DNA of 64,000 nt from contig JAFWKJ010000018.1 in NCBI GenBank assembly GCA_017511375.1, positions 1,312-65,311 on the forward strand, in the 5' to 3' direction. Positions 1 to 64,000 of the stretch are shown here, in pieces. The translations under genes and the position numbers were made by a program. The notes under the pieces are model-generated. The model had not been told where the DNA came from. It made no database searches and saw nothing but the letters and a program-made list of their open reading frames with translations. This DNA is from Bacilli bacterium. GTDB taxonomy: Bacteria > Bacillota_I > Bacilli_A > RF39 > UBA660. Position 1 is the first letter of the stretch; every line of letters begins with the position of its first letter.

Positions 1-296
1 TTTCCAAGGATTCTTTTTAATTGACGAGAAATCTCTTTCATTTGACTAATGTCTTCATAATCACATAAAATTCCTCTTGGGGCATATGCAATTTTATTTT
101 TTCTCCATACTTCTTTATAGATAATGAGTGTTGCGCCCACTAGTTTGTTGTATTCGTTTACAAAGCCTAGGAATTGGCTATGATATCCAAAGCGAGACAT
201 TACCATTCCATACATAGAGGTTTGGTGGTAATTTCTATATCGATGATTGGATGCAAAACGATCAAATTGTGCTGGTGTAAGTTTAACTATTTTCAT
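1..296 (-). CDS. FemAB/MurM-N family peptidoglycan bridge peptidyltransferase, 5' part (runs off window edge)
   Basis: Not in ORF track. Hand translation from ATG at 296 gives MKIVKLTPAQFDRFASNHRYRNYHQTSMYG...KIAYAPRGILCDY, open to position 1; the Q-T/S and YAPRG motifs match the FemAB paralog at 38826. Confidence 0.85.
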   Translation of the reverse strand, partial: MKIVKLTPAQFDRFASNHRYRNYHQTSMYGMVMSRFGYHSQFLGFVNEYNKLVGATLIIYKEVWRKNKIAYAPRGILCDYEDISQMKEISRQLKRILG

Positions 297-442
297 CCCT
301 AGCCACTTCCTTATTCTAGTTCATTATATCACAGGTTGTATTTTACTTTCAACAATGGGATGTAGGAAAATCTCTACAGGCTTTTTTGTTGCTTTTTCTA
401 TGTGTTTGTGATATTATATTGTTGTTATGACGGAGGGAAACT

Positions 443-658
443 ATGCAAATTGCTTTATTAATTATATCTATTTTATTAATTATCATTGTTTTGCTTCAGG
501 GTGCAAAATCTGATGCAGGTCCTCAAATTATATCAGGTGGGCAAAGCGAGTTATTTATGAATCGTAAAGAGAGAGGGTCTGAACTTGTTATTACTAGAAT
601 TACGATGGTTTTAGGATTTGCTTTCTTTGTACTTTGTTTAGTATCAATGTTTATTTAA
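443..658 (+). CDS. secG: Preprotein translocase subunit SecG
   Basis: Two TM segments, VLLQ..K and GG.SELF..RK.RG.E motifs; canonical position before rnr. Confidence 0.95.
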   Translation: MQIALLIISILLIIIVLLQGAKSDAGPQIISGGQSELFMNRKERGSELVITRITMVLGFAFFVLCLVSMFI

Positions 659-675
659 GGACTTCGGTCCTTTTT
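657..675 (+). terminator. Intrinsic terminator after secG
   Basis: AAGGAC-TTCG-GTCCTT hairpin followed by a T run. Confidence 0.75.
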
Positions 676-736
676 CTTTTGAAAAAGACTAGTTATATAT
701 AGAAAAATACATTATAATATAATCGAGGGTGATACG

Positions 737-2848
737 ATGAGGGATGGCATTTTAAATGTATTAAAGAATTCTGATAGAGCGTTAGATATTTATGAATTAC
801 AAGATTATTTAGGAGTTTCTACTCCGGAAGAGACGAATGAATTATTAGAGGAACTACGTTCGTTGGAGGATGAAGTGGTTCTTTATCATACGAATAAGGA
901 TAAATACATGTTATTGGAGAATAGTCACTTACGAAAAGGAATCATGAGAGCTAATAAAAAAGGATTTGGCTTTGTTGAAGTAGATAATTTAGATGATGAT
1001 GTCTATATCTCTCAAGATAACATGAATGGGGCGATTCATGATGATGTTGTATTGGTTGAGATTACCAGTAAGATGAATATTGATCGTTTAGAAGGTAGAA
1101 TTCTACGTATTATTGAAAGAAAAATAACCAATTACGTGGGAACTATTACCTTTGATGAAAAGGGCGTTGGACACATTAAGTTAGATGATAATAAGATAAA
1201 ATTAGAGATTGAAATTCCAAAAGGGAAGGCAATGAATGCAGAAGATGGACATAAAGTGGTGGTTCATCTAGATAAGAAGATGAATAGTTCTGGTCGTTAT
1301 GAAGGAAAAGTGGTCGATATTATTGGTCACGTAAATGATCCAGGAGTAGATATTCTATCTATCATCTACAAATATAATATCAATGTTGATTTTCCTGATG
1401 ATGTGAAAGAACAACTTAAGAGTATTCCTATGGAAGTATCTGAAGAAGAAATGAAAGATCGTAGAGATTTAAGAGAAGAAACCATTTTTACGATTGATGG
1501 GGATGATACAAAGGATATTGATGATGCTATTAGTATTAAAATATTAAATAATGGTCATTACCAATTAGGGGTTCATATTGCGGATGTAAGTTATTATGTT
1601 CGTGAAGGATCAGCTCTTGATAATGAGGCAATGGAGAGAGGAACCAGTGTTTATTTGGTTGATAGGGTAATTCCTATGCTTCCTCACGAGTTGTCTAATG
1701 GAATTTGTTCTTTAAATCCAAATGTAGATCGTTTGTCCGTTTCTTGTGTGATGGAGTTTGATGGGGCTGGAAAACAACTTGATTATGAAATATTCCCAAG
1801 TGTTATCCGTTCTAGGATTCAAATGACTTACAAAAAGGTTAATAGTATTTTAGAAGAGAATAAAGTCCCTGAAGGATATGAAGATTATGTGGAGGACTTA
1901 AAGTTAATGGCCGAACTTGCGGATATCCTTCGTAAAGCTAAAGTTAAGCGTGGATACATTGATTTTAATGTAGATGAGGCAAAGATACTTGTTGATGAAA
2001 ATTGTGTCCCTATGGACGTTGTTTTAAGGGATAGAGGAACAGGAGAAAAGTTAATTGAGGACTTTATGATTGCGGCGAATGAATGTGTTGCGACACACAT
2101 CTATTTTATGAATCTACCATTTATTTATCGTATTCATGAAACTCCTGAAGAAGATAAGATTCGTAGTTTCTTAGGATTTGTAAGTGGTCTTGGATATCAT
2201 GTCGAAGGAGATTTGAAAGATTTAAGACCAATTGCTGTTCAAAAGCTTGTTAAACAATTAGAAGATAAGCCTGAATATAAGATTCTTTCTTCTTTATTGC
2301 TTCGAAGTATGAAGAAGGCTATCTATAGTCCTGAAAATTTAGGACATTATGGTCTTGCGAGTGATTGTTATACACATTTTACTTCTCCTATTCGAAGATA
2401 TCCAGATACAACAGTTCATCGTTTGCTTAGAACTTATTTGTTTGATGGACATGCTGATATGCAAACAGTTCATAAATGGGAAGAAAAACTAGTATATGTG
2501 GCTGAACATTCTTCTGAGAGAGAAAGAGCTTCTGTTGATTGTGAACGAGAAGTAGAGGATATGAAAATGGCAGAATATATGGAACAACATATTGGAGAAG
2601 AGTTTGAAGGAATGATTTCTTCTATTACTAGTTTTGGTATGTTTGTGGAGTTAGATAATTTAATTGAAGGGCTTGTTCCTTTAAGAGATATGGATGATTT
2701 TTATCATTTTGATGAAGAACATTTAACTTTAACAGGGGAAAAGACCCATGAGAAATATTTAATTGGAGAACGTATTGTAGTAAAGGTTGTAAGAGCCAGT
2801 AAGGAAGATAGAACCATTGATTTTGAAATAGTAAGAAAGGTTAAGTAG
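737..2848 (+). CDS. rnr: Ribonuclease R
   Basis: Cold-shock domains (KKGFGFV), RNB catalytic TIDGDDTKDIDDA and HFTSPIRRYPD, C-terminal S1; secG-rnr-smpB context. Confidence 0.97.
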   Translation: MRDGILNVLKNSDRALDIYELQDYLGVSTPEETNELLEELRSLEDEVVLYHTNKDKYMLLENSHLRKGIMRANKKGFGFVEVDNLDDDVYISQDNMNGAIHDDVVLVEITSKMNIDRLEGRILRIIERKITNYVGTITFDEKGVGHIKLDDNKIKLEIEIPKGKAMNAEDGHKVVVHLDKKMNSSGRYEGKVVDIIGHVNDPGVDILSIIYKYNINVDFPDDVKEQLKSIPMEVSEEEMKDRRDLREETIFTIDGDDTKDIDDAISIKILNNGHYQLGVHIADVSYYVREGSALDNEAMERGTSVYLVDRVIPMLPHELSNGICSLNPNVDRLSVSCVMEFDGAGKQLDYEIFPSVIRSRIQMTYKKVNSILEENKVPEGYEDYVEDLKLMAELADILRKAKVKRGYIDFNVDEAKILVDENCVPMDVVLRDRGTGEKLIEDFMIAANECVATHIYFMNLPFIYRIHETPEEDKIRSFLGFVSGLGYHVEGDLKDLRPIAVQKLVKQLEDKPEYKILSSLLLRSMKKAIYSPENLGHYGLASDCYTHFTSPIRRYPDTTVHRLLRTYLFDGHADMQTVHKWEEKLVYVAEHSSERERASVDCEREVEDMKMAEYMEQHIGEEFEGMISSITSFGMFVELDNLIEGLVPLRDMDDFYHFDEEHLTLTGEKTHEKYLIGERIVVKVVRASKEDRTIDFEIVRKVK

Positions 2849-2852
2849 TAGT

Positions 2853-4070
2853 ATGAGCGGTACAAAGAAAAAAAGAAAAATTAAAAAGTTACCTCTAATT
2901 ATAATACTAGTAGTATGTCTCATAGGCGTATGGGTACTGGGTGGTTATATCTTGATGAATCATACAAGTTTCTTCTCAAAAAAGACAACAAAGAAAAGTG
3001 CTGTCGAGAAGAGAGTGGTGGTTCAAAAAGAAGACGTTGACTACGAAGCGAAAGTATTTATGGTAGGAGATGCCTTGATTCACTCTAGTATATATATTGA
3101 TGCGAAACAAGATGATGGGTCCTATGATTTTAAACCCATGCTTCAATATATCAAGCCTATTGCTTCTAAATATGATATTGCTTATTACAATCAGGAGACG
3201 GTTCTTGGAGGAGCAGATTTAGGATATTCTAATTATCCTCGCTTTAATACACCAGATGCTTGTGGAGATGCTTTTATAGATGCTGGATTTAATGCCGTGT
3301 CTCTTGCGACAAATCATACGATGGATAAAGGAGAAGTGGGTGTTCTTCATTCTGTGGAGTATTGGAAACAACATCCAAATGTTGCCGCTTCTGGACAATG
3401 GTCTAGTTATGATGAAAGAGCAGCAAGTGTTGCGAAAGTATATGAAGTAAACAATATTAAATATGGTTTTATATCTTATACCATTTGGACGAATGGATTA
3501 GAGACGCCTTATGGAAAGGATTATTTAAATAGTTTATATAGTCCTGAAAAAGCACAAGCTGATATTGCTTCTATTCGTGATAAGGTGGATTTTGTGATTG
3601 TTGCTATGCACTGGGGAACTGAATATGCTTGGTATGTGGATGCGAAACAAGAAGAAATTGCTAATTATTTATCTGGGTTAGGTGTTGATTTAATCATTGG
3701 GGCTCATCCACATGTTGTTCAAACCGTTGAATACATCAATGATGGAAAAACATTTGTTGTCTACTCATTAGGAAACTTTATTAGTGATCAATTAGATGTT
3801 GATAATTATACAGGACTTGCGATGGAGGTCACATTAAGAAAACATATTGGTACGGATGGAAAATCCGTTAATAGTGTAGTGGAACCTAAAGCACAATTAA
3901 TTTATACAACAGTAACCCAAAGAAGAGGGTGGAGTTCTGATTTTAGAGTAAAAATGTATCCTACTTTAACAGATGATGAACTTAGAAATCATGATTCTCA
4001 TTATGAGAAGTATAAAGCGATTGTGAATCAAAGATATCCGGAATTAACTTGGGGACTTACTTGGGAGTGA
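2853..4070 (+). CDS. CapA/PGA_cap family metallophosphoesterase-fold membrane protein
   Basis: N-terminal TM; VGD, YNQE, LATNH..D, HWG.E, GAHPHV and YSLGNF motifs. Confidence 0.9.
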   Translation: MSGTKKKRKIKKLPLIIILVVCLIGVWVLGGYILMNHTSFFSKKTTKKSAVEKRVVVQKEDVDYEAKVFMVGDALIHSSIYIDAKQDDGSYDFKPMLQYIKPIASKYDIAYYNQETVLGGADLGYSNYPRFNTPDACGDAFIDAGFNAVSLATNHTMDKGEVGVLHSVEYWKQHPNVAASGQWSSYDERAASVAKVYEVNNIKYGFISYTIWTNGLETPYGKDYLNSLYSPEKAQADIASIRDKVDFVIVAMHWGTEYAWYVDAKQEEIANYLSGLGVDLIIGAHPHVVQTVEYINDGKTFVVYSLGNFISDQLDVDNYTGLAMEVTLRKHIGTDGKSVNSVVEPKAQLIYTTVTQRRGWSSDFRVKMYPTLTDDELRNHDSHYEKYKAIVNQRYPELTWGLTWE

Positions 4071-4074
4071 TAAA

Positions 4075-4512
4075 ATGGAGATAATTAATAGAAAAGCAAA
4101 GTTTGATTATTTTATTGAAGAAGAATATGAAGCGGGAATTGTTTTAACGGGAACTGAAATTAAATCTGTTCGTAATGGTCATTGTAATATTAAAGATTCT
4201 TATGGTATTGTTCGTAATCATGAGGTTTTTCTATTAAATATGTACATTGGTCAATATCGAGAAGGGAATATTTTCAATCATAGTGAAACAAGAAGTAGAA
4301 AATTATTACTTCATAAGAAAGAGATTAAAAAGTTAGAACAAGCTATAGATACCCAAGGACTTACTTTAGTTCCTTTAAAGGTATACTTTAAAGATAATAT
4401 TTTAAAAGTTTTACTGGGAGTATGTCGTGGTAAAAAGAACTATGATAAAAGAGAGTCCATGAAAGAAAGAGATATGAAAAGAGACGTTGAAAAGAATTTA
4501 AAGAGATACTAA
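4075..4512 (+). CDS. smpB: SsrA-binding protein SmpB
   Basis: NRKAKFDY, EAGIVLTGTEIKS, RKLLLHK and GKK.YDKR motifs. Confidence 0.98.
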   Translation: MEIINRKAKFDYFIEEEYEAGIVLTGTEIKSVRNGHCNIKDSYGIVRNHEVFLLNMYIGQYREGNIFNHSETRSRKLLLHKKEIKKLEQAIDTQGLTLVPLKVYFKDNILKVLLGVCRGKKNYDKRESMKERDMKRDVEKNLKRY

Positions 4513-4576
4513 ACAGGTCTCTTTTTTTTGTAGTCTCTTTTCAAAATGCTCATTTTATGGTATAATATATGCACAT

Positions 4577-4958
4577 GGGGCTGATTTGGTTTCGACGGGA
4601 ATATTTGAGCATAGATGGCAAGTCGAGTGACTACGTAATAGTCAAAAAAAAATAAATGCAACAAAATTAAAAAATGCTATAGCTAACATGTTTGGTACTC
4701 GCCAAGCTGTTGCTTTTGCCTAATATAATTAATAAGGCTAGCTCTTCTTCTGTGTTTTAACCTAGAAGCACTTTAGAGGATCAATTTTATAGGTTATAGC
4801 TATCCTATGTCTCTAGGATAGAAAGAATTTTAAGACTAGTATAGTAACTTGGTCGTTAACTACTTGGTTATTATGCGAATAGTATTAGTTAACTAAGCTT
4901 GTAGAGGTTTATGTAGCTTTATTTTCGGACAGGAGTTCGATTCTCCTCAGCTCCACCA
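4577..4958 (+). ncRNA. ssrA: tmRNA; tag ORF 4658-4723 encodes ATKLKNAIANMFGTRQAVAFA*
   Basis: 5' GGGGCTG...TTCGAC, 3' T-arm AGGAGTTCGATTCTCCT and CAGCTCCACCA acceptor with G3-U pair; directly after smpB; extended -10 TGGTATAAT at 4558-4566. Confidence 0.97.
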
Positions 4959-4992
4959 ATTGATATAAACTCGTATTTCGAGATTCATATAT

Positions 4993-5019
4993 TACTAACT
5001 ATGATTAGTTAGTTTTTTT
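4993..5019 (+). terminator. Intrinsic terminator after ssrA
   Basis: ACTAACTA/TAGTTAGT inverted repeat followed by a T run. Confidence 0.75.
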
Positions 5020-5088
5020 ATGCTCTTTCTTTCTTTTTCTAAATGAAGTATAATATCTATATAGAGTAGGAAAGGAGTATGAAGGATT

Positions 5089-6399
5089 ATGCGAAGAAGT
5101 AAAAAAGACATATTATTATTTGGATTTTTCATATTTGTTCTATTTTTGGGTATAGGTTATGCTTTTTTAAATGCTTCTTTAACTATTAATGGCACAAGTA
5201 GTTTTAAAGCTGGTAATTGGAATGTTTATTTTGATAATGTTCAGGTTACTTCAGGAAGTGTTTCTTTATCGCAAGGAGACTCTGCTCCTGTGATTGATTC
5301 AGATACAAAAACGACTGTATCTTATACGATTTCTTTAAAGGAACCAGGAGAATTTTATGAATTTACCGTAGATATTGTGAATGATGGATCCATTGATGCC
5401 ATGATAGGCTCTATTTCGAGTAAGTTAAATGGAACAGAGATTAGTGTTTCAAATCCTATTCCATCTTATTTAAGTTATGAGGTTACTTATATTGATGATA
5501 CACCTATTGCGGTATATCACTATTTAAAAGGTAATACTACTGAAACATACAAAATAAGAGTATCTTATAAAACAGATATTGGTGTAAATGACTTACCATC
5601 AACTGCAGCTAATTTATCTTTCCAATTTGGAGTTCGTTATATTCAGGCAAATAGTAATGCCATTAATGTACCACACGCAAATTTTTCAACAGATGATTGG
5701 TCAAGGATTATAAGGTTAGTTCAAAAAGGAGTTACTAGTTATTATAATGTTGGAGATACCAAACAAATCACTTTAGGAAATAGTTTAGGAACGCATACTG
5801 TAAGAATCGCAAACAAATCAACTCCTGCGGAGTGCTCTACACAAGGATTTTCCCAGACAGCATGTGGCTTTGTCATAGAGTTTGCGGATGTCATCACAAC
5901 TCACAATATGAACTCATCTAATTCCAATGCAGGAGGATGGCCAGCATCTGCGATGAGAACATATCTGAATGACACCAATGATTCTACTAGTATTATTAAT
6001 TCAATACCAGAACCATTAAGAAGTGCCATCATAGATACATATGTGGTATCGGGTTATGGAAGTACTGAAGCGAATAATTTTCCATCAACTGATAAACTTT
6101 ATTTACTTGCAAGTCATGAAATATGGGAAGATGATGATGGAAAGCCGAATTCTGGAATAAGTATTTCAGATTCGGCTTACAATCAAACAAGACAATTAGA
6201 TTATTATGCGGAATTAAATGTTACAACAACCAATTATTCTAAAGCATGTAAAAAAGGTGGTGGCAATTATGCTTGGTTGCGCTCATCTTATAAATCTTCT
6301 GTTAATTCGTTTTATCTACAGAATATTGTTGTGGGTCGTTCAGACTGGGGGAATGCTTCTAACCCTTACAGAGTATCGCCTGCCTTTAAAATTGGATAA
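5089..6399 (+). CDS. Exported protein with C-terminal DUF6273-like domain
   Basis: N-terminal hydrophobic signal ending IGYA; beta-rich N domain; GGW..S.MR.YLN, DKLYLL and WLRS...VSPAFKIG motifs. Confidence 0.7.
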   Translation: MRRSKKDILLFGFFIFVLFLGIGYAFLNASLTINGTSSFKAGNWNVYFDNVQVTSGSVSLSQGDSAPVIDSDTKTTVSYTISLKEPGEFYEFTVDIVNDGSIDAMIGSISSKLNGTEISVSNPIPSYLSYEVTYIDDTPIAVYHYLKGNTTETYKIRVSYKTDIGVNDLPSTAANLSFQFGVRYIQANSNAINVPHANFSTDDWSRIIRLVQKGVTSYYNVGDTKQITLGNSLGTHTVRIANKSTPAECSTQGFSQTACGFVIEFADVITTHNMNSSNSNAGGWPASAMRTYLNDTNDSTSIINSIPEPLRSAIIDTYVVSGYGSTEANNFPSTDKLYLLASHEIWEDDDGKPNSGISISDSAYNQTRQLDYYAELNVTTTNYSKACKKGGGNYAWLRSSYKSSVNSFYLQNIVVGRSDWGNASNPYRVSPAFKIG

Positions 6400-6455
6400 T
6401 TGTGTATTATTAACTTACTAGATTTGTTTTGTAAGAAATAAGGAGAAAAATAGAT

Positions 6456-7301
6456 ATGAAAAAAATAATGTTTCTAATTCTATTCTTTGGTGTATTATGT
6501 TGTAGTATTCCAGTATTGGCAGCCCCATTTTATTATTATCCAAAAGAGTATCAGATTACGATTCATAATATGGATAAAGAATCAATTGATTCTATTGAAC
6601 TGATTTATGATACAGGGTGTGGATTTAATTATACAGATAATCCAGAATGGCGTTATTGGATAGAGGGTACTGATTTTGGATATCAATATAAAGATTCTAA
6701 AGATGCGGATGTTATTCCTAAACTTTCTACCAAACAAATTGATGAAATTGCTAGATTATATCTAAATAGTGATACTGCAAGTAAAATAAATGGTTATTGG
6801 ATAGATGGAAAAGAAATACCAGGTATGCACGGTTCTATCAATAAATTTACAATTAATGAAAACACTAAAATTTATTATGATAATCAGGATATTGTTGTTT
6901 CTTATTCTGCTGATGAAGACAATTTTGCTTATATTAACAAAATGGTTCTTAGAATTCAAATGAAGGATCAAGATGTTGTTTATTCTCCTACGATTTCTTC
7001 TCAATATATTTATATTGTGGATGAATATAGTACAGAAGAGGATATAAAAATAGCAGAAGAGGTTGAGAATACAACAGCTGTATTTGAAATTGATTATTCT
7101 AAAGATAAGAATCAATTGGATGTGAAAGAAATAGAAGCACCTGAGAAAAAAGAAGATGATCTCCATAAAAAGGATCAGATGGGTGATTCCAAAAATGTTT
7201 CTTTGTTGATAGGAGAAGGAGTGCTTATTCTAGGGGTTTTGTTTGGCATCATTTTCTTATTAGTTTGTAAAAGAAGAAAGCCTGAGAAGGTTGTAAAATA
7301 A
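6456..7301 (+). CDS. Hypothetical surface protein (signal peptide, C-terminal TM anchor)
   Basis: 281 aa ORF with AAGGAG RBS, signal peptide, terminal hydrophobic helix and basic tail. Confidence 0.75.
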   Translation: MKKIMFLILFFGVLCCSIPVLAAPFYYYPKEYQITIHNMDKESIDSIELIYDTGCGFNYTDNPEWRYWIEGTDFGYQYKDSKDADVIPKLSTKQIDEIARLYLNSDTASKINGYWIDGKEIPGMHGSINKFTINENTKIYYDNQDIVVSYSADEDNFAYINKMVLRIQMKDQDVVYSPTISSQYIYIVDEYSTEEDIKIAEEVENTTAVFEIDYSKDKNQLDVKEIEAPEKKEDDLHKKDQMGDSKNVSLLIGEGVLILGVLFGIIFLLVCKRRKPEKVVK

Positions 7302-7356
7302 GAAGCAATAATTGCTTCTTTTTTTGTTTTAAATTATACTTATTATGGTGATTGTT

Positions 7357-8994
7357 ATGAATCTTATTTATGTTACTACGATTATTAATGAAGAAACGAA
7401 TGAGGAAATATTTGTTTTTATTGATTTGGAAACAGGTAAGAAATATTTATTCAAAGATAAAGATCATACGATTTCTTATGAGAATGAAGAGTTACTTACA
7501 TTATTGAATCAGGATGAGGAATATGATTTAAAACAATCTACTGGAAAAAAAGTCATAGCAATTAGTGGAGTTATCAATCTTATTTCTTTATCAGCTCTTG
7601 GAATTAGTTTAGTAAAGGAATTATCTAGATCGAATTTAGATTATGTATTAAATAGAGAGGTTCCTGGGTATGAGATTTCTAAAGAGATTGATCTGAATGA
7701 TTCTAGAAACTTTATTCAGGAATTTTCTAGGAATGTTTCTATTAATAAAGATTATACTGACAAAGAAGCTTTGGTACTACAAAATGGGGGAGAAGACTTT
7801 TTAGAGGATTGGGCTTATTTGTTTTCTGAAGAAGAAAGAGAAGAATTATTATATGGAATTAGAAGTTTTAAAATTGATAGAAATGCCCATTTAAAGTTAC
7901 CCGTTGTTGGAACTTATTATGAAGGAAAGATTAAAATTGATGAGGACCATCATAATATTTTAACAACTACACATGAGGTGATTCATGGGCTATTTAAGCA
8001 TTCTTCTAAAAAGGTTCAAAATATGGCATATGGGTTTAGTAAGGCGATTAAAGAGGCTATAACTTCTACCATTAATATTCATTATTTTCAGTATTATGCA
8101 GAACCAGAAGAAGAAACGGCTTATCAATTCCCTCGGGAACAATTATTTAAACTATCGTTACTGGTGGATAAAGAAGATATTATGAAATGTCAGATATCTC
8201 ATGATACGGATGTAATTCAATTGGTTTGTGATGCTTGTCCACATGTTTCTAAAAAAGAGATTGTTAGATATTTTAGTATGTTGGATGCTAATGCGACTGT
8301 TAATGGGATTAAAAAATATCATTTGAAAGATGATTATAAAGAGGAAATGGATGAAATTTACAGAAAAATGTATCTAGATAAATATGGAATAGGATTACCT
8401 AAAGATCTTGTTATAACATCTGATGACTTCTTATCTGATATGATTGAGTTTTATTGTACTTCTTATCCTTGTATATATGAACTTCCTAAGGAAAAATTTG
8501 TGACGGTCGAGAATTTTAAAGGGCTTCATCCTAATGATGTTGTTGGCTATATTCTGCGTGATTATGAGCCATTGTTGTTATTGTGTGACGAAAAGGAAAG
8601 GGATCACTTTTTAGAAGACAGTGAATGTGTTGACTACTTGTATAATAAGTATTATAAGATGGGTTCTGAGGAGGTAGATAAATATTTGCAATGTTTAATG
8701 CTACATGATGATAGTTTTCGGTCTTTTTTTGAGTTATATGTTAAAAGTTTAAATGAAAGAGATTTGTCCTCTAGTGTTTATATTTCTTCTTTAAAAACAG
8801 GAATTGATATGTTTTTTCAAAAGCAAGATGGAGATTCTTCTGGTGATCAAAATCGAATGATGCATTATAGAGAGTTAGAATCTATTCTTGAAAGTTATTC
8901 CTCTCCTGAAATTTGTGAGGCGTTTTCTATGTGTTTTACTACAGATTTAGAATTTCAAGAGGATTCATCTTTGACTGTTGGTAGAATAAAATAA
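7357..8994 (+). CDS. Hypothetical membrane-anchored protein with HExxH zinc-peptidase motif
   Basis: Long ORF (track start 7345; RBS favours 7357); one hydrophobic segment; THEVIH plus downstream KEAIT. Confidence 0.6.
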   Translation: MNLIYVTTIINEETNEEIFVFIDLETGKKYLFKDKDHTISYENEELLTLLNQDEEYDLKQSTGKKVIAISGVINLISLSALGISLVKELSRSNLDYVLNREVPGYEISKEIDLNDSRNFIQEFSRNVSINKDYTDKEALVLQNGGEDFLEDWAYLFSEEEREELLYGIRSFKIDRNAHLKLPVVGTYYEGKIKIDEDHHNILTTTHEVIHGLFKHSSKKVQNMAYGFSKAIKEAITSTINIHYFQYYAEPEEETAYQFPREQLFKLSLLVDKEDIMKCQISHDTDVIQLVCDACPHVSKKEIVRYFSMLDANATVNGIKKYHLKDDYKEEMDEIYRKMYLDKYGIGLPKDLVITSDDFLSDMIEFYCTSYPCIYELPKEKFVTVENFKGLHPNDVVGYILRDYEPLLLLCDEKERDHFLEDSECVDYLYNKYYKMGSEEVDKYLQCLMLHDDSFRSFFELYVKSLNERDLSSSVYISSLKTGIDMFFQKQDGDSSGDQNRMMHYRELESILESYSSPEICEAFSMCFTTDLEFQEDSSLTVGRIK

Positions 8995-9021
8995 TGATAT
9001 AATATCTATAGGAGGTATATT

Positions 9022-9822
9022 ATGGAGATGTTATTGGATTTACTTGAAAAGGCGTGGTTTACTAAATTACTTCATTCTATTTTAATTATTATTCTCAGTA
9101 TTATTATTTATAAAATGATTATTTATTTTTTAAATATGAGTGAGAAAAAGGCTTCTGCTAGTTTACGTGTTACGAACAAGGGAAAGACATATATGTCTTT
9201 ATTCAAAAGTATTATTCGTTCTGTATTTATTGTTTTAACGGTTTTAATGTTATTACAAGTTTATGGAATCAATGTTAGTTCTGTATTGGCTGGAGTCGGA
9301 ATCTTTGGAGTTGTTTTCGGACTTGCGATTCAAGACTGGTTGAAAGATATTATTCGTGGAAGTAGTATTATTTCTGATGAATATTTCAAAGTGGGAGATA
9401 TTATCAAATATAATGATATGGAAGGAAAGGTACTTGTTATTGGATTAAAAACGACTAAAATACAAGAATTAAAAACGGGTAACACAGTATCGATTGCGAA
9501 TCGTAATATTGATGAGGCCGCTCTTGTTTCTAAGTTGGTACATGTAAAAATTCCTGTACCATATGATGTTCCTGTAAAAAAGGCAGAGGCTGCTATTGAT
9601 GATATTGTTCAAGCAATTCAAAAGAATGAACGTGTGGATCAGTGTAGATATTTAGGAGTAACTGAGTTAGCAGATTCTAGTATTGATTATTTACTTGAAA
9701 TTGAATGTAATCCTCTTCATAAACTTCAAATTAGAAGAGATGCACTACGCGCTATTTTACTAGGATTAGAACAACATAAAATTGAAGTTCCATTTACTCA
9801 GATTGATATTCATAATAAGTAG
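9022..9822 (+). CDS. Small-conductance mechanosensitive channel (MscS family)
   Basis: Three TM helices; GLAIQD...G, FKVGD.I, GKV..IGLKTT and I.NRNI motifs. Confidence 0.93.
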   Translation: MEMLLDLLEKAWFTKLLHSILIIILSIIIYKMIIYFLNMSEKKASASLRVTNKGKTYMSLFKSIIRSVFIVLTVLMLLQVYGINVSSVLAGVGIFGVVFGLAIQDWLKDIIRGSSIISDEYFKVGDIIKYNDMEGKVLVIGLKTTKIQELKTGNTVSIANRNIDEAALVSKLVHVKIPVPYDVPVKKAEAAIDDIVQAIQKNERVDQCRYLGVTELADSSIDYLLEIECNPLHKLQIRRDALRAILLGLEQHKIEVPFTQIDIHNK

Positions 9823-9894
9823 ATAATATTTGCACATTGATTATTTGATTTATTCTATTTATTATGTGTTATACTTTTTTTAGAAGGTGATTAT

Positions 9895-10488
9895 GTGAAA
9901 GGAAAAGTTGAACTAATTTTAAAGAGTATAGGGGCTGCGTTTTTAATATCTTTAGGAAATTTTGCTTTGTTGAAGCTGGGAAGTCCTATTGGACCTGTCA
10001 TTTTTGCTTTTGGATTATTGGGGGTATGTTATTTAGGACAAAATTTATTTACTGGAAAGTGTGGATTTTTTATAGAAGATAAAATTCCGGCTTTAGATTT
10101 ATTGATTATTTTGGTTGTAAATCTAGTATCTGGTTATTTGTTTGGATTGTTATATCGCGTTGCGGATATGAGTGTAATCCCTGCTGCGATGGAGAAAGTT
10201 GCTTCTTGGGAGTTTTCATTACCATTTTTCCTAAAGGCTTTCCTTTGTGGAACGATTATGTATATTGCGGTTAAAATGTATAGAGAAAAGACACCATTAG
10301 GTATTTTGTTTGGAATCCCATTGTTTATTTTCTGTGGATTTCAACACTGTATTGCGAATGTTGTTACTTTAGGAGTTGTGAAGACAATGGATTGGTCTTT
10401 GTTACTGGCTGTTCTTGGTAACTTTGTTGGATCTTTGTTTTTCTGGTATATTTCTAGAACTACTATTTTTCCAAAAAAGACTAAATAA
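9895..10488 (+). CDS. Formate/nitrite transporter family protein (short form)
   Basis: F..GL, LFTG, FIFCGFQHCIAN and GNFVG motifs. Confidence 0.88.
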   Translation: MKGKVELILKSIGAAFLISLGNFALLKLGSPIGPVIFAFGLLGVCYLGQNLFTGKCGFFIEDKIPALDLLIILVVNLVSGYLFGLLYRVADMSVIPAAMEKVASWEFSLPFFLKAFLCGTIMYIAVKMYREKTPLGILFGIPLFIFCGFQHCIANVVTLGVVKTMDWSLLLAVLGNFVGSLFFWYISRTTIFPKKTK

Positions 10489-10576
10489 GATAATGTAAAG
10501 TCCCGACAAATGGGGCTTTTTTTATTGGAGTTTCCTTTTTTTAATATTATAATGTATTATATGAGGTGGATTGAAT

Positions 10577-11437
10577 ATGAGGAAAGATTTTGCTAGAAGA
10601 GTAAAAGACTTTAACGGAATGAATCAAATTATGATTGATTTAAAACCACAAAGATGTGTTAGTGATGTTTATATCAATATGAAAATGGATATGACAAAGC
10701 TAATGGAGTATTTGGAAGAAAAGAAAAAGAACGGAGAACATATTACTTTGTTTCATGCCATTGTAACAGGTATAGGAAAAATCTTTTATAATCGCCCTTA
10801 TCTTAACAGATTTGTGCAAGATAGACATATTTTCGAACATAAATATGTAGATATCTCTTTTGTTGCAAAAGTGGCTTTTAATGATAAAGCTGAAGAAATG
10901 ATGATTATTATTCGAGTAGATGAAAACGATAATCTTCAAACGATTAGTAAGAAGATCTATGATAAGGTTAATCGGGTAAGAGATAAAGATCAAAAAGTTG
11001 AGAAAAAGGGAGCTAATAGTATTATTGATGTTTTGGGACATCTTCCTAATATCATTCGTGTTCCTATTGTAGGGGTTTTAAAATGGATGGATAAGAAAGG
11101 TATTATGCCTGCTTCCATTGGAGAAGATAACTTATACTATAGTAGTATTATTGTTTCCAATTTAGGAACTCTAAAATCAAATGCTATCTTCCATAATATT
11201 ACTGATTTTGGTAATGCTAGTAGTTTGGCTACGATTGGAGAAGTAAAGGATGAAGAGGTTTTAATTGATGGTAAGAAAGAAATTCGTAAACGTTGTGAGT
11301 TTGGTATTAACTTAGATGAGCGTATCGCGGATGGATATTACTTCGTTAAATCTATTCAATTATTACAATATATCTTTGATCATCCTGAATTATTAGAAGA
11401 GGATGCTTGTAAAAAGATAGAAATGGAAGAGAAATAA
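10577..11437 (+). CDS. Stand-alone 2-oxoacid dehydrogenase E2/CAT-like acyltransferase domain protein
   Basis: P.LNR, SNLG and C-terminal DERIADG (DHRxxDG-like) motifs; no lipoyl domain. Confidence 0.8.
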   Translation: MRKDFARRVKDFNGMNQIMIDLKPQRCVSDVYINMKMDMTKLMEYLEEKKKNGEHITLFHAIVTGIGKIFYNRPYLNRFVQDRHIFEHKYVDISFVAKVAFNDKAEEMMIIIRVDENDNLQTISKKIYDKVNRVRDKDQKVEKKGANSIIDVLGHLPNIIRVPIVGVLKWMDKKGIMPASIGEDNLYYSSIIVSNLGTLKSNAIFHNITDFGNASSLATIGEVKDEEVLIDGKKEIRKRCEFGINLDERIADGYYFVKSIQLLQYIFDHPELLEEDACKKIEMEEK

Positions 11438-11438
11438 T

Positions 11439-11792
11439 ATGAAAGCCGTAAAAGCAGATGGACTTAAAATTGAAATGGTTGATATCGACTATGATTTTTT
11501 GAAAGAACAGTTAGATGTTTTTGTTAAGAAAGAGGAATTGTCTAAGGCAGATTCCCTTAGGAAATTGTTAGATAGTCTTGCCAAAGAAGAAAAAAAGGGA
11601 AAAAAGATTACACAAGATGTCATTGAAGAGTGTGTTAATAAGATACTAGATGATGATTTTGAACAAATGACAAAACTGAAGGATCAAGTAAAAGACTTAG
11701 ATCAGGAGAGACAGGTACTTAGTTTATATTCAAAGCGTGAAATGGATAATGATACGACGAGTACGATTGTTTCCATCATTAATAATTTATAG
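11439..11792 (+). CDS. Hypothetical helical protein
   Basis: 117 aa ORF tightly coupled to the upstream stop; followed by the terminator AAGCAGG-TTAAT-CCTGCTT plus T run. Confidence 0.6.
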   Translation: MKAVKADGLKIEMVDIDYDFLKEQLDVFVKKEELSKADSLRKLLDSLAKEEKKGKKITQDVIEECVNKILDDDFEQMTKLKDQVKDLDQERQVLSLYSKREMDNDTTSTIVSIINNL

Positions 11793-11828
11793 AGAAAAGC
11801 ATAAGCAGGTTAATCCTGCTTTTTTTGT

Positions 11829-11858
11829 GTATAAAAAAAGAATTTTTCTTTCATAATA
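11829..11858 (+). promoter_or_regulatory. SigmaG-like promoter
   Basis: GTATA-18 nt-CATAATA upstream of the spore gene pair. Confidence 0.6.
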
Positions 11859-11874
11859 CTTTTGGAGGGATATT

Positions 11875-12108
11875 ATGAATCAAATGATGTGTGTACCAGT
11901 TGATACAATTACTGGGAAAGATTTAGATTATTTAAGTGATATGTTTCAGTGGAATTATGTTGCTTTTAAAAAAGGGTGTAATGATGTGGAATATGTCAGT
12001 ATACCAGAAGTAGTTGATTTTTTTGGAAAAGCGACTGATTTCTTTGAACAAAACTTAAATACAATTCTAGATATATTAAATAATCCAGGAGGTGAAGATG
12101 ATGAGTAA
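11875..12108 (+). CDS. Small spore protein, partner of the Coat F gene
   Basis: IT.KDL.YL.DM..WN motif typical of the gene preceding Coat F-domain genes; GGAGG RBS. Confidence 0.7.
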   Translation: MNQMMCVPVDTITGKDLDYLSDMFQWNYVAFKKGCNDVEYVSIPEVVDFFGKATDFFEQNLNTILDILNNPGGEDDE

Positions 12109-12412
12109 GATTAAAAATGAAGCGACAGAAGTACAAAATGGAATTGAATTAAATGAAAAGGATTATTGTACTTGTTTATTATCTACCTTAAAGGAAATGG
12201 AGAAGAATTATGTAATTGCTATGACAGAGGCCAGTAATGAGTGGCTCTATCAAGAATATAAGGATATTTTCTTGAAGTTATCTGATTTGCAAAGAGAATT
12301 ATATAACATTATGTTTCAAAATGGATGGTATGTAATGGAATGCGTAGAATCCAAGAAAATTGAGGATAAATATACGATGTTAGAGAAAGATTATAGATCT
12401 TTGAGTGAGTAG
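12098..12412 (+). CDS. Coat F domain spore protein
   Basis: LNEKD...LL...K....Y..AMTEASN..L...QRELYNIMFQNGWY. Confidence 0.85.
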   Translation: MMSKIKNEATEVQNGIELNEKDYCTCLLSTLKEMEKNYVIAMTEASNEWLYQEYKDIFLKLSDLQRELYNIMFQNGWYVMECVESKKIEDKYTMLEKDYRSLSE

Positions 12413-12414
12413 TT

Positions 12415-12449
12415 TTGACATATTATTTAAATTGTGTTACTATAGTAAC
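12415..12449 (+). promoter_or_regulatory. SigmaA promoter overlapped by a perfect 14-bp palindrome
   Basis: TTGACA(12415)-17 nt-TACTAT(12438); GTTACTATAGTAAC at 12436-12449. Confidence 0.65.
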
Positions 12450-12470
12450 CCATCAGGGAGGATATTTTTT

Positions 12471-13481
12471 ATGAAAACTATTGATGGACCGTCGGTTCAG
12501 AAGGCATTTAGAGCTTTCTTATTGGTGGTGTTATCATTTCTAATGATAATCAGTTGTTGTGCATATCGTGATTATTCTACATACAAAAGTATCAATGTTG
12601 TGGTAAAAGAAACTGCAACGGTAGAGTATGGTAGTGCTAATTATGATATCAAAAAATTGATAAAAGAGGTTGATGGAGAAATAGTATCTGTAAAACAAGA
12701 TATAGATACTAGTACATTAGGTGCTCAAGAAGTCATCTTAGAAGTAAAAAAGGATAATATGGTAAAAGAAATACCTGTTGTTATCTCTGTTGTTGATTCT
12801 GTTGCACCAGTTATTTCTCTAAAGAATGAAAAGGTATCTATTACTGAAGGAGATTCTTATGATTTAAAAGAGAATATTGCATCTATTATGGATGAAATAG
12901 ATGGAGATTTAAGTTATGTAGAAAATGCTCCTGAAAACAGTTTGAAGTATTTTGAATTTAAATATGAAGGAGATATTAACAGTATTGGAGATCATGAAAT
13001 AACGGTTTCTGCTGTTGATAGTTCTGGGAATAAGACGATTCAAACATTTATTTTAGAGGTTGTGGAAAAACCAGCGTATTATCCAATATACTATGGGGCT
13101 CCTGCCAATCCTCAAGGAAATGATGTTGTATCGATTGCTTATTCTTTATTAGGAATGCCTTATATTTATAATTCAGCAGGTCCTTATGGATTTGATTGTA
13201 GTGGATTTGTTTCTTATGTATATTCTTGCGTAGGGAAATCTGTTAGTAGAGGAACTTATACCCAACAATATGAAGGAACAGGCGTTAGCTACTCTGAAAT
13301 ACAACCTGGTGATGTTATTTTATGGGGATATGCAGATGGACAACCAACCCATTCGGCTTTATATGTTGGGAATGGTCAGATGATTCATGCGGCTAATCCA
13401 GGAACTGGGGTCATTATAAGTGACGTTAATGGATGGTTATATGGTTCAGGAACACATATTTTAACTGTCAGAAGATTTTAA
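12471..13481 (+). CDS. NlpC/P60 (C40) cell-wall endopeptidase with Ig-like domains
   Basis: G.PY, FDCSGF, QPGD and H..LY.GNG.MIHA motifs; GGAGG RBS supports ATG 12471 rather than 12405. Confidence 0.92.
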   Translation: MKTIDGPSVQKAFRAFLLVVLSFLMIISCCAYRDYSTYKSINVVVKETATVEYGSANYDIKKLIKEVDGEIVSVKQDIDTSTLGAQEVILEVKKDNMVKEIPVVISVVDSVAPVISLKNEKVSITEGDSYDLKENIASIMDEIDGDLSYVENAPENSLKYFEFKYEGDINSIGDHEITVSAVDSSGNKTIQTFILEVVEKPAYYPIYYGAPANPQGNDVVSIAYSLLGMPYIYNSAGPYGFDCSGFVSYVYSCVGKSVSRGTYTQQYEGTGVSYSEIQPGDVILWGYADGQPTHSALYVGNGQMIHAANPGTGVIISDVNGWLYGSGTHILTVRRF

Positions 13482-13552
13482 GAGCAAAAAATTTGCTCTT
13501 TTTTTATGTATAAAAAATTTTTATATGGTTATCCTAATGGTAGGAGGTTAAT

Positions 13553-13759
13553 ATGGAAACTGTACAAAAAATATTATTAGGTATAACAATTATTGGGGCT
13601 ATTAATTGGGGACTTGTTGGTTTGTTTAACCTTGATTTAGTGGCACTTTTGTTTGGTACCATGTCCTTGCTTTCAAGAATTGTATATACATTAGTGGCTG
13701 TTTGTGGACTAGTTAATATTGGAATCTTATTAAGCCATTTAGAGTTTGAAAAAGACTAA
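13553..13759 (+). CDS. DUF378 (YuzA-like) small membrane protein
   Basis: IIGAINWGLVGLF..DLV..LFG...SRIVY motif; upstream GTATA-17 nt-TATCCTA sigmaG/F-like element at 13508-13536. Confidence 0.9.
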   Translation: METVQKILLGITIIGAINWGLVGLFNLDLVALLFGTMSLLSRIVYTLVAVCGLVNIGILLSHLEFEKD

Positions 13760-13817
13760 GGGTCTTTTTTTTTATATGGTTTTATGATAAGGTTATTATT
13801 GTCAGGGGATGAATTGT

Positions 13818-16061
13818 ATGCGTAATTATGTAGAGTTGGTTCTAAAGAAGGAAAAGAAGGCAATTTCTTATGATAAGATTGTTCGCCGTATTGAGATGTT
13901 AAGATCAGAAGAACTTCAAAAAGAAATTTCTTTAACAGAAGAAGAAAAAATGAACGTGTTGGATATTTTAGAAAAAGGTGTTTCTAATTTAGATATTTAT
14001 AAGACTCCACATTTTAACTATATATTGTTCTCAAAAACGTCGTTTCGAAAAGGACGTTTTTATGGTGATCGAACAGGAGGAGGAAAAGTTTCTGTAACGA
14101 CTACTTATGTGGATCGAGATGGAAAACTTGTTGTAAACGAGGAAAAGATAGATATTGCGAAGGATAAATCTAATGGGGCCATTGATGGGGATTTTGTTTT
14201 AATTGATACGTGTGGGCAACCACAGGTTTTACGTGTTTTAGATCGTAACTTGGAATTTGTACCGGGAGAAGTATATCATGTGGGAGGAACTTGTTTTGTA
14301 AAACCTGTGGATAAGAAAAAGCAGAGTATTATGATTACGATTCCGGGGGATTATATTGATGGGTATCGAGTGGCAGTTCAATTGAAGGAACAGACGGCAC
14401 CTAACTTTTATATTGCAGAGGTTGTAAAAGAATTTAATCACAAAGATGATCCGGATGAATCTATCTTGTGGGAAGCTTTTAAACATGGCGTTGATAATGA
14501 CTTTAGTCAAGAATCACTTGCTCAATTAGAATATATTCCAGGGGAACTTCGAGATGTGGATCGTATTGGAAGAGAGGATTTAACCGGTTGGGAAATCTTT
14601 ACAATTGATGGGGTAGATACAAAAGATATGGATGATGCGATTAGTTGTAGAATGAACAAAAAAGGAAATTATGAATTAGGGGTTCATATCACGGATATTG
14701 CATCGATTGTGCCTGAGAATTCTCCTTTAGATAAAGATGCTTTTAGAAAAGGAAATAGTTTTTATCTTGGTGGAACGGTACTTCCGATGTTTCCTCATAA
14801 AATATCAAATGGAATAGGATCTCTTAATCCGAATGTAGATCGTATGACGTTATCTTGTATTATGGAAATTAATCCTGAAGGGGAAATCGTTAATTACAGG
14901 ATTAGTCCTACGATTATTCGGTCTCGTTTAAAAATGACTTATGATAAAGTGAATCAAATCCTAAAAGAGGGAGTAGTTGATTCCGAGTATGAGCCTTATG
15001 AAGACACATTAATAAATATGAAAAAACTTAGTCTGATTTTGCGCAAGAAAAGACTTTTGGCAGGAGCAGCTGAATTTGATAGGCCTGAAATGATAGAAAT
15101 AAGAGATGATACACATAAAGTTGTTGGATTTGGTTTAAGAATTCAAGATGTTGGAGAAAACCTTATCGAAGAGTTTATGCTTGCGGCAAATAGAACGGTA
15201 GATAAAGACTTGTCTAAGAGAGGAATTCCTTTCTTACATAGAGTCCATGATTCTCCTAATGAAGAAAGAATTCAAGAGTTTTTAAATCTTTTGGATGCGA
15301 TTAATCTTCCTTTTACGGAATATTCTTCCGAGGAACTTGCTACCAATAAAATAGCTTATCAACATTTGTTGGAACATATTTCAAAGGGAGGTCGCTTGAA
15401 AGACTTATTAACGACACAAGCAATTCGATGCATGTCACGTGCTAAATATAGTCCGGAGAACTTAGGACACTATGGACTAGCCACGCCTTATTATTGCCAT
15501 TTTACTTCTCCTGTTAGAAGATATGCGGATTTAACAGATCAGCGTATTATTTGGGAATGCTTATTTAAGCGCCATAACCTTGAAAAGAGTTGTCAGAAAT
15601 GGGAGAAACAGTTACCTGAGATTGCAGAGCAGACTTCTCATCAAGAAAGGGTTTCTGATGATACAGAGCGCGATGTTCTTCGTATGTTATGTGCAGAGTA
15701 TATGCAAGATCATGTGGGGGAAGAGTTTGAGGCTACAGTAACTTGTGTTTCTTCTGAATGCTTAACGGTAGAACTTGAGAATATGATGGAGGGAACTGTA
15801 AGAACGCATGATTTGAAGGGATCCTATATTTATTGTCCAGAGAGTTATTCTTTAGTTTCTTTAGATGGTGAAGAAAATTATTTCTTAGGGGATCATTTAA
15901 AACTACGCTTAAAATATGCCGATAAGGAATCAAAACATATCGAATTTGAGATTGTTGAAAAGTTACATGAAACACAAGTGCAAAACTCTGATCGTATCAA
16001 TTATAATGCCAAAGTTAAAGCAAAAAGAGAGAATGCAAATAGAGCAATGAAGAGAAGATAG
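13818..16061 (+). CDS. Second ribonuclease R/II family exoribonuclease
   Basis: TIDGVDTKDMDDA and HFTSPVRRYAD motifs, S1 domain; divergent N-terminus. Track start is 13809. Confidence 0.92.
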   Translation: MRNYVELVLKKEKKAISYDKIVRRIEMLRSEELQKEISLTEEEKMNVLDILEKGVSNLDIYKTPHFNYILFSKTSFRKGRFYGDRTGGGKVSVTTTYVDRDGKLVVNEEKIDIAKDKSNGAIDGDFVLIDTCGQPQVLRVLDRNLEFVPGEVYHVGGTCFVKPVDKKKQSIMITIPGDYIDGYRVAVQLKEQTAPNFYIAEVVKEFNHKDDPDESILWEAFKHGVDNDFSQESLAQLEYIPGELRDVDRIGREDLTGWEIFTIDGVDTKDMDDAISCRMNKKGNYELGVHITDIASIVPENSPLDKDAFRKGNSFYLGGTVLPMFPHKISNGIGSLNPNVDRMTLSCIMEINPEGEIVNYRISPTIIRSRLKMTYDKVNQILKEGVVDSEYEPYEDTLINMKKLSLILRKKRLLAGAAEFDRPEMIEIRDDTHKVVGFGLRIQDVGENLIEEFMLAANRTVDKDLSKRGIPFLHRVHDSPNEERIQEFLNLLDAINLPFTEYSSEELATNKIAYQHLLEHISKGGRLKDLLTTQAIRCMSRAKYSPENLGHYGLATPYYCHFTSPVRRYADLTDQRIIWECLFKRHNLEKSCQKWEKQLPEIAEQTSHQERVSDDTERDVLRMLCAEYMQDHVGEEFEATVTCVSSECLTVELENMMEGTVRTHDLKGSYIYCPESYSLVSLDGEENYFLGDHLKLRLKYADKESKHIEFEIVEKLHETQVQNSDRINYNAKVKAKRENANRAMKRR

Positions 16062-16146
16062 TTGCTCTTTTTTTCTTTGTTTGAGGTTGATAAATACTTT
16101 CAAAAATGGTATCATATGTATAGGATTGTTATGAGGAGATGACGAG

Positions 16147-16983
16147 ATGTATATTACATGGAATGATGTTTTAACAATACTAAGAAAAATTGCAGATATT
16201 ACATTAGTATGGTTAATTTTTTATTTTATACTTAAAAATATTAAGAACAATGTTAAATTGTCTTTAATCTTTAAAGGACTTATTTTTATCATTATTTTAA
16301 AAGCTGTTAGTGAACTATTTGGATTTATTACGGTTGGTTATCTATTGGATTATATTATTCAATGGGGACCTATTGCTTTGATTGTCATATTCCAACCAGA
16401 AATTCGTACGATTCTTGAGCAGTTGGGTAGAAATCAATTGCTTGGTCGACATAAAGTTTTAACGGTTGATGAGCGTGAACATTTAGTATATGAAATGGTA
16501 AATGCTATTGATTATTTGAGAAAAGAAAGAATTGGGGCTTTAATCGTTGTTGAAAGAGATGTTAGTTTAGGAAACTATATTGATAAAGCGAAGAAACTAT
16601 ATGCGGATTTATCTAGTGATTTATTAATTGCTATTTTCTATGAAGGTAATCCACTACATGATGGTGGTGTTATCATCCAAGGAGATAGAATTACTTGTGC
16701 AGGAGCTGTATTCCCTACTAGTAGTAGTCCTAAATTAAATAGACGTTTGGGTACTAGACATAGAGCAGCCCTTGGTTTAGCAGAGGAAACAGATGCTATT
16801 TGTATTGTTGTTTCAGAAGAAACGGGTAGAGTTTCTATTGCTTTGAATGGAGAAATGTTATACAACTTAACTTTAGATGATGTTCGTATGATGTTAATTG
16901 ATGAATTGAGACCTAAACAAGATGTTGAATATGATGAAGATGAAGATGTAAATGAGGAAGAGATTTATGAAGAGAGTAAATAG
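16147..16983 (+). CDS. cdaA: Diadenylate cyclase CdaA
   Basis: Three N-terminal TMs; FQPEIR..LEQLGR, PLHDGG, LGTRHRAA and VSEETG motifs. Confidence 0.96.
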   Translation: MYITWNDVLTILRKIADITLVWLIFYFILKNIKNNVKLSLIFKGLIFIIILKAVSELFGFITVGYLLDYIIQWGPIALIVIFQPEIRTILEQLGRNQLLGRHKVLTVDEREHLVYEMVNAIDYLRKERIGALIVVERDVSLGNYIDKAKKLYADLSSDLLIAIFYEGNPLHDGGVIIQGDRITCAGAVFPTSSSPKLNRRLGTRHRAALGLAEETDAICIVVSEETGRVSIALNGEMLYNLTLDDVRMMLIDELRPKQDVEYDEDEDVNEEEIYEESK

Positions 16984-18325
16984 ATTTTGGGGAAAATTAT
17001 TTCGCCGTATTGGTGTGTTCTTTGATAAATTCATCATTAGTCCTATAACCCGTATTATTTTAAAAATAATGGAATTATCAAAATCTCTTGCGAAAGGGAT
17101 TGACCGTTTAGCAGGAAAGAAGTCTACTTTATTGATTATTAGTTTAGTGCTTGCTTTCTTGGTATTCTTATTTATTGATAATGAATCCAATGTGATGATT
17201 GATCAGTATGCTGAAATCTTATATGATCAAACTGTTACGGTTGTTTATGATGAAGAACGTTATGTTGTTGAAGGGCTTCCTGAAAAAGTAGATGTTACTT
17301 TAATTGGACAAAGAAGACATATCTTTTTAGCAAGACAATCTCCTTCTAAGGGAGTTACTGTGGATTTAACAGGTTTAAAACCTGGAACGCATAAGGTTAC
17401 TTTAAAATATAATCAAAGATTGAAATCTTTAGATTATAAACTAGATCCTTCTACGGTTAACGTAACGATTTATGAGAAGGAAAGTGAGAGTCGCGGACTT
17501 TCTTATGACATTTTAAATTTAAATAAATTGGATACAAAACTTTATATTAGTAATGTAGAACTTGATCGACCTGAGATTTATATTAAAGGTGCTAGATACA
17601 AGTTAGACAAGGTTGCTTCTGTTAAAGCTATGTTGGATGTAAATAATATTCCAAATCCAAAAGCGGGAGAGATTAATGTAAAAGATATTCCATTAGTAGC
17701 TTATGATACAGATGGTCATATTGTAGATGTAGAAATTGTTCCTAAGGCTATTGAGGCCAACGTTACCATTACATCTCCAAGTAAAGAGATTCCAATTCGT
17801 GTCGTTCCTGTGGGAGATTTAGTATTTGGTAAATCTATTAAGTCAATTGATCCAAGTATTTCTAAAATAACGGTTTATGGAGAACAAGCTGCTATTGATG
17901 AGATTCAACAATTAGATGTAGAAATTGATGTTAATGGACTAGAGAAAGATAAAGATTATAGCGTTACGTTAAAGAAACCTAAAGGTATTACGGAATTAAG
18001 TTCTAAGACTTTGAATATCAAGGTAACGATAGATAATGCTACAACAAAAGAATTTAAGGATATTGCCGTTTCTTATCGTAATTTAGGTGATGGATTAGTT
18101 GTTCAAGCAAATAGTGAGAACGATCGAAAGGTAACAGTTGTTGTAAGTGGTAGTGAAGAGGCTTTGGAAAATATCAAAGATACGGATGTTACGGCTTATG
18201 TAGACTTAAAGAACTATAAAGTGGGTACACATGAAGTAGAAGTCACGGTTACAGGATCTGACTTAAAACTTGCTTATTCTTCTAAGACTAAAAAGGTCAA
18301 GATTGTAATTACGGAAAAGAAATAG
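16967..18325 (+). CDS. cdaR: CdaR (YbbR-repeat) regulator of diadenylate cyclase
   Basis: TM followed by repeated V.V.G...VDL..L..G.H.V units; overlaps the cdaA 3' end. Confidence 0.92.
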   Translation: MKRVNRFWGKLFRRIGVFFDKFIISPITRIILKIMELSKSLAKGIDRLAGKKSTLLIISLVLAFLVFLFIDNESNVMIDQYAEILYDQTVTVVYDEERYVVEGLPEKVDVTLIGQRRHIFLARQSPSKGVTVDLTGLKPGTHKVTLKYNQRLKSLDYKLDPSTVNVTIYEKESESRGLSYDILNLNKLDTKLYISNVELDRPEIYIKGARYKLDKVASVKAMLDVNNIPNPKAGEINVKDIPLVAYDTDGHIVDVEIVPKAIEANVTITSPSKEIPIRVVPVGDLVFGKSIKSIDPSISKITVYGEQAAIDEIQQLDVEIDVNGLEKDKDYSVTLKKPKGITELSSKTLNIKVTIDNATTKEFKDIAVSYRNLGDGLVVQANSENDRKVTVVVSGSEEALENIKDTDVTAYVDLKNYKVGTHEVEVTVTGSDLKLAYSSKTKKVKIVITEKK

Positions 18326-18347
18326 AGAGCTTAGCTCTCTTTTTTTG

Positions 18348-18375
18348 TCATATTTGTTTTGTTTTTTCATACTTT
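18348..18375 (+). promoter_or_regulatory. SigmaE-like promoter
   Basis: TCATATT-13 nt-CATACTTT upstream of ydcC, a sigmaE gene in B. subtilis. Confidence 0.55.
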
Positions 18376-18395
18376 TTATTAGATAGGAGATAATT

Positions 18396-19388
18396 ATGAA
18401 AAGAATCATTATTATGTGTATTATTTGTATTGTTTGTTTTACTGGTTGTGGCAAAATAAAAGGAAAGGACGTCGTGAAAGAGTTTCGTCAAAAGTATGAA
18501 AAAAGTAATGGTTATCAATTAAAAGGAAAATTTGATGTTACAAACAATGATGAGGTTTATGAATATGACCTTTCTGTTGATATGCAAAAAGATGGCTATT
18601 ATAAAGTGACTTTTGTGAATACAGCCAATCAGTTTCAACAGATTATTTTAAAAAATGATGAGGGTGTTTTCTTATTAACACCTTCCTTAAATAAGAGTTT
18701 TAAATTTCAAAGTGATTGGCCCTATAATAATTCGCAAATATATTTATTAGATGCTTTGATGCGTGATATGGAAGAAGATAAAAATCTACAGTTTAAGAAT
18801 CAAAAATCTTCTTATATGATTCAAACAAAGGTTAGTTATCCAAATAATCATAAATTAAAATATCAACAAATTTTCTTAAATAAAAATTATCAACTTAAAA
18901 AAGTAAATGTTTATGATGAAAATGATGTGGTATGTATGACTTTAGAGGTTGATTCGATTGATTATTCACCCAAATATTCAAAAGATTATTTTGAGTTAGA
19001 TTCTATCATTGATTCGGATCAGGAGATGGAGGAAGAGGCTACTGGTGTGATTGAGGATGTCATCTATCCCTTATTATTACCGGATGGTACGAAGTTAGTG
19101 AATGAAGAAAAGGTCTCTAAATCGAATGGAGAAAGGGTTATTATGACTTTTGAAGGAGAAAAATCTTTCTTGTTAGTGGAAGAGACGTTGGATGTTTTTC
19201 ATGATTTTATGGTGATTCCAAGTTCTGGGGAACCCTATCCATTAATGGACACCATAGGAGTAATGACAGATAATTCCCTATCTTGGTCGAGTGGAAATAT
19301 GGAATACTATCTTGTGAGTGAAGTTATGAGCCGAGAAGAACTTGTGGATGTTGCACAATCCATTGCTGGGGTTAGTTCCCTTAAATAA
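18396..19388 (+). CDS. ydcC: Sporulation lipoprotein YdcC (LolA-like/DUF4367)
   Basis: Lipobox FTGC; QIILKNDEGVFLLTPSLNKSFKFQSDWP.N.SQ.YL signature. Confidence 0.85.
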   Translation: MKRIIIMCIICIVCFTGCGKIKGKDVVKEFRQKYEKSNGYQLKGKFDVTNNDEVYEYDLSVDMQKDGYYKVTFVNTANQFQQIILKNDEGVFLLTPSLNKSFKFQSDWPYNNSQIYLLDALMRDMEEDKNLQFKNQKSSYMIQTKVSYPNNHKLKYQQIFLNKNYQLKKVNVYDENDVVCMTLEVDSIDYSPKYSKDYFELDSIIDSDQEMEEEATGVIEDVIYPLLLPDGTKLVNEEKVSKSNGERVIMTFEGEKSFLLVEETLDVFHDFMVIPSSGEPYPLMDTIGVMTDNSLSWSSGNMEYYLVSEVMSREELVDVAQSIAGVSSLK

Positions 19389-19436
19389 TAGACTTTCCTT
19401 TTCTTATTGTGATATAATGGTTTTTAGGTGAGGTTT

Positions 19437-20012
19437 ATGGCAAATAATAAGAAAGTTAGTAAGAAAAAAAGTTCTTCTAGTAAAGGAACTAATAAGAAAA
19501 AGAAGATTCAGGAGGAGAATCATAAAAAAATAGAAACAGTAGGGGATTCCAATATAGATTTTATGCATATCTTTTTTGTGGCAAGTAGTATTATTCTTAT
19601 CTTTTTAGTATTTTATATTTTGACAGTTTATATTACTGGACGTGATAAGAAAGAAACGACTACTTCTTCTGAGGATACTACTATATCTTATACGGATACG
19701 ATTGCAGGAAGAAGTTTCTCTATGCCTGAGAATGAATACTTAGTTTTATATTATGATCAAAGTGATACGGATTTGCATACCGATATGAGTACGCTTGTAT
19801 CAGATTATCGTTCAGATCCTGAACATTATGCTTTGTATTCTGTTGATATGAGTCGTGGTATTAATAAAACTTATGCTGCTGAGGAAAGTAATACGAATCC
19901 AGAGTCTGTTTCTGACTTAGCAATCTCTGGGCCATCTTTAATTCATTTTAAAGAGGGAAATGTGATGGAATATTTAGAAGGTGTAGAAGATATCACTAAT
20001 TATTTAAAATAA
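19437..20012 (+). CDS. Hypothetical membrane-anchored protein, possible Cys-less thioredoxin-like domain
   Basis: Basic N-terminus, single TM, YLVLYY...Y.VD...GPSLIHFKEG pattern. Confidence 0.6.
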   Translation: MANNKKVSKKKSSSSKGTNKKKKIQEENHKKIETVGDSNIDFMHIFFVASSIILIFLVFYILTVYITGRDKKETTTSSEDTTISYTDTIAGRSFSMPENEYLVLYYDQSDTDLHTDMSTLVSDYRSDPEHYALYSVDMSRGINKTYAAEESNTNPESVSDLAISGPSLIHFKEGNVMEYLEGVEDITNYLK

Positions 20013-20049
20013 AAAAGACAATCCTGTCTTTTTTGCTATGAGGTGTTTT

Positions 20050-21270
20050 ATGAAGAAAAAAAAGATTCGAAATCAATTTTTGAACCATTTTGAGAATGAT
20101 TCCACTTTTTCTTTGTTTGAAGTGATTGTTTTAATCTTGATATCTGTTGTTTTTGGTGTCATTATAGGATATTTACTTACCTATGGAAATAGTAATTTAA
20201 GACGTGTTCGTTCTAATTCTAATTTAGGAGAAGTAGTGAATACGTATAATAGTATTATAGATAATTATTATGATGAAGTAGATGAGAAGAAACTTTCTGA
20301 TGCGGCGATTAAAGGAATGATTTCCTCTTTAGAGGATCCTTATTCATCTTTTTTAGATGAAAGCATGTCTGGTGACTTTAATAAGTCAGTGGATGGAGAG
20401 TATGTAGGAATTGGAATTGCTATCTACTTTGAGGAGGAATATAATCATGTATCCTCTATCACAAAAAATAGTCCTGCTTCTCAAGCGGGAATTCAAGAGG
20501 GAGATATCATATTATCTGTGAATGAAAAGGATTGTAAGGGGCTATATCCGAATCAATTATATGAACTAATTAGTGGTTCTTTGGGAGGCACTGTTACTCT
20601 TGAGGTTTTGCGAGGAGAAGAAAAACTATCGTTTGTAATGAAAAGAGATGTCATTGAAATTCAGAGTGTTACTGGGAAGGTGTTCTCTGAAGAGGATGGA
20701 AAGATTGGATATATTAAGATTGATGTGATTTCTTCTAATTCTTATGAACAGTTTTCTAAAGTATTAAAACGATTAGAAAAAAAAGAAATTGATTCCTTAA
20801 TTCTTGATTTGAGGGATAATCCTGGAGGGCAATTAGATCAAACAAGAAAGATATTAAGTATGTTCTTTCCTAAAAAGACGATTCTTTATCGGATTGAAAA
20901 GAGTGGGTCTATTCATAAGATTTATTCCTTAAATCAAGAAACTAGAGATTATCCTATTGTAGTTTTAGTGAATGGTAATACTGCCTCTTCTGCAGAAGTG
21001 ATAGCTTCTTGTTTTCAAGAGAATTATAAGGAAGTTCATTTAGTTGGGACAAAAACTTATGGAAAAGGAAATGTTCAAAAGTCTATTTCTTTGCGTAGTG
21101 GGTCTAGTATTAAATTTACAGTAGAATCTTGGTTAACCTCTAAAGGGGTTCAGGTGAATGGAAAAGGAATTACTCCAGATATAGAAGAAGAGCAAGATCC
21201 TGTCTATTATGTGGAATACTTAGAAAAGGATGATAGTCAATTGCATAAAGCTATTTCCCTATTAAAATAG
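20050..21270 (+). CDS. S41 carboxy-terminal processing protease with PDZ domain
   Basis: LEDPYS, GIGI, LDLRDNPGG, TASSAE, T.GKG.VQ and GITPD motifs. Confidence 0.93.
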   Translation: MKKKKIRNQFLNHFENDSTFSLFEVIVLILISVVFGVIIGYLLTYGNSNLRRVRSNSNLGEVVNTYNSIIDNYYDEVDEKKLSDAAIKGMISSLEDPYSSFLDESMSGDFNKSVDGEYVGIGIAIYFEEEYNHVSSITKNSPASQAGIQEGDIILSVNEKDCKGLYPNQLYELISGSLGGTVTLEVLRGEEKLSFVMKRDVIEIQSVTGKVFSEEDGKIGYIKIDVISSNSYEQFSKVLKRLEKKEIDSLILDLRDNPGGQLDQTRKILSMFFPKKTILYRIEKSGSIHKIYSLNQETRDYPIVVLVNGNTASSAEVIASCFQENYKEVHLVGTKTYGKGNVQKSISLRSGSSIKFTVESWLTSKGVQVNGKGITPDIEEEQDPVYYVEYLEKDDSQLHKAISLLK

Positions 21271-21275
21271 AGTCA

Positions 21276-21854
21276 TTAGGATGACTCTTTTTCTATGCAA
21301 TTAATAATGAGTTGGCAGTTTTCTTTTTGGGGACAACAAGTTGTTAAGACAAGTTGTCTTTTTTCTTCTCTATATCCTCTAATATATCCATCTTTTTGTT
21401 GTTCATAGATAGATTTTACTTGATAGGTATATACTTTATCAAATAATAGAATATGTACTTCATCTTGTTCTTGTAATTCGTCTAATCTTTGAAAGAAAGC
21501 GATTTCTCCCGTTCCTGAATGAGCTGCTATAAACAGGATACTATTTTCTTCTTCTGGATATTTTGATTCTTTTAGAATGGTTACATTTTCTTCTATGTTA
21601 TTTTTTTTACTATTTCTATCATATAATGATTTTTCTAAATCTATTTTTGGTATTTGGATGATACCGATGGGTTGTTCCTCTTTTATAGATCTTCTGATTG
21701 AGGATTTATTTTGCATTGTGATTTCATTTTTAAACACCTCTTTTTTATCAATACGTATGAGTGTTAATGAAACTAGTATACAGGATAAGATAATTAGAAA
21801 TAGAAATGATTTCTTTAACAAAATAGTAAGAATATTAATAAAATGTATTTCCAT
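21276..21854 (-). CDS. Sortase
   Basis: N-terminal TM; IPKIDL, IAAHSG, F..L..L...D and LVLTTC motifs. Confidence 0.88.
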   Translation of the reverse strand: MEIHFINILTILLKKSFLFLIILSCILVSLTLIRIDKKEVFKNEITMQNKSSIRRSIKEEQPIGIIQIPKIDLEKSLYDRNSKKNNIEENVTILKESKYPEEENSILFIAAHSGTGEIAFFQRLDELQEQDEVHILLFDKVYTYQVKSIYEQQKDGYIRGYREEKRQLVLTTCCPQKENCQLIINCIEKESS

Positions 21855-23233
21855 ATATTTATCTTATCTTTTGTGCTAGTATTAGGAACTGGTATTTTAT
21901 AGTCTTTTAATTCTAGGATTTCTTTTTCAGAATTGTGGACGATCAATAAGAAGGGTTTTAATAATTCATAACCTTCTGTAGTATTGGTTTGTTTAATGGT
22001 ATAAGATCCATAGGGTAATAGAAATGTTACTATTCCTTCTTCATTTGTGATAACAGAGTCTATGATTTCATTTTGGTTGTTTATAATATCAAATGAAATG
22101 TTTTCTTCTGGGTGGAGATTTTCCTCTTCTCCATATTTTTTTTGAAGAACGATTTCTTTTTCTATTACTTTGTTTGATACAGTTATTTCAGCATTTGGAT
22201 TTTCCTCTGATAGGTTTATTTCATAGATAGTATCATTGATTGTATAACCTGTTCCTGCTTTTATTTCCTTTAAATAATAAGTTCCTAAAGGAATATTCTT
22301 TATCTCTCCTATGCCCTCTGAAATCTCTATCTGTTCTATTTCTTGTTCTTTAGAATCTAGCAATTGAAAAATGGCTCCATCTAATGTTGCTTCTCCTTGG
22401 GGAATCGATTTTTTGGTATCTTCATCTATTTTGATTACTTTGATAGAATTACTTATTACGTGAATTTGAAATTGCGCTTTTTTAGAGTCTAAATCTCCTA
22501 GGGTCATAAGAGTCTGACTATCGACTGCTTGATAAATGGTAAAGTCTTTACCAAAGGATCTTTCTTTATTTTTCGTTAAAGAAATAGAGTAATCTCCTTC
22601 TTCTAATGGTTTTATAAGTACTTTTCCAGATTCTATTTTTATTTCATCATTGTTTGAGGAATAATCATTTAAAGAATTTCCTACCTCTATTTCTTTTTCT
22701 TCTCCTTGTACTAAGGTGTAGGTTTGATTATGAATGGGTAAATTCTTATCATATTCTCTTATAAGTTGATTGATTTCTTCTATATAAGAATCATATTTGT
22801 TTGTTCTTTGGCCATTTAATGTTTCTGTGAAATAATAATCGCCTCCATATGGATTCGATTCTCTCCATATCATTATTTGTGTTACTGCGTACCAAGTAGT
22901 ATCATTATGACCTTTATATTGATATCCAAAGTGTGCTATCTTTTTGATTCTTGTCAGTTGATCAGAAGATAGATTCCTAGGACTATTTGTAATGGTATAA
23001 GAGCTGTTTTCTTTAAAAAAGGTTAAAGGCTCTATACAATAGACTAGTTCTCCTGTTGCGCTATTTCGAAACATTCTAGCTTGTTGATAATAAATTGTGT
23101 TGTTGGAATATTGATATTTATTCATATAAATACCATTAATAAATTCTGCTTCGTAGAAGCTTTCTGCCTGCACTTTTTTTACACCCAATAAAATTGCCAT
23201 GATTGTTATTAAGAAAAATATCTTTTTTTTCAT
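21815..23233 (-). CDS. Cys-Gln thioester-domain surface adhesin with SpaA/Cna-B-like repeats, sortase substrate
   Basis: Signal peptide; YCIEP and TQIMIW motifs; K.D...L.GA.F.L...G.Y.LKE..A..GY stalk; VPNTS sorting motif plus hydrophobic tail. Confidence 0.85.
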   Translation of the reverse strand: MKKKIFFLITIMAILLGVKKVQAESFYEAEFINGIYMNKYQYSNNTIYYQQARMFRNSATGELVYCIEPLTFFKENSSYTITNSPRNLSSDQLTRIKKIAHFGYQYKGHNDTTWYAVTQIMIWRESNPYGGDYYFTETLNGQRTNKYDSYIEEINQLIREYDKNLPIHNQTYTLVQGEEKEIEVGNSLNDYSSNNDEIKIESGKVLIKPLEEGDYSISLTKNKERSFGKDFTIYQAVDSQTLMTLGDLDSKKAQFQIHVISNSIKVIKIDEDTKKSIPQGEATLDGAIFQLLDSKEQEIEQIEISEGIGEIKNIPLGTYYLKEIKAGTGYTINDTIYEINLSEENPNAEITVSNKVIEKEIVLQKKYGEEENLHPEENISFDIINNQNEIIDSVITNEEGIVTFLLPYGSYTIKQTNTTEGYELLKPFLLIVHNSEKEILELKDYKIPVPNTSTKDKINIWKYILLIFLLFC

Positions 23234-23425
23234 CTTTTCCCTCCTTTTTTCTTAATGAGGTTGATTATAAAGTAGGTGTTCTTATATATCAAATGGGTGA
23301 TTTGTTATTAGGAAGGATTTTTTTGGTTGCTTTTCTCATTTTTCTTATAAAAATAACTATTTTGAAGGGGATGTGGGCTTAAAAATAAAAGTTTCCTATG
23401 TTATAATGATTTTGAGGTGATTGTC

Positions 23426-25039
23426 ATGACTGATATTGAAATATCTAGAAATAGTAACAAACAAAATATTTTAGATGTTGGGAAGAAAATAGGCTTAAAG
23501 AAGAACGATTTAGAATGTTATGGTAATTATAAAGCGAAAATTAGAACTAGTGCTAAACGAAAAAAACAAGGGAAGTTAATCCTTGTTACAGCGATTAGCC
23601 CTACTCCTATGGGAGAGGGTAAAACAACAGTCAGCATTGGATTAGGAGATGCCCTAAACCAAATGGGAAAGAAGGTTATGATTGCCTTACGCGAACCTTC
23701 TATGGGACCTGTATTTGGTATGAAAGGCGGTGCAACGGGAGGAGGCTATTCTCAAGTTGTTCCTATGGAAGATATTAATCTTCATTTTACGGGGGATTTT
23801 CATGCGATTACTTCTGCGAATAATCTAATCAGTGCCGCTATTGATAATCATATTTATTTTGGTAATCGTTTGGATATTCAAAATGTATTATTTAAGAGAT
23901 GTTTGGATGTGAATGATAGAGCATTAAGAGATGTGGATCTTGGTACTCGTCATGATAGTTTTACCATTACTTCTGCTAGTGAGATTATGGCGCTTTTCTG
24001 TTTGGCCACTTCTTTAGATGATTTGAGAGAAAAACTAGGAAATATCATTGTGGGTACGAATAGTAAAGGAGAATATATTTATGTTCGAGACCTACATATT
24101 GAGGGATCTTTGGTAGCCTTGCTTAAAGATGCGATGATGCCTAATTTAGTTCAAACACTAGAACATACTCCTACTATTATTCATGGTGGTCCGTTTGCGA
24201 ATATTGCGCATGGATGTAATAGTATCATTGCGACTAAAACGGCTTTAGGGTATGCAGATTATGTTGTGACGGAAGCGGGTTTTGGAGCGGATCTTGGAGC
24301 GGAAAAGTTTTTAGATATTAAATGTAGATTAGGAAATTTAAAACCACAGACAGTTGTTTTGGTTGCCACAATCAAGGCGATGAAGTACCATGGAGGTGTT
24401 TCTAAAGAGCAAGTGTTTGAAAAAAATGATGAAGCTTTAGAAAAAGGCTTTGAAAATTTAGATAAGCACTATGAAAACTTAAAAAAGTATGGTGTGAATG
24501 TAATTGTTTGTTTAAATAAATTCCATACGGATACAGAAAGTGAAATTGAATTAGTTCGAAAACATGCGGAAAAGATGGGATATACATTTACTGTTTCTAA
24601 AGCTTATGCTGAAGGTGGTTCTGGGGCTCTTGATTTGGCTAAAAAAGTAGTTGAGGCTCCTAAGGGTAAATTTAAATGCTTATACAAGTTAGATAGTCCT
24701 ATTGAAAGTAAAGTTCGCAAGATCTGTCGAGAGATTTATGGGGCTAAAAAAATATCCTTTAGTAAGTTGGCCAAAGAAAAAATAGAAGATATTAAGAAAA
24801 ACAATCTTTCTAATCTTCCTATTTGTGTTGCTAAAACTCAATATTCATTCTCAGACGACGCTAAAAAAATTGGCGTTCCAAAAGATTTTGAAGTTACAGT
24901 TAGAGATGTTCAACTTTATAATGGAGCTGGGTTTATTACGGTACTTCTTGGAGATATTATGACTATGCCAGGTCTTTCTCGTAAACCTAATTGTGAGTTA
25001 ATTGATGTAGTGGATGGAGAAATTGTTAATTTAAGTTAA
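23426..25039 (+). CDS. fhs: Formate--tetrahydrofolate ligase
   Basis: TPMGEGKTT, KGGATGGG, HGGPFANIAHG, TEAGFGADLG and IMTMPGL motifs. Confidence 0.97.
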   Translation: MTDIEISRNSNKQNILDVGKKIGLKKNDLECYGNYKAKIRTSAKRKKQGKLILVTAISPTPMGEGKTTVSIGLGDALNQMGKKVMIALREPSMGPVFGMKGGATGGGYSQVVPMEDINLHFTGDFHAITSANNLISAAIDNHIYFGNRLDIQNVLFKRCLDVNDRALRDVDLGTRHDSFTITSASEIMALFCLATSLDDLREKLGNIIVGTNSKGEYIYVRDLHIEGSLVALLKDAMMPNLVQTLEHTPTIIHGGPFANIAHGCNSIIATKTALGYADYVVTEAGFGADLGAEKFLDIKCRLGNLKPQTVVLVATIKAMKYHGGVSKEQVFEKNDEALEKGFENLDKHYENLKKYGVNVIVCLNKFHTDTESEIELVRKHAEKMGYTFTVSKAYAEGGSGALDLAKKVVEAPKGKFKCLYKLDSPIESKVRKICREIYGAKKISFSKLAKEKIEDIKKNNLSNLPICVAKTQYSFSDDAKKIGVPKDFEVTVRDVQLYNGAGFITVLLGDIMTMPGLSRKPNCELIDVVDGEIVNLS

Positions 25040-25067
25040 AAAAAAAGAACGTTGATTCGTTCTTTTT

Positions 25068-25811
25068 TTAATCACATATATTTTTATCCATGTCGTAAAT
25101 TCCTTTGTCACAGATACAAGTATTGTTGTTCACATCTGCTGTAGAGTTTTCTGGACACATAAGTGCGGTAACAACTGTTTCTACTGGTTCATGAATAATA
25201 AAGTCACCATAATAGGTTTTATCTTTATAAATGATAGAATATTTATATTTACCTGGAACATTTTGATGTTCAATTACATCTTTTAAATCTAAAATCATTT
25301 CGTTATAAACAGATTCCTCTAAATCTTCATAAATATAATCTTTAATATTTCTTGAAATAGTTCCTGTTGTAGGCATATTCTTTTCTTTTAGTGTGATTTT
25401 AATATTTTGTAGGGCTTTTTCTTTTACAATTATTTTTGCTTGATAGGTTTTTTTCTTATAGGTAATTGTATAAGTATAAGTTCCTGGTTTGTTAACGTTT
25501 ACATTAGATGTATCTAATCCTTGTGATAAAAGATTTAGCATACTATCAGAAATTGATTCGGGATTATCAAGATAATCCTTTATATTTGTACTGATAGGTG
25601 AACCTTCTTCAATTTGTAGGTCTTTTAGAGAAATCTCAGTTTTTCTTGCTTGAATTTTTGAGATTTGTTTGGCAGATACGGCTATGCTATATGTTTTCTT
25701 AATTTCTACTTTTTTACTTTGGCTCATGACGGTTCCACTTGAGATGAGAAAGAATCCCCATACGGCTATCACGATTGCTAATGTTTTTAATTCTCTACTA
25801 TTTAGTCTCAT
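25068..25811 (-). CDS. Membrane-anchored protein with two Ig-like repeats and Cys-rich tail
   Basis: TM; two copies of IS.NIKDY...V..PG.Y.Y.I.YK.KTY; C-terminal CP...C.C......C. Confidence 0.7.
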   Translation of the reverse strand: MRLNSRELKTLAIVIAVWGFFLISSGTVMSQSKKVEIKKTYSIAVSAKQISKIQARKTEISLKDLQIEEGSPISTNIKDYLDNPESISDSMLNLLSQGLDTSNVNVNKPGTYTYTITYKKKTYQAKIIVKEKALQNIKITLKEKNMPTTGTISRNIKDYIYEDLEESVYNEMILDLKDVIEHQNVPGKYKYSIIYKDKTYYGDFIIHEPVETVVTALMCPENSTADVNNNTCICDKGIYDMDKNICD

Positions 25812-26019
25812 ATGCCCACTCCTATCTTCAATATTATTATAATATAGGATTTGTCTAGTTATAGGATATTTGTCGTAAAATTAATAAATATGACACTTAT
25901 TTGACATATTATTTGTAGTTTAGGGATTGTTTATTATGATTTTGTTTCTGAGAAAGATAAAAAAATTTCTACAATTATTGTGGATTTTTGATATAATGAT
26001 ACTATAGAGAGGTGAAAAA

Positions 26020-26478
26020 ATGGCAAAGTATTGTGTTTCTTGTGGAAAAGAGCTTGTAGAAGGAGCTGCAGTTTGCGGTCAATGTGGAACTCGTGTTAGT
26101 GCATCAACCAGTGCACCAGTAGCACCAGCAACCCCAACACCTACACCTGTTACATCTAAAAAAGGAAATGCCATGGCAATTACAGGTTTTGTAGTTTCTA
26201 TTGTATCTTTTCTTTTATGTTGTGGTACACTTAGTTGGCTTAGTTTAATCTTTTCAATTGTTGGTATTGTGAATGCTAATAAAGTAGGTGGAAAAGGAAA
26301 AGGATTGGCAATCGCAGGTACGATTATTTCTGGTTTAGGATTTCTTCTTTTACTTGCATCATTTACGCTTGTTCCTATTTGGAATTCTATTACGGAAACT
26401 ATCAATGATCAATGGGTTGATATTTCTGATTATGGTAATACTGATGATTATGACTTTGATAGTTATTTTGACGATTAA
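26020..26478 (+). CDS. Zinc-ribbon / DUF4190-like membrane protein
   Basis: CxxCG...CxxCG; N.MAI.GF...GKGLAIAG motif. Confidence 0.8.
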   Translation: MAKYCVSCGKELVEGAAVCGQCGTRVSASTSAPVAPATPTPTPVTSKKGNAMAITGFVVSIVSFLLCCGTLSWLSLIFSIVGIVNANKVGGKGKGLAIAGTIISGLGFLLLLASFTLVPIWNSITETINDQWVDISDYGNTDDYDFDSYFDD

Positions 26479-26500
26479 AAAAGAGAGGTTTCTCTCTTTT

Positions 26501-27433
26501 TTATTTGTTACACTTTATTCCTTGATAGGTATTTCTTTTTACCATTTCTTTATCGATATCATTTAATACACAGAATTTTTTAATTAACCATTGTGGTTCT
26601 ATCAATTCTTCTTTTTTAGGGTCTCCTGTTATTCGGTGTATGACAATTTCTGGTCTTAATTCTTCTAATTGGTTAATTACAATATTGATGTATTCTTCTT
26701 TCGTTAGAATTGGGAATGGTTTTTCTTCGTATAGTTTTGCGATAGGAGTGCCTTTTAGGATACTTAGCATATGAATTTTAATTCCTTGAATATCTAATTG
26801 ATTTAAATACTTTACAGTATTAATCATGTCTTCTTTTGTTTCATAAGGCAGTCCATTTATAATATGTACTACGACATTAATGCCTCTATCTCTTAGTTTT
26901 TCTACCATTTCTTTAAAGCAATTTAATGTATGACAGCGATTAATCAAGATAGATGTTTCTTCTTTGATGGTTTGTAGTCCTAGTTCGATTGTAAGAAAGG
27001 TTCTTTTATTTAAGTCTTCTAAATAGTCAAGGCATTCCTCTGTTATGGCATCGGGACGTGTTGCGATATTTAATCCTATTACATTTTCTTGTTTTAAAAT
27101 GGGTTCATATACTTTTTTTAGTTCTTCTATAGGGGCATAAGTGTTTGTTCTAGCTTGAAAATAACCAATTATCTTTCCCTTTGGCCATTTTTTGGCCATT
27201 TCTTTTTTGATTTCTTTAAATTGTTTTATGATGTTGTCTTCTTTGTTACCCGCAAATTCTCCACTTCCTGTTTTAGAACAGTATATACATCCTCCACGGC
27301 CTACTGTACCATCTAAATTTGGACAGGAGAATCCTGCGTTTAAACTTACTTTAAATACTTTTTCTTTAAATTTGCTTTTATAGAAATAATCTAGCGTGTG
27401 ATATCGCTTGTTATTATTAGAATATTGAAACAT
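26501..27433 (-). CDS. ytqA: TIGR01212 radical SAM protein (YtqA/YhcC family)
   Basis: GFSCPNLDG..G.GGCIYC, YFQA.TNTY, ELGLQ and IKIH.L motifs. Confidence 0.9.
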   Translation of the reverse strand: MFQYSNNNKRYHTLDYFYKSKFKEKVFKVSLNAGFSCPNLDGTVGRGGCIYCSKTGSGEFAGNKEDNIIKQFKEIKKEMAKKWPKGKIIGYFQARTNTYAPIEELKKVYEPILKQENVIGLNIATRPDAITEECLDYLEDLNKRTFLTIELGLQTIKEETSILINRCHTLNCFKEMVEKLRDRGINVVVHIINGLPYETKEDMINTVKYLNQLDIQGIKIHMLSILKGTPIAKLYEEKPFPILTKEEYINIVINQLEELRPEIVIHRITGDPKKEELIEPQWLIKKFCVLNDIDKEMVKRNTYQGIKCNK

Positions 27434-27513
27434 ATTTTTCTCCTTGTCAAATCAAAGTGTATTCTATCATAAAGTATAGTTTTTTACAACGAACTATGAT
27501 ATTATACTATTAG

Positions 27514-28653
27514 GTGGTATACTTGAAAAAGATAAAGAGAGTTCATGTTAAGCCTAAAGTGGCCGCAATTTTTAAAGTTGTGGGATTTATTCTTGTGTGT
27601 CTTTTAGGTATATTCATCTATTATCGTATTCAGATTCATGATTTGAAAGTTCTTGGTTATAGTGAAGAAGCAAGTAATGCGATTTTGTTTTCTAAAAACA
27701 AGAGAAATGTGATGGAATATGGAGAAAACAAAACATTGAATGCTGCTTTTGAGAGTGAGGCTTTTAAACAGGAATATTTGAATAATTATGCCAAAATAAA
27801 GTATGTAGATCATGAACATCTTATTGATAATATTCATCGTTTATTAAAAGTTGGTTATAGTAATAATGATATTAACATTATTTTAGCTCATGGAACAGAT
27901 GAATCTGTTAGAGAATTTGCGAAAAGAGATAGAGTCCGTTATTTAGATGATTTCTTTTCTTATGATTTTGCGAAGCTAGAGAATTATGATCGATATGTCG
28001 CTTATTCTGATGAAACAGGTGAAGATGAATTGGAGACAATTCTCCATGTTAATTTAGATATAGATAAGCCTGATTATGAATATTCGCATGTTGTTTCTAA
28101 ATTTTCCTTAGATATGCTTGTAAATAAACATCATAATTTAACGGAGGATTTTGCTCCCAATGATTTAACGACTATTAGTAAGGAATATACAGATGAAGAT
28201 GATTTGCAATGTAGTAGACTTGCTTTAAACGCTTATATGGAATTGTATAAGGCAGCTACGCAAGAAGGATATTCTTTGGTGATTAATTCTGCTTATCGTA
28301 GTTATCAGGATCAAGTAGAATTAACGCAAACTTATTTAGATGCTTATGGACAAAATTATGTAGATAAGTATGTTGCAAAACCTGGATTTTCTGAACATCA
28401 AACGGGTCTTGCTTTTGATATTGGTAGTCGTAATTCTCGTGTTTTTGAAAATTCTAAAGAGTTTGCGTGGATGAAAGATAATGCTTATAAATATGGATTT
28501 ATTTACCGTTTTGATGAAAGATATGAAGATTTAACGGAATTTAGAAAAGAACCATGGCATTATAGATATGTGGGAAAAGAGATTGCTAAATATGTATATG
28601 AACACAATAATATGTCATTAGAAGAGTATTATGTGTTGTTTTTGGAAAAATAG
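27514..28653 (+). CDS. M15B (VanY/LdcB-like) carboxypeptidase
   Basis: TM; LVNK, SAYRS, A.PG.SEHQTGLA.D and EPWHYRYVG motifs. Confidence 0.93.
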   Translation: MVYLKKIKRVHVKPKVAAIFKVVGFILVCLLGIFIYYRIQIHDLKVLGYSEEASNAILFSKNKRNVMEYGENKTLNAAFESEAFKQEYLNNYAKIKYVDHEHLIDNIHRLLKVGYSNNDINIILAHGTDESVREFAKRDRVRYLDDFFSYDFAKLENYDRYVAYSDETGEDELETILHVNLDIDKPDYEYSHVVSKFSLDMLVNKHHNLTEDFAPNDLTTISKEYTDEDDLQCSRLALNAYMELYKAATQEGYSLVINSAYRSYQDQVELTQTYLDAYGQNYVDKYVAKPGFSEHQTGLAFDIGSRNSRVFENSKEFAWMKDNAYKYGFIYRFDERYEDLTEFRKEPWHYRYVGKEIAKYVYEHNNMSLEEYYVLFLEK

Positions 28654-28664
28654 AAGGTGATTAT

Positions 28665-29390
28665 ATGGTTTGTAAAAATTGTGGCGCCGATTTAAAACCA
28701 GGAAGTAAGTATTGCTTAGAATGTGGTAATTATATTGAAGATAATGACTTTTTGGATGAAGAAGAGTCTTCTTATGATTATCCCTCTGCACCTGTTGCAA
28801 GTACTTCTATTAGAAGAAAGCGCAAAAAATTAAACCTTACCACTACAGATTATTTAATCTATGGTGGTTTATTCCTTGTCATGATTATCTCTATTATCGT
28901 TATTATTGTTACTTTAATTAAAGATAGTTCTGAGCCAGTTGTTACTCCAACACCAACGGTTTCAGCCCCTGTTGAAAGAGCGGATAAAAAATTAAATATT
29001 GATGATTATTCTGTTGTAGTTCCAGGAGAACTTGATTCTACGGTACAAGGATCTTTCTTGTATGCGACTGATAATGAAAATTATAAGTTTTCTTTTCAAA
29101 TTAAAGAAGAAGAGTTTGATGCTTATTATGATAATCAAGCCACTTTAAAAGAACAGTTAATTAAAAATAAGTATGATGTGTTATCTGTCTTTGAGAAAAA
29201 GGCCAATGGACGTTTGTTCTTGCTGTATGAATTACAAGCAGATGGGGCTAAAAAAGTATTATATTTAACTAAGATTAATTCAAAATATACTACCTTTGGT
29301 ACGATTGAATTATTTGAAAGTGGAGATTGGCAACAAGCCTTACCTATGATCGATACAATTTGTAATACTGTTAGTTTTCAATTTGAATAA
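28665..29390 (+). CDS. Zinc-ribbon membrane protein
   Basis: CKNCG...CLECG, single TM, P/T linker, extracellular domain. Confidence 0.75.
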   Translation: MVCKNCGADLKPGSKYCLECGNYIEDNDFLDEEESSYDYPSAPVASTSIRRKRKKLNLTTTDYLIYGGLFLVMIISIIVIIVTLIKDSSEPVVTPTPTVSAPVERADKKLNIDDYSVVVPGELDSTVQGSFLYATDNENYKFSFQIKEEEFDAYYDNQATLKEQLIKNKYDVLSVFEKKANGRLFLLYELQADGAKKVLYLTKINSKYTTFGTIELFESGDWQQALPMIDTICNTVSFQFE

Positions 29391-29456
29391 AAATAGCCTT
29401 GGCTATTTTTTTTTATTATGGTATTATGTTAATAGAGTAATAAGAAGGTGTTTGGT

Positions 29457-31877
29457 ATGTATCCACTAGGTAAGCAGTTTCAAGTTGACTATTCAAAAGC
29501 TAAAGCTGATAAGAAAACTGTTGTTCAAGGTTCACGTTTTCGTATTACTGTTATGAGTGAACGTATTGTGAGACTAGAGTTTTCACCGGATGGACAATTT
29601 TTAGATAAACCAACTCAACTGGTAAGACGAAGAAATATCGGAATACCAGATTTTTCTGTTCGACAAGATGCCAATGTTGTGGAAATTACAACTAAATATT
29701 TTGCATTGAGTTATATTAAGGAGCAACCTTTTGTTGGAACAAAGGTAGATCCTATGAAAACACTAAAGATTACTTTGCTTTCTCGTGAAAGAGATCGTCA
29801 AAAAGACTGGTATATTGGACATCCAGAAGCTAGAAACTTACTTGGAAATATGGCAGGAGTCGATGTAAATATTCCAAGAAATTTGCAAAAGGGATTGTAT
29901 TCCATTGATGGTTTTTCTTCTATTGATGATAGTTATAGTAGAGTGATTGAAGAAGATGGTACGCTAGGAGATCCAATGCCTAACCATTTTGATATGTATG
30001 TCTTCATGTATGATAAAGATTTTAGACAAACGTTGTTTGATTATTTTAAGATGACAGGTGCTCCTGCCTTGATTCCTAGATATGCTTTGGGAAATTGGTG
30101 GAGTCGTAATACGGTTTATACGGATGAGACTGTTCATGATTTGATTCGTCATTTTGAAAGAGAAAATATTCCTATTTCTGTAATGCTATTTGATCATGAT
30201 TGGCATATTCGTAATTCAGAATTTGGAGAGAGATTAAAAGTAGGGTATACCTTTAATACAGACTACTTTAAAGATCCTAAATCTATGATTGGTGAATTCC
30301 ATAGACGTGGAATTCGTGTGGGATTGATTGTGAATCCAACAGGAGGTTTTTATCCTCATGAAATGTATTATCAACAAGCTAGTCAGTATTTAGGTGTTAG
30401 TGATGGAAGTGTCATTAAATTTGATCCTCTAAATCCAAAACATATTGATGTTTTATTTAAGATGTTTTTGCATCCTTTAGAGGCACAAGGGGTAGATTTC
30501 TTCTGGAATGACTCTACAGGTAATATGGATGTTACCCAATTGTGGGCACTTAACCATTATTTATATCTAGATTCTGGAAGAAATAGTAATGAAAGAGCTA
30601 TGATTTTAGCACGTGGTGGCGTTTTTGCACCTCACCGTTATCCTGTATTATATGGAGGCTCTTCTGAAATTAGTTGGAAAGCATTGAAACAAATCCCTTT
30701 TATGTATTTAAATGCAGCCAATATTGGAGTTTCTTGGTGGAGCCATGATGTAGGTGGTAACCATGGTGGTATTGAAGATGGGGAATTATATCTTCGTTAT
30801 GTTCAATTAAGTACTTTTGGACCTATTGTAAGATTCCATGGAGCTCGTGGAAGATATTATAAAAAGGAGCCTTGGGTATGGGATGCTAAAACCTTTAGTA
30901 TTGCTGCCAATTATTTGAGATTAAGACATAAATTAATTCCTTATATTTATACAGAGGCTTATAACTATACAAAATCTGGTGTACCTTTAATTCAACCTTT
31001 CTATTACAACTATATGTGGGTATATGATGATGATTTATATCGTAATCAATATTATTTTGGATCTCAATTATTAGTTTGTCCGATTCTAGAGCCGAAGGAT
31101 CCTATTATGAATCGTTCTATTCATAGATTCTTTGTTCCAGATGGTGTTTGGTATGATTGGGTTACGGGTAAAAAATTTCCAGGAAATAAGAAATATGTTT
31201 CTTTCTTTAAAGAAGATGATTATCCAGTATTTGCCCATGCAGGTAGTATTATTCCTATTTCTAATCGTAGTGATTACAATAATATTGGATTACCTACTGA
31301 TTTAGAAATTCAAATATTCCCTGGAGTTAGTAATACCTATACGTTATATGAAGATGATGGAGTAACTTCTCTTTATCGTGAGGGATATTTCCTAAAGACT
31401 TCTATTGACTATAACTACATGAGAGATAATTATACCGTTATTATTCGTTCTGTAGATGGTAAAAGTGGTATTGCTCCTGAAAGACGTAATTATAAAATGG
31501 TATTTAGAAATACAAAACATGCAGATACCGTGGTTGTCTTCTTTAATAATGAAAAATTAGAGAGTACGAATTATGTAGATGGAAATGACTTTGTTGTGGA
31601 AATCAAAGGAGTACCTACGATTGGTCAATTAACGATTAACTGTAAGGGACAAGATATTGAAATTGATACCATTCGTTTGGTTAATGATGAATTAGATAGT
31701 GTCTTAATGGATTTAAAAATTAATACTTATCTAAAAGAAGATATTGCGAAAATTATCTTTAGTGATGATTCCATTGATAAGAAAAGAATTGGTATTCGTA
31801 AACTTTATAAAGATGGATTATCTAAGGAACAGATGAATGTTTTCCTTAAACTACTTGATTATATGAGGGATATTTAA
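29457..31877 (+). CDS. Glycoside hydrolase family 31, cytoplasmic
   Basis: P.YALG.WWSR, D.DWH, FFWND nucleophile, WSHDVGG acid/base, QYYFG and LYEDDG motifs; no signal peptide. Confidence 0.92.
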   Translation: MYPLGKQFQVDYSKAKADKKTVVQGSRFRITVMSERIVRLEFSPDGQFLDKPTQLVRRRNIGIPDFSVRQDANVVEITTKYFALSYIKEQPFVGTKVDPMKTLKITLLSRERDRQKDWYIGHPEARNLLGNMAGVDVNIPRNLQKGLYSIDGFSSIDDSYSRVIEEDGTLGDPMPNHFDMYVFMYDKDFRQTLFDYFKMTGAPALIPRYALGNWWSRNTVYTDETVHDLIRHFERENIPISVMLFDHDWHIRNSEFGERLKVGYTFNTDYFKDPKSMIGEFHRRGIRVGLIVNPTGGFYPHEMYYQQASQYLGVSDGSVIKFDPLNPKHIDVLFKMFLHPLEAQGVDFFWNDSTGNMDVTQLWALNHYLYLDSGRNSNERAMILARGGVFAPHRYPVLYGGSSEISWKALKQIPFMYLNAANIGVSWWSHDVGGNHGGIEDGELYLRYVQLSTFGPIVRFHGARGRYYKKEPWVWDAKTFSIAANYLRLRHKLIPYIYTEAYNYTKSGVPLIQPFYYNYMWVYDDDLYRNQYYFGSQLLVCPILEPKDPIMNRSIHRFFVPDGVWYDWVTGKKFPGNKKYVSFFKEDDYPVFAHAGSIIPISNRSDYNNIGLPTDLEIQIFPGVSNTYTLYEDDGVTSLYREGYFLKTSIDYNYMRDNYTVIIRSVDGKSGIAPERRNYKMVFRNTKHADTVVVFFNNEKLESTNYVDGNDFVVEIKGVPTIGQLTINCKGQDIEIDTIRLVNDELDSVLMDLKINTYLKEDIAKIIFSDDSIDKKRIGIRKLYKDGLSKEQMNVFLKLLDYMRDI

Positions 31878-31939
31878 AAACTAGATTTTTCTAGTTTTTT
31901 CTTTTCTTATTTCTATTTTGTGTTATAATAATCTTAAGT

Positions 31940-32136
31940 TTTTGCAATGAGCAGGAAGTAGTAGTAAAAAAGGTCTTTTAGAGAGTCTATGGTTGGTGAA
32001 AATAGATAGATTGATTTTATGAACTTGTCTTGGGAGCAAATGGGTGATTCCGTTATCGATTTAGAGTGTATAGTCATAACTATAAAGTAAGGTGGTACCG
32101 CGATGATTCGTCCTTATATTTATAGTTATTTTTTTT
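31940..32136 (+). promoter_or_regulatory. T-box riboswitch (Leu)
   Basis: AGAGA and GGTGAAA stem I motifs, specifier CTT at 32024-32026, T-box AAGGTGGTACCGCG...CGTCCTT; upstream of leuS. Confidence 0.92.
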
Positions 32137-32145
32137 GGAGGATGT

Positions 32146-32526
32146 ATGGAAGAGTTTATTTTATTTATTCTTACTTTTCTTTTAATCTTTCTTGTGTATC
32201 AACTGATATTTATTAGACCGCTGAAGAAACCGGCTTCTAAGAGAAAAGGGAAAGAGAAAAAAGAATTATTAGAAATTCGTTATTTGAAGAATCGATATCC
32301 TTTAGATTTTGATAAGATATCTTATCCTCAACTGTTACAGATTTGTGCAATTACATCGAGTTTGGATATGTCGATTGCGGTAACGATTGTTACTAAGATT
32401 TCTTCCTTTATTTGGGAAATCGTTGTGGGGTTTGTAGTTGTTTGTATTATGATTGTAGTAAGTTATCATATCGTTTATTTATTTTATAAGAAGAAGGGAA
32501 TGATCAAACATGGAAAACATAAATAA
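32146..32526 (+). CDS. Hypothetical three-TM membrane protein
   Basis: GGAGG RBS, 126 aa, three hydrophobic segments; overlaps the leuS start. Confidence 0.75.
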   Translation: MEEFILFILTFLLIFLVYQLIFIRPLKKPASKRKGKEKKELLEIRYLKNRYPLDFDKISYPQLLQICAITSSLDMSIAVTIVTKISSFIWEIVVGFVVVCIMIVVSYHIVYLFYKKKGMIKHGKHK

Positions 32527-34921
32527 AATAGAAAAAAAATGGCAAGATTATTGGGATAAAAATGAAACTTTTAAATGTGAGAATGGAGCCAAAAAAGATC
32601 CTTATTATATTTTGGTAGAGTTTCCTTATCCAAGTGGTTCTGGTCTTCACGTAGGGCATGTACGTAGTTATACTGCACAAGATGCGATTGCGAGAATGAT
32701 GAGGATGCAAGGATATAATGTTTTGTATCCTATGGGATGGGATGCTTTTGGGGCGCCTGCAGAACAATATGCTATTAAGAATCATATTCACCCAAAAGAA
32801 GCTGTAAAAGAGAATATAAAGACTTTTAAAGCACAAATGAAGTCTATTGGATTTTCTTTTGATTGGAGTAGAGAGTTCTCTACTACGGATCCAGATTATT
32901 ATAAATGGACACAATGGCAATTCCTTCAGTTTTATAAACATGGAATGGCTTATAAAGATACGATTCCTGTTAACTGGTGTCCTACTTGTAAGAGTGTTTT
33001 ATCTAATGAAGATGCTGCTGGTGGTGTTTGTGAAAGATGTGGTAGCCAGGTTGAGCAAAAAGAGAAGAGTCAATGGATGCTTCGTATGAGTGATTATTCT
33101 GAAGACTTACTTAAAGGTCTTGATGATACAAATTTTGCGGATAGAGTTAAGCTTGGTCAAATCAACTGGATTGGTAAAAGTGAAGGAGTAGAAGTGGATA
33201 TTGATATCGTTGGAGGAGGTAAGTTTAGTATCTTTACTACTTGTCCTGAAACGATTTATGGTATTACGTTCTTTGTTATTGCGCCAGATGGAAAACTTAT
33301 CAAGGAATTAATGGATCGCGTTGAAAACAAGGACGAAGTTAATGCTTATATTAAAGAAACCGCTATGAAATCTGCGATGGATCGTACGGAACTTAATAAA
33401 GGAAAAACGGGTGTTGAAATCAAAGGAATTAAAGCTATTAACCCTGTAAACGGAAAAGAAGTTCCTATCTTTTTAGGAGACTTTGTTCTAGGAGATTATG
33501 GTACAGGAGCTGTTATGGCAGTTCCTAGTCATGATCAAAGAGACTTTGAATATGCGAAAGAACATAATCTTGAGATTATTCAGGTTATTGATTGTGGGGA
33601 TATTTCAGAACATGCGATTGAAAAGACGGAGTATATGGGTCATGATTATAAAATGATCAACTCAGGAGAATTTGATGGTATGACTGTTGATAAGGCTCGT
33701 GTCGAAATTGCCAATATGATTGAAAAGAAGAAATTAGGTCGTAGAGTTAATAATTATAAAATGAGAGATTGGATTTTCTCTCGTCAAAGATTCTGGGGAG
33801 AACCAATTCCTATGATTAACTGTCCAAAATGTGGATGGGTTCCTATGAAGGAAGAGGAATTACCTTTATTGCTTCCAGATGTGGCTGAATATGAGCCTAC
33901 AGAAGATGGAGAGAGTCCTCTTGCTAATATTACAGATTGGGTTAATTGTAAGTGTCCTAAGTGTGGAGGAGACGCTAAGAGAGAGACAGATACTATGCCT
34001 AACTGGGCTGGATCTTCTTGGTATTTCTTACGTTTTATGGATCCTCATAACGATCACGAATTTGCGTCTATGGATGCGATGAAATATTGGAATCGTGTGG
34101 ATTGGTATAATGGTGGTATGGAACATACTGCAAGACATTTATTATATGCTAGATTTTGGGTACAATTCTTATATAATATTGGATTAGTGCCTCATAAAGA
34201 GATGATTTGGACAAGAGTATCTCATGGAATGGTATTGGGTTCTGATAATCAAAAAATGAGTAAATCCAAAGGAAATGTTATTAATCCTGATGATATTATT
34301 AAAGAGTATGGAGCTGATACGCTACGTGTTTATGAGATGTTTATGGGTGACTATCAGATGGATGCTCCATGGAGTACAGATTCCTTAAGAGGATGTAAGA
34401 GATTCCTTGATAAAATTGAACGTATGAAGGATAAGATTAATGATCAATCTGGATATAGTGAAAAACTAATTGTTTTACAGAATAAAACGATTAAAAAGAT
34501 TGAATATGATATGCTTCATATGGGATATAATACGGTTATTTCATCTTTAATGATTTTAGCCAATGCTTATGATGATATGGATTCTATTACAAAAGATGAC
34601 TATAGTTTACTTCTTACGTTATTGAATCCAATTGCTCCTCATATGACAGAAGAGTTGAATGAACAAATTGGTAATTCTCCAATTTGTGAGGGACAGTGGC
34701 CTCAGTATGATGATGAAAAAACTTATGAGATGACAAAAGAAATTGCTGTTCAAGTCAATGGTAAAGTTCGTGCTACGATTCAAATCTCTATTGATGACGA
34801 TGAAGAGACCATTAAAGAGCAAGCTATGAGTTGTGAAAATGTTATGAAACATATCGAAGGACATGAAATTGTAAAAGTAATTGTTATTAAGGGTAAAATT
34901 GTTAATATTGTTATAAAATAG
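32510..34921 (+). CDS. leuS: Leucine--tRNA ligase
   Basis: FPYPSG.GLHVGH, GWDAFG, editing-domain GTGAVM.VP.HD and KMSKS motifs. Confidence 0.98.
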   Translation: MENINKIEKKWQDYWDKNETFKCENGAKKDPYYILVEFPYPSGSGLHVGHVRSYTAQDAIARMMRMQGYNVLYPMGWDAFGAPAEQYAIKNHIHPKEAVKENIKTFKAQMKSIGFSFDWSREFSTTDPDYYKWTQWQFLQFYKHGMAYKDTIPVNWCPTCKSVLSNEDAAGGVCERCGSQVEQKEKSQWMLRMSDYSEDLLKGLDDTNFADRVKLGQINWIGKSEGVEVDIDIVGGGKFSIFTTCPETIYGITFFVIAPDGKLIKELMDRVENKDEVNAYIKETAMKSAMDRTELNKGKTGVEIKGIKAINPVNGKEVPIFLGDFVLGDYGTGAVMAVPSHDQRDFEYAKEHNLEIIQVIDCGDISEHAIEKTEYMGHDYKMINSGEFDGMTVDKARVEIANMIEKKKLGRRVNNYKMRDWIFSRQRFWGEPIPMINCPKCGWVPMKEEELPLLLPDVAEYEPTEDGESPLANITDWVNCKCPKCGGDAKRETDTMPNWAGSSWYFLRFMDPHNDHEFASMDAMKYWNRVDWYNGGMEHTARHLLYARFWVQFLYNIGLVPHKEMIWTRVSHGMVLGSDNQKMSKSKGNVINPDDIIKEYGADTLRVYEMFMGDYQMDAPWSTDSLRGCKRFLDKIERMKDKINDQSGYSEKLIVLQNKTIKKIEYDMLHMGYNTVISSLMILANAYDDMDSITKDDYSLLLTLLNPIAPHMTEELNEQIGNSPICEGQWPQYDDEKTYEMTKEIAVQVNGKVRATIQISIDDDEETIKEQAMSCENVMKHIEGHEIVKVIVIKGKIVNIVIK

Positions 34922-35010
34922 GAGGGCTTTTTGCCTTTCTATTTTTGCGCTAAAATTGACTTTTATCTTATTGTATGGTAGAATACGCTACTAATTGGAG
35001 TGGGTTGTTT

Positions 35011-36171
35011 ATGTTTGAAAAAGGCGAAGACGTAATTATAACGGGACAAAGATTTCCCTATTATTTATTTTTGTATTTATTGACGCGTTTTAAAGAAGCT
35101 TTTGGGCATTCTAGTTTATCAATTGAAGAGGCTTTTCATGATTTGGAAAACTTTGATTTGATTATTGCCTCTACGATGGATAATGATGCGATTGAACAAT
35201 ATAATCGTTTGTCTCATAAAGAAAAAAGTGAGATTACAGAGACCTTACGACAAATTATTGTTTATAAAGGAGCTTATTATGGAGTCTTTCCTGATGAATT
35301 GACGGGTGATAATAAACAGTTTGAGGAATTATATAATAAACACTTTTTCTATTTTGAACCGTACATTCATTATTATATTGCTTTTGACGAGAATGGTTGT
35401 TTTGATAAAAGAGCAACCTTTCATAAAATTGATACGTTGTTTATTAACTTGCCTCAGAGACAAACAGCTTATATTAAAGCTTATTATATGAATCGAGATC
35501 ATTTAGATGCTTGTGATTATGCGATTGATCAAAAGGAACTTTCTATTGCGGATACTATCAAGATTAATAATATTGTTAATGAAAGTGATGATGATAAGGT
35601 TCTTGGTTATAAAACGGCTAATAATGTAGTTGTGGGAGCAAAATTTGAACCTACGGACAGAAAAGATGTTCCTTTAGAGATGCAGAAATTATTTTATGAA
35701 TATAAACAAGATTTTGGAATGACTATTTTTGATCCGAATGAACCAGGTATTTCAGCGAGAGAGAAATATAATAGAACTTGTGATATTTTCCGTAAAGAAG
35801 CAAATTTTCATATTCGTTTTATTCGTATCCATCCTTTTAATGATGGAAATGGTAGAACGGGAAGAATTCTATTGAATCATCATTTGTTGAGTCAAGGAAT
35901 TGCTCCTGTATTACTTTCCAATGCTATGTGTGATGAATATCATAGATGTATCAATGAAAATGATGTGGAAGCCCTTGCCAAATTGTTCTTTTATAGTTCT
36001 TCATTGCAGCTAGAAAACTGGGTATCTTTCTTAAAATCACATCCTAAATTTCATAAGAAAGATATTGGTGGAAATAATGATGAGATGGCTGAACTTGATG
36101 AATTTGAAGAAGCAAGAGAAACGGCTGAAAAGAAACATAGGAAAATTCGTCTAAATCATATCTTTTTTTAG
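35011..36171 (+). CDS. Fic-domain protein
   Basis: Canonical HPFNDGNGRTGR motif; track start 34975, RBS favours 35011. Confidence 0.9.
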   Translation: MFEKGEDVIITGQRFPYYLFLYLLTRFKEAFGHSSLSIEEAFHDLENFDLIIASTMDNDAIEQYNRLSHKEKSEITETLRQIIVYKGAYYGVFPDELTGDNKQFEELYNKHFFYFEPYIHYYIAFDENGCFDKRATFHKIDTLFINLPQRQTAYIKAYYMNRDHLDACDYAIDQKELSIADTIKINNIVNESDDDKVLGYKTANNVVVGAKFEPTDRKDVPLEMQKLFYEYKQDFGMTIFDPNEPGISAREKYNRTCDIFRKEANFHIRFIRIHPFNDGNGRTGRILLNHHLLSQGIAPVLLSNAMCDEYHRCINENDVEALAKLFFYSSSLQLENWVSFLKSHPKFHKKDIGGNNDEMAELDEFEEARETAEKKHRKIRLNHIFF

Positions 36172-36227
36172 AAGAATTTTCTTCTTTTTTTTTGCTTTTT
36201 TCTTGTTATAGTTAGAGAGGTGATACG

Positions 36228-36422
36228 ATGAAAGTAAAAATATTTGATGAAGAAGATGAGTTTGATTTAGAAAATGATATTAATGAGTTTTTAGATAATG
36301 AGAAGATTGAACTAATGGAGATACAATATCAAGTTGGTTTATCTGTTTTTGGAGAGGAACAAATCTTTTGTTTTTCTGCGATGATTCTTTACCAATTACA
36401 TGAGGGGCCTATAAAAAAATAG
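36228..36422 (+). CDS. cse60: Sporulation protein Cse60
   Basis: KVKIFDEE.E.DLE..IN.FL...I.YQV...EQI.CFSAMILY signature. Confidence 0.85.
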   Translation: MKVKIFDEEDEFDLENDINEFLDNEKIELMEIQYQVGLSVFGEEQIFCFSAMILYQLHEGPIKK

Positions 36423-36460
36423 TTTTTTATGTTATATTAGTATTAGAGTGGAGGTGTGCA

Positions 36461-38113
36461 ATGAAGAAGGATATTACGATGAAGAAAAATACTTTTGTTA
36501 AGGGCGCACTGATTACTACGATTGGAATTGTTTTAACAAAGATTTTAGGGATTATCTATGTAATTCCTTTTCATGCCATTATAGGGGATGAAGGAGGGGC
36601 TTTATATGGTTATGCTTATACCATATATTTGTTTTTTGTGTCCTTTTCTTCGGCAGGGATACCTCTTGCTATTAGTAAACTGGTATCTGAGTATCATACT
36701 TTAGGATATTTAAAAGCGAAACAACGAGCTTTTAGAATAGGAAAACGACTTTCTATTATTATGGGACTTGGATGTTTTCTACTTATTTATATTTCTGCAC
36801 CTCTTCTTGCGAAGGGAATTCTTGGAAATGTTTCTGGAGGAAATAGTATTTCAGATATTACGTATGTTATACGTGTCATTTCTTCTGCTATTATCATTGG
36901 ACCTATTTTAAGTGTTTATAGAGGATTTTTTGAAGGGCATAAGTTTATGAGTCCTCCTTCAATTTCCCAAGTTATTGAACAATTATTTAGAGTATGTATT
37001 ATTATTTTTGGTAGTTATTTAACCTTAAAAACTTTCCATTTGTCGATTTCAAGTGGCGTAGGCGTTGCCTTGTTTGGGGCAACCATAGGAGCTCTTGTTT
37101 CCTACTTTTATTTATATTTTAAATATTTAAATAATCGAAGAAAGTTTCAAGAAAGAGTCAGAGATGTGAATGAGCCACGCATTACGAATAAAACAATCTT
37201 TCGTAAACTAATTATTTATGCAATTCCTTTTATTATGATTGATTTCTTTAAATCTATTTATAATTATGTGGATATGTTTAGTGTTGTGAAAGGGCTTGTT
37301 AAATATGCAAGTTATAGTGCGAAAGATGCGGAGACCGTCTATAGTATTTTATCTACTTGGGCCCAGAAATTTAATATGATTATTTCGGCTGTTTCTACGG
37401 GTATTATTGTTAGTTTAATCCCTAATTTAACAGAGAGTATTGTGAAGAAGGATTCTTTTGAAATTCATAAGAGAATATCCCAATCTATCAGTATGCTTTT
37501 GTATTTTATTGTTCCTATTACTTTTGGAATCTGTTTCTTATCAAAACCTATTTGGATCTTGTTTTATGGAAAAAGTATTTATGGTCCTAGTGTCCTTTCT
37601 TACTATATTTTTGTTGGTTTGTTTGTTTCTTTGTTTACGACGGTCATTACAATATTACAGACCTTAAAAGATTATAAGAATGTATTTTATTGTTTATTAA
37701 TAGGTGTTCTTATTAAAATTATTATGAATTATAGTTTGTTAAGGACCTTCTATAGTTTTGGATTCCCTGCTTATTATGGATTTATTACAGCCACTATATT
37801 TGGATATGTTGCCTCTACTTTATTATGTTTTATGGTCTTATATTATAAATATAAGGTTCCGTTTGATAATATTTTAAAACAATCTGTAGATATTCTATGT
37901 GGATCTTTACTTATGATATTTGTCTTAATGGTATTTAAATTCTTTGTGCCAATTACTTCTACTACAAGAATGATGAATATGTTAATCATTTGTTTCTATG
38001 CGGTTATAGGAGCGGGTGTTTATTTCTGTTATGCTTATCAATCAAAACTTACAAAAAGTATTTTTGGGGGGCATTTTCTTAAAAGTATTTCTAGAGTGTT
38101 CTTTAGAAGATAG
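36461..38113 (+). CDS. murJ: MOP-family lipid II flippase (YtgP/MurJ type)
   Basis: KILG..Y.IPF, G.LYGYAY..Y, G.PLAISK and S...EQ..RV motifs; many TM segments. Confidence 0.85.
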   Translation: MKKDITMKKNTFVKGALITTIGIVLTKILGIIYVIPFHAIIGDEGGALYGYAYTIYLFFVSFSSAGIPLAISKLVSEYHTLGYLKAKQRAFRIGKRLSIIMGLGCFLLIYISAPLLAKGILGNVSGGNSISDITYVIRVISSAIIIGPILSVYRGFFEGHKFMSPPSISQVIEQLFRVCIIIFGSYLTLKTFHLSISSGVGVALFGATIGALVSYFYLYFKYLNNRRKFQERVRDVNEPRITNKTIFRKLIIYAIPFIMIDFFKSIYNYVDMFSVVKGLVKYASYSAKDAETVYSILSTWAQKFNMIISAVSTGIIVSLIPNLTESIVKKDSFEIHKRISQSISMLLYFIVPITFGICFLSKPIWILFYGKSIYGPSVLSYYIFVGLFVSLFTTVITILQTLKDYKNVFYCLLIGVLIKIIMNYSLLRTFYSFGFPAYYGFITATIFGYVASTLLCFMVLYYKYKVPFDNILKQSVDILCGSLLMIFVLMVFKFFVPITSTTRMMNMLIICFYAVIGAGVYFCYAYQSKLTKSIFGGHFLKSISRVFFRR

Positions 38114-38198
38114 TGTAAAAAACTGTCATATTATTGACAGTTTGTGTTGAAAACTATAAAAGAATGATATAATTTAGTTAAGAATGGAGGTTAAGATT

Positions 38199-38504
38199 AT
38201 GGCTGAAGGATTACATGTACAAGCTGGACAAATGACACAAGATGGTAATAATACTATTGATAGTGCTGATGAATTTTGCACTGAAATTCGTGGTTTGGAA
38301 GAAAGCGTTCATGAGTTATTAGGAATTTGGAGAGGTGCTTCTGCTCAAGCATTCCAAAGTTCTTTTGATGGAAAAACGGAACAATTAATGTCTTTCAAAA
38401 ACTTATTAGAACAAAGAGGAGAAAACATTGTTGAATCTGCAAAAATCTTAGATCAAAATGAACAAGATTTAACTGCTATGGGTTCTAATTTATTCAGAGG
38501 ATAG
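38199..38504 (+). CDS. WXG100 family type VII secretion substrate
   Basis: About 100 aa, helix-WRG-helix (W.G.SA.AF); GGAGG RBS supports ATG 38199. Confidence 0.88.
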   Translation: MAEGLHVQAGQMTQDGNNTIDSADEFCTEIRGLEESVHELLGIWRGASAQAFQSSFDGKTEQLMSFKNLLEQRGENIVESAKILDQNEQDLTAMGSNLFRG

Positions 38505-38516
38505 GAGGAGAAACGA

Positions 38517-38810
38517 ATGAATGAATTTGATTTAGAAAATTATGATCGTGCTGTAGGCCTAGCTGATGAAATTTTTATGCATGCTGAACGTATTCATAAC
38601 GTTTTTGAAAACATTGATGAATTAATGGGTATGCTTCATGGAACTCACTGGGGAAGTACAGGATCAGAAGATGTTAATGCGCAATATTTAGCAAATATTA
38701 AAACTCAATTTGAGCCATTTTATCAAGATGTAGTAGCTATGAAGAATCATGTTTATACTGTAACAGAACATGATATTGCTGCTGATACACAAGCTGCTGC
38801 TAATATTTAG
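38517..38810 (+). CDS. WXG100-like partner protein
   Basis: 97 aa, central WGS, helical halves; AGGAGG RBS; tandem with the WXG100 gene. Confidence 0.7.
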   Translation: MNEFDLENYDRAVGLADEIFMHAERIHNVFENIDELMGMLHGTHWGSTGSEDVNAQYLANIKTQFEPFYQDVVAMKNHVYTVTEHDIAADTQAAANI

Positions 38811-38825
38811 TATCATAAAAAGAGA

Positions 38826-40154
38826 TCATTCGATCTCTTTTTTATTTTCTTTATTTAATTCATTTTCTAAATCTTTTTTACTTTTGTTACGAATTATTTT
38901 TCTATAAATTGGTACCAGTTTTGTAAATACAAAGTAGAATAACGGATTGGTAATATAATCCCATTCTCCGATAAATTCTACATAATCTCCACCAAATTTC
39001 TTTTTAAATTCATGCAATCCTAATCGTGGATTGTTTTTTGATAAGTCTCCGATTGTACCAAATTGATCATAGATTTCTATGCCTTTGTTTTTACAATATT
39101 TAATATGTTCAAAATAAGTACTATAATTCACATATGTTTCACTTAATATGTTGTGATTACCAGCATACAAAACCCAAGCTTTGTTTCCATATTCAATAAT
39201 CATATGAGCACTTAGTGTAACTTCATTTCCATATTGTGTTTTTGCTTCTTTATACTTTTCTATTTCTGCCAGTACGTTTTCTTTTTGTCTTGTAAGTTCT
39301 TCTAGTTTTGCCTTGGCACTTTTACTTAGGTTATCGATTGGTAAAATAGAAATTTGATCATTAATTGTTTTTTGATTTTTTTCTAAAGCTTTTATTGTTT
39401 TTTGAAAGTTGATTTTTCCTAAGAATAAGGTGGCTTTAGAAGATGGATTTCCATTAAATATTTCATATAATGTTTCATAGTAATCTTCGTTGTATGAAAT
39501 AAAGTCTTTTCTTGATTCTGTTAGAGTCATTAAATAATAAAAATCTTTTAAATCTTTTTTTGTTCCTATTACTACCTCAGTATTTAACTTTTCTGCTTTG
39601 GCGATTCTTTGTTTTGTTGTCTTTGAAAAATGATTTTCAATCTCTTCTAAATCTTGGGTTAAATCAATTCTAAAAGTATAGCGTGGTTGCATTGTTTCAA
39701 AGTTTTTTGTATATCCTTGATGTTTAAAACCGCAAGATTTTAGTGTTTGAAAAATCGTATCATAATCTGGGTTTTCTGTTTTTTCATTTTGGTAGTTGGT
39801 TGACTCCTTGATAATATCTGGGTCTATTTTAACAAAGATTGCTTTTTTGCTTTTGGCAAAAGCTACAACTTTTTTGGTCATTTCTCGCACTAAATCTTTT
39901 CTTTTATAATCAATGACAAAACCTCTTGGTGCATAAAAATAACACTTGTTCATTGGTAATTTTTTTTCTAGGAGTAAAACGGATGCCAAGATTTCATCCT
40001 CTTCATTTACTAATCCTAAATAGTAAGGAGTAAGGTTTTTCTTAATTTTGGAAAATTCTCCCCATGAAAGAGATTGTAAAAAGTGAGATTTTGTCTTATG
40101 GTTTCTAACAAATTCGTCAAATTTTTCCTTTTCTAGATTTTTTAGTTTAAGCAT
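38826..40154 (-). CDS. FemABX/MurM family peptidoglycan bridge peptidyltransferase
   Basis: HFLQS..W, YAPRG, KIDP, QPRY, coiled-coil arm and GL..FK..FGG...E.IGE motifs. Confidence 0.93.
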   Translation of the reverse strand: MLKLKNLEKEKFDEFVRNHKTKSHFLQSLSWGEFSKIKKNLTPYYLGLVNEEDEILASVLLLEKKLPMNKCYFYAPRGFVIDYKRKDLVREMTKKVVAFAKSKKAIFVKIDPDIIKESTNYQNEKTENPDYDTIFQTLKSCGFKHQGYTKNFETMQPRYTFRIDLTQDLEEIENHFSKTTKQRIAKAEKLNTEVVIGTKKDLKDFYYLMTLTESRKDFISYNEDYYETLYEIFNGNPSSKATLFLGKINFQKTIKALEKNQKTINDQISILPIDNLSKSAKAKLEELTRQKENVLAEIEKYKEAKTQYGNEVTLSAHMIIEYGNKAWVLYAGNHNILSETYVNYSTYFEHIKYCKNKGIEIYDQFGTIGDLSKNNPRLGLHEFKKKFGGDYVEFIGEWDYITNPLFYFVFTKLVPIYRKIIRNKSKKDLENELNKENKKEIE

Positions 40155-40198
40155 TTGATTGACCTCGCTTCCTCATTCATTAGTATATCATAATCCTA

Positions 40199-40354
40199 TT
40201 AGATAATGTAGTAATTATCATCTTTTTCTAGGTAGTTTTTTTCGCTCTTTATATTTAACTTCTCTATTGTGTTTTCAATACGCATTAATTGCTCTCTGAT
40301 GCATTTTAATTCTTCTATTACAGGTTGTATAGGATAAAATGGATAGGGGTTCAT
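40199..40354 (-). CDS. Small hypothetical protein (51 aa), below the ORF-track cutoff
   Basis: MNPYPFYPIQPVIEELKCIREQLMRIENTIEKLNIKSEKNYLEKDDNYYII*; RBS AGAAGTGA; fills the intergenic gap. Confidence 0.65.
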   Translation of the reverse strand: MNPYPFYPIQPVIEELKCIREQLMRIENTIEKLNIKSEKNYLEKDDNYYII

Positions 40355-40424
40355 ATTATCACTTCTTTCTCTTTATTTTATGTATTCTTTTGGGTTCTGT
40401 GATAAAATATCTACAGGTGATAGT

Positions 40425-41063
40425 ATGCGTCTTAGAAATGTGAAAAATAAAGAAGAAATCATGAATCAATCTACTTGTTTGATTCGTAATCCTGAAGAGT
40501 ACTTTGGAAAATGGAAACAAGTGTTTTCTAATTCTCATCCCATCTATGTAGAAATTGGAATGGGGAAAGGACAATTTATTATTCAAAATGCCTTGGCACA
40601 TCCAGAAAACAATTATATAGGAATTGAAAAATATGATAGTGTTATGGCGAAGGCACTTCTAAAAGTACCAGAGGGAATTCCTAATTTAAAGATGGTACGA
40701 GCAGATGCTCTATCGATTGATAAAATATTTGATCATGAAATTAATGGGATTTATTTAAACTTTTCGGATCCGTGGCCTAAAAAAAGACATCACTTGAGAC
40801 GTTTGTCTAGTCGCGTTTTTTTAGAGAAGTATGACTCTATCTTTCAAAAAGAACCATGGATTGAAATGAGGACGGATAATCGAGAACTATTTCAATATTC
40901 TTTAGTTAGTTTTAGTTCCTTTGGGTATACGCTGGAAGATGTGTCACTTAACTTACATCAAGATCAAATGCCAACCATTACAACAGAGTATGAAGATAAG
41001 TTTTCTAACAAGAATATGCCTATCTATTTTGTAAGGTGTACGAAAGTGTTAAAAACAAGGTAA
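40425..41063 (+). CDS. trmB: tRNA (guanine-N7)-methyltransferase
   Basis: EIGMGKG, LNFSDPWPK.RH..RRL, TDN and TEYE.KF motifs; start MRLRN at 40425. Confidence 0.96.
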   Translation: MRLRNVKNKEEIMNQSTCLIRNPEEYFGKWKQVFSNSHPIYVEIGMGKGQFIIQNALAHPENNYIGIEKYDSVMAKALLKVPEGIPNLKMVRADALSIDKIFDHEINGIYLNFSDPWPKKRHHLRRLSSRVFLEKYDSIFQKEPWIEMRTDNRELFQYSLVSFSSFGYTLEDVSLNLHQDQMPTITTEYEDKFSNKNMPIYFVRCTKVLKTR

Positions 41064-41127
41064 ATTCACGTAAAAACATTTTGTATTTATGAAAATAATG
41101 ATATAATGAAAAGAGAGTAGGTGAAAT

Positions 41128-41787
41128 ATGAAAAAAATAATTGTTTTACTCTCTGTTACGGTTTTATTATTGACGGGATGTAGTGTTTATCGTTTAGATT
41201 CTAAGGATTTTGAGAAGAATGTTGACTATTTATTATCTAAGAATTCTAAATTATATAATGTTTATTATGATGGGTATAAGTATTATTTGCCTAAGGGTAT
41301 TTCTTTTGTTTCAAAAGATGAATATAATGCCTTATTAATGGATCAAAATCAGAATGAATACTATTTGTATGTAGATGCGATTAGTTATTATCATAAGGTA
41401 AAAAACGATTATGAAGTAAATGAGTCATCTTATTATTCTGACTATATTGATTATCGCCATAAAAATGGATACTTGCAAATTGATAAAGATGAAGGAAAAT
41501 ACTTTATTCAGTTTGTTTATAACTATGTTAAAATTGAAGCATATGTTCCAGAAGAAGATCTTGTAGATTCTATTACTAATATGTGTTATATATTGCGTTC
41601 TGTGAAGTTTAATGATTCTGTTCTTAGCAGTTTAATTGGTGAGAATGTTTTGAACTATCAAGAAGAAGATTATAATTTATTTAAAGCTGATTCTAGTAAG
41701 GAATCTTATATGGACGTTGCGAAAAGAAATGAAAATGAGGATTATTCTAAATATTTAGAGGATGAAAAAATCAATTTAGATTACTAA
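41128..41787 (+). CDS. Hypothetical lipoprotein
   Basis: Lipobox LTGC; 219 aa Tyr-rich ORF. Confidence 0.75.
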   Translation: MKKIIVLLSVTVLLLTGCSVYRLDSKDFEKNVDYLLSKNSKLYNVYYDGYKYYLPKGISFVSKDEYNALLMDQNQNEYYLYVDAISYYHKVKNDYEVNESSYYSDYIDYRHKNGYLQIDKDEGKYFIQFVYNYVKIEAYVPEEDLVDSITNMCYILRSVKFNDSVLSSLIGENVLNYQEEDYNLFKADSSKESYMDVAKRNENEDYSKYLEDEKINLDY

Positions 41788-41800
41788 AAGAGGTGAACTC

Positions 41801-43045
41801 ATGGGTGTATTAGATAAAATAAAAAATGCTCTTTTTGAGGTCGAATATGTGGAAGTAGAAGATAAAAAAGAAAAGAAACGTGCGGCTAAAGAGCAAGCTG
41901 ATGAGCAAAATGAAGCGGAAAAACCAATCGCTAAAAAGATTGTTTTACCAGGTAAAAAAGAAGAAAAAGTTCAAGAAATACAGGAAGAAGAATTAAAGGA
42001 TGAAGATTTTGAAATACGACCAAAAGATGAAAAAGTAAAGGAAGTATTCCAAGATAATTTCAATGTAATGGATGATGATCCTGTTGAAAATGTTCCTGCA
42101 CCAGTTCCTCCTGTTGCGGCTCCTCCTGTTGAGGTCCCTCAAGAAGTTGTTGTTGAACCTGTTACTGAAAACAGTTCTGTAGATATTACTCCTCTTGTGG
42201 AGCCAAGTGCTGTACAGGCCATTCCTGTCTATCGAGAGAACAATTATACAGAAAAAGATTACGTTCGTGAGTATGATTCCAGCAAAGAGAAAGTTTATAA
42301 CACGATTAATACAATTTATAATGATTATCGAGTTAAAACAAAAGAAAGTAAGCCATATGGAATGGATCCTTCTTATCATGTTTCTATTAAAGAATATGGT
42401 AGTGTTAGTAGAGATGAGAAAGGGAACTTTAGACCTAGTCCTATCCTATCTCCTATTTATGGTATCTTAGATAAGAATTATCGAAAAGAAGATGTTGTGA
42501 GTAAAAGAGATGTTCATTCTAGTTATGCAAAGACGAATGCAAATGTAGATGACGTTCGGGATAAGGCTTATGGAAGTAAAGAGGAAGAAGAAATTCCTGA
42601 AGTTCCTAAAACAAGACCTGCTTTTTTAGAACCTGTTGAGAAAAATGAAGAAGATGAAAACCTATTGGTTGATTTAACAGATGAGAAGAAACCTGAATTA
42701 AAAGAAATTACTGTGGGAGATGCCATGGAGTATTATCATGATTTGGGGCTTGAATATAATGTAGATTATGTAGATGCAAGTGGTAAAAATCAACCTCAAC
42801 CTTCTGATGATTTAGAAGAGGATATTAAAGATACAATGGATAACTCTGATGAGGAACCAGTTATGGAAAAGACGATGGATATTCCTGTTGAGGAAATTAA
42901 TACACAACCTGTTGTGGAAGAAAAAGAAGAAATACCTGTTGTAGAAGAAGTGAAGGAAGATCATCCAGAGAAAGAATCAACCCTTGATGATGATGACAAC
43001 TTGTTTGATTTAATCGATTCAATGTATAAAGAAGAAGAAAAATAG
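41801..43045 (+). CDS. Hypothetical acidic, largely disordered protein
   Basis: 414 aa E/D/P-rich ORF; amphipathic N-terminus; FRPSPILSPIYG island. Confidence 0.7.
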   Translation: MGVLDKIKNALFEVEYVEVEDKKEKKRAAKEQADEQNEAEKPIAKKIVLPGKKEEKVQEIQEEELKDEDFEIRPKDEKVKEVFQDNFNVMDDDPVENVPAPVPPVAAPPVEVPQEVVVEPVTENSSVDITPLVEPSAVQAIPVYRENNYTEKDYVREYDSSKEKVYNTINTIYNDYRVKTKESKPYGMDPSYHVSIKEYGSVSRDEKGNFRPSPILSPIYGILDKNYRKEDVVSKRDVHSSYAKTNANVDDVRDKAYGSKEEEEIPEVPKTRPAFLEPVEKNEEDENLLVDLTDEKKPELKEITVGDAMEYYHDLGLEYNVDYVDASGKNQPQPSDDLEEDIKDTMDNSDEEPVMEKTMDIPVEEINTQPVVEEKEEIPVVEEVKEDHPEKESTLDDDDNLFDLIDSMYKEEEK

Positions 43046-43057
43046 AAAGGAGAGAAT

Positions 43058-43357
43058 ATGGAGGCTTTTGTAAATGTATTTTTGCCAGTAATATTATATA
43101 TAGTTGCAATCATACTATTAATTATCCTAATTGTTGTTGCGTTACGATTACTTAAAATCTTGGATAAAGTTGATAAAATTGTAGATAATATTGATGACAA
43201 GGTAAATGCTTTTAACAATATCTTTACTGTGTTTGGAAATGCAGCTGATAAAGTTTCAAGCATTACGGATAGTTTTGTGTTTGCTGCAAGTTCGGCAATT
43301 GCAAAGATATTTGGAAAGTTTAAAGGAAAATATAAAGAGGAGGAAGATTATGAATAA
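43058..43357 (+). CDS. DUF948/YtxG-like membrane protein
   Basis: N-terminal TM plus coiled coil, immediately before the YtxH gene. Confidence 0.65.
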   Translation: MEAFVNVFLPVILYIVAIILLIILIVVALRLLKILDKVDKIVDNIDDKVNAFNNIFTVFGNAADKVSSITDSFVFAASSAIAKIFGKFKGKYKEEEDYE

Positions 43358-43751
43358 TAAATCAGGAATTGGAAAATTTATAGCAGGAGCAGCTATAGGA
43401 TTAGGATTGGGAGTTTTATTTGCTCCTAAGTCTGGAGAAGAAACTAGAAAGGATCTTAAAGCAAAACTTGATAATTTGATTGAACAAGCTAAAAATGTTG
43501 ATATTGAAGAAGTAAAAAAAGATATTACTAGAAGAGTAGAAGATATCAAAATGGAATTAGTGGATCTTGATAAAGAAAAGGCTCTAGAGATTGCTAAGGA
43601 AAAAGGAGAAGCTTTGAAGGTAAAGGCACAAGAATTAGTTGCTGTAGCAAAAGAAAAGGGAACTCCTGCCTTAAAGAAAGCTGCTAATGATGTATTAGAA
43701 AGTATTATTAAGATTTCTAAAGATACACAAAAGAAATTATCTGCAAAGTAA
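43350..43751 (+). CDS. ytxH: YtxH domain protein
   Basis: FIAGAAIG...GVLFAPKSGEETR motif; true start at ATG 43350 after GAGGAGG. Confidence 0.88.
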   Translation: MNNKSGIGKFIAGAAIGLGLGVLFAPKSGEETRKDLKAKLDNLIEQAKNVDIEEVKKDITRRVEDIKMELVDLDKEKALEIAKEKGEALKVKAQELVAVAKEKGTPALKKAANDVLESIIKISKDTQKKLSAK

Positions 43752-43804
43752 AAAGTCAAATTTTTTGACTTTTTTTCTTTTGCGTGATATAGTATCTTTG
43801 TAAT

Positions 43805-44002
43805 TTTTGATGATTCATAAACAAGTAGTACGTGTATTTATTTTAGAGACTTAGTGGTTGGTGAAAACTAAGAGAATATAACGTATGAATTACATTATGA
43901 GGAGAAGAATCGTTTGCCGCGTTAAGGCATAGAGTGCATGTTTAACATGAAATAAGGTGGTACCGCGAAAATTCGTCCTTAGTGATGATTTTCGCGTTTT
44001 TT
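43805..44002 (+). promoter_or_regulatory. T-box riboswitch (Tyr) with intrinsic terminator
   Basis: AGAGA and GGTGAAA motifs, specifier TAC at 43891-43893, AAGGTGGTACCGCG; terminator CGCGAAAAT(43964)/ATTTTCGCG(43988) plus T6; promoter TTGACT-17-TATAGT at 43765-43793. Confidence 0.94.
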
Positions 44003-44015
44003 GTTATAAGGAGGG

Positions 44016-44567
44016 ATGCTTTTGCATACTGAATATGAGGTCCGTATCTTGGAAATTGATCGAAAAGATTTTGAAAAACGATTAGAGAAACTTCATGCAA
44101 AATTTTGTTGGGATCATGTGCAAAAAAGATATGTATATGATTTTCATCCCAAAGAGAAAAGCAAATGGATTCGTCTTCGAACCAATGGAGAAAAGACGAC
44201 ACTTACGATAAAGAATTTAGTTACTTCTGAAATAGATGGAACGCAAGAGCTAGAATTAGAAGTGGATAACTTTGATCGTTGTAATTTGTTGTTAAAAGAA
44301 CTAGGCTATGAACCTAAAGGATATCAAGAAAATAGAAGAGTTCAATATGAAATCAATGGAGTCGAAGTGGATATCGATGATTGGCCTAAGATTCCTACTT
44401 ATGTAGAAATTGAAGGGGCTTCGGAAGAGGCTGTATACAATGTGGTAGAAGCACTTGGATATACAAAAGAAGAGTGTACTACAAGAGATGTGGAAGGAAT
44501 CTATTTAGATTATGGTTTTCATCTTAATGAAATTTATCAATTAGAATTGGAGGAGGAAAGAAAATGA
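44016..44567 (+). CDS. CYTH domain (triphosphate tunnel) protein
   Basis: EYEVR, WIRLR, LTIK, E.ELEV, ENRR, DID.W and YVEIEG motifs. Confidence 0.9.
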   Translation: MLLHTEYEVRILEIDRKDFEKRLEKLHAKFCWDHVQKRYVYDFHPKEKSKWIRLRTNGEKTTLTIKNLVTSEIDGTQELELEVDNFDRCNLLLKELGYEPKGYQENRRVQYEINGVEVDIDDWPKIPTYVEIEGASEEAVYNVVEALGYTKEECTTRDVEGIYLDYGFHLNEIYQLELEEERK

Positions 44568-45796
44568 CATGTTTTGAAGATTTAATGTATAGGGGTTTAA
44601 TTAAGGATGTTGCGAGTGAAAATATTGAAGAGGTATTAAATGGGGAACCTATTTCCTTTTATTGGGGAACAGATCCTACGGCTGATTCACTAACCGTGGG
44701 TCATTATTCTAGTTTAATAACAGCTAAAAGACTTGCAAAATATGGACATCATCCTATTTTACTTGTTGGAGGAGCTACTGGATTAATTGGAGATCCTAGA
44801 CCAACCGCAGAAAGAGAAATCATTTCTAAAGAAACCTTAGATGGTTATTTTGAATGTATTAAGAAGCAAGTGACAGATATCTTTGATGGAAATGTAGAAC
44901 TTGTGAATAATTATGATTGGTTTAAAGATATCTCTTGGATTGACTTTTTAAGAGATGTTGGTAAGTATATCAATGTGAATTATATGTTGAATAAAGATAT
45001 TATTTCTAGAAGATTAGAAAGTGGTATTACCTTTGCAGAATTTGCTTACACATTGATGCAAGGATATGATTATTTATATTTAAATGAAACTAAGGATGTT
45101 ACGTTACAATGTGCCGGAAGTGACCAGTGGGGTAATATTACGACAGGTGTTGAATTAATCAATAAGAAGCTAGGAAAGCAAGTGAATGCTTTCACAATGC
45201 CACTTATTGTAGATTCGGCTGGAAAGAAAATTGGTAAGAGTGAAGGAAACGCTATTTGGCTTGATAAAAATAAGACTTCTTCTTATGAGTTATATCAGTA
45301 CTTTATTAATACGACAGATGATAAAGTTTATGAATACTTAAAGGTTTTCACTTTCTTAACAAAAGATGAAATTGAAGATATTATGAAGAGACATAATGAG
45401 AAACCAGAAGAAAGACTTGCACAAAAGACATTGGCGAAAGAAATTGTGGTAGATTTACATGGAGAAGAAGAATATAATAAAGCCTTAAAAATCACAGAAT
45501 CTTTATTTAGTGGGGATATTAAAAATTTTACTGCGAAAGAAGTAGAAATGGCTTTTAAAGGATTGGATTCTTTCCTAGTAGAAGAAGATTTAAATGTGGT
45601 AGATTTATTAGTTAACAGTGGTGTTTGTTCTAGTAAACGTGAGGCTCGTGAATTTGTATCTAATTCTTCTATTACTATTAATGGGGATAAAGTTACTGAT
45701 TTAGAGTTTGTTTTAACGCGTGATAAATGTATTGATTCTAAATATGTTGTCATTCGTAGAGGAAAGAAAAAATACTATTTAGGAACTTATAAATAA
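44564..45796 (+). CDS. tyrS: Tyrosine--tRNA ligase
   Basis: G.DPTADSL.VGH, Q.YD, GSDQWGNI and KIGKS motifs; S4-like C-terminus. Confidence 0.98.
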   Translation: MTCFEDLMYRGLIKDVASENIEEVLNGEPISFYWGTDPTADSLTVGHYSSLITAKRLAKYGHHPILLVGGATGLIGDPRPTAEREIISKETLDGYFECIKKQVTDIFDGNVELVNNYDWFKDISWIDFLRDVGKYINVNYMLNKDIISRRLESGITFAEFAYTLMQGYDYLYLNETKDVTLQCAGSDQWGNITTGVELINKKLGKQVNAFTMPLIVDSAGKKIGKSEGNAIWLDKNKTSSYELYQYFINTTDDKVYEYLKVFTFLTKDEIEDIMKRHNEKPEERLAQKTLAKEIVVDLHGEEEYNKALKITESLFSGDIKNFTAKEVEMAFKGLDSFLVEEDLNVVDLLVNSGVCSSKREAREFVSNSSITINGDKVTDLEFVLTRDKCIDSKYVVIRRGKKKYYLGTYK

Positions 45797-45881
45797 AAAA
45801 GAAAATAGAAATATTTTCTTTTTTTATTGGGTAGATAAATCCTCTTGTTTTTGGTAAAATAAAAAAGTAAGGAGGCAGACT

Positions 45882-47081
45882 ATGAATCGTAAAAAAGTTA
45901 AAAAGTTGAAAGTGATTTCTTTTGTTTTGATTTTCTTATTAGTGTGTGAATGTATCTATGTGGGATATCATTTGCTTTTTAAAAGCGAAAAGTCTGTTTA
46001 TTTTGAAGGGGTTAATGCAATAGAATATGCTGATAAATATTTCATTACTGTTGGTAGTAACAATGATAATGAGTTGTTCTTTGAGAAGGCGAAAATTTCT
46101 AAATATAATAATAAAAGAGAAAAAACTTTTGAGAAGTTATATAATGTAGGATTTAATAGTTCTTTCTTTGGGGTGGCCATAGATGGAACTGATTTTGTAA
46201 CTGTTGGAAGTTATGAAAAAACAGAGAGAGATCATGAAGAACTTATTAGAAGAGCTATTATTGTGAAATATGATAAAGAGGGAAATGTTTTGTTTGAAAA
46301 GGACTTTAGTCTTTTAGATAACTCTAAGTTTACTAGTGTTTTGGTAGTGGATGATGGTTATTATGTAACGGGACAAAGTGTTTATCGAAATACGCGAGTT
46401 GGTAATAAAGAGGGAGGAGCCATCTTAGCTAAGTATAGTAAAGAGGGGGAATTACTTTGGTATCGGACCTATGGAAGTAATAAGAGTGCTATCTTTAATG
46501 ATTTTATTGTTTATAATAATTCTATTTATACAGTTGGTACAGATGATGATTATATAGGGATTATTGTTCAGTATGATTTGGATGGTAATTATATTTCTTA
46601 TAATGATTATCATACAACGGATTCTTTAGGCTTTAGTGGTATTACTGCCTATGGGGATTTCATTTATATATGTGGGGCTCTTCGTAGAAGCAATAATGAT
46701 ACCGATGGGATGATTGTCCGTTATAATTTGGATTGTGTTTATTTGGATCAAGTTGTTTATACGGGAGATGGCATCGAAAGATTTAATAAAGTATTGATGG
46801 ATGATCAAGAACATTTAGTTGTGATTGGTACTATGGCTATTGCCAAAGAGCAAGGGGGTATTACAGAGTATAATTATGATGGAATTCTTGCGAAGTATGA
46901 TTTGGACTTAAAGAAAATTGATTCTATTTCTTATGGAGCGGATCGAGATGATTATTTTACAGATATTTTATATCATGACAATGAATATCTTGTGGCAGGC
47001 TATTCTTATTATGAAGATGGAAGCTATATGAGTAAATTTATTCGTTATAGTAAAGCCTTGAAAGTATTAGGTGTTGAGTGA
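45882..47081 (+). CDS. Membrane-anchored beta-propeller-like repeat protein
   Basis: TM followed by repeated F..V....G....I.KYD..G blades. Confidence 0.7.
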   Translation: MNRKKVKKLKVISFVLIFLLVCECIYVGYHLLFKSEKSVYFEGVNAIEYADKYFITVGSNNDNELFFEKAKISKYNNKREKTFEKLYNVGFNSSFFGVAIDGTDFVTVGSYEKTERDHEELIRRAIIVKYDKEGNVLFEKDFSLLDNSKFTSVLVVDDGYYVTGQSVYRNTRVGNKEGGAILAKYSKEGELLWYRTYGSNKSAIFNDFIVYNNSIYTVGTDDDYIGIIVQYDLDGNYISYNDYHTTDSLGFSGITAYGDFIYICGALRRSNNDTDGMIVRYNLDCVYLDQVVYTGDGIERFNKVLMDDQEHLVVIGTMAIAKEQGGITEYNYDGILAKYDLDLKKIDSISYGADRDDYFTDILYHDNEYLVAGYSYYEDGSYMSKFIRYSKALKVLGVE

Positions 47082-47614
47082 TGAAAATTACATTGATTAG
47101 GCATGCCGAAACAGAAGAGAATTATTTAGGGAAAATTCAGGGTAGAAGTAATCCCTTGCTCAATGATACGGGAAGAAGACAAGTGCTTAGACTCAAAAAT
47201 AAATTGTCTGCTTTAAATTATGATTTGTGTTTTTGCTCTCCATTAATGAGATGTTTAGAGACTTCTATTGTTTTGGTAGGGGATCGGACAGAGATTGTTC
47301 GCGATGATCGTTTAATTGAAAGAGATATGGGAGAGTTGGAAGGTAGACCGAGAGAAGAGTATAATGCTTTTCAGTTTTGGAATTATGATAAGAATCGCTC
47401 TGATTATGGAATTGAACCTGTCCAAGACTTGTTTCAAAGATGTGAAGATTTGCTAAAGGAGTTAAAAGAGAAATATGACGACAAAAGTATCATGATTATT
47501 ACTCACTATGGTCCTTATCGCGCACTTAGACATTTATTATTGAAACATCCCTTGAAAGGGAATCTCTTAGATGGAAAGATAGATAATTGCTCTTGTGAGG
47601 AATTTGAAATATAA
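47078..47614 (+). CDS. Histidine phosphatase family protein
   Basis: RHAET, SPL.RC.ET, L.E.D.G..EG and ITH motifs. Confidence 0.9.
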   Translation: MMKITLIRHAETEENYLGKIQGRSNPLLNDTGRRQVLRLKNKLSALNYDLCFCSPLMRCLETSIVLVGDRTEIVRDDRLIERDMGELEGRPREEYNAFQFWNYDKNRSDYGIEPVQDLFQRCEDLLKELKEKYDDKSIMIITHYGPYRALRHLLLKHPLKGNLLDGKIDNCSCEEFEI

Positions 47615-47642
47615 AAAAAGAACTCTTAGGAGTTCTTTCTTT

Positions 47643-48245
47643 TTACTTATTATAGAATTCAACGATTAATGCTTCATTGATATCAGCATTAAGCTCATTT
47701 CTTTCAGGCATTCTAACGTAAGTGCATTCCTTTTTACCTTCATCATAACTGATATATTCCACTCTTTTTGTTACTTTTGATAAAGATTCAGCAACAACTT
47801 TTAAGTTCTTGTCATCTTCTTTAAGTGAAATTACATCTCCTGGCTTACATCTATATGATGGGATATTTACTTTCTTACCATTTACGGTTACATGTCCATG
47901 GTTTACTAATTGTCTAGCTCCACGACGAGTAGAAGCAAATCCTGTACGGAATGCTAAGTTATCAAGTCTTGATTCAAGTAATCTTAAGAAGTTATCACCT
48001 TGAATACCTTTCATCTTAGCAGCTTCTTCGAAAGTCTTTCTAAATTGTCTTTCATTTAGACCATACATGAAACGTACTTTTTGTTTCTCTTTTAATTGTG
48101 TACCATAATCTGATAATTTTCCTTTACGTTCATTTCCGTGTTGTCCTGGTCCATAAGGACGACGAGCTAATTCTTTTCCTGTTTCAGAAATTGAAAATCC
48201 AACACGACGAGCTTTCTTATAACTTGGTCCTGTATATCTTGCCAT
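47643..48245 (-). CDS. rpsD: 30S ribosomal protein S4
   Basis: MARYTGP, PGQHG, LESRLDN, ARQLVNHGH and IVEFY motifs. Confidence 0.99.
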   Translation of the reverse strand: MARYTGPSYKKARRVGFSISETGKELARRPYGPGQHGNERKGKLSDYGTQLKEKQKVRFMYGLNERQFRKTFEEAAKMKGIQGDNFLRLLESRLDNLAFRTGFASTRRGARQLVNHGHVTVNGKKVNIPSYRCKPGDVISLKEDDKNLKVVAESLSKVTKRVEYISYDEGKKECTYVRMPERNELNADINEALIVEFYNK

Positions 48246-48436
48246 ATTCTTTCTCCTTTCCTCTTATTACAAATCTTGAGGAGGATTGGTCATAAATTAG
48301 GGAGTTTTTATTCTTCTTTCACCTAACAGCACTTGTTACTTGATTTATGATTAAAAAACACGTTAATTTATTCCAAATCCCGCTGTATCAAGGAATTTGC
48401 ATTTTTAATTATATTTTATTATCGTTTATATGTCAA
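48246..48436 (-). promoter_or_regulatory. rpsD sigmaA promoter and long S4 autoregulatory-type leader
   Basis: Minus-strand TTGACA(48436-48431)-17-TATAAT(48413-48408); ~155 nt leader containing GTAAC..GCTG..AGGTGAA, resembling the Bacilli S4 leader. Confidence 0.7.
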
Positions 48437-48537
48437 GAATTTGTTGTCTTTTCTGTGTCTAATTACGAAACTTTTCCTAAAATGTAGAAATATGTATGTA
48501 AAATATGTTAAAATAGGGTTAGAATTGAGGTGATTGT

Positions 48538-50250
48538 GTGCAAGGACAATTTCTGATTATTGGTTCTGTCATAGCTCTAAGCTTAGTGATTGTTGTTGTA
48601 ATACTTCACTTCGTAAAAAAAGCTGAAACGAAGTTTTATAAAAACGCATTAAAAAAATTAGAAATAGAGCGAAATCAAATTGCTTCTACTCCTGTATTAC
48701 TTGAATTATCAAAGGTTGAACCTATTATTAAAAATGATAAGATGGAAGAAAAATATACAGAGTGGCAAGATAAATTTGTATATATAAAAGAAAAACGATT
48801 ATCTGTGATCGATGATATGTTAATCGATTTGGATGTTTATGTTGAGAAAAGAGATTATAAGGCATGTGTTGTACGAATTGCTAAAACAGAGATTGAATTA
48901 TATAAGGTTCGTGAGTCGGCAGAACACTTGCTGGATGAAATTAAAGATATTACATTGAGTGAAGAAAAGTATCGTGCTATTGTTATTAAATTGAAATCTA
49001 AATATAGAGCTTTAGCCAAAGAATATAATGAGCATAAAGAATTATATGGTATTATGCAAGAAGCTGTAGAATTACAGTTAGAAAACATTGAAAAAAGGTT
49101 CCTTGACTTTGAAAAAGTAATGGAAACAAATGATTATAATGAAGTGGTTCATATTTGTAAAGCTCTTGATAATATGATTGATCATATGGATATTTTGATT
49201 AAAGAGTTACCAGATGTTCTCCTTATGATTAATACCGTAATTCCAAATCGTATGAATGAAGTTCTTTCTACTTATAATGATATGGTAGAAAAAGGTTTTG
49301 TACTTGATTATTTAAATATTAATTATAATATTGAAGAATCTAAAAAGAACTTGGAGAGAATTCTTGATAAAGTAAAGGTTATTAACCTTGAAGGATGCAT
49401 GTTTGATTTAAAAACTATGCTTGAGTATTATGATTCTTTATTTATTGATTTTGAAAAAGAAAGATTATCTAGAAAAGTTTATGAGGAAGTTTCTAAGGAT
49501 TTTTCTAAGAGACTTGATAAAACAAATAAACTTGTTAGTGATGTTTATGAACAATTGGATGATATTAAGAACATGTATGACTTAGAAGATGAAGATGTTA
49601 GTATTATCCATGAAGTAAATAAGATTCTTGTTGTTATTAATGATGACTATAAAAAGATGGTTCAAAAAGAAGAAGCAAAGTCTTGTCCATACTCTATGTT
49701 AAATGAAGAAGTTGAGAAATTAACAAATCGTTTAGCAAGTATGGAAGGGGATTTTGATCAAGCTTTAAAATCACTTGGAAATATGTATGATGATGAAGTT
49801 CGTGCTAGAGAACAATTAGAAGAGATTCAAGGCTTTTTAAAGAATTGTAAGAATCAAATTCGTGCTTATAAATTACCAGTTATTACGAATAATTATTTTG
49901 TTCAACTAGATGAAGCAAATGAAGCAATTGTAGAAGTGATTCATGAATTAGATCAAAAACCAATTGTCATTAAGACATTAAATACAAGAGTAGATACAGC
50001 AAGAGATTTGGTTTTAAAATTATATAATACTACGAATGATATGATTCATAGTGCAGAGTTGGCAGAGAGATGTATTGTTTATTTGAATCGTTTTCGTTCC
50101 TCATTCGATGGAGTTGATCAATGTTTAGAAGATGCCGAAGAAAAGTTTAATAGAGGGGATTATAAAGATGCGTTGGATTGTTCCATAAAGGCTACGTCTT
50201 TTATTGATGATAATATATATAGAAAGTTGGTTGATTTAAATGAAAAATAA
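48538..50250 (+). CDS. ezrA: Septation ring formation regulator EzrA
   Basis: N-terminal TM, long spectrin-like helices, C-terminal I.YLNRFR (QNR patch); position next to rpsD. Confidence 0.92.
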   Translation: MQGQFLIIGSVIALSLVIVVVILHFVKKAETKFYKNALKKLEIERNQIASTPVLLELSKVEPIIKNDKMEEKYTEWQDKFVYIKEKRLSVIDDMLIDLDVYVEKRDYKACVVRIAKTEIELYKVRESAEHLLDEIKDITLSEEKYRAIVIKLKSKYRALAKEYNEHKELYGIMQEAVELQLENIEKRFLDFEKVMETNDYNEVVHICKALDNMIDHMDILIKELPDVLLMINTVIPNRMNEVLSTYNDMVEKGFVLDYLNINYNIEESKKNLERILDKVKVINLEGCMFDLKTMLEYYDSLFIDFEKERLSRKVYEEVSKDFSKRLDKTNKLVSDVYEQLDDIKNMYDLEDEDVSIIHEVNKILVVINDDYKKMVQKEEAKSCPYSMLNEEVEKLTNRLASMEGDFDQALKSLGNMYDDEVRAREQLEEIQGFLKNCKNQIRAYKLPVITNNYFVQLDEANEAIVEVIHELDQKPIVIKTLNTRVDTARDLVLKLYNTTNDMIHSAELAERCIVYLNRFRSSFDGVDQCLEDAEEKFNRGDYKDALDCSIKATSFIDDNIYRKLVDLNEK

Positions 50251-50860
50251 TATGGGATTTGGAAAATTTGAAGTTTTAACAATGATTGTTATCTTGATGG
50301 GAATCTTTTCTTTCATCGGATATACAGTGATTCAAGGTGCTAATAATCAAAAACTTACAACGATGAAAAAGAGTGGAGTGGCATTTTCAAATGCAGTTTC
50401 CACCAATATAGATTCTTTTCATTATACGAATGTGGTTTATTTAAAAGAAGCTATTGATGAAAGAGTTATTTCTAATATCAAGAATCCATTTGGTGGAGGA
50501 TATTGTGATGCTACGCAATCTAGAGTAGATTTAGAAGGTGGAAATACATATACTACTTTAAAATGTGGGGAGTATTTAATTGAGAAGTCTTCTTTTAATG
50601 ATATGAAAGCAGTAGATGTATATAAGGTATCTGAATGGTCTCTTTCAAAACCTGAAGGGGATGAGATTGAGGAAAGAGAATTATACAATTGCGAGGAAAA
50701 TGGAGAAGAAGTATTTGATCAATATTATGATGAATTGTTATTTGTTTATGAATATAATAAACAATATGGAACCGATGTCTATTTTGCAAAAGACATAAAA
50801 GGTGGTTCTTGTGATGTTGTTTCAAAAACCTTCTATCGTACTCATGTAAAAGAAAAATAA
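50240..50860 (+). CDS. Hypothetical protein with type IV prepilin-like N-terminus
   Basis: MKNNMG|FGKFE followed by a hydrophobic helix; four Cys in the globular part. Confidence 0.6.
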   Translation: MKNNMGFGKFEVLTMIVILMGIFSFIGYTVIQGANNQKLTTMKKSGVAFSNAVSTNIDSFHYTNVVYLKEAIDERVISNIKNPFGGGYCDATQSRVDLEGGNTYTTLKCGEYLIEKSSFNDMKAVDVYKVSEWSLSKPEGDEIEERELYNCEENGEEVFDQYYDELLFVYEYNKQYGTDVYFAKDIKGGSCDVVSKTFYRTHVKEK

Positions 50861-50930
50861 GTCGAAAGACTTTTTTTTGGTGGATATTTATCTATGGATG
50901 TGATAGAATTAGGCATGTTGGAGGTGTCCT

Positions 50931-52115
50931 ATGAAACGAGTTATTTTAATTAAATATGGAGAATTATCTACCAAAAAGGGGAATCGTAACTACTTTATAA
51001 ATACTCTTCATCGTATGATTTCTGATAAACTTAAAAATTATTCAGTCAAGATTCATAAAGATAGAGCTCGTATGACTATTTTGTTTGATGAGAAAGATTT
51101 ACCTCAGATTCAAAACATTATTAATAAAATATTTGGTATTCATACTTATCATATTGCGACGGTTTGTGATTCAGATAATGAGGTAATTCAAAAGACTTTG
51201 TTGGAAATGATTCAGAAAGAGGCGTTTTCTACTTTTAAGATAGATGTGAAACGTTGTGATAAGAGTTTCCCTATTCCTAGTCAAGATTATAATCGTGTAT
51301 TAGGAGGCTTATTATTAAAAAATATTCCTAATATTTCTGTGGATGTTCATCATCCTGATTTATGGATTCATGTTGAGATACGAGAAGATTCTACTTATAT
51401 TTATCATAATTCTTTTGAAGGTTGTGGGGGTTATCCTGTTGGAACACAAGCTCGAGGTATGTTGATGTTAAGTGGAGGAATTGATTCTCCTGTCGCTGGC
51501 TATCTTGCGATGAAAAGAGGAGTAGAGATAGATGCTGTCTATTTTGAAGCGATTCCGCATACAAGTTTAGAAGCTAGAAATAAAGTAATTGCTTTATGTA
51601 AAAAGCTATCTTTTTATACAGATATGATTCACTTACATATTGTGAATTTTACAAAAATACAGGAAAGTATTTATCAGTATTGTAGGGATGATTACTGTAT
51701 TACGATTATGAGAAGAATGATGTATCGAATTATGGAAAAACTTGCGAAACAACATAATGCGTATGTCATAATTAATGGAGAAAGTATCGGACAAGTTGCC
51801 AGTCAAACACTTACCAGTATGTCTGTTATTAATAGTGTTACCAATATGCCTGTTATTCGTCCTGTTGCGTGTTTAGATAAATTAGAGATTATTGATCTTG
51901 CGAGAAAGATTGATACTTATGAGACAAGTATTCTTCCTTTTGAGGATTGCTGTACTATCTTTGTTCCAAAACACCCGGTTATTAATCCAAGGATGGATAT
52001 CTGTGTGGAAGAAGAGAATAAGTTTGATTATTCTTCTATGATAGAGGAAGCTGTTTCTTCTATGAATACGGTTAATGTCTCTTCTGAAGAAGATGAATTT
52101 CATGACTTTTTATAG
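50931..52115 (+). CDS. thiI: tRNA 4-thiouridine synthase ThiI
   Basis: IKYGEL..K..NR, THUMP domain, SGGIDSPVA, GES.GQVASQT and EDCC motifs. Confidence 0.97.
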   Translation: MKRVILIKYGELSTKKGNRNYFINTLHRMISDKLKNYSVKIHKDRARMTILFDEKDLPQIQNIINKIFGIHTYHIATVCDSDNEVIQKTLLEMIQKEAFSTFKIDVKRCDKSFPIPSQDYNRVLGGLLLKNIPNISVDVHHPDLWIHVEIREDSTYIYHNSFEGCGGYPVGTQARGMLMLSGGIDSPVAGYLAMKRGVEIDAVYFEAIPHTSLEARNKVIALCKKLSFYTDMIHLHIVNFTKIQESIYQYCRDDYCITIMRRMMYRIMEKLAKQHNAYVIINGESIGQVASQTLTSMSVINSVTNMPVIRPVACLDKLEIIDLARKIDTYETSILPFEDCCTIFVPKHPVINPRMDICVEEENKFDYSSMIEEAVSSMNTVNVSSEEDEFHDFL

Positions 52116-52143
52116 TATAAAAAACTGATTTGCCTCCAAACTA
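52115..52143 (+). promoter_or_regulatory. SigmaG-like promoter of the SASP gene
   Basis: GTATA-17 nt-CAAACTA. Confidence 0.65.
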
Positions 52144-52162
52144 TTATTAGGAGGTGAATAAT

Positions 52163-52384
52163 ATGGCTCGTAAGAAAAAGAGTAATACAAAGGCTTCTAC
52201 GAAAATGAAAGCACCTGGTGTTAAAAAGTCTGTTGATAATATGAAATACGAAATTGCGAACGAATTTGGTGTTCGTTTAGGTGCAAATGCTACTAGTCGT
52301 GATAATGGAATCGTTGGTGGTGAAATGACAAAAAGACTAGTTGCGAATGGAAAAAGTAGTAAGAAATCTAAAAATAGTAAATAA
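52163..52384 (+). CDS. Alpha/beta-type small acid-soluble spore protein
   Basis: MKYEIANEFGV.LG...TSR.NG.VGGEMTKRLV signature; thiI-ssp synteny. Confidence 0.95.
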   Translation: MARKKKSNTKASTKMKAPGVKKSVDNMKYEIANEFGVRLGANATSRDNGIVGGEMTKRLVANGKSSKKSKNSK

Positions 52385-52486
52385 TGATAAAAAGATAGAT
52401 TTTTTCATCTATCTTTTCTTTTGTCTTTATTGACTTTTTCTTTTATCTTTGGTATTTTAAGTGTATCGTGAAAAGGAGATTAATTT

Positions 52487-53686
52487 ATGAAGTTTTTATG
52501 TGTGAATGCAGGTAGTAGTTCCTTAAAATTTCAATTATTTGAAATGCCTGAAGAAAAAGTGTTAATAAGTGGATATATTGAGAAAATTGGTCTAGAAGAC
52601 AGTTTTTGGAATACGAAAGTAAATGGAGAAAAAGTAAAGAAAGCTAAGTATTTAAAGAATCATAAAGAAGCAGTTCAAGTATTATTAGATGAGTTAATTG
52701 AACATAATGCTGTTAAGTCTTTAGATGAGATTAAAGGTGTAGGACATAGAGTTTTACATGGAGGAGAAAAATATAGTGATTCTATTATTATTACGGATGA
52801 AGTCATTGAAGATATTCGTGAGTTGACGAAATTAGGACCTCTTCATCATCCAGGTAATTTGGCTGGTATTGAAGCTTTAAAAGAAGTTTTACCTGATGTT
52901 CCAATGGTTGCTGTTTATGATACAGCTTTCCATCAAACGATGCCAGTTAAGAATTATATGTATCCAGTTCCTTATGAATGGTATACCAGATATGGAGTAC
53001 GTAAGTATGGATTCCATGGAACTAGTCATAAATATATTACGACTGTCATGAAGGAAAAATTAGGAAAAGAAGATGTGAATTTAATTATTTGTCATATTGG
53101 TAGTGGAGCTAGTATTAGTGCGATTAAAGAGGGTAAATGTTATGATACTACGATGGGTCTTACGCCACTTGATGGTTTAATGATGGGTACTCGTTGTGGG
53201 GCAATTGATCCTTCTATCTTAGAATATGTTTGTAAAGAATCTGATGCAACGATTAGTGATATTACCAATGATTTAAATAAGAAGAGTGGTCTTCTTGGTA
53301 TTTCAGGATTTAGTGATGCTAGAGATGTAGAAGATGCTGTTGCTAAAGGGGATGAGAGAGCTATTCTTGCTAATACAATGTATAATGATAGAGTGGCTAA
53401 ATATATTGCGGATTATTTCATTGAACTTGAAGGAAAAGTAGATGCCATTGTCTTCACGGCTGGTGTAGGAGAAAATGGTGTTTTAGCAAGAGCGGATATT
53501 CTTGCAAGACTTGCTCCACTTGGTATTGTTGTAGATGACAAAGCAAATGGAGAAATTGCTAGTTTTAAAGAAAAACATGAAGGTATTATTACAACTAAGA
53601 AATCTAAAATACCTGTTTGGGTTGTTCCAACAAATGAAGAATTAATGATTATTAAAGATACATACGAAATCGTATGTGGAAAATAA
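52487..53686 (+). CDS. ackA: Acetate kinase (copy 1)
   Basis: NAGSSSLK, GHRVLHGG, DTAFH, YGFHGTSH and TNEE motifs. Confidence 0.95.
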   Translation: MKFLCVNAGSSSLKFQLFEMPEEKVLISGYIEKIGLEDSFWNTKVNGEKVKKAKYLKNHKEAVQVLLDELIEHNAVKSLDEIKGVGHRVLHGGEKYSDSIIITDEVIEDIRELTKLGPLHHPGNLAGIEALKEVLPDVPMVAVYDTAFHQTMPVKNYMYPVPYEWYTRYGVRKYGFHGTSHKYITTVMKEKLGKEDVNLIICHIGSGASISAIKEGKCYDTTMGLTPLDGLMMGTRCGAIDPSILEYVCKESDATISDITNDLNKKSGLLGISGFSDARDVEDAVAKGDERAILANTMYNDRVAKYIADYFIELEGKVDAIVFTAGVGENGVLARADILARLAPLGIVVDDKANGEIASFKEKHEGIITTKKSKIPVWVVPTNEELMIIKDTYEIVCGK

Positions 53687-53789
53687 AGCTCAATTGAGCT
53701 TTTTTTATTGTCAATTGACGGGTTCATTTTTGTTGTTTCATTGACTTTCTATTATTTCGATTGTTTAATGATAATAGAAGGTGTAGTTT

Positions 53790-54806
53790 ATGAATATACT
53801 AGTTATAGCAGCCATAATTCCGGTTTTTGCTTTATGTTCTTTTATCTATTATAAAGATAAGAATAAAGAACCTCCGAAATTGTTGGCGCTTATATTTTTT
53901 TTGGGATTTGTTTCTGTTTTTCCTATCTTGATATGTGAATCCTTATTTAATTATTTTTTTCCATTAAAAGAAGCGCATGGTCTAGTTCAAGTGTTTTTAA
54001 CGGTATTGTTTGGGGTTGCTTTATTTGAAGAGGGCTTTAAATGGTTAATATCTAAATATGTGGGATATCATAATAAAGAATTTGATGAAATCTTTGATAT
54101 TATTGTTTATTCTGTATTTGCTTCTCTAGGTTTCGCTTGTTTTGAAAATGTCATGTATGTATTGAGTAATGGATTGGGAAATGCTTTTTTAAGAGCTATC
54201 CTTGCGGTTCCAGGACATACTTGTTTTGCTATTACGATGGGATACTTTTTATCGAAAGCGAAAGTGGGTCAAATCAATGGGAATCATGAAATCTATGTGA
54301 GAAATACGATATTGAGTATTGTAGTTCCTATGATTTTACATACTTTTTATGATAGTTTGTTGTTGGTTGTGAATAATAACATTTTGGAGATGTTTCCTTT
54401 TTATATCTTTTTCATCATCATGATTATTGTTTGTTTTATAACCGTTGATAATACGGCAAGAATTCAACAAAACTTATCTGCTAATATAGCGAGTGGAAGT
54501 ATTGTTCAAAATGATCAGGGTGTTTTGTATTACAACTATCAAAGTACGCCTGTACCTGTTGTTCCTGTTAGCAATGTGAGATATGTGGGGCAACCTACGA
54601 TGGTTAATCCAATTCCAACCTATCCTCCAGCAAATGCGGTTTCTCCGGTTGCGCAAGCAGCTGTTCCGAATTCTAATACTTTGCAGCCTTCGGAGGCTAA
54701 TCCACAAACGAATCCATTGTTTAAAGAATTGTCTTTTTGTCCTATTTGTGGAAAACCTGCTAAAGGGTTAAACTATTGTGGAAGATGTGGTTTCAAGTTA
54801 AAGTAG
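53790..54806 (+). CDS. PrsW family intramembrane metalloprotease with P-rich linker and C-terminal zinc ribbon
   Basis: D...EP, EE..K, LGFA..EN..Y, PGH and LH..YD motifs; CPICG...CGRCG. Confidence 0.9.
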   Translation: MNILVIAAIIPVFALCSFIYYKDKNKEPPKLLALIFFLGFVSVFPILICESLFNYFFPLKEAHGLVQVFLTVLFGVALFEEGFKWLISKYVGYHNKEFDEIFDIIVYSVFASLGFACFENVMYVLSNGLGNAFLRAILAVPGHTCFAITMGYFLSKAKVGQINGNHEIYVRNTILSIVVPMILHTFYDSLLLVVNNNILEMFPFYIFFIIMIIVCFITVDNTARIQQNLSANIASGSIVQNDQGVLYYNYQSTPVPVVPVSNVRYVGQPTMVNPIPTYPPANAVSPVAQAAVPNSNTLQPSEANPQTNPLFKELSFCPICGKPAKGLNYCGRCGFKLK

Positions 54807-54875
54807 CTATTGCTACTTTTTTTATTTGGTGGTTTATAGTATAATAATAATATATTTAAAGAAAGAGGGAGTACA

Positions 54876-56060
54876 ATGAAAATAATCTCTATTAATGCAG
54901 GAAGTAGTTCTTTAAAATTTAGTTTGTTTGAGATGACAGACGAAAGTGTATTGATATCTGGAGCTTTCGAAAGAATTGGTTCTGATGGTAGTTGTTATAC
55001 CATTAAATATAATGGTCAAAAGATAACGGAAGAGGTTTCTTTAGAAACACATACAGATGCTGTTAAGATTTTATTAGATAAATTAGTTGCTTTGGAAGTG
55101 ATTCGTTCTTTAGATGAAATCAAAGGGGTAGGACATAGAATCGTACATGGGGGAAGTAAGTATTCAGAATCTGTTTTTGTGACAAATCAAGTAATGGATG
55201 ATATTGAAGAGTGCAAAGATTTCGCTCCCTTACATAATCCAGCTCATTTATTAGGAATTAAGGCATTTAGAGAAGTATTACCTGATACGCCTATGGTTGT
55301 TGTATTTGATACTGCTTTCCATCAAACGATGGATGAGGTTACTTATTTATATCCGGTTCCTTATCATTGGTGTGGAGATTATGGTGTTCGTAAATATGGA
55401 GCTCATGGGACAAGCCATCGCTACATTACAAATGTTGTAAAAGACATCCTTCAAAAGGAGGATTTCAAATTAATTAGTTGTCATATTGGAAATGGTGGTT
55501 CTATTACAGCTATTAAAAATATGAAATGTGTTGATACGAGTATGGGATTTACTCCTTTAGCAGGTATTATGATGGGTACTCGTTCGGGAGATGTTGATCC
55601 TTCTATTATTCCTTATGTGATGGAAAAAGAAGGAAAGAATGCAAGTGAAGTCCTTGATGATTTAAATAAACGTAGTGGTGTATTTGGAATGAGTGAATAT
55701 AGCCACGATTTAAGAGATATCGTTTCAAAATGCGAGGGAAATGATCCGAAAGCAATTTTGGCAAAAGATAAATATGTTCGTAGAATTGTAGATTATATTT
55801 CTCAATACTATGTGTTATTGGAAGGCTGTGACTTAATTGTCTTCACGGCAGGAGTAGGGGAGAACAACTCTGTAATTCGTAAGGAGGTTTGTGAAAAGCT
55901 TGCTTGCTTAGGAGTTGAGATTGATTTAGAGAAAAATGCTGTACGAGGAGAAACTCAAAAAATTAGTACTGATCAATCTAAAATAGATGTTTATGTAATT
56001 CCTACGGATGAGGAATTGATGATTGCAAGAGATACTCTTGAACTAATAAAGAATAGATAG
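54876..56060 (+). CDS. ackA: Acetate kinase (copy 2)
   Basis: NAGSSSLK, GHRIVHGG, APLHN, YGAHGTSH and TDEE motifs. Confidence 0.95.
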   Translation: MKIISINAGSSSLKFSLFEMTDESVLISGAFERIGSDGSCYTIKYNGQKITEEVSLETHTDAVKILLDKLVALEVIRSLDEIKGVGHRIVHGGSKYSESVFVTNQVMDDIEECKDFAPLHNPAHLLGIKAFREVLPDTPMVVVFDTAFHQTMDEVTYLYPVPYHWCGDYGVRKYGAHGTSHRYITNVVKDILQKEDFKLISCHIGNGGSITAIKNMKCVDTSMGFTPLAGIMMGTRSGDVDPSIIPYVMEKEGKNASEVLDDLNKRSGVFGMSEYSHDLRDIVSKCEGNDPKAILAKDKYVRRIVDYISQYYVLLEGCDLIVFTAGVGENNSVIRKEVCEKLACLGVEIDLEKNAVRGETQKISTDQSKIDVYVIPTDEELMIARDTLELIKNR

Positions 56061-56070
56061 GAAATGATTC

Positions 56071-57009
56071 ATGTATAATGATGTTATAAAAAAAATAAAG
56101 GAATATGATACGATTGTAATTGCAAGACATGTGGGGGTAGATCCTGATGCTTTATGCAGTCAACTGGCTTTAAGAGATTCAATTTTACTTACTTATCCAG
56201 AAAAGAAGGTTCTTTCTATTGGAACAGGGAGTAGTAAGTTTTTGAATTTTGGTAAGTTAGATCGACTTGAAAAGGTGGAAAATGCATTACTTATCGTTTT
56301 AGATACACCTGATAAGAGAAGGGTTGATAGTTTAGATTTTAATCAAGGATCTTATACGATTAAGATTGATCATCATCCCTTTGTGGAAAAGTTCTGTGAT
56401 TTAGAAATTGTGGAAGATGATAAATCTTCTACTTGTGAGATCATATTAAATTTGATTTTTTCTACAGAATTACAATGTAATGATTCTATTGCGGAACTTT
56501 TATATATGGGAATTGTATCTGATTCTAATCGCTTTTTGTTTAATAGTTGTGGGGCTGATACCTTTTTGTCTGTTTCTAAACTACTAAGTCAATATTCGAT
56601 TGATTTAGCCAAAACGTACGAAAAACTTTATTTGAGGCCATTAAATGAAGTACGATTAGAGGGATATATTTCTCTTAATATGAAAGTTACTCCTAATGGA
56701 CTTGGTTATGTTATTATTAATGATGAGATTATTAATCAACTTGAAGTAGATAGCGCTTCTGCGGGAAATATGGTTAATAATTATAATTATATTAAAGAAG
56801 TATTGGTATGGGCTACGATAACGGAAGATATTAAAAATAATCAATACCGTGTATCCATTCGTTCTCGAGGTCCAGAAATCAATAGAATTGCTGAAAATCA
56901 CAATGGTGGAGGGCATAAGTATGCTTGTGGAGTTAAAACAAAATCATTGGATGAGGCAATTTCAATTATGAAGGATTTAGATTTATTACTACAAAATTAT
57001 AAGTCTTAG
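56071..57009 (+). CDS. nrnA: DHH-DHHA1 nanoRNase / pAp phosphatase NrnA
   Basis: RH...DPDA, LD, IDHH, GIVSD..RF and GGGH..A.G motifs. Confidence 0.92.
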   Translation: MYNDVIKKIKEYDTIVIARHVGVDPDALCSQLALRDSILLTYPEKKVLSIGTGSSKFLNFGKLDRLEKVENALLIVLDTPDKRRVDSLDFNQGSYTIKIDHHPFVEKFCDLEIVEDDKSSTCEIILNLIFSTELQCNDSIAELLYMGIVSDSNRFLFNSCGADTFLSVSKLLSQYSIDLAKTYEKLYLRPLNEVRLEGYISLNMKVTPNGLGYVIINDEIINQLEVDSASAGNMVNNYNYIKEVLVWATITEDIKNNQYRVSIRSRGPEINRIAENHNGGGHKYACGVKTKSLDEAISIMKDLDLLLQNYKS

Positions 57010-57024
57010 GATGAAGGTGATTTT

Positions 57025-57612
57025 ATGGTTATTAAGGAAGCTAATTTAGATGTTATTGCTACTCGTAGAAGTCAATATCCTGATGATGGGAAACCAGAAT
57101 TCTTATTAGTAGGTAGAAGTAATGTTGGTAAAAGTAGTTTTATTAATACAATTTTGTCTAGGCATAATTTAGCTTATATTTCCTCAAAGCCTGGAAAGAC
57201 ACAAACTTTAAATTTTTATGCAGTGAATAATCAATTCTATTTGATTGATGTTCCTGGTTATGGATATGCTAGTACAGACAAAAAAACACAAACAAAGTTT
57301 GGCTTGATGATTGAAGAATATTTAGAGAAGAGAACTGAATTAAAAAGAGTTTTCTTACTTATTGATTTTCGTCATGGACCTACGGAAGATGATATGTTGA
57401 TGTATAATTTCTTAAAATATTATAATCTTCCTGTTACGGTGATTGCGACTAAGGCAGATAAAGTAGGGGGAAGTAAAAAAGAAAAGAATTTGAAGGATAT
57501 TCTTCGTGCGATGGATTTAGCTGTGGGAGATGATTTTGTAGTCTTCTCTAGTGTTACTAAATTAGGAGTAAAAGAGGTTCTAAAAAAGATTGAAGATATT
57601 ATTATGGAATAG
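57025..57612 (+). CDS. engB: Ribosome biogenesis GTPase YsxC/EngB
   Basis: GRSNVGKSS, PGKT, DVPGYGYA and TKADK motifs. Confidence 0.97.
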   Translation: MVIKEANLDVIATRRSQYPDDGKPEFLLVGRSNVGKSSFINTILSRHNLAYISSKPGKTQTLNFYAVNNQFYLIDVPGYGYASTDKKTQTKFGLMIEEYLEKRTELKRVFLLIDFRHGPTEDDMLMYNFLKYYNLPVTVIATKADKVGGSKKEKNLKDILRAMDLAVGDDFVVFSSVTKLGVKEVLKKIEDIIME

Positions 57613-57629
57613 TATCTTTATGTGAGAAG

Positions 57630-58346
57630 GTGATTTTCTTGAGCTCGAGAAAAAAATTATTGTATATTTTTGGTTTTATTATATTAGATGCTTTTTTATT
57701 AGTAGGGTTTCTTGTGATTCGAGATGCTACTTCTATTAATAAATTAAAGAAAGAAATTAATGAATTAACAAAATTAGATGTTACAAGTGATCGCTTTAAT
57801 CGTAGTATTCAAACTTCTGGTAAATATGCCGTTGTGGAAGAATCCATTAAAGATTATCTAGATGGGTATGCGATTGAAGTACAAGACCTTGGAACCCTTA
57901 TTCATGATCCAAAACTAACGAAGGTTTTATCCTATGAGAATTATGAAAAAGATGGACCAGAGTTTAATGAATCGATTGCTTATTTGGAGGAATCTAGAGA
58001 ACTTTTTAATGATAAGATTGATGGGTTATTATATGATTTAGAAGAAGAACAGATTATGAATCATATTCATGAACGTATTGATGATTCATACTATGTAGGG
58101 TTATATCAAGACTTGATGTTTGATGATAGTATGAAGGGGGAACTTGATCAATCTAAGGAATTGTTTCAAAGAACAAGAACGAAAATGAATAATATCTATG
58201 ATAGTAGTTTAGAGGTGTTAAATTTCTTAAAAACTTATCAAGGTTCTTGGGAATTAGATAATGGTACCATTAAATTTCAAAATGATGAGTTGTTGGAGTA
58301 CTATAATTCTTTAGTTTCAAAAGTAGAAGTTAGAAAAGATGAGTAA
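57630..58346 (+). CDS. Hypothetical membrane-anchored helical protein
   Basis: N-terminal TM, 238 aa ORF; ends in the bidirectional terminator AAAAGATGA-GTAA-TCATCTTTT. Confidence 0.7.
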   Translation: MIFLSSRKKLLYIFGFIILDAFLLVGFLVIRDATSINKLKKEINELTKLDVTSDRFNRSIQTSGKYAVVEESIKDYLDGYAIEVQDLGTLIHDPKLTKVLSYENYEKDGPEFNESIAYLEESRELFNDKIDGLLYDLEEEQIMNHIHERIDDSYYVGLYQDLMFDDSMKGELDQSKELFQRTRTKMNNIYDSSLEVLNFLKTYQGSWELDNGTIKFQNDELLEYYNSLVSKVEVRKDE

Positions 58347-58355
58347 TCATCTTTT

Positions 58356-58434
58356 TTATATTACAATGGTAATTACATTATTACTTCCTTTATTAATAAC
58401 TCTTGTGAGTGTATTATGTAGTTTGAATCTTATG
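58356..58434 (-). repeat. Displaced copy of the spoIVA 3' end (direct repeat, copy A)
   Basis: 70/79 nt identical to 59702-59780; reads IRFKLHNTLTRVINKGSNNVITIVI* in frame. Confidence 0.95.
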
Positions 58435-58517
58435 AAATGGTAAATGTTCATAAAAGAAATATTATTTCGGGCAATCAAATCTAAAAAAATTTGATATAAT
58501 TAGTATAGGTGGTAGGT

Positions 58518-59222
58518 ATGAAAAAAACTTTGGAAAATAAAATATTAGAGTTTAATACCTATCTATCTAGAATAAGAATAGAATTACCTAAAGAGTATAA
58601 AATTATTAATCCTTTTAATGGATCAAACAAAGAAAAAATAAATGATATTACCAAAAAGTTTTATCATAAGTTTTATAATGATAATAAAAAAAGAATTCTA
58701 ATTCTAGGCAGTTCTCCAGCAAGGAGAGGAACTGCTGCTACAGGAATACCTTTTGAAGATAATGAGCACTTATATAAAACTACAGGAATATCTATAGATG
58801 ATTTTTATATAAACAAATCGTCTTCTAATTTTTTATATGAAGTTATAGATAAATATGGTGGAAGCGATAGATTTTATTCTATATTCTACATGAATTTTAT
58901 TTGCCCTTTAGGGATAGTAAGAACTAGTGATAAGGGTAATGAAGTTAATTGTAATTACTATGAGAATAAAGAATTACTAAAAGCATTATATCCATTTATT
59001 GTAGAGTCATTAAAAAAACAAATAGAATTAGGAATAGATACTTCAATAGTGTATTGTATTGGTAGTGGAGAGAATTATAAATTTTTAAATGATTTAAATA
59101 ATAAATTGCATCTATTTAAAAAAATAATCCCATTAGAGCATCCAAGGTATATAATGCAATATAATTCAAATAAAAAAGAAGAATATATAAAAAAATATAT
59201 AGAATTATTAAAGGAGGAATAA
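58518..59222 (+). CDS. DUF4918/SMUG2-like uracil-DNA glycosylase superfamily protein
   Basis: NPF, FY.KFYND...R.LILG..P.R.G...TGIPF.D, CPLG, N.NYY and LEHPRYIMQY motifs. Confidence 0.88.
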   Translation: MKKTLENKILEFNTYLSRIRIELPKEYKIINPFNGSNKEKINDITKKFYHKFYNDNKKRILILGSSPARRGTAATGIPFEDNEHLYKTTGISIDDFYINKSSSNFLYEVIDKYGGSDRFYSIFYMNFICPLGIVRTSDKGNEVNCNYYENKELLKALYPFIVESLKKQIELGIDTSIVYCIGSGENYKFLNDLNNKLHLFKKIIPLEHPRYIMQYNSNKKEEYIKKYIELLKEE

Positions 59223-59225
59223 TTT

Positions 59226-59666
59226 ATGGAAAAACAATATGAATTTTTTATAGCAGGTAAATTTAGAAATAAAGATAATATTTTGAAGATTTGTGATATT
59301 TTTGATAAATATAATATTTCTTATTATTGCTTTTTAAAAAGTGAAAATTCAATGATGAATTATGGTGATAAAAATCAAACACAAGAAGAGAAAATGAAAG
59401 AGTTTGAAAGTCTAGGATTAAAAAGCGATGCTGTTTTAAGAATATTTAATGAGGATATAGAAGCGCAAAGAAATTCAAATAATTTTTTATTGGTTTTACC
59501 AGCAGGTAAATCAGGACATATAGAAGCTGGAATATCTTATGGTATGAATAGAAAATGTTATGCGATAGGAGAATATGATGCGACAGATTCACTATATAAC
59601 ATTTTTGAAAAAATATTTGAAGATAATAGTCAATTAGAAGAATTTTTAAAAAATTATAATAACTAA
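59226..59666 (+). CDS. Nucleoside 2'-deoxyribosyltransferase/DNPH1-like N-glycosidase
   Basis: FFIAG, F..D..A...S, and LPAGKSGHIEAG.SYG with catalytic Glu; AAGGAGG RBS, 3 nt after the upstream stop. Confidence 0.75.
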   Translation: MEKQYEFFIAGKFRNKDNILKICDIFDKYNISYYCFLKSENSMMNYGDKNQTQEEKMKEFESLGLKSDAVLRIFNEDIEAQRNSNNFLLVLPAGKSGHIEAGISYGMNRKCYAIGEYDATDSLYNIFEKIFEDNSQLEEFLKNYNN

Positions 59667-59678
59667 AATGTATACAAG

Positions 59679-59703
59679 AAAAAAGAAGCATGGCTTCTTT
59701 TTT
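59679..59703. terminator. Bidirectional terminator between the cassette and spoIVA
   Basis: AAAAAAGAAGC-ATG-GCTTCTTTTTT. Confidence 0.75.
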
Positions 59704-61177
59704 ATATTACTAAAGTAATTACGTTGTTACTTCCTTTATTGATTACTTTTGTGAGTGTATTTTGTAGTTTGAATCTTATGTTTTCTGGCATAAGATTTAT
59801 TTTGGATTGGATTCCTTCTTGTACGATGGAATCTAGACTTCTTCCAAATATTTCACTTTTCCAGATTTCCTTTGGATTTTTATCTTGATCTTTTGTGATA
59901 TAATCGATTAGCTCTTTGGATTGAACTTCACTTCCAATGATTGGTTCAAAGGTAGATTCAACGTCTACTCTTATCATATGAATAGATGGGGCTACAGCTT
60001 TTAGTTTAATTCCGTATCTTGATCCTTGTTTAATTACTTCTGGACTATCTAATTTCATATCTTCTATAGAAGGGGTAGCGATTCCATAACCTGTTTGTTT
60101 TACCATATTTAGAGCATATTTGATGGAGTCATATTCTTTTTTCGCAATACTATATTCTTGGAATAGGGATAATAAATCTACTTTTGTTTTTATATCCTTA
60201 TTGACTAATTCTTTTAATGTTTCTTGGTAGAGTTTTTCAGGAGCTGATAAATTGATTGTGATGCTTCCTGTGGATGTGTCTACTTCTGATAAATAACATT
60301 TTTTAATATATTCATTTGTTTGAAATGCTTCGGTTATTTTTTCTACATCTCGTATTTTATCAATTTCTATGATACTTTCTTTCATAGATTGAATGTAGGC
60401 TTTTTTGACTTTATTATTTGGCTCTAATATAGATATCCATTCTGGCATATTTACTTTTATTTCAAGTACTGGAAATTCATATAATGCTTCCTTTAAAATA
60501 TGATACATATCTTGTTCTGTCATAGATTCAATACTAATAGGTAATACAGGGGTCTGATATTTTTCTTCTAATTCTATTTTTAATTGTTCTGTTTCTGGAA
60601 GACTTGGATGTGTTGTATTTAAAATAATAATAAATGGCTTTCCTAAAGTTTTTAATTCTTCTACTACACGATTTTCTGCCTCTTCATAGTCTTTTCTTTC
60701 AAAGTCTCCAATAGAGCCATCTGTTGTGACTACGATTCCTATGGTAGAGTGTTCTTTAATGACTTTTTCTGTTCCTATTTCGGCGGCTTCTATAAAGGGG
60801 ATTTCTTCATTATACCAAGGGGTTTTCACCATACGTGGACCATTTTCATCTGTTGCGCCTATGGCGTTTTCTATCATATAACCCACGCAGTCTATTAGTT
60901 TTATATTACAAGTAAAATCATCTACTTTTATTTTTGCGGCATTGGTTGGGATAAATTTTGGTTCTGTGGTCATAATGGTTTTTCCTGATGCACTTTGTGG
61001 AATCTCATCTAAAGTTCTTTTTTGTTCATAAACGCTTTCCATATTCGGAATAATAAGTGTTTCAACCATTCTTTTAATAAAAGTTGATTTTCCTGTTCTA
61101 ACGGCACCTACTACTCCTAGATAAATATCTCCGCCACTTCTTTTGGCGATATTTTTTATGATGTCTTTTTTTTCCAT
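59702..61177 (-). CDS. spoIVA: Stage IV sporulation protein A
   Basis: GDIYLGVVGAVRTGKSTFIKR, IMTTEPKF, DCVGY, HSTIG.V.TTDGS and APSIH motifs; upstream sigmaE-like CATATAGT. Confidence 0.98.
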   Translation of the reverse strand: MEKKDIIKNIAKRSGGDIYLGVVGAVRTGKSTFIKRMVETLIIPNMESVYEQKRTLDEIPQSASGKTIMTTEPKFIPTNAAKIKVDDFTCNIKLIDCVGYMIENAIGATDENGPRMVKTPWYNEEIPFIEAAEIGTEKVIKEHSTIGIVVTTDGSIGDFERKDYEEAENRVVEELKTLGKPFIIILNTTHPSLPETEQLKIELEEKYQTPVLPISIESMTEQDMYHILKEALYEFPVLEIKVNMPEWISILEPNNKVKKAYIQSMKESIIEIDKIRDVEKITEAFQTNEYIKKCYLSEVDTSTGSITINLSAPEKLYQETLKELVNKDIKTKVDLLSLFQEYSIAKKEYDSIKYALNMVKQTGYGIATPSIEDMKLDSPEVIKQGSRYGIKLKAVAPSIHMIRVDVESTFEPIIGSEVQSKELIDYITKDQDKNPKEIWKSEIFGRSLDSIVQEGIQSKINLMPENIRFKLQNTLTKVINKGSNNVITLVI

Positions 61178-61228
61178 ACCTAATCTCCTTATTTCAATTA
61201 ACTATATGTTTATAAAATAAAAAAAGAA

Positions 61229-62194
61229 CTAAAAGTTCTTTTGAAAATGTATACTATTGAGTATTTCCTTTTTATCTTTTTTACAAGCGTCTTTCTTATA
61301 GGCGTCAAACGTAAGGATGTATAAGATTTCTTGTTCTTTTTTTATATACAAGTCTTTTGTTGTATCGTTAGATTCCAGTTGAATGCTTAACCAGGTATTC
61401 TCTTGATATTGGACTTCTTTTTTCTCTTTTTCTTTCCAATGATAGTAGTTCTCTTGGTTTCTTGTGTAATACTCTTCTTCTGATAGGTTTGTTTTTTCTC
61501 CGGTTATAGTTATAAAACAAGTTCCTTGTTTGGAATCTTTAAAATGTTGATAATTATTATGATTGGCTGTTTCTTGTACCGTAGAGGGGATTTTATAGGC
61601 CATATTATAAATTGTATAATGATCCTTATCTTGTTTTTTTGGGGATAGACTCATTTTAGTTATCCCTATGAGTGCTACATACATTATTAATAAGGGTATT
61701 ATTTTAATTAGAGAAAGGGGTTTTCCTGCTTCTCTACATTTTTCGATGATTGTTTTTGAATCTTTATACTTCTTTTTAATTCTTCCTACTCGTTTTTTTA
61801 TTTCTTGATAGTAATAATCATTGATTTCAAAGCCTAATAAAATATTTAGAACTAAACGGATAAGGATACCTAATCCTTCTGATAAATAAATATATGTCAT
61901 GATATAGATTAGTGAAATGAAAAAAGCTTGTTTATACATTTTTTTATAAATTAGATAAAAAGGTCCAAAAATGGCAGCATAGATAGAAAAATGACCGGTC
62001 ATTATCTCTGTATTATCTCCTAGACAGGCTCTTATATATTGGTCATCTGCTCGCTCTATATCTTTCTTCTCTTTCTTCTTAGATGAAAAAGAACTCCATT
62101 CGGATGTATTCCTTGTGGAGTTTATTTTTGTTCCGCAATGACTGCAGTATTTTATATCTTTATTTAGTTTTGTATGACATTTTGGACATACCAT
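61229..62194 (-). CDS. Zinc-ribbon / DUF2628-like membrane protein
   Basis: CPKC...CSHCG; F...A..FGPFY..Y.KMY motif; several TMs plus extracellular domain. Confidence 0.75.
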   Translation of the reverse strand: MVCPKCHTKLNKDIKYCSHCGTKINSTRNTSEWSSFSSKKKEKKDIERADDQYIRACLGDNTEIMTGHFSIYAAIFGPFYLIYKKMYKQAFFISLIYIMTYIYLSEGLGILIRLVLNILLGFEINDYYYQEIKKRVGRIKKKYKDSKTIIEKCREAGKPLSLIKIIPLLIMYVALIGITKMSLSPKKQDKDHYTIYNMAYKIPSTVQETANHNNYQHFKDSKQGTCFITITGEKTNLSEEEYYTRNQENYYHWKEKEKKEVQYQENTWLSIQLESNDTTKDLYIKKEQEILYILTFDAYKKDACKKDKKEILNSIHFQKNF

Positions 62195-62197
62195 TTT

Positions 62198-63637
62198 TTA
62201 ACCTCTCTTTGGAGCAATTTGTTTCATGATTATCTCAATATGACAATTATTTGATTCTAATTCTTTAATGATATCAATATCTTCTGGAGCGATTTCTTCA
62301 TAGATTTCTTTGTTTACCATAATTCTATGAGGGTTTTCTACATAGAAACCTAATTTAGATATCATATCGTGAGAAACAAATAATTGACCATTATTATTAC
62401 ATACAATTACTTTATATTCTGCCTTTTCTGTGAGATATACATTGGCGATGATTGGTTCTTTTGCATAGGATTGAATTTCCTCATAATTAATTTCTCTACA
62501 TGGTTTATTCAAGATAGTAATTGTTGCATCTTCTCTTGAAGTTGGTATGTATAAGTTTGCTGTTTTCGTATCTCGATAAACGATTGTTGGTTTATCAATG
62601 ACCTCTTTTATGATGTCGTCGTCGCCTAAAACTTTTTTGACTATGTCTTCATCATTTAGAACAGATTTTATGATGTCGTCGTCTCCTAGAACTTTTCTAA
62701 TTGTTTCTTCATCGTTTAAAACACTTTTAATAATATCATCATCCCCTAATACAGGCATAATTCTGTCTATATAAGGTTTAATATTATCTTTTACTTTGCT
62801 GTCATCATAAGTTTTTGCGTGAGCAAATAAATTCATTCTTTTTTGGATATCATATAATTTCTGAATGGTTTCTTCTATATCTTTTTTATCTGGAAATTCT
62901 TTCATACGGGCATAAATGTTTGTGCTTGGTCTCATTAAGAATTCTACACTACGATAATGAAGAGCTTCTTCTGCGTCTTTTAGTTGGTTTTCTGTTATGG
63001 AATAACAGTTTTTGTTATCTATAATCTTTGGTTCTCCTTCGATTTCCAAATCTGAGTTTTTTAATAAATCATATATATCTCTTGTGACGTAGCTTTTATT
63101 TGATTCATGATCTTTATATAGTACAAAAAGATATTCTGCTGGTTTCATTTCATCTGGCAATTCTATTTCTACGTAGTTTCTTTTTAGTCTTACTTTTTCT
63201 CTAGCAGATAGGTTTTCTATTTCTTCTAAGTTATCTTCTGTTACTTGGCAGAAAGTTGTACCATTTATCATTCTCTTTGATTGAGGAGTTATTCCATATT
63301 TTGTACAGGTATTATCTGAAATGTATAAGATTCGATTATGATTAATATCTACATATACAGTAAAAGATAAAACTAATTGTAAATCAAAGATCTTAATAAT
63401 GTTTGGAATAAGGACTTTAGAGCTATTTTGTGTTTCCATTTTTATGGTTTCTAAATCGGCTTCATTTACTTGATAACAAGTTTGATCCTTTATTTGTTTA
63501 ATATCATTTTGATTTCCTACATGGTATTGTTTACATAATTCTTCACTAATATACAATCCTGTAGCTTGCTTATAAACATTAAAATATACCCTGGTTTGAT
63601 CCATAAAGCTCTCTTCCCCTTTTACTTCTTCTTTCAT
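62198..63637 (-). CDS. Hypothetical protein with five repeated domains and a 10/20-aa tandem repeat
   Basis: 479 aa ORF, GGAG RBS; recurring VY.D....LYI...I....CY.V.E..L..I units. Confidence 0.75.
   Translation of the reverse strand: MKEEVKGEESFMDQTRVYFNVYKQATGLYISEELCKQYHVGNQNDIKQIKDQTCYQVNEADLETIKMETQNSSKVLIPNIIKIFDLQLVLSFTVYVDINHNRILYISDNTCTKYGITPQSKRMINGTTFCQVTEDNLEEIENLSAREKVRLKRNYVEIELPDEMKPAEYLFVLYKDHESNKSYVTRDIYDLLKNSDLEIEGEPKIIDNKNCYSITENQLKDAEEALHYRSVEFLMRPSTNIYARMKEFPDKKDIEETIQKLYDIQKRMNLFAHAKTYDDSKVKDNIKPYIDRIMPVLGDDDIIKSVLNDEETIRKVLGDDDIIKSVLNDEDIVKKVLGDDDIIKEVIDKPTIVYRDTKTANLYIPTSREDATITILNKPCREINYEEIQSYAKEPIIANVYLTEKAEYKVIVCNNNGQLFVSHDMISKLGFYVENPHRIMVNKEIYEEIAPEDIDIIKELESNNCHIEIIMKQIAPKRG
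62606..62752. repeat. Intragenic tandem repeat, 60-bp period (about 2.5 copies)
   Basis: TTTTATGATGTCGTCGTC at 62606 and 62666, diverged copy near 62726; encodes VLGDDDIIKSVLNDE. Confidence 0.85.
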
Positions 63638-63697
63638 CTTTATACACTCCTACTATTTACTATTATATAATAAAAAAGGCTAAATAAATAGTCTTTT

Positions 63698-63937
63698 TTA
63701 AAACATTTTTTCAATATTTTTTGGTACTTTATCGTTTAAGATGGCCGTGACAATTTTATCTGCTTTTTCTTTAGGAACTTCTTTTCCTGTCATCTGACTT
63801 AGTTCTTTGATTATTTCTCGTATTGTTTTTTCATCTTTTAAGTTGTTTTTTTGTAGTTTATTAGCTAAAGAAAGAATGGTATCTTTTTTTATATTTGTTT
63901 TCTTTTCTATGGAGTTAAATAAATTATCCTTTAACAT
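63698..63937 (-). CDS. spoVIF: Stage VI sporulation protein F
   Basis: F..IEKKT.I....I..LA..LQ..NL.DEKT.R.II......GK.V.KE..D.IV.AI signature; AGGAGG RBS supports ATG 63937. Confidence 0.88.
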   Translation of the reverse strand: MLKDNLFNSIEKKTNIKKDTILSLANKLQKNNLKDEKTIREIIKELSQMTGKEVPKEKADKIVTAILNDKVPKNIEKMF

Positions 63938-64000
63938 AAAACCTCCTATCATATTTTATGTTAGGAGGTTTCTATTTATTTTGTTTTTCCCATTTTAGAA

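Follow-up and report, generated by a model that had tools for sequence, protein, structure and literature searches.

In an uncultured gut Bacilli bacterium (Bacillota_I; Bacilli_A; RF39; UBA660) the 3' end of the sporulation gene spoIVA is present twice, and two accessory genes have been inserted between the two copies. With a rough probability of 0.5, we attribute this arrangement to a one-off, old import from a congeneric donor, which would have been anchored by homology within spoIVA and closed by an illegitimate join, as in 'C-terminal displacement'. The stretch analysed, hereafter the window, comprises 64,000 nt of contig JAFWKJ010000018.1 (assembly GCA_017511375.1, positions 1,312 to 65,311, forward strand). 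The genome is a 1.2-Mb metagenome-assembled genome (MAG), 70% complete and distributed over 18 contigs. The locus is organised in the order 238-aa gene, copy A, leader, SMUG2-like gene, nucleoside 2-deoxyribosyltransferase (NDT)-like gene, hairpin, copy B and spoIVA body, and the spoIVA reading frame is uninterrupted and of full length (Table 1).

Table 1. Features of the spoIVA locus, in window positions
Feature	Position	Strand	Evidence
238-aa gene with hydrophobic N-terminal stretch, convergent neighbour of spoIVA	57630..58346	+	ORF; orthologues adjoin spoIVA in 24 loci
Bidirectional terminator hairpin, ancestral junction	58331..58358	.	folds at -11.9 (+) and -7.7 kcal/mol (-), z -5.9 and -5.2
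Copy A, orphan spoIVA 3' end, 25 codons + stop (...IRFKLHNTLTRVINKGSNNVITIVI*)	58356..58434	-	repeat search and alignment; without the 5' part of the gene
Leader preceding the cargo genes, non-coding, at the insert's left end	58435..58517	+	sequence
Cargo gene 1, uracil-DNA glycosylase superfamily, SMUG2-like; likely start ATG 58518	58509..59222	+	PF03167, PDB 5h0j/5h0k
Cargo gene 2, 146-aa nucleoside 2-deoxyribosyltransferase-like	59226..59666	+	phrog_12607; Atlas cluster names
Second bidirectional terminator hairpin, GAAGC-atg-GCTTC in A-run/T-run	59679..59703	.	folds at -10.6 and -10.0 kcal/mol, z about -5
Copy B, working final 25 codons + stop of spoIVA (...IRFKLQNTLTKVINKGSNNVITLVI*)	59702..59780	-	repeat search and alignment; continuous with the full-length gene
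spoIVA, intact, 491 aa	59702..61177	-	TIGR02836, 681.6 bits, model 1-492/492; Pfam SpoIVA_ATPase, middle and C domains all present

A direct-repeat search returned a single family, at 58350-58434 and 59696-59780 (85 nt, 76/85 identical, 89%, spacing 1346), which consists of the last 79 nt of spoIVA and 6 nt past its stop codon. In a pairwise alignment the similarity ended sharply at 58434/59780 and faded upstream of 58350/59696, and the inner edge of the repeat was formed by 18 identical nt (58417-58434 and 59763-59780). Self-BLAST of the 1.2-Mb assembly listed this pair as the only one for the stretch. No further copy of the region was found elsewhere in the genome, nor any clear case of a second cassette of the same kind, the self-BLAST showing paralogue and tandem repeats. 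Over the 79 coding nt the copies differ at 9 positions: five are single synonymous third-position changes, and the other four, which affect three codons, lead to H/Q, R/K and I/L, the last by two changes. These are exactly the numbers reported in the first-pass annotation of this DNA. Such a spectrum, with five synonymous changes and conservative replacements among 9 differences in 79 nt, is expected if the copies diverged within working genes of separate lineages.

The first-pass annotation had also described both copies as in frame with their own stop and terminator, and the hairpins were shown by folding. Each copy is followed by an A-run, a hairpin and a T-run, with folding energies in the spoIVA sense of -7.7 (copy A) and -10.0 kcal/mol (copy B) and z around -5 relative to shuffled sequences; a simple terminator scan flagged no terminators. 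Between the stop codons of copy A and of the convergent 238-aa gene lie 9 nt; in G017 and G014, the two nearest genomes, the corresponding gap is 8 nt. The loop of the hairpin at this junction contains the stop codon of the 238-aa gene, and the hairpin extends as far as the stop of copy A; its sequence is identical in G363 and nearly so in G360, and its architecture is that of G017 and G014. The hairpin standing between cargo gene 2 and copy B resembles the one on the spoIVA side in G366, and G365 and G366 share 87% identity with the block of about 121 nt formed by this hairpin and copy B (59679/80-59800). The 238-aa protein matched no Pfam family above the cut-off, its best match (81% aa) being in metagenome contig L143.

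Copy A is probably the native tail, because it lies 9 nt from the neighbouring gene and inside that gene's conserved terminator hairpin; copy B would then have come with the cargo, which is the more economical reading. Comparison of the 79 nt with 26 relatives gave no consistent winner (60-70 matching positions for copy A, 58-68 for copy B), and a sliding-window comparison was noisy. Each copy has one residue unseen among these relatives, namely H in copy A, where 26/26 have Q, and L in copy B, whereas the K/R site is a standing polymorphism (16 K, 10 R). The proposal of the first-pass annotation that copy A is probably native and copy B incoming is favoured by the spacing and hairpin of the junction, which match those of the relatives, but not by the similarity of the tails themselves, each with its private residue.

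The 1346 nt between the repeats contain two ORFs only. The first product matched PF03167 (E 1.1e-15, 58.3 bits against a cut-off of 24.3) and PDB 5h0j/5h0k (E 5.7e-60 over residues 7-235), and its homologues align from residue 4-5. On the basis of full-length similarity to a solved member and of its UDG domain, the predicted protein belongs to the SMUG2-like branch of the uracil-DNA glycosylase (UDG) superfamily; we take 5h0j to be SMUG2, the PDB entry itself reading 'uncharacterized protein'. The 146-aa product of the second gene matched phrog_12607 (E 2e-4) and no Pfam or NCBIfam family. Its nearest Atlas clusters are named nucleoside deoxyribosyltransferase, with a score of 0.94 that serves as a lead only, and its AlphaFold model (mean pLDDT 48) was left out of the assignment. 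Neither cargo protein had a match in the PADLOC defence library. A promoter and terminator scan called no promoter and no terminator for the cargo; in particular, the leader (58435..58517) contained no consensus promoter, and it had no DNA match in 46 congeners. The G+C content of the cargo is 0.20-0.25, versus 0.28-0.35 for the flanks.

Populations of the same species were observed through assembled Logan contigs, which drop rare variants, and runs without contig cover over some parts of the stretch were not counted as absence. Contigs of four runs from four studies (X2, X5, X7 and X8) span the left junction, from the neighbouring gene through copy A into the glycosylase gene, and those of X2 and X8 also span the right junction, from the NDT gene through copy B into spoIVA. 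Each differs from the window at 0-6 positions, and the difference within the species is about 0.4% (6 of 1363 nt in X8). The suspicion that two strains had been merged in the MAG, raised in the first-pass annotation and nourished by a genome only 70% complete and in 18 contigs, is ruled out for practical purposes by these independent contigs. The filled site was present in 4/4 same-species populations, and no contig in these four skipped the 1346 nt, as an excision joint or an empty site would. The arrangement appears fixed in the species, and these contigs give no indication of present movement. Half of what the first-pass annotation had named as speaking against its own reading, namely both copies with fixed cargo in all relatives, thus holds within the species.

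DNA searches of 46 congeners revealed neither a second match to the spoIVA end nor the glycosylase gene. BLAST of both copies found one place per locus in 32 loci and in 8 further ones, and although 75 of 401 sampled genomes of the family bear the tail motif, the present genome alone has two real tails. An apparent second tail in G236 was an overlap of contig ends (77 nt, 100% identical). The two neighbours were found together in 24 loci; their stop codons are 2-123 nt apart in 18 of these and are separated by unrelated cargo of 0.8-4.0 kb in 4, including ORFs of 569 and 259 aa and, in one block of 4 kb, five ORFs. In the closest relative, L143, yet another ORF lies behind spoIVA. The space behind spoIVA is a variable spot in the genus, and since some relatives hold cargo there, a donor with cargo directly behind its spoIVA is plausible. 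These comparisons support an insertion particular to this lineage, most relatives having nothing at the site. Examination of the region downstream of spoIVA, suggested in the first-pass annotation, yielded empty sites and alternative cargo in congeners, but no empty site in same-species populations.

Among 300 further genomes sampled within the order, the glycosylase protein was detected in 17, with 72% aa for the best match. Neither the NDT gene nor spoIVA was found near it in the 14 order loci analysed (±1.5 kb) or in 80 further loci (up to ±4 kb), where the sole extra match was GTPase-like (L076). Homologues of the NDT protein (68-71% aa) occur in five congeners at other loci and in unrelated contexts. 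No searched genome carried glycosylase and NDT genes together, or either next to spoIVA, and of the 5 loci that the neighbour protein retrieved from metagenomes, none came from the same species (best 84% DNA).

We infer the direction of the exchange, the donor and the mechanism of the import as follows. The donor would be another species of the same genus, with cargo in the variable spot behind its spoIVA, and the incoming DNA would have carried, in order, the leader, the SMUG2-like gene, the NDT-like gene, the terminator and the 3' part of the donor spoIVA. In two steps, one end of this fragment would have paired homologously inside spoIVA, and the other would have been joined illegitimately inside the recipient gene, 79 nt before its stop codon, by homology-facilitated illegitimate recombination (HFIR). 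As a result spoIVA would end in the donor tail, copy B, followed by the two cargo genes, and the last 79 nt of the recipient gene, copy A, would remain next to the neighbouring gene, where they had lain before, as a stub without function. The arrangement would later have become fixed in the species. The 3' 475 nt of spoIVA are closest to G365 (86.1% and 88.6%) and the 5' 1000 nt to G017 (83.2% and 79.8%); for the flank, too, G017 is the nearest genome. Max-chi-square gave p 0.037 for G365 versus G017 and 0.003 for G365 versus G014, with 2/7 pairs at p<0.05, uncorrected. This sign of a mosaic is weak, and it could also stem from recombination, or from variation in rate, among the relatives. Several observations count against an import: the searches yielded neither a donor nor a cassette-free conspecific strain, the private residues H (copy A) and L (copy B) make neither copy clearly more 'native', and a site-specific core would account equally well for the 18 nt that are identical where the repeat has its inner edge.

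The first-pass annotation had interpreted the locus as a captured cassette and likened it to integrative and excisable elements. Direct repeats duplicating the 3' end of the target gene, as attL and attR would, are indeed present, but the insert holds only two metabolic genes, no recombinase was found among the 52 ORFs scanned in the 64-kb window, and the 1346 nt leave no room for one. We found no support for an active element of this kind, nor for a recurrent attachment site in spoIVA, as the layout was seen in 0/46 congeners and in no other of the 401 sampled family genomes; on present evidence spoIVA is not added to the genes that host excisable elements. A relic of site-specific integration is a different matter, and we hold it to be unlikely. 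In that case the last 79 nt of spoIVA would have lain in the attP of an integrative element, of which the insert is either the whole, the element being small, or one end. The crossover would have fallen within the 18-nt identical stretch, and the integrase gene would have been deleted later, or the integrase would act from elsewhere. The geometry is that of elements which restore a 3' end, with the displaced tail at the far end and the element-supplied tail on the gene; the homology edge is sharp and adjoins the 18 identical nt, and the site is empty in other species. Two tyrosine recombinases (C5 and C16, open frames of 324 and 309 aa) are encoded elsewhere in the genome, but this is the size of housekeeping Xer proteins, and the assembly, 70% complete, yielded no serine recombinase. 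The lack of a local recombinase, of recurrence at the site, and of an excision joint or empty site in the contigs of the four populations also speaks against a relic.

Insertion with long target duplication, reportedly described by Nobusato et al. in 2000, appears to us about as doubtful. The cargo would have entered at or behind the spoIVA stop and duplicated an 85-nt target, and the copies would have diverged in place with copy A drifting; the H of copy A, where all 26 relatives have Q, could then be drift in a dead copy. The criteria of PMC2853133 (Furuta et al. 2010) call for inserts <20 kb that lack mobility genes and are flanked by a direct repeat >30 bp aligning with just one target in a related genome, and the present insert has all these features. 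However, its repeats are 89% alike, against 93-100% in the tables of that paper and a within-species difference here of about 0.4%; 5/9 differences are synonymous and the working copy B has a unique I-to-L change, a pattern unlike that of a frozen copy beside a drifting one; and the cases given there carry restriction-modification genes. The repeats are thus less alike than duplication would predict; age could blur this, so that the model appears weakened. We consider it very improbable that the cassette is a recombinase-free mobile unit that docks on spoIVA-tail homology and is still lost or exchanged between the 85-nt repeats, or that, alternatively or in addition, a peptide made from copy A mimics the SpoIVA C-terminus. 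A 40-codon frame does run over copy A (58356-58478, minus strand), and if such a cassette were mobile, its cargo (glycosylase and NDT-like enzyme) and three C-terminal residues of SpoIVA would be toggled together.

The import reading leaves the knowledge of sporulation unchanged. It would provide a clean, independently confirmed case of accessory genes entering uncultured, small-genome gut Bacilli without mobile-element machinery, the incoming DNA making use of homology to an essential-type gene, replacing the end of that gene with a working copy and leaving the old end as a scar.

Several known systems resemble this locus in part. Integrase-mediated islands and prophages insert into a gene or tRNA at its 3' end, for which they bring a substitute. 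They share with the present insert the duplication of the target 3' end as a direct repeat, the intact gene and the displaced end at the far side, but here there is no integrase, no sign of excision and no recurrence, and the insert measures 1.3 kb only. Among inserts with long target duplication, two H. influenzae cases in PMC2853133 have a 46-bp repeat overlapping a gene 3' end by 15 bp and 2 bp; they are likewise small, free of mobility genes and bracketed by a repeat that is single in related genomes, and differ in the closer identity of their repeats and in their cargo. Foreign DNA is also associated with mother-cell sporulation genes in the form of intervening elements: skin in sigK, SPbeta in spsM, vfbin in spoVFB and vrin in spoVR (PMC4191935), gin in gerE (PMC5595907) and yin in yabG (PMC10747680). 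These interrupt the coding sequence, bring their own recombinase and have to be excised for the gene to be rebuilt, whereas here spoIVA is intact without excision and no recombinase was found. A further likeness is with C-terminal displacement, for which PMC5361080 reports 3' ends orphaned at rhs, cdiA and T6SS effector loci and proposes HFIR (Jackson et al. 2009, cited there). Unlike those loci, ours concerns a housekeeping sporulation ATPase and not a polymorphic toxin, its tails encode nearly the same peptide, its cargo is not an immunity gene, and it reflects a single event without an array. In both, the gene body is followed by a new 3' end, new cargo and then the displaced, start-less old 3' fragment, there is no recombinase, and only one side of the incoming DNA has homology to the gene.

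The duplication of the spoIVA tail claimed by the first-pass annotation is real, as found by alignment and by self-BLAST. The last 79 nucleotides of the intact gene (copy B, its working end) are present again as an orphan 3' end (copy A), and with the 6 nucleotides past the stop codon the repeat covers 85 nucleotides, with 76/85 identical and a start-to-start spacing of 1346. In the pairwise alignment the likeness ends abruptly at 58434/59780. The nine differences are exactly those listed earlier, five synonymous third-position changes and the replacements H/Q, R/K and I/L (copy A/copy B). Behind each copy stands an A-run/hairpin/T-run structure, whose fold is much stronger than that of shuffled sequences. 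When the entire 1.2-Mb assembly was compared with itself by BLAST, no other repeat pair was listed for the spoIVA stretch, and no further copy of the region was found elsewhere in the genome. The 40-codon frame passing through copy A is probably not a gene, because no ribosome-binding site is seen ahead of it.

The genome is metagenome-assembled and 70% complete, and a chimera therefore needed to be excluded. Parts of the stretch were present in 20 public sequencing runs, 7 of which contained at least half of the sampled words. Contigs from four runs (X2, X5, X7 and X8), each from a different study, were compared with the window. They bridge the left junction (neighbour gene, copy A and glycosylase gene) in all four runs and the right junction (NDT-like gene, copy B and spoIVA) in two, so that the arrangement is present in independent samples, one of them a slightly different strain, and the assembly artefact against which the first-pass annotation had cautioned is effectively excluded. 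No joint skipping the 1346 nucleotides was among those listed in these contigs, which drop rare variants, so that excision may still take place at low frequency.

Coordinates of the features (window positions, unless a genome, contig or locus is named)
Feature	Position	Strand	Remarks
spoIVA	59702-61177	minus	intact, 491 aa; TIGR02836 681.6 bits over whole model; 3/3 Pfam SpoIVA domains
Copy B	59702-59780	minus	
Copy A	58356-58434	minus	
40-codon frame	58356-58478	minus	TTG start
Neighbour gene	57630-58346	plus	238 aa, convergent
UDG-superfamily glycosylase gene	58509-59222, likely start 58518	plus	PF03167 E 1e-15; PDB 5h0j/5h0k E 5.7e-60
NDT-like gene	59226-59666	plus	146 aa; weak NDT signals, phrog_12607 E 2e-4
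Left junction, X2 contig	57120-59075		differences 0
Left junction, X5 contig	57735-58588		differences 0
Left junction, X7 contig	57401-59650		differences 0
Left junction, X8 contig	57492-58854		differences 6
Right junction, X2 contig	59257-59855		differences 0
Right junction, X8 contig	59680-59863		differences 0
Acetate-kinase paralogues	52487-53686, 54876-56060		about 69% DNA identity over 720 nt
PrsW-family protease gene	53790-54806		
RNB-domain (RNase R/II-like) genes	737-2848, 13809-16061		DNA similarity 67-71% in parts
Direct repeat, another contig of this genome (G000:C1)	63442-63527, 65053-65139		87 nt, 83%
Direct repeat, G000:C1	63519-63646, 65382-65510		129 nt, 82%
NDT-like loci of congeners	L059 3305-4480, L060 3955-4729, L062 4047-4836		
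Contig overlap in genome G236 (L179, L178)	C24 about 6956-7032, C31 1-77		77 nt, 100% identical

The insert has room for its two genes only, and its G+C content (0.20-0.25) is below that of the flanks (0.28-0.35). The structures matched by the uracil-DNA glycosylase (UDG) superfamily protein are those of Pedobacter heparinus SMUG2, although their PDB title reads only 'uncharacterized protein'. The 146-aa protein has no Pfam or NCBIfam match, its Atlas score of 0.94 for nucleoside deoxyribosyltransferase (NDT) is a lead only, and its AlphaFold model (pLDDT 48) is too poor for use. PADLOC defence models matched neither protein. No integrase, transposase or resolvase family was detected among the 52 window ORFs scanned. 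Tyrosine recombinases are encoded twice in the assembly, both times on other contigs; their open frames, 324 and 309 aa long, have the size of housekeeping Xer proteins. A resolvase-type serine recombinase was not detected in this incomplete (70%) genome.

In congeners the NDT-like gene usually adjoins or follows a gene encoding a 111-113-aa domain, and in genome G016 this domain is fused into a 242-aa protein; the cassette is without this partner and has the glycosylase gene ahead of the NDT-like gene in its stead. The two direct repeats on G000:C1 both begin in the final 18-21 nucleotides of two different genes and enclose genes for proteins of 179 and 229 aa; they may represent a further small insert between repeats, or else a family of intergenic repeats. 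The window also holds two acetate-kinase paralogues separated by a PrsW-family protease gene, and two RNB-domain genes 13 kb apart.

The cassette DNA was searched against the genomes of every other species of the genus, 46 in number, and 34 gave a match. None of the 46 yielded a second spoIVA-end match or the glycosylase gene at the DNA level. Six carry a DNA homologue (75-78%) of the 146-aa gene, always at other loci, and the five contexts inspected are unrelated to each other and to spoIVA. Among 24 fetched loci containing both the neighbour gene and spoIVA, the stop-to-stop distance was 2-123 nt in 18, 226 or 448 nt in two and 793-4013 nt in four, the last with unrelated cargo (a 569-aa ORF; a 259-aa ORF; a 268-aa ORF accompanied by small ones; five ORFs in a 4-kb block). 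Judged by tblastn coordinates, the junction is tight in six of eight more congeners, and the other two have gaps of about 1 kb and 2.3 kb. In the closest relative found (L143, a 3.2-kb metagenome contig, 84% identical over 1956 nt) similarity ends at window position 58357, beyond which lies a different ORF, longer than 406 aa. Behind spoIVA the genus thus has a naturally variable spot.

The duplicated tail itself is unique to this species. Family-wide, the tail-peptide motif occurs in 75/401 genomes (reversed control, 0), and two genuine copies are present in this genome alone. Unrelated cargo of 0.8-4 kb lies in the same gap in several species (L023, L024, L025, L026, L158 and L162, from G030, G018, G024, G008, G366 and G362, and L143), in none of them with a duplicated tail. 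An apparent second tail in G236 was rejected as a contig-end overlap; on its contig C24 only about 93 C-terminal spoIVA codons are seen, and the overlap looks like an assembly branch point, due to strain variation, at the same spot.

Copy A had been proposed as the native end and copy B as the incoming one. The stop codons of copy A and the neighbour gene are 9 nt apart, compared with 8 nt in the nearest genomes (G017 and G014), and the hairpin at 58331..58358, whose loop holds the neighbour gene's stop codon, has exactly the same sequence in G363 and almost the same in G360; on account of this spacing and recurrence, neighbour gene, hairpin and copy A look like an undisturbed ancestral junction. 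The hairpin of copy B is of a type found behind spoIVA in G366, and over the block 59679/80-59800 the identity to both G365 and G366 is 87%. Capture by replacement of the spoIVA 3' end is probably right as history. The junction favours copy A as the native end; the 79 nucleotides themselves, with 60-70 matches to 26 relatives for copy A and 58-68 for copy B, give no winner. The H of copy A and the L of copy B are absent from all 26, and the K/R site is polymorphic among them (16 K, 10 R). This polymorphism and the mostly synonymous or conservative differences suggest, on small numbers, that both tails diverged while part of working genes.

The closest match of the 3' 475 nucleotides of spoIVA is G365 (86.1% and 88.6%); that of the 5' 1000 is G017 (83.2% and 79.8%), which is also the genome nearest in the flank. 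Maximum-chi-square analysis of seven pairs gave p values, uncorrected for multiple testing, of 0.037 for G365 versus G017 (breakpoint near 1239), 0.003 for G365 versus G014 (near 944) and 0.053-0.19 for the other five, which is only suggestive of a mosaic gene.

The most economical account, to which we give a probability of about one half, is a single import of DNA from a donor of the same genus by homology-facilitated illegitimate recombination. The donor would already have carried the same cargo behind its own spoIVA; one end of the incoming DNA would have recombined homologously within spoIVA, the other would have joined illegitimately 79 nucleotides ahead of the recipient's stop codon, and the recipient's own tail would have been left as copy A. 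The geometry would fit a relic of integrase-mediated integration, with crossover in the 18 identical nucleotides at the inner repeat edge, a reading made unlikely by the lack of an enzyme, of excision and of recurrence. An insertion with long target duplication agrees with the criteria in PMC2853133; it is nevertheless improbable, as the repeats described there are 93-100% identical and those here only 89%, with mostly synonymous differences, the within-species difference being about 0.4%.

In the literature searched, outside subscription journals, no paper was found that describes spoIVA as host to an element; the accessible part of PMC5553647 names the gene solely as a CRISPR self-target. 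Interrupted sporulation genes that have been described include sigK, spsM, spoVFB and spoVR (PMC4191935), gerE (PMC5595907) and yabG (PMC10747680). In that class the target gene is split and a recombinase is present, whereas here spoIVA is uninterrupted and, with neither recombinase, excision joint nor recurrence, the idea that it is a further sporulation gene hosting an integrative or excisable element is unsupported. A closer parallel to the proposed import lies in the T6SS and rhs loci, where Kirchberger et al. (PMC5361080) invoked homology-facilitated illegitimate recombination for orphaned 3' regions like copy A; the spoIVA-tail cassette would be a fresh example of this already known type of event.
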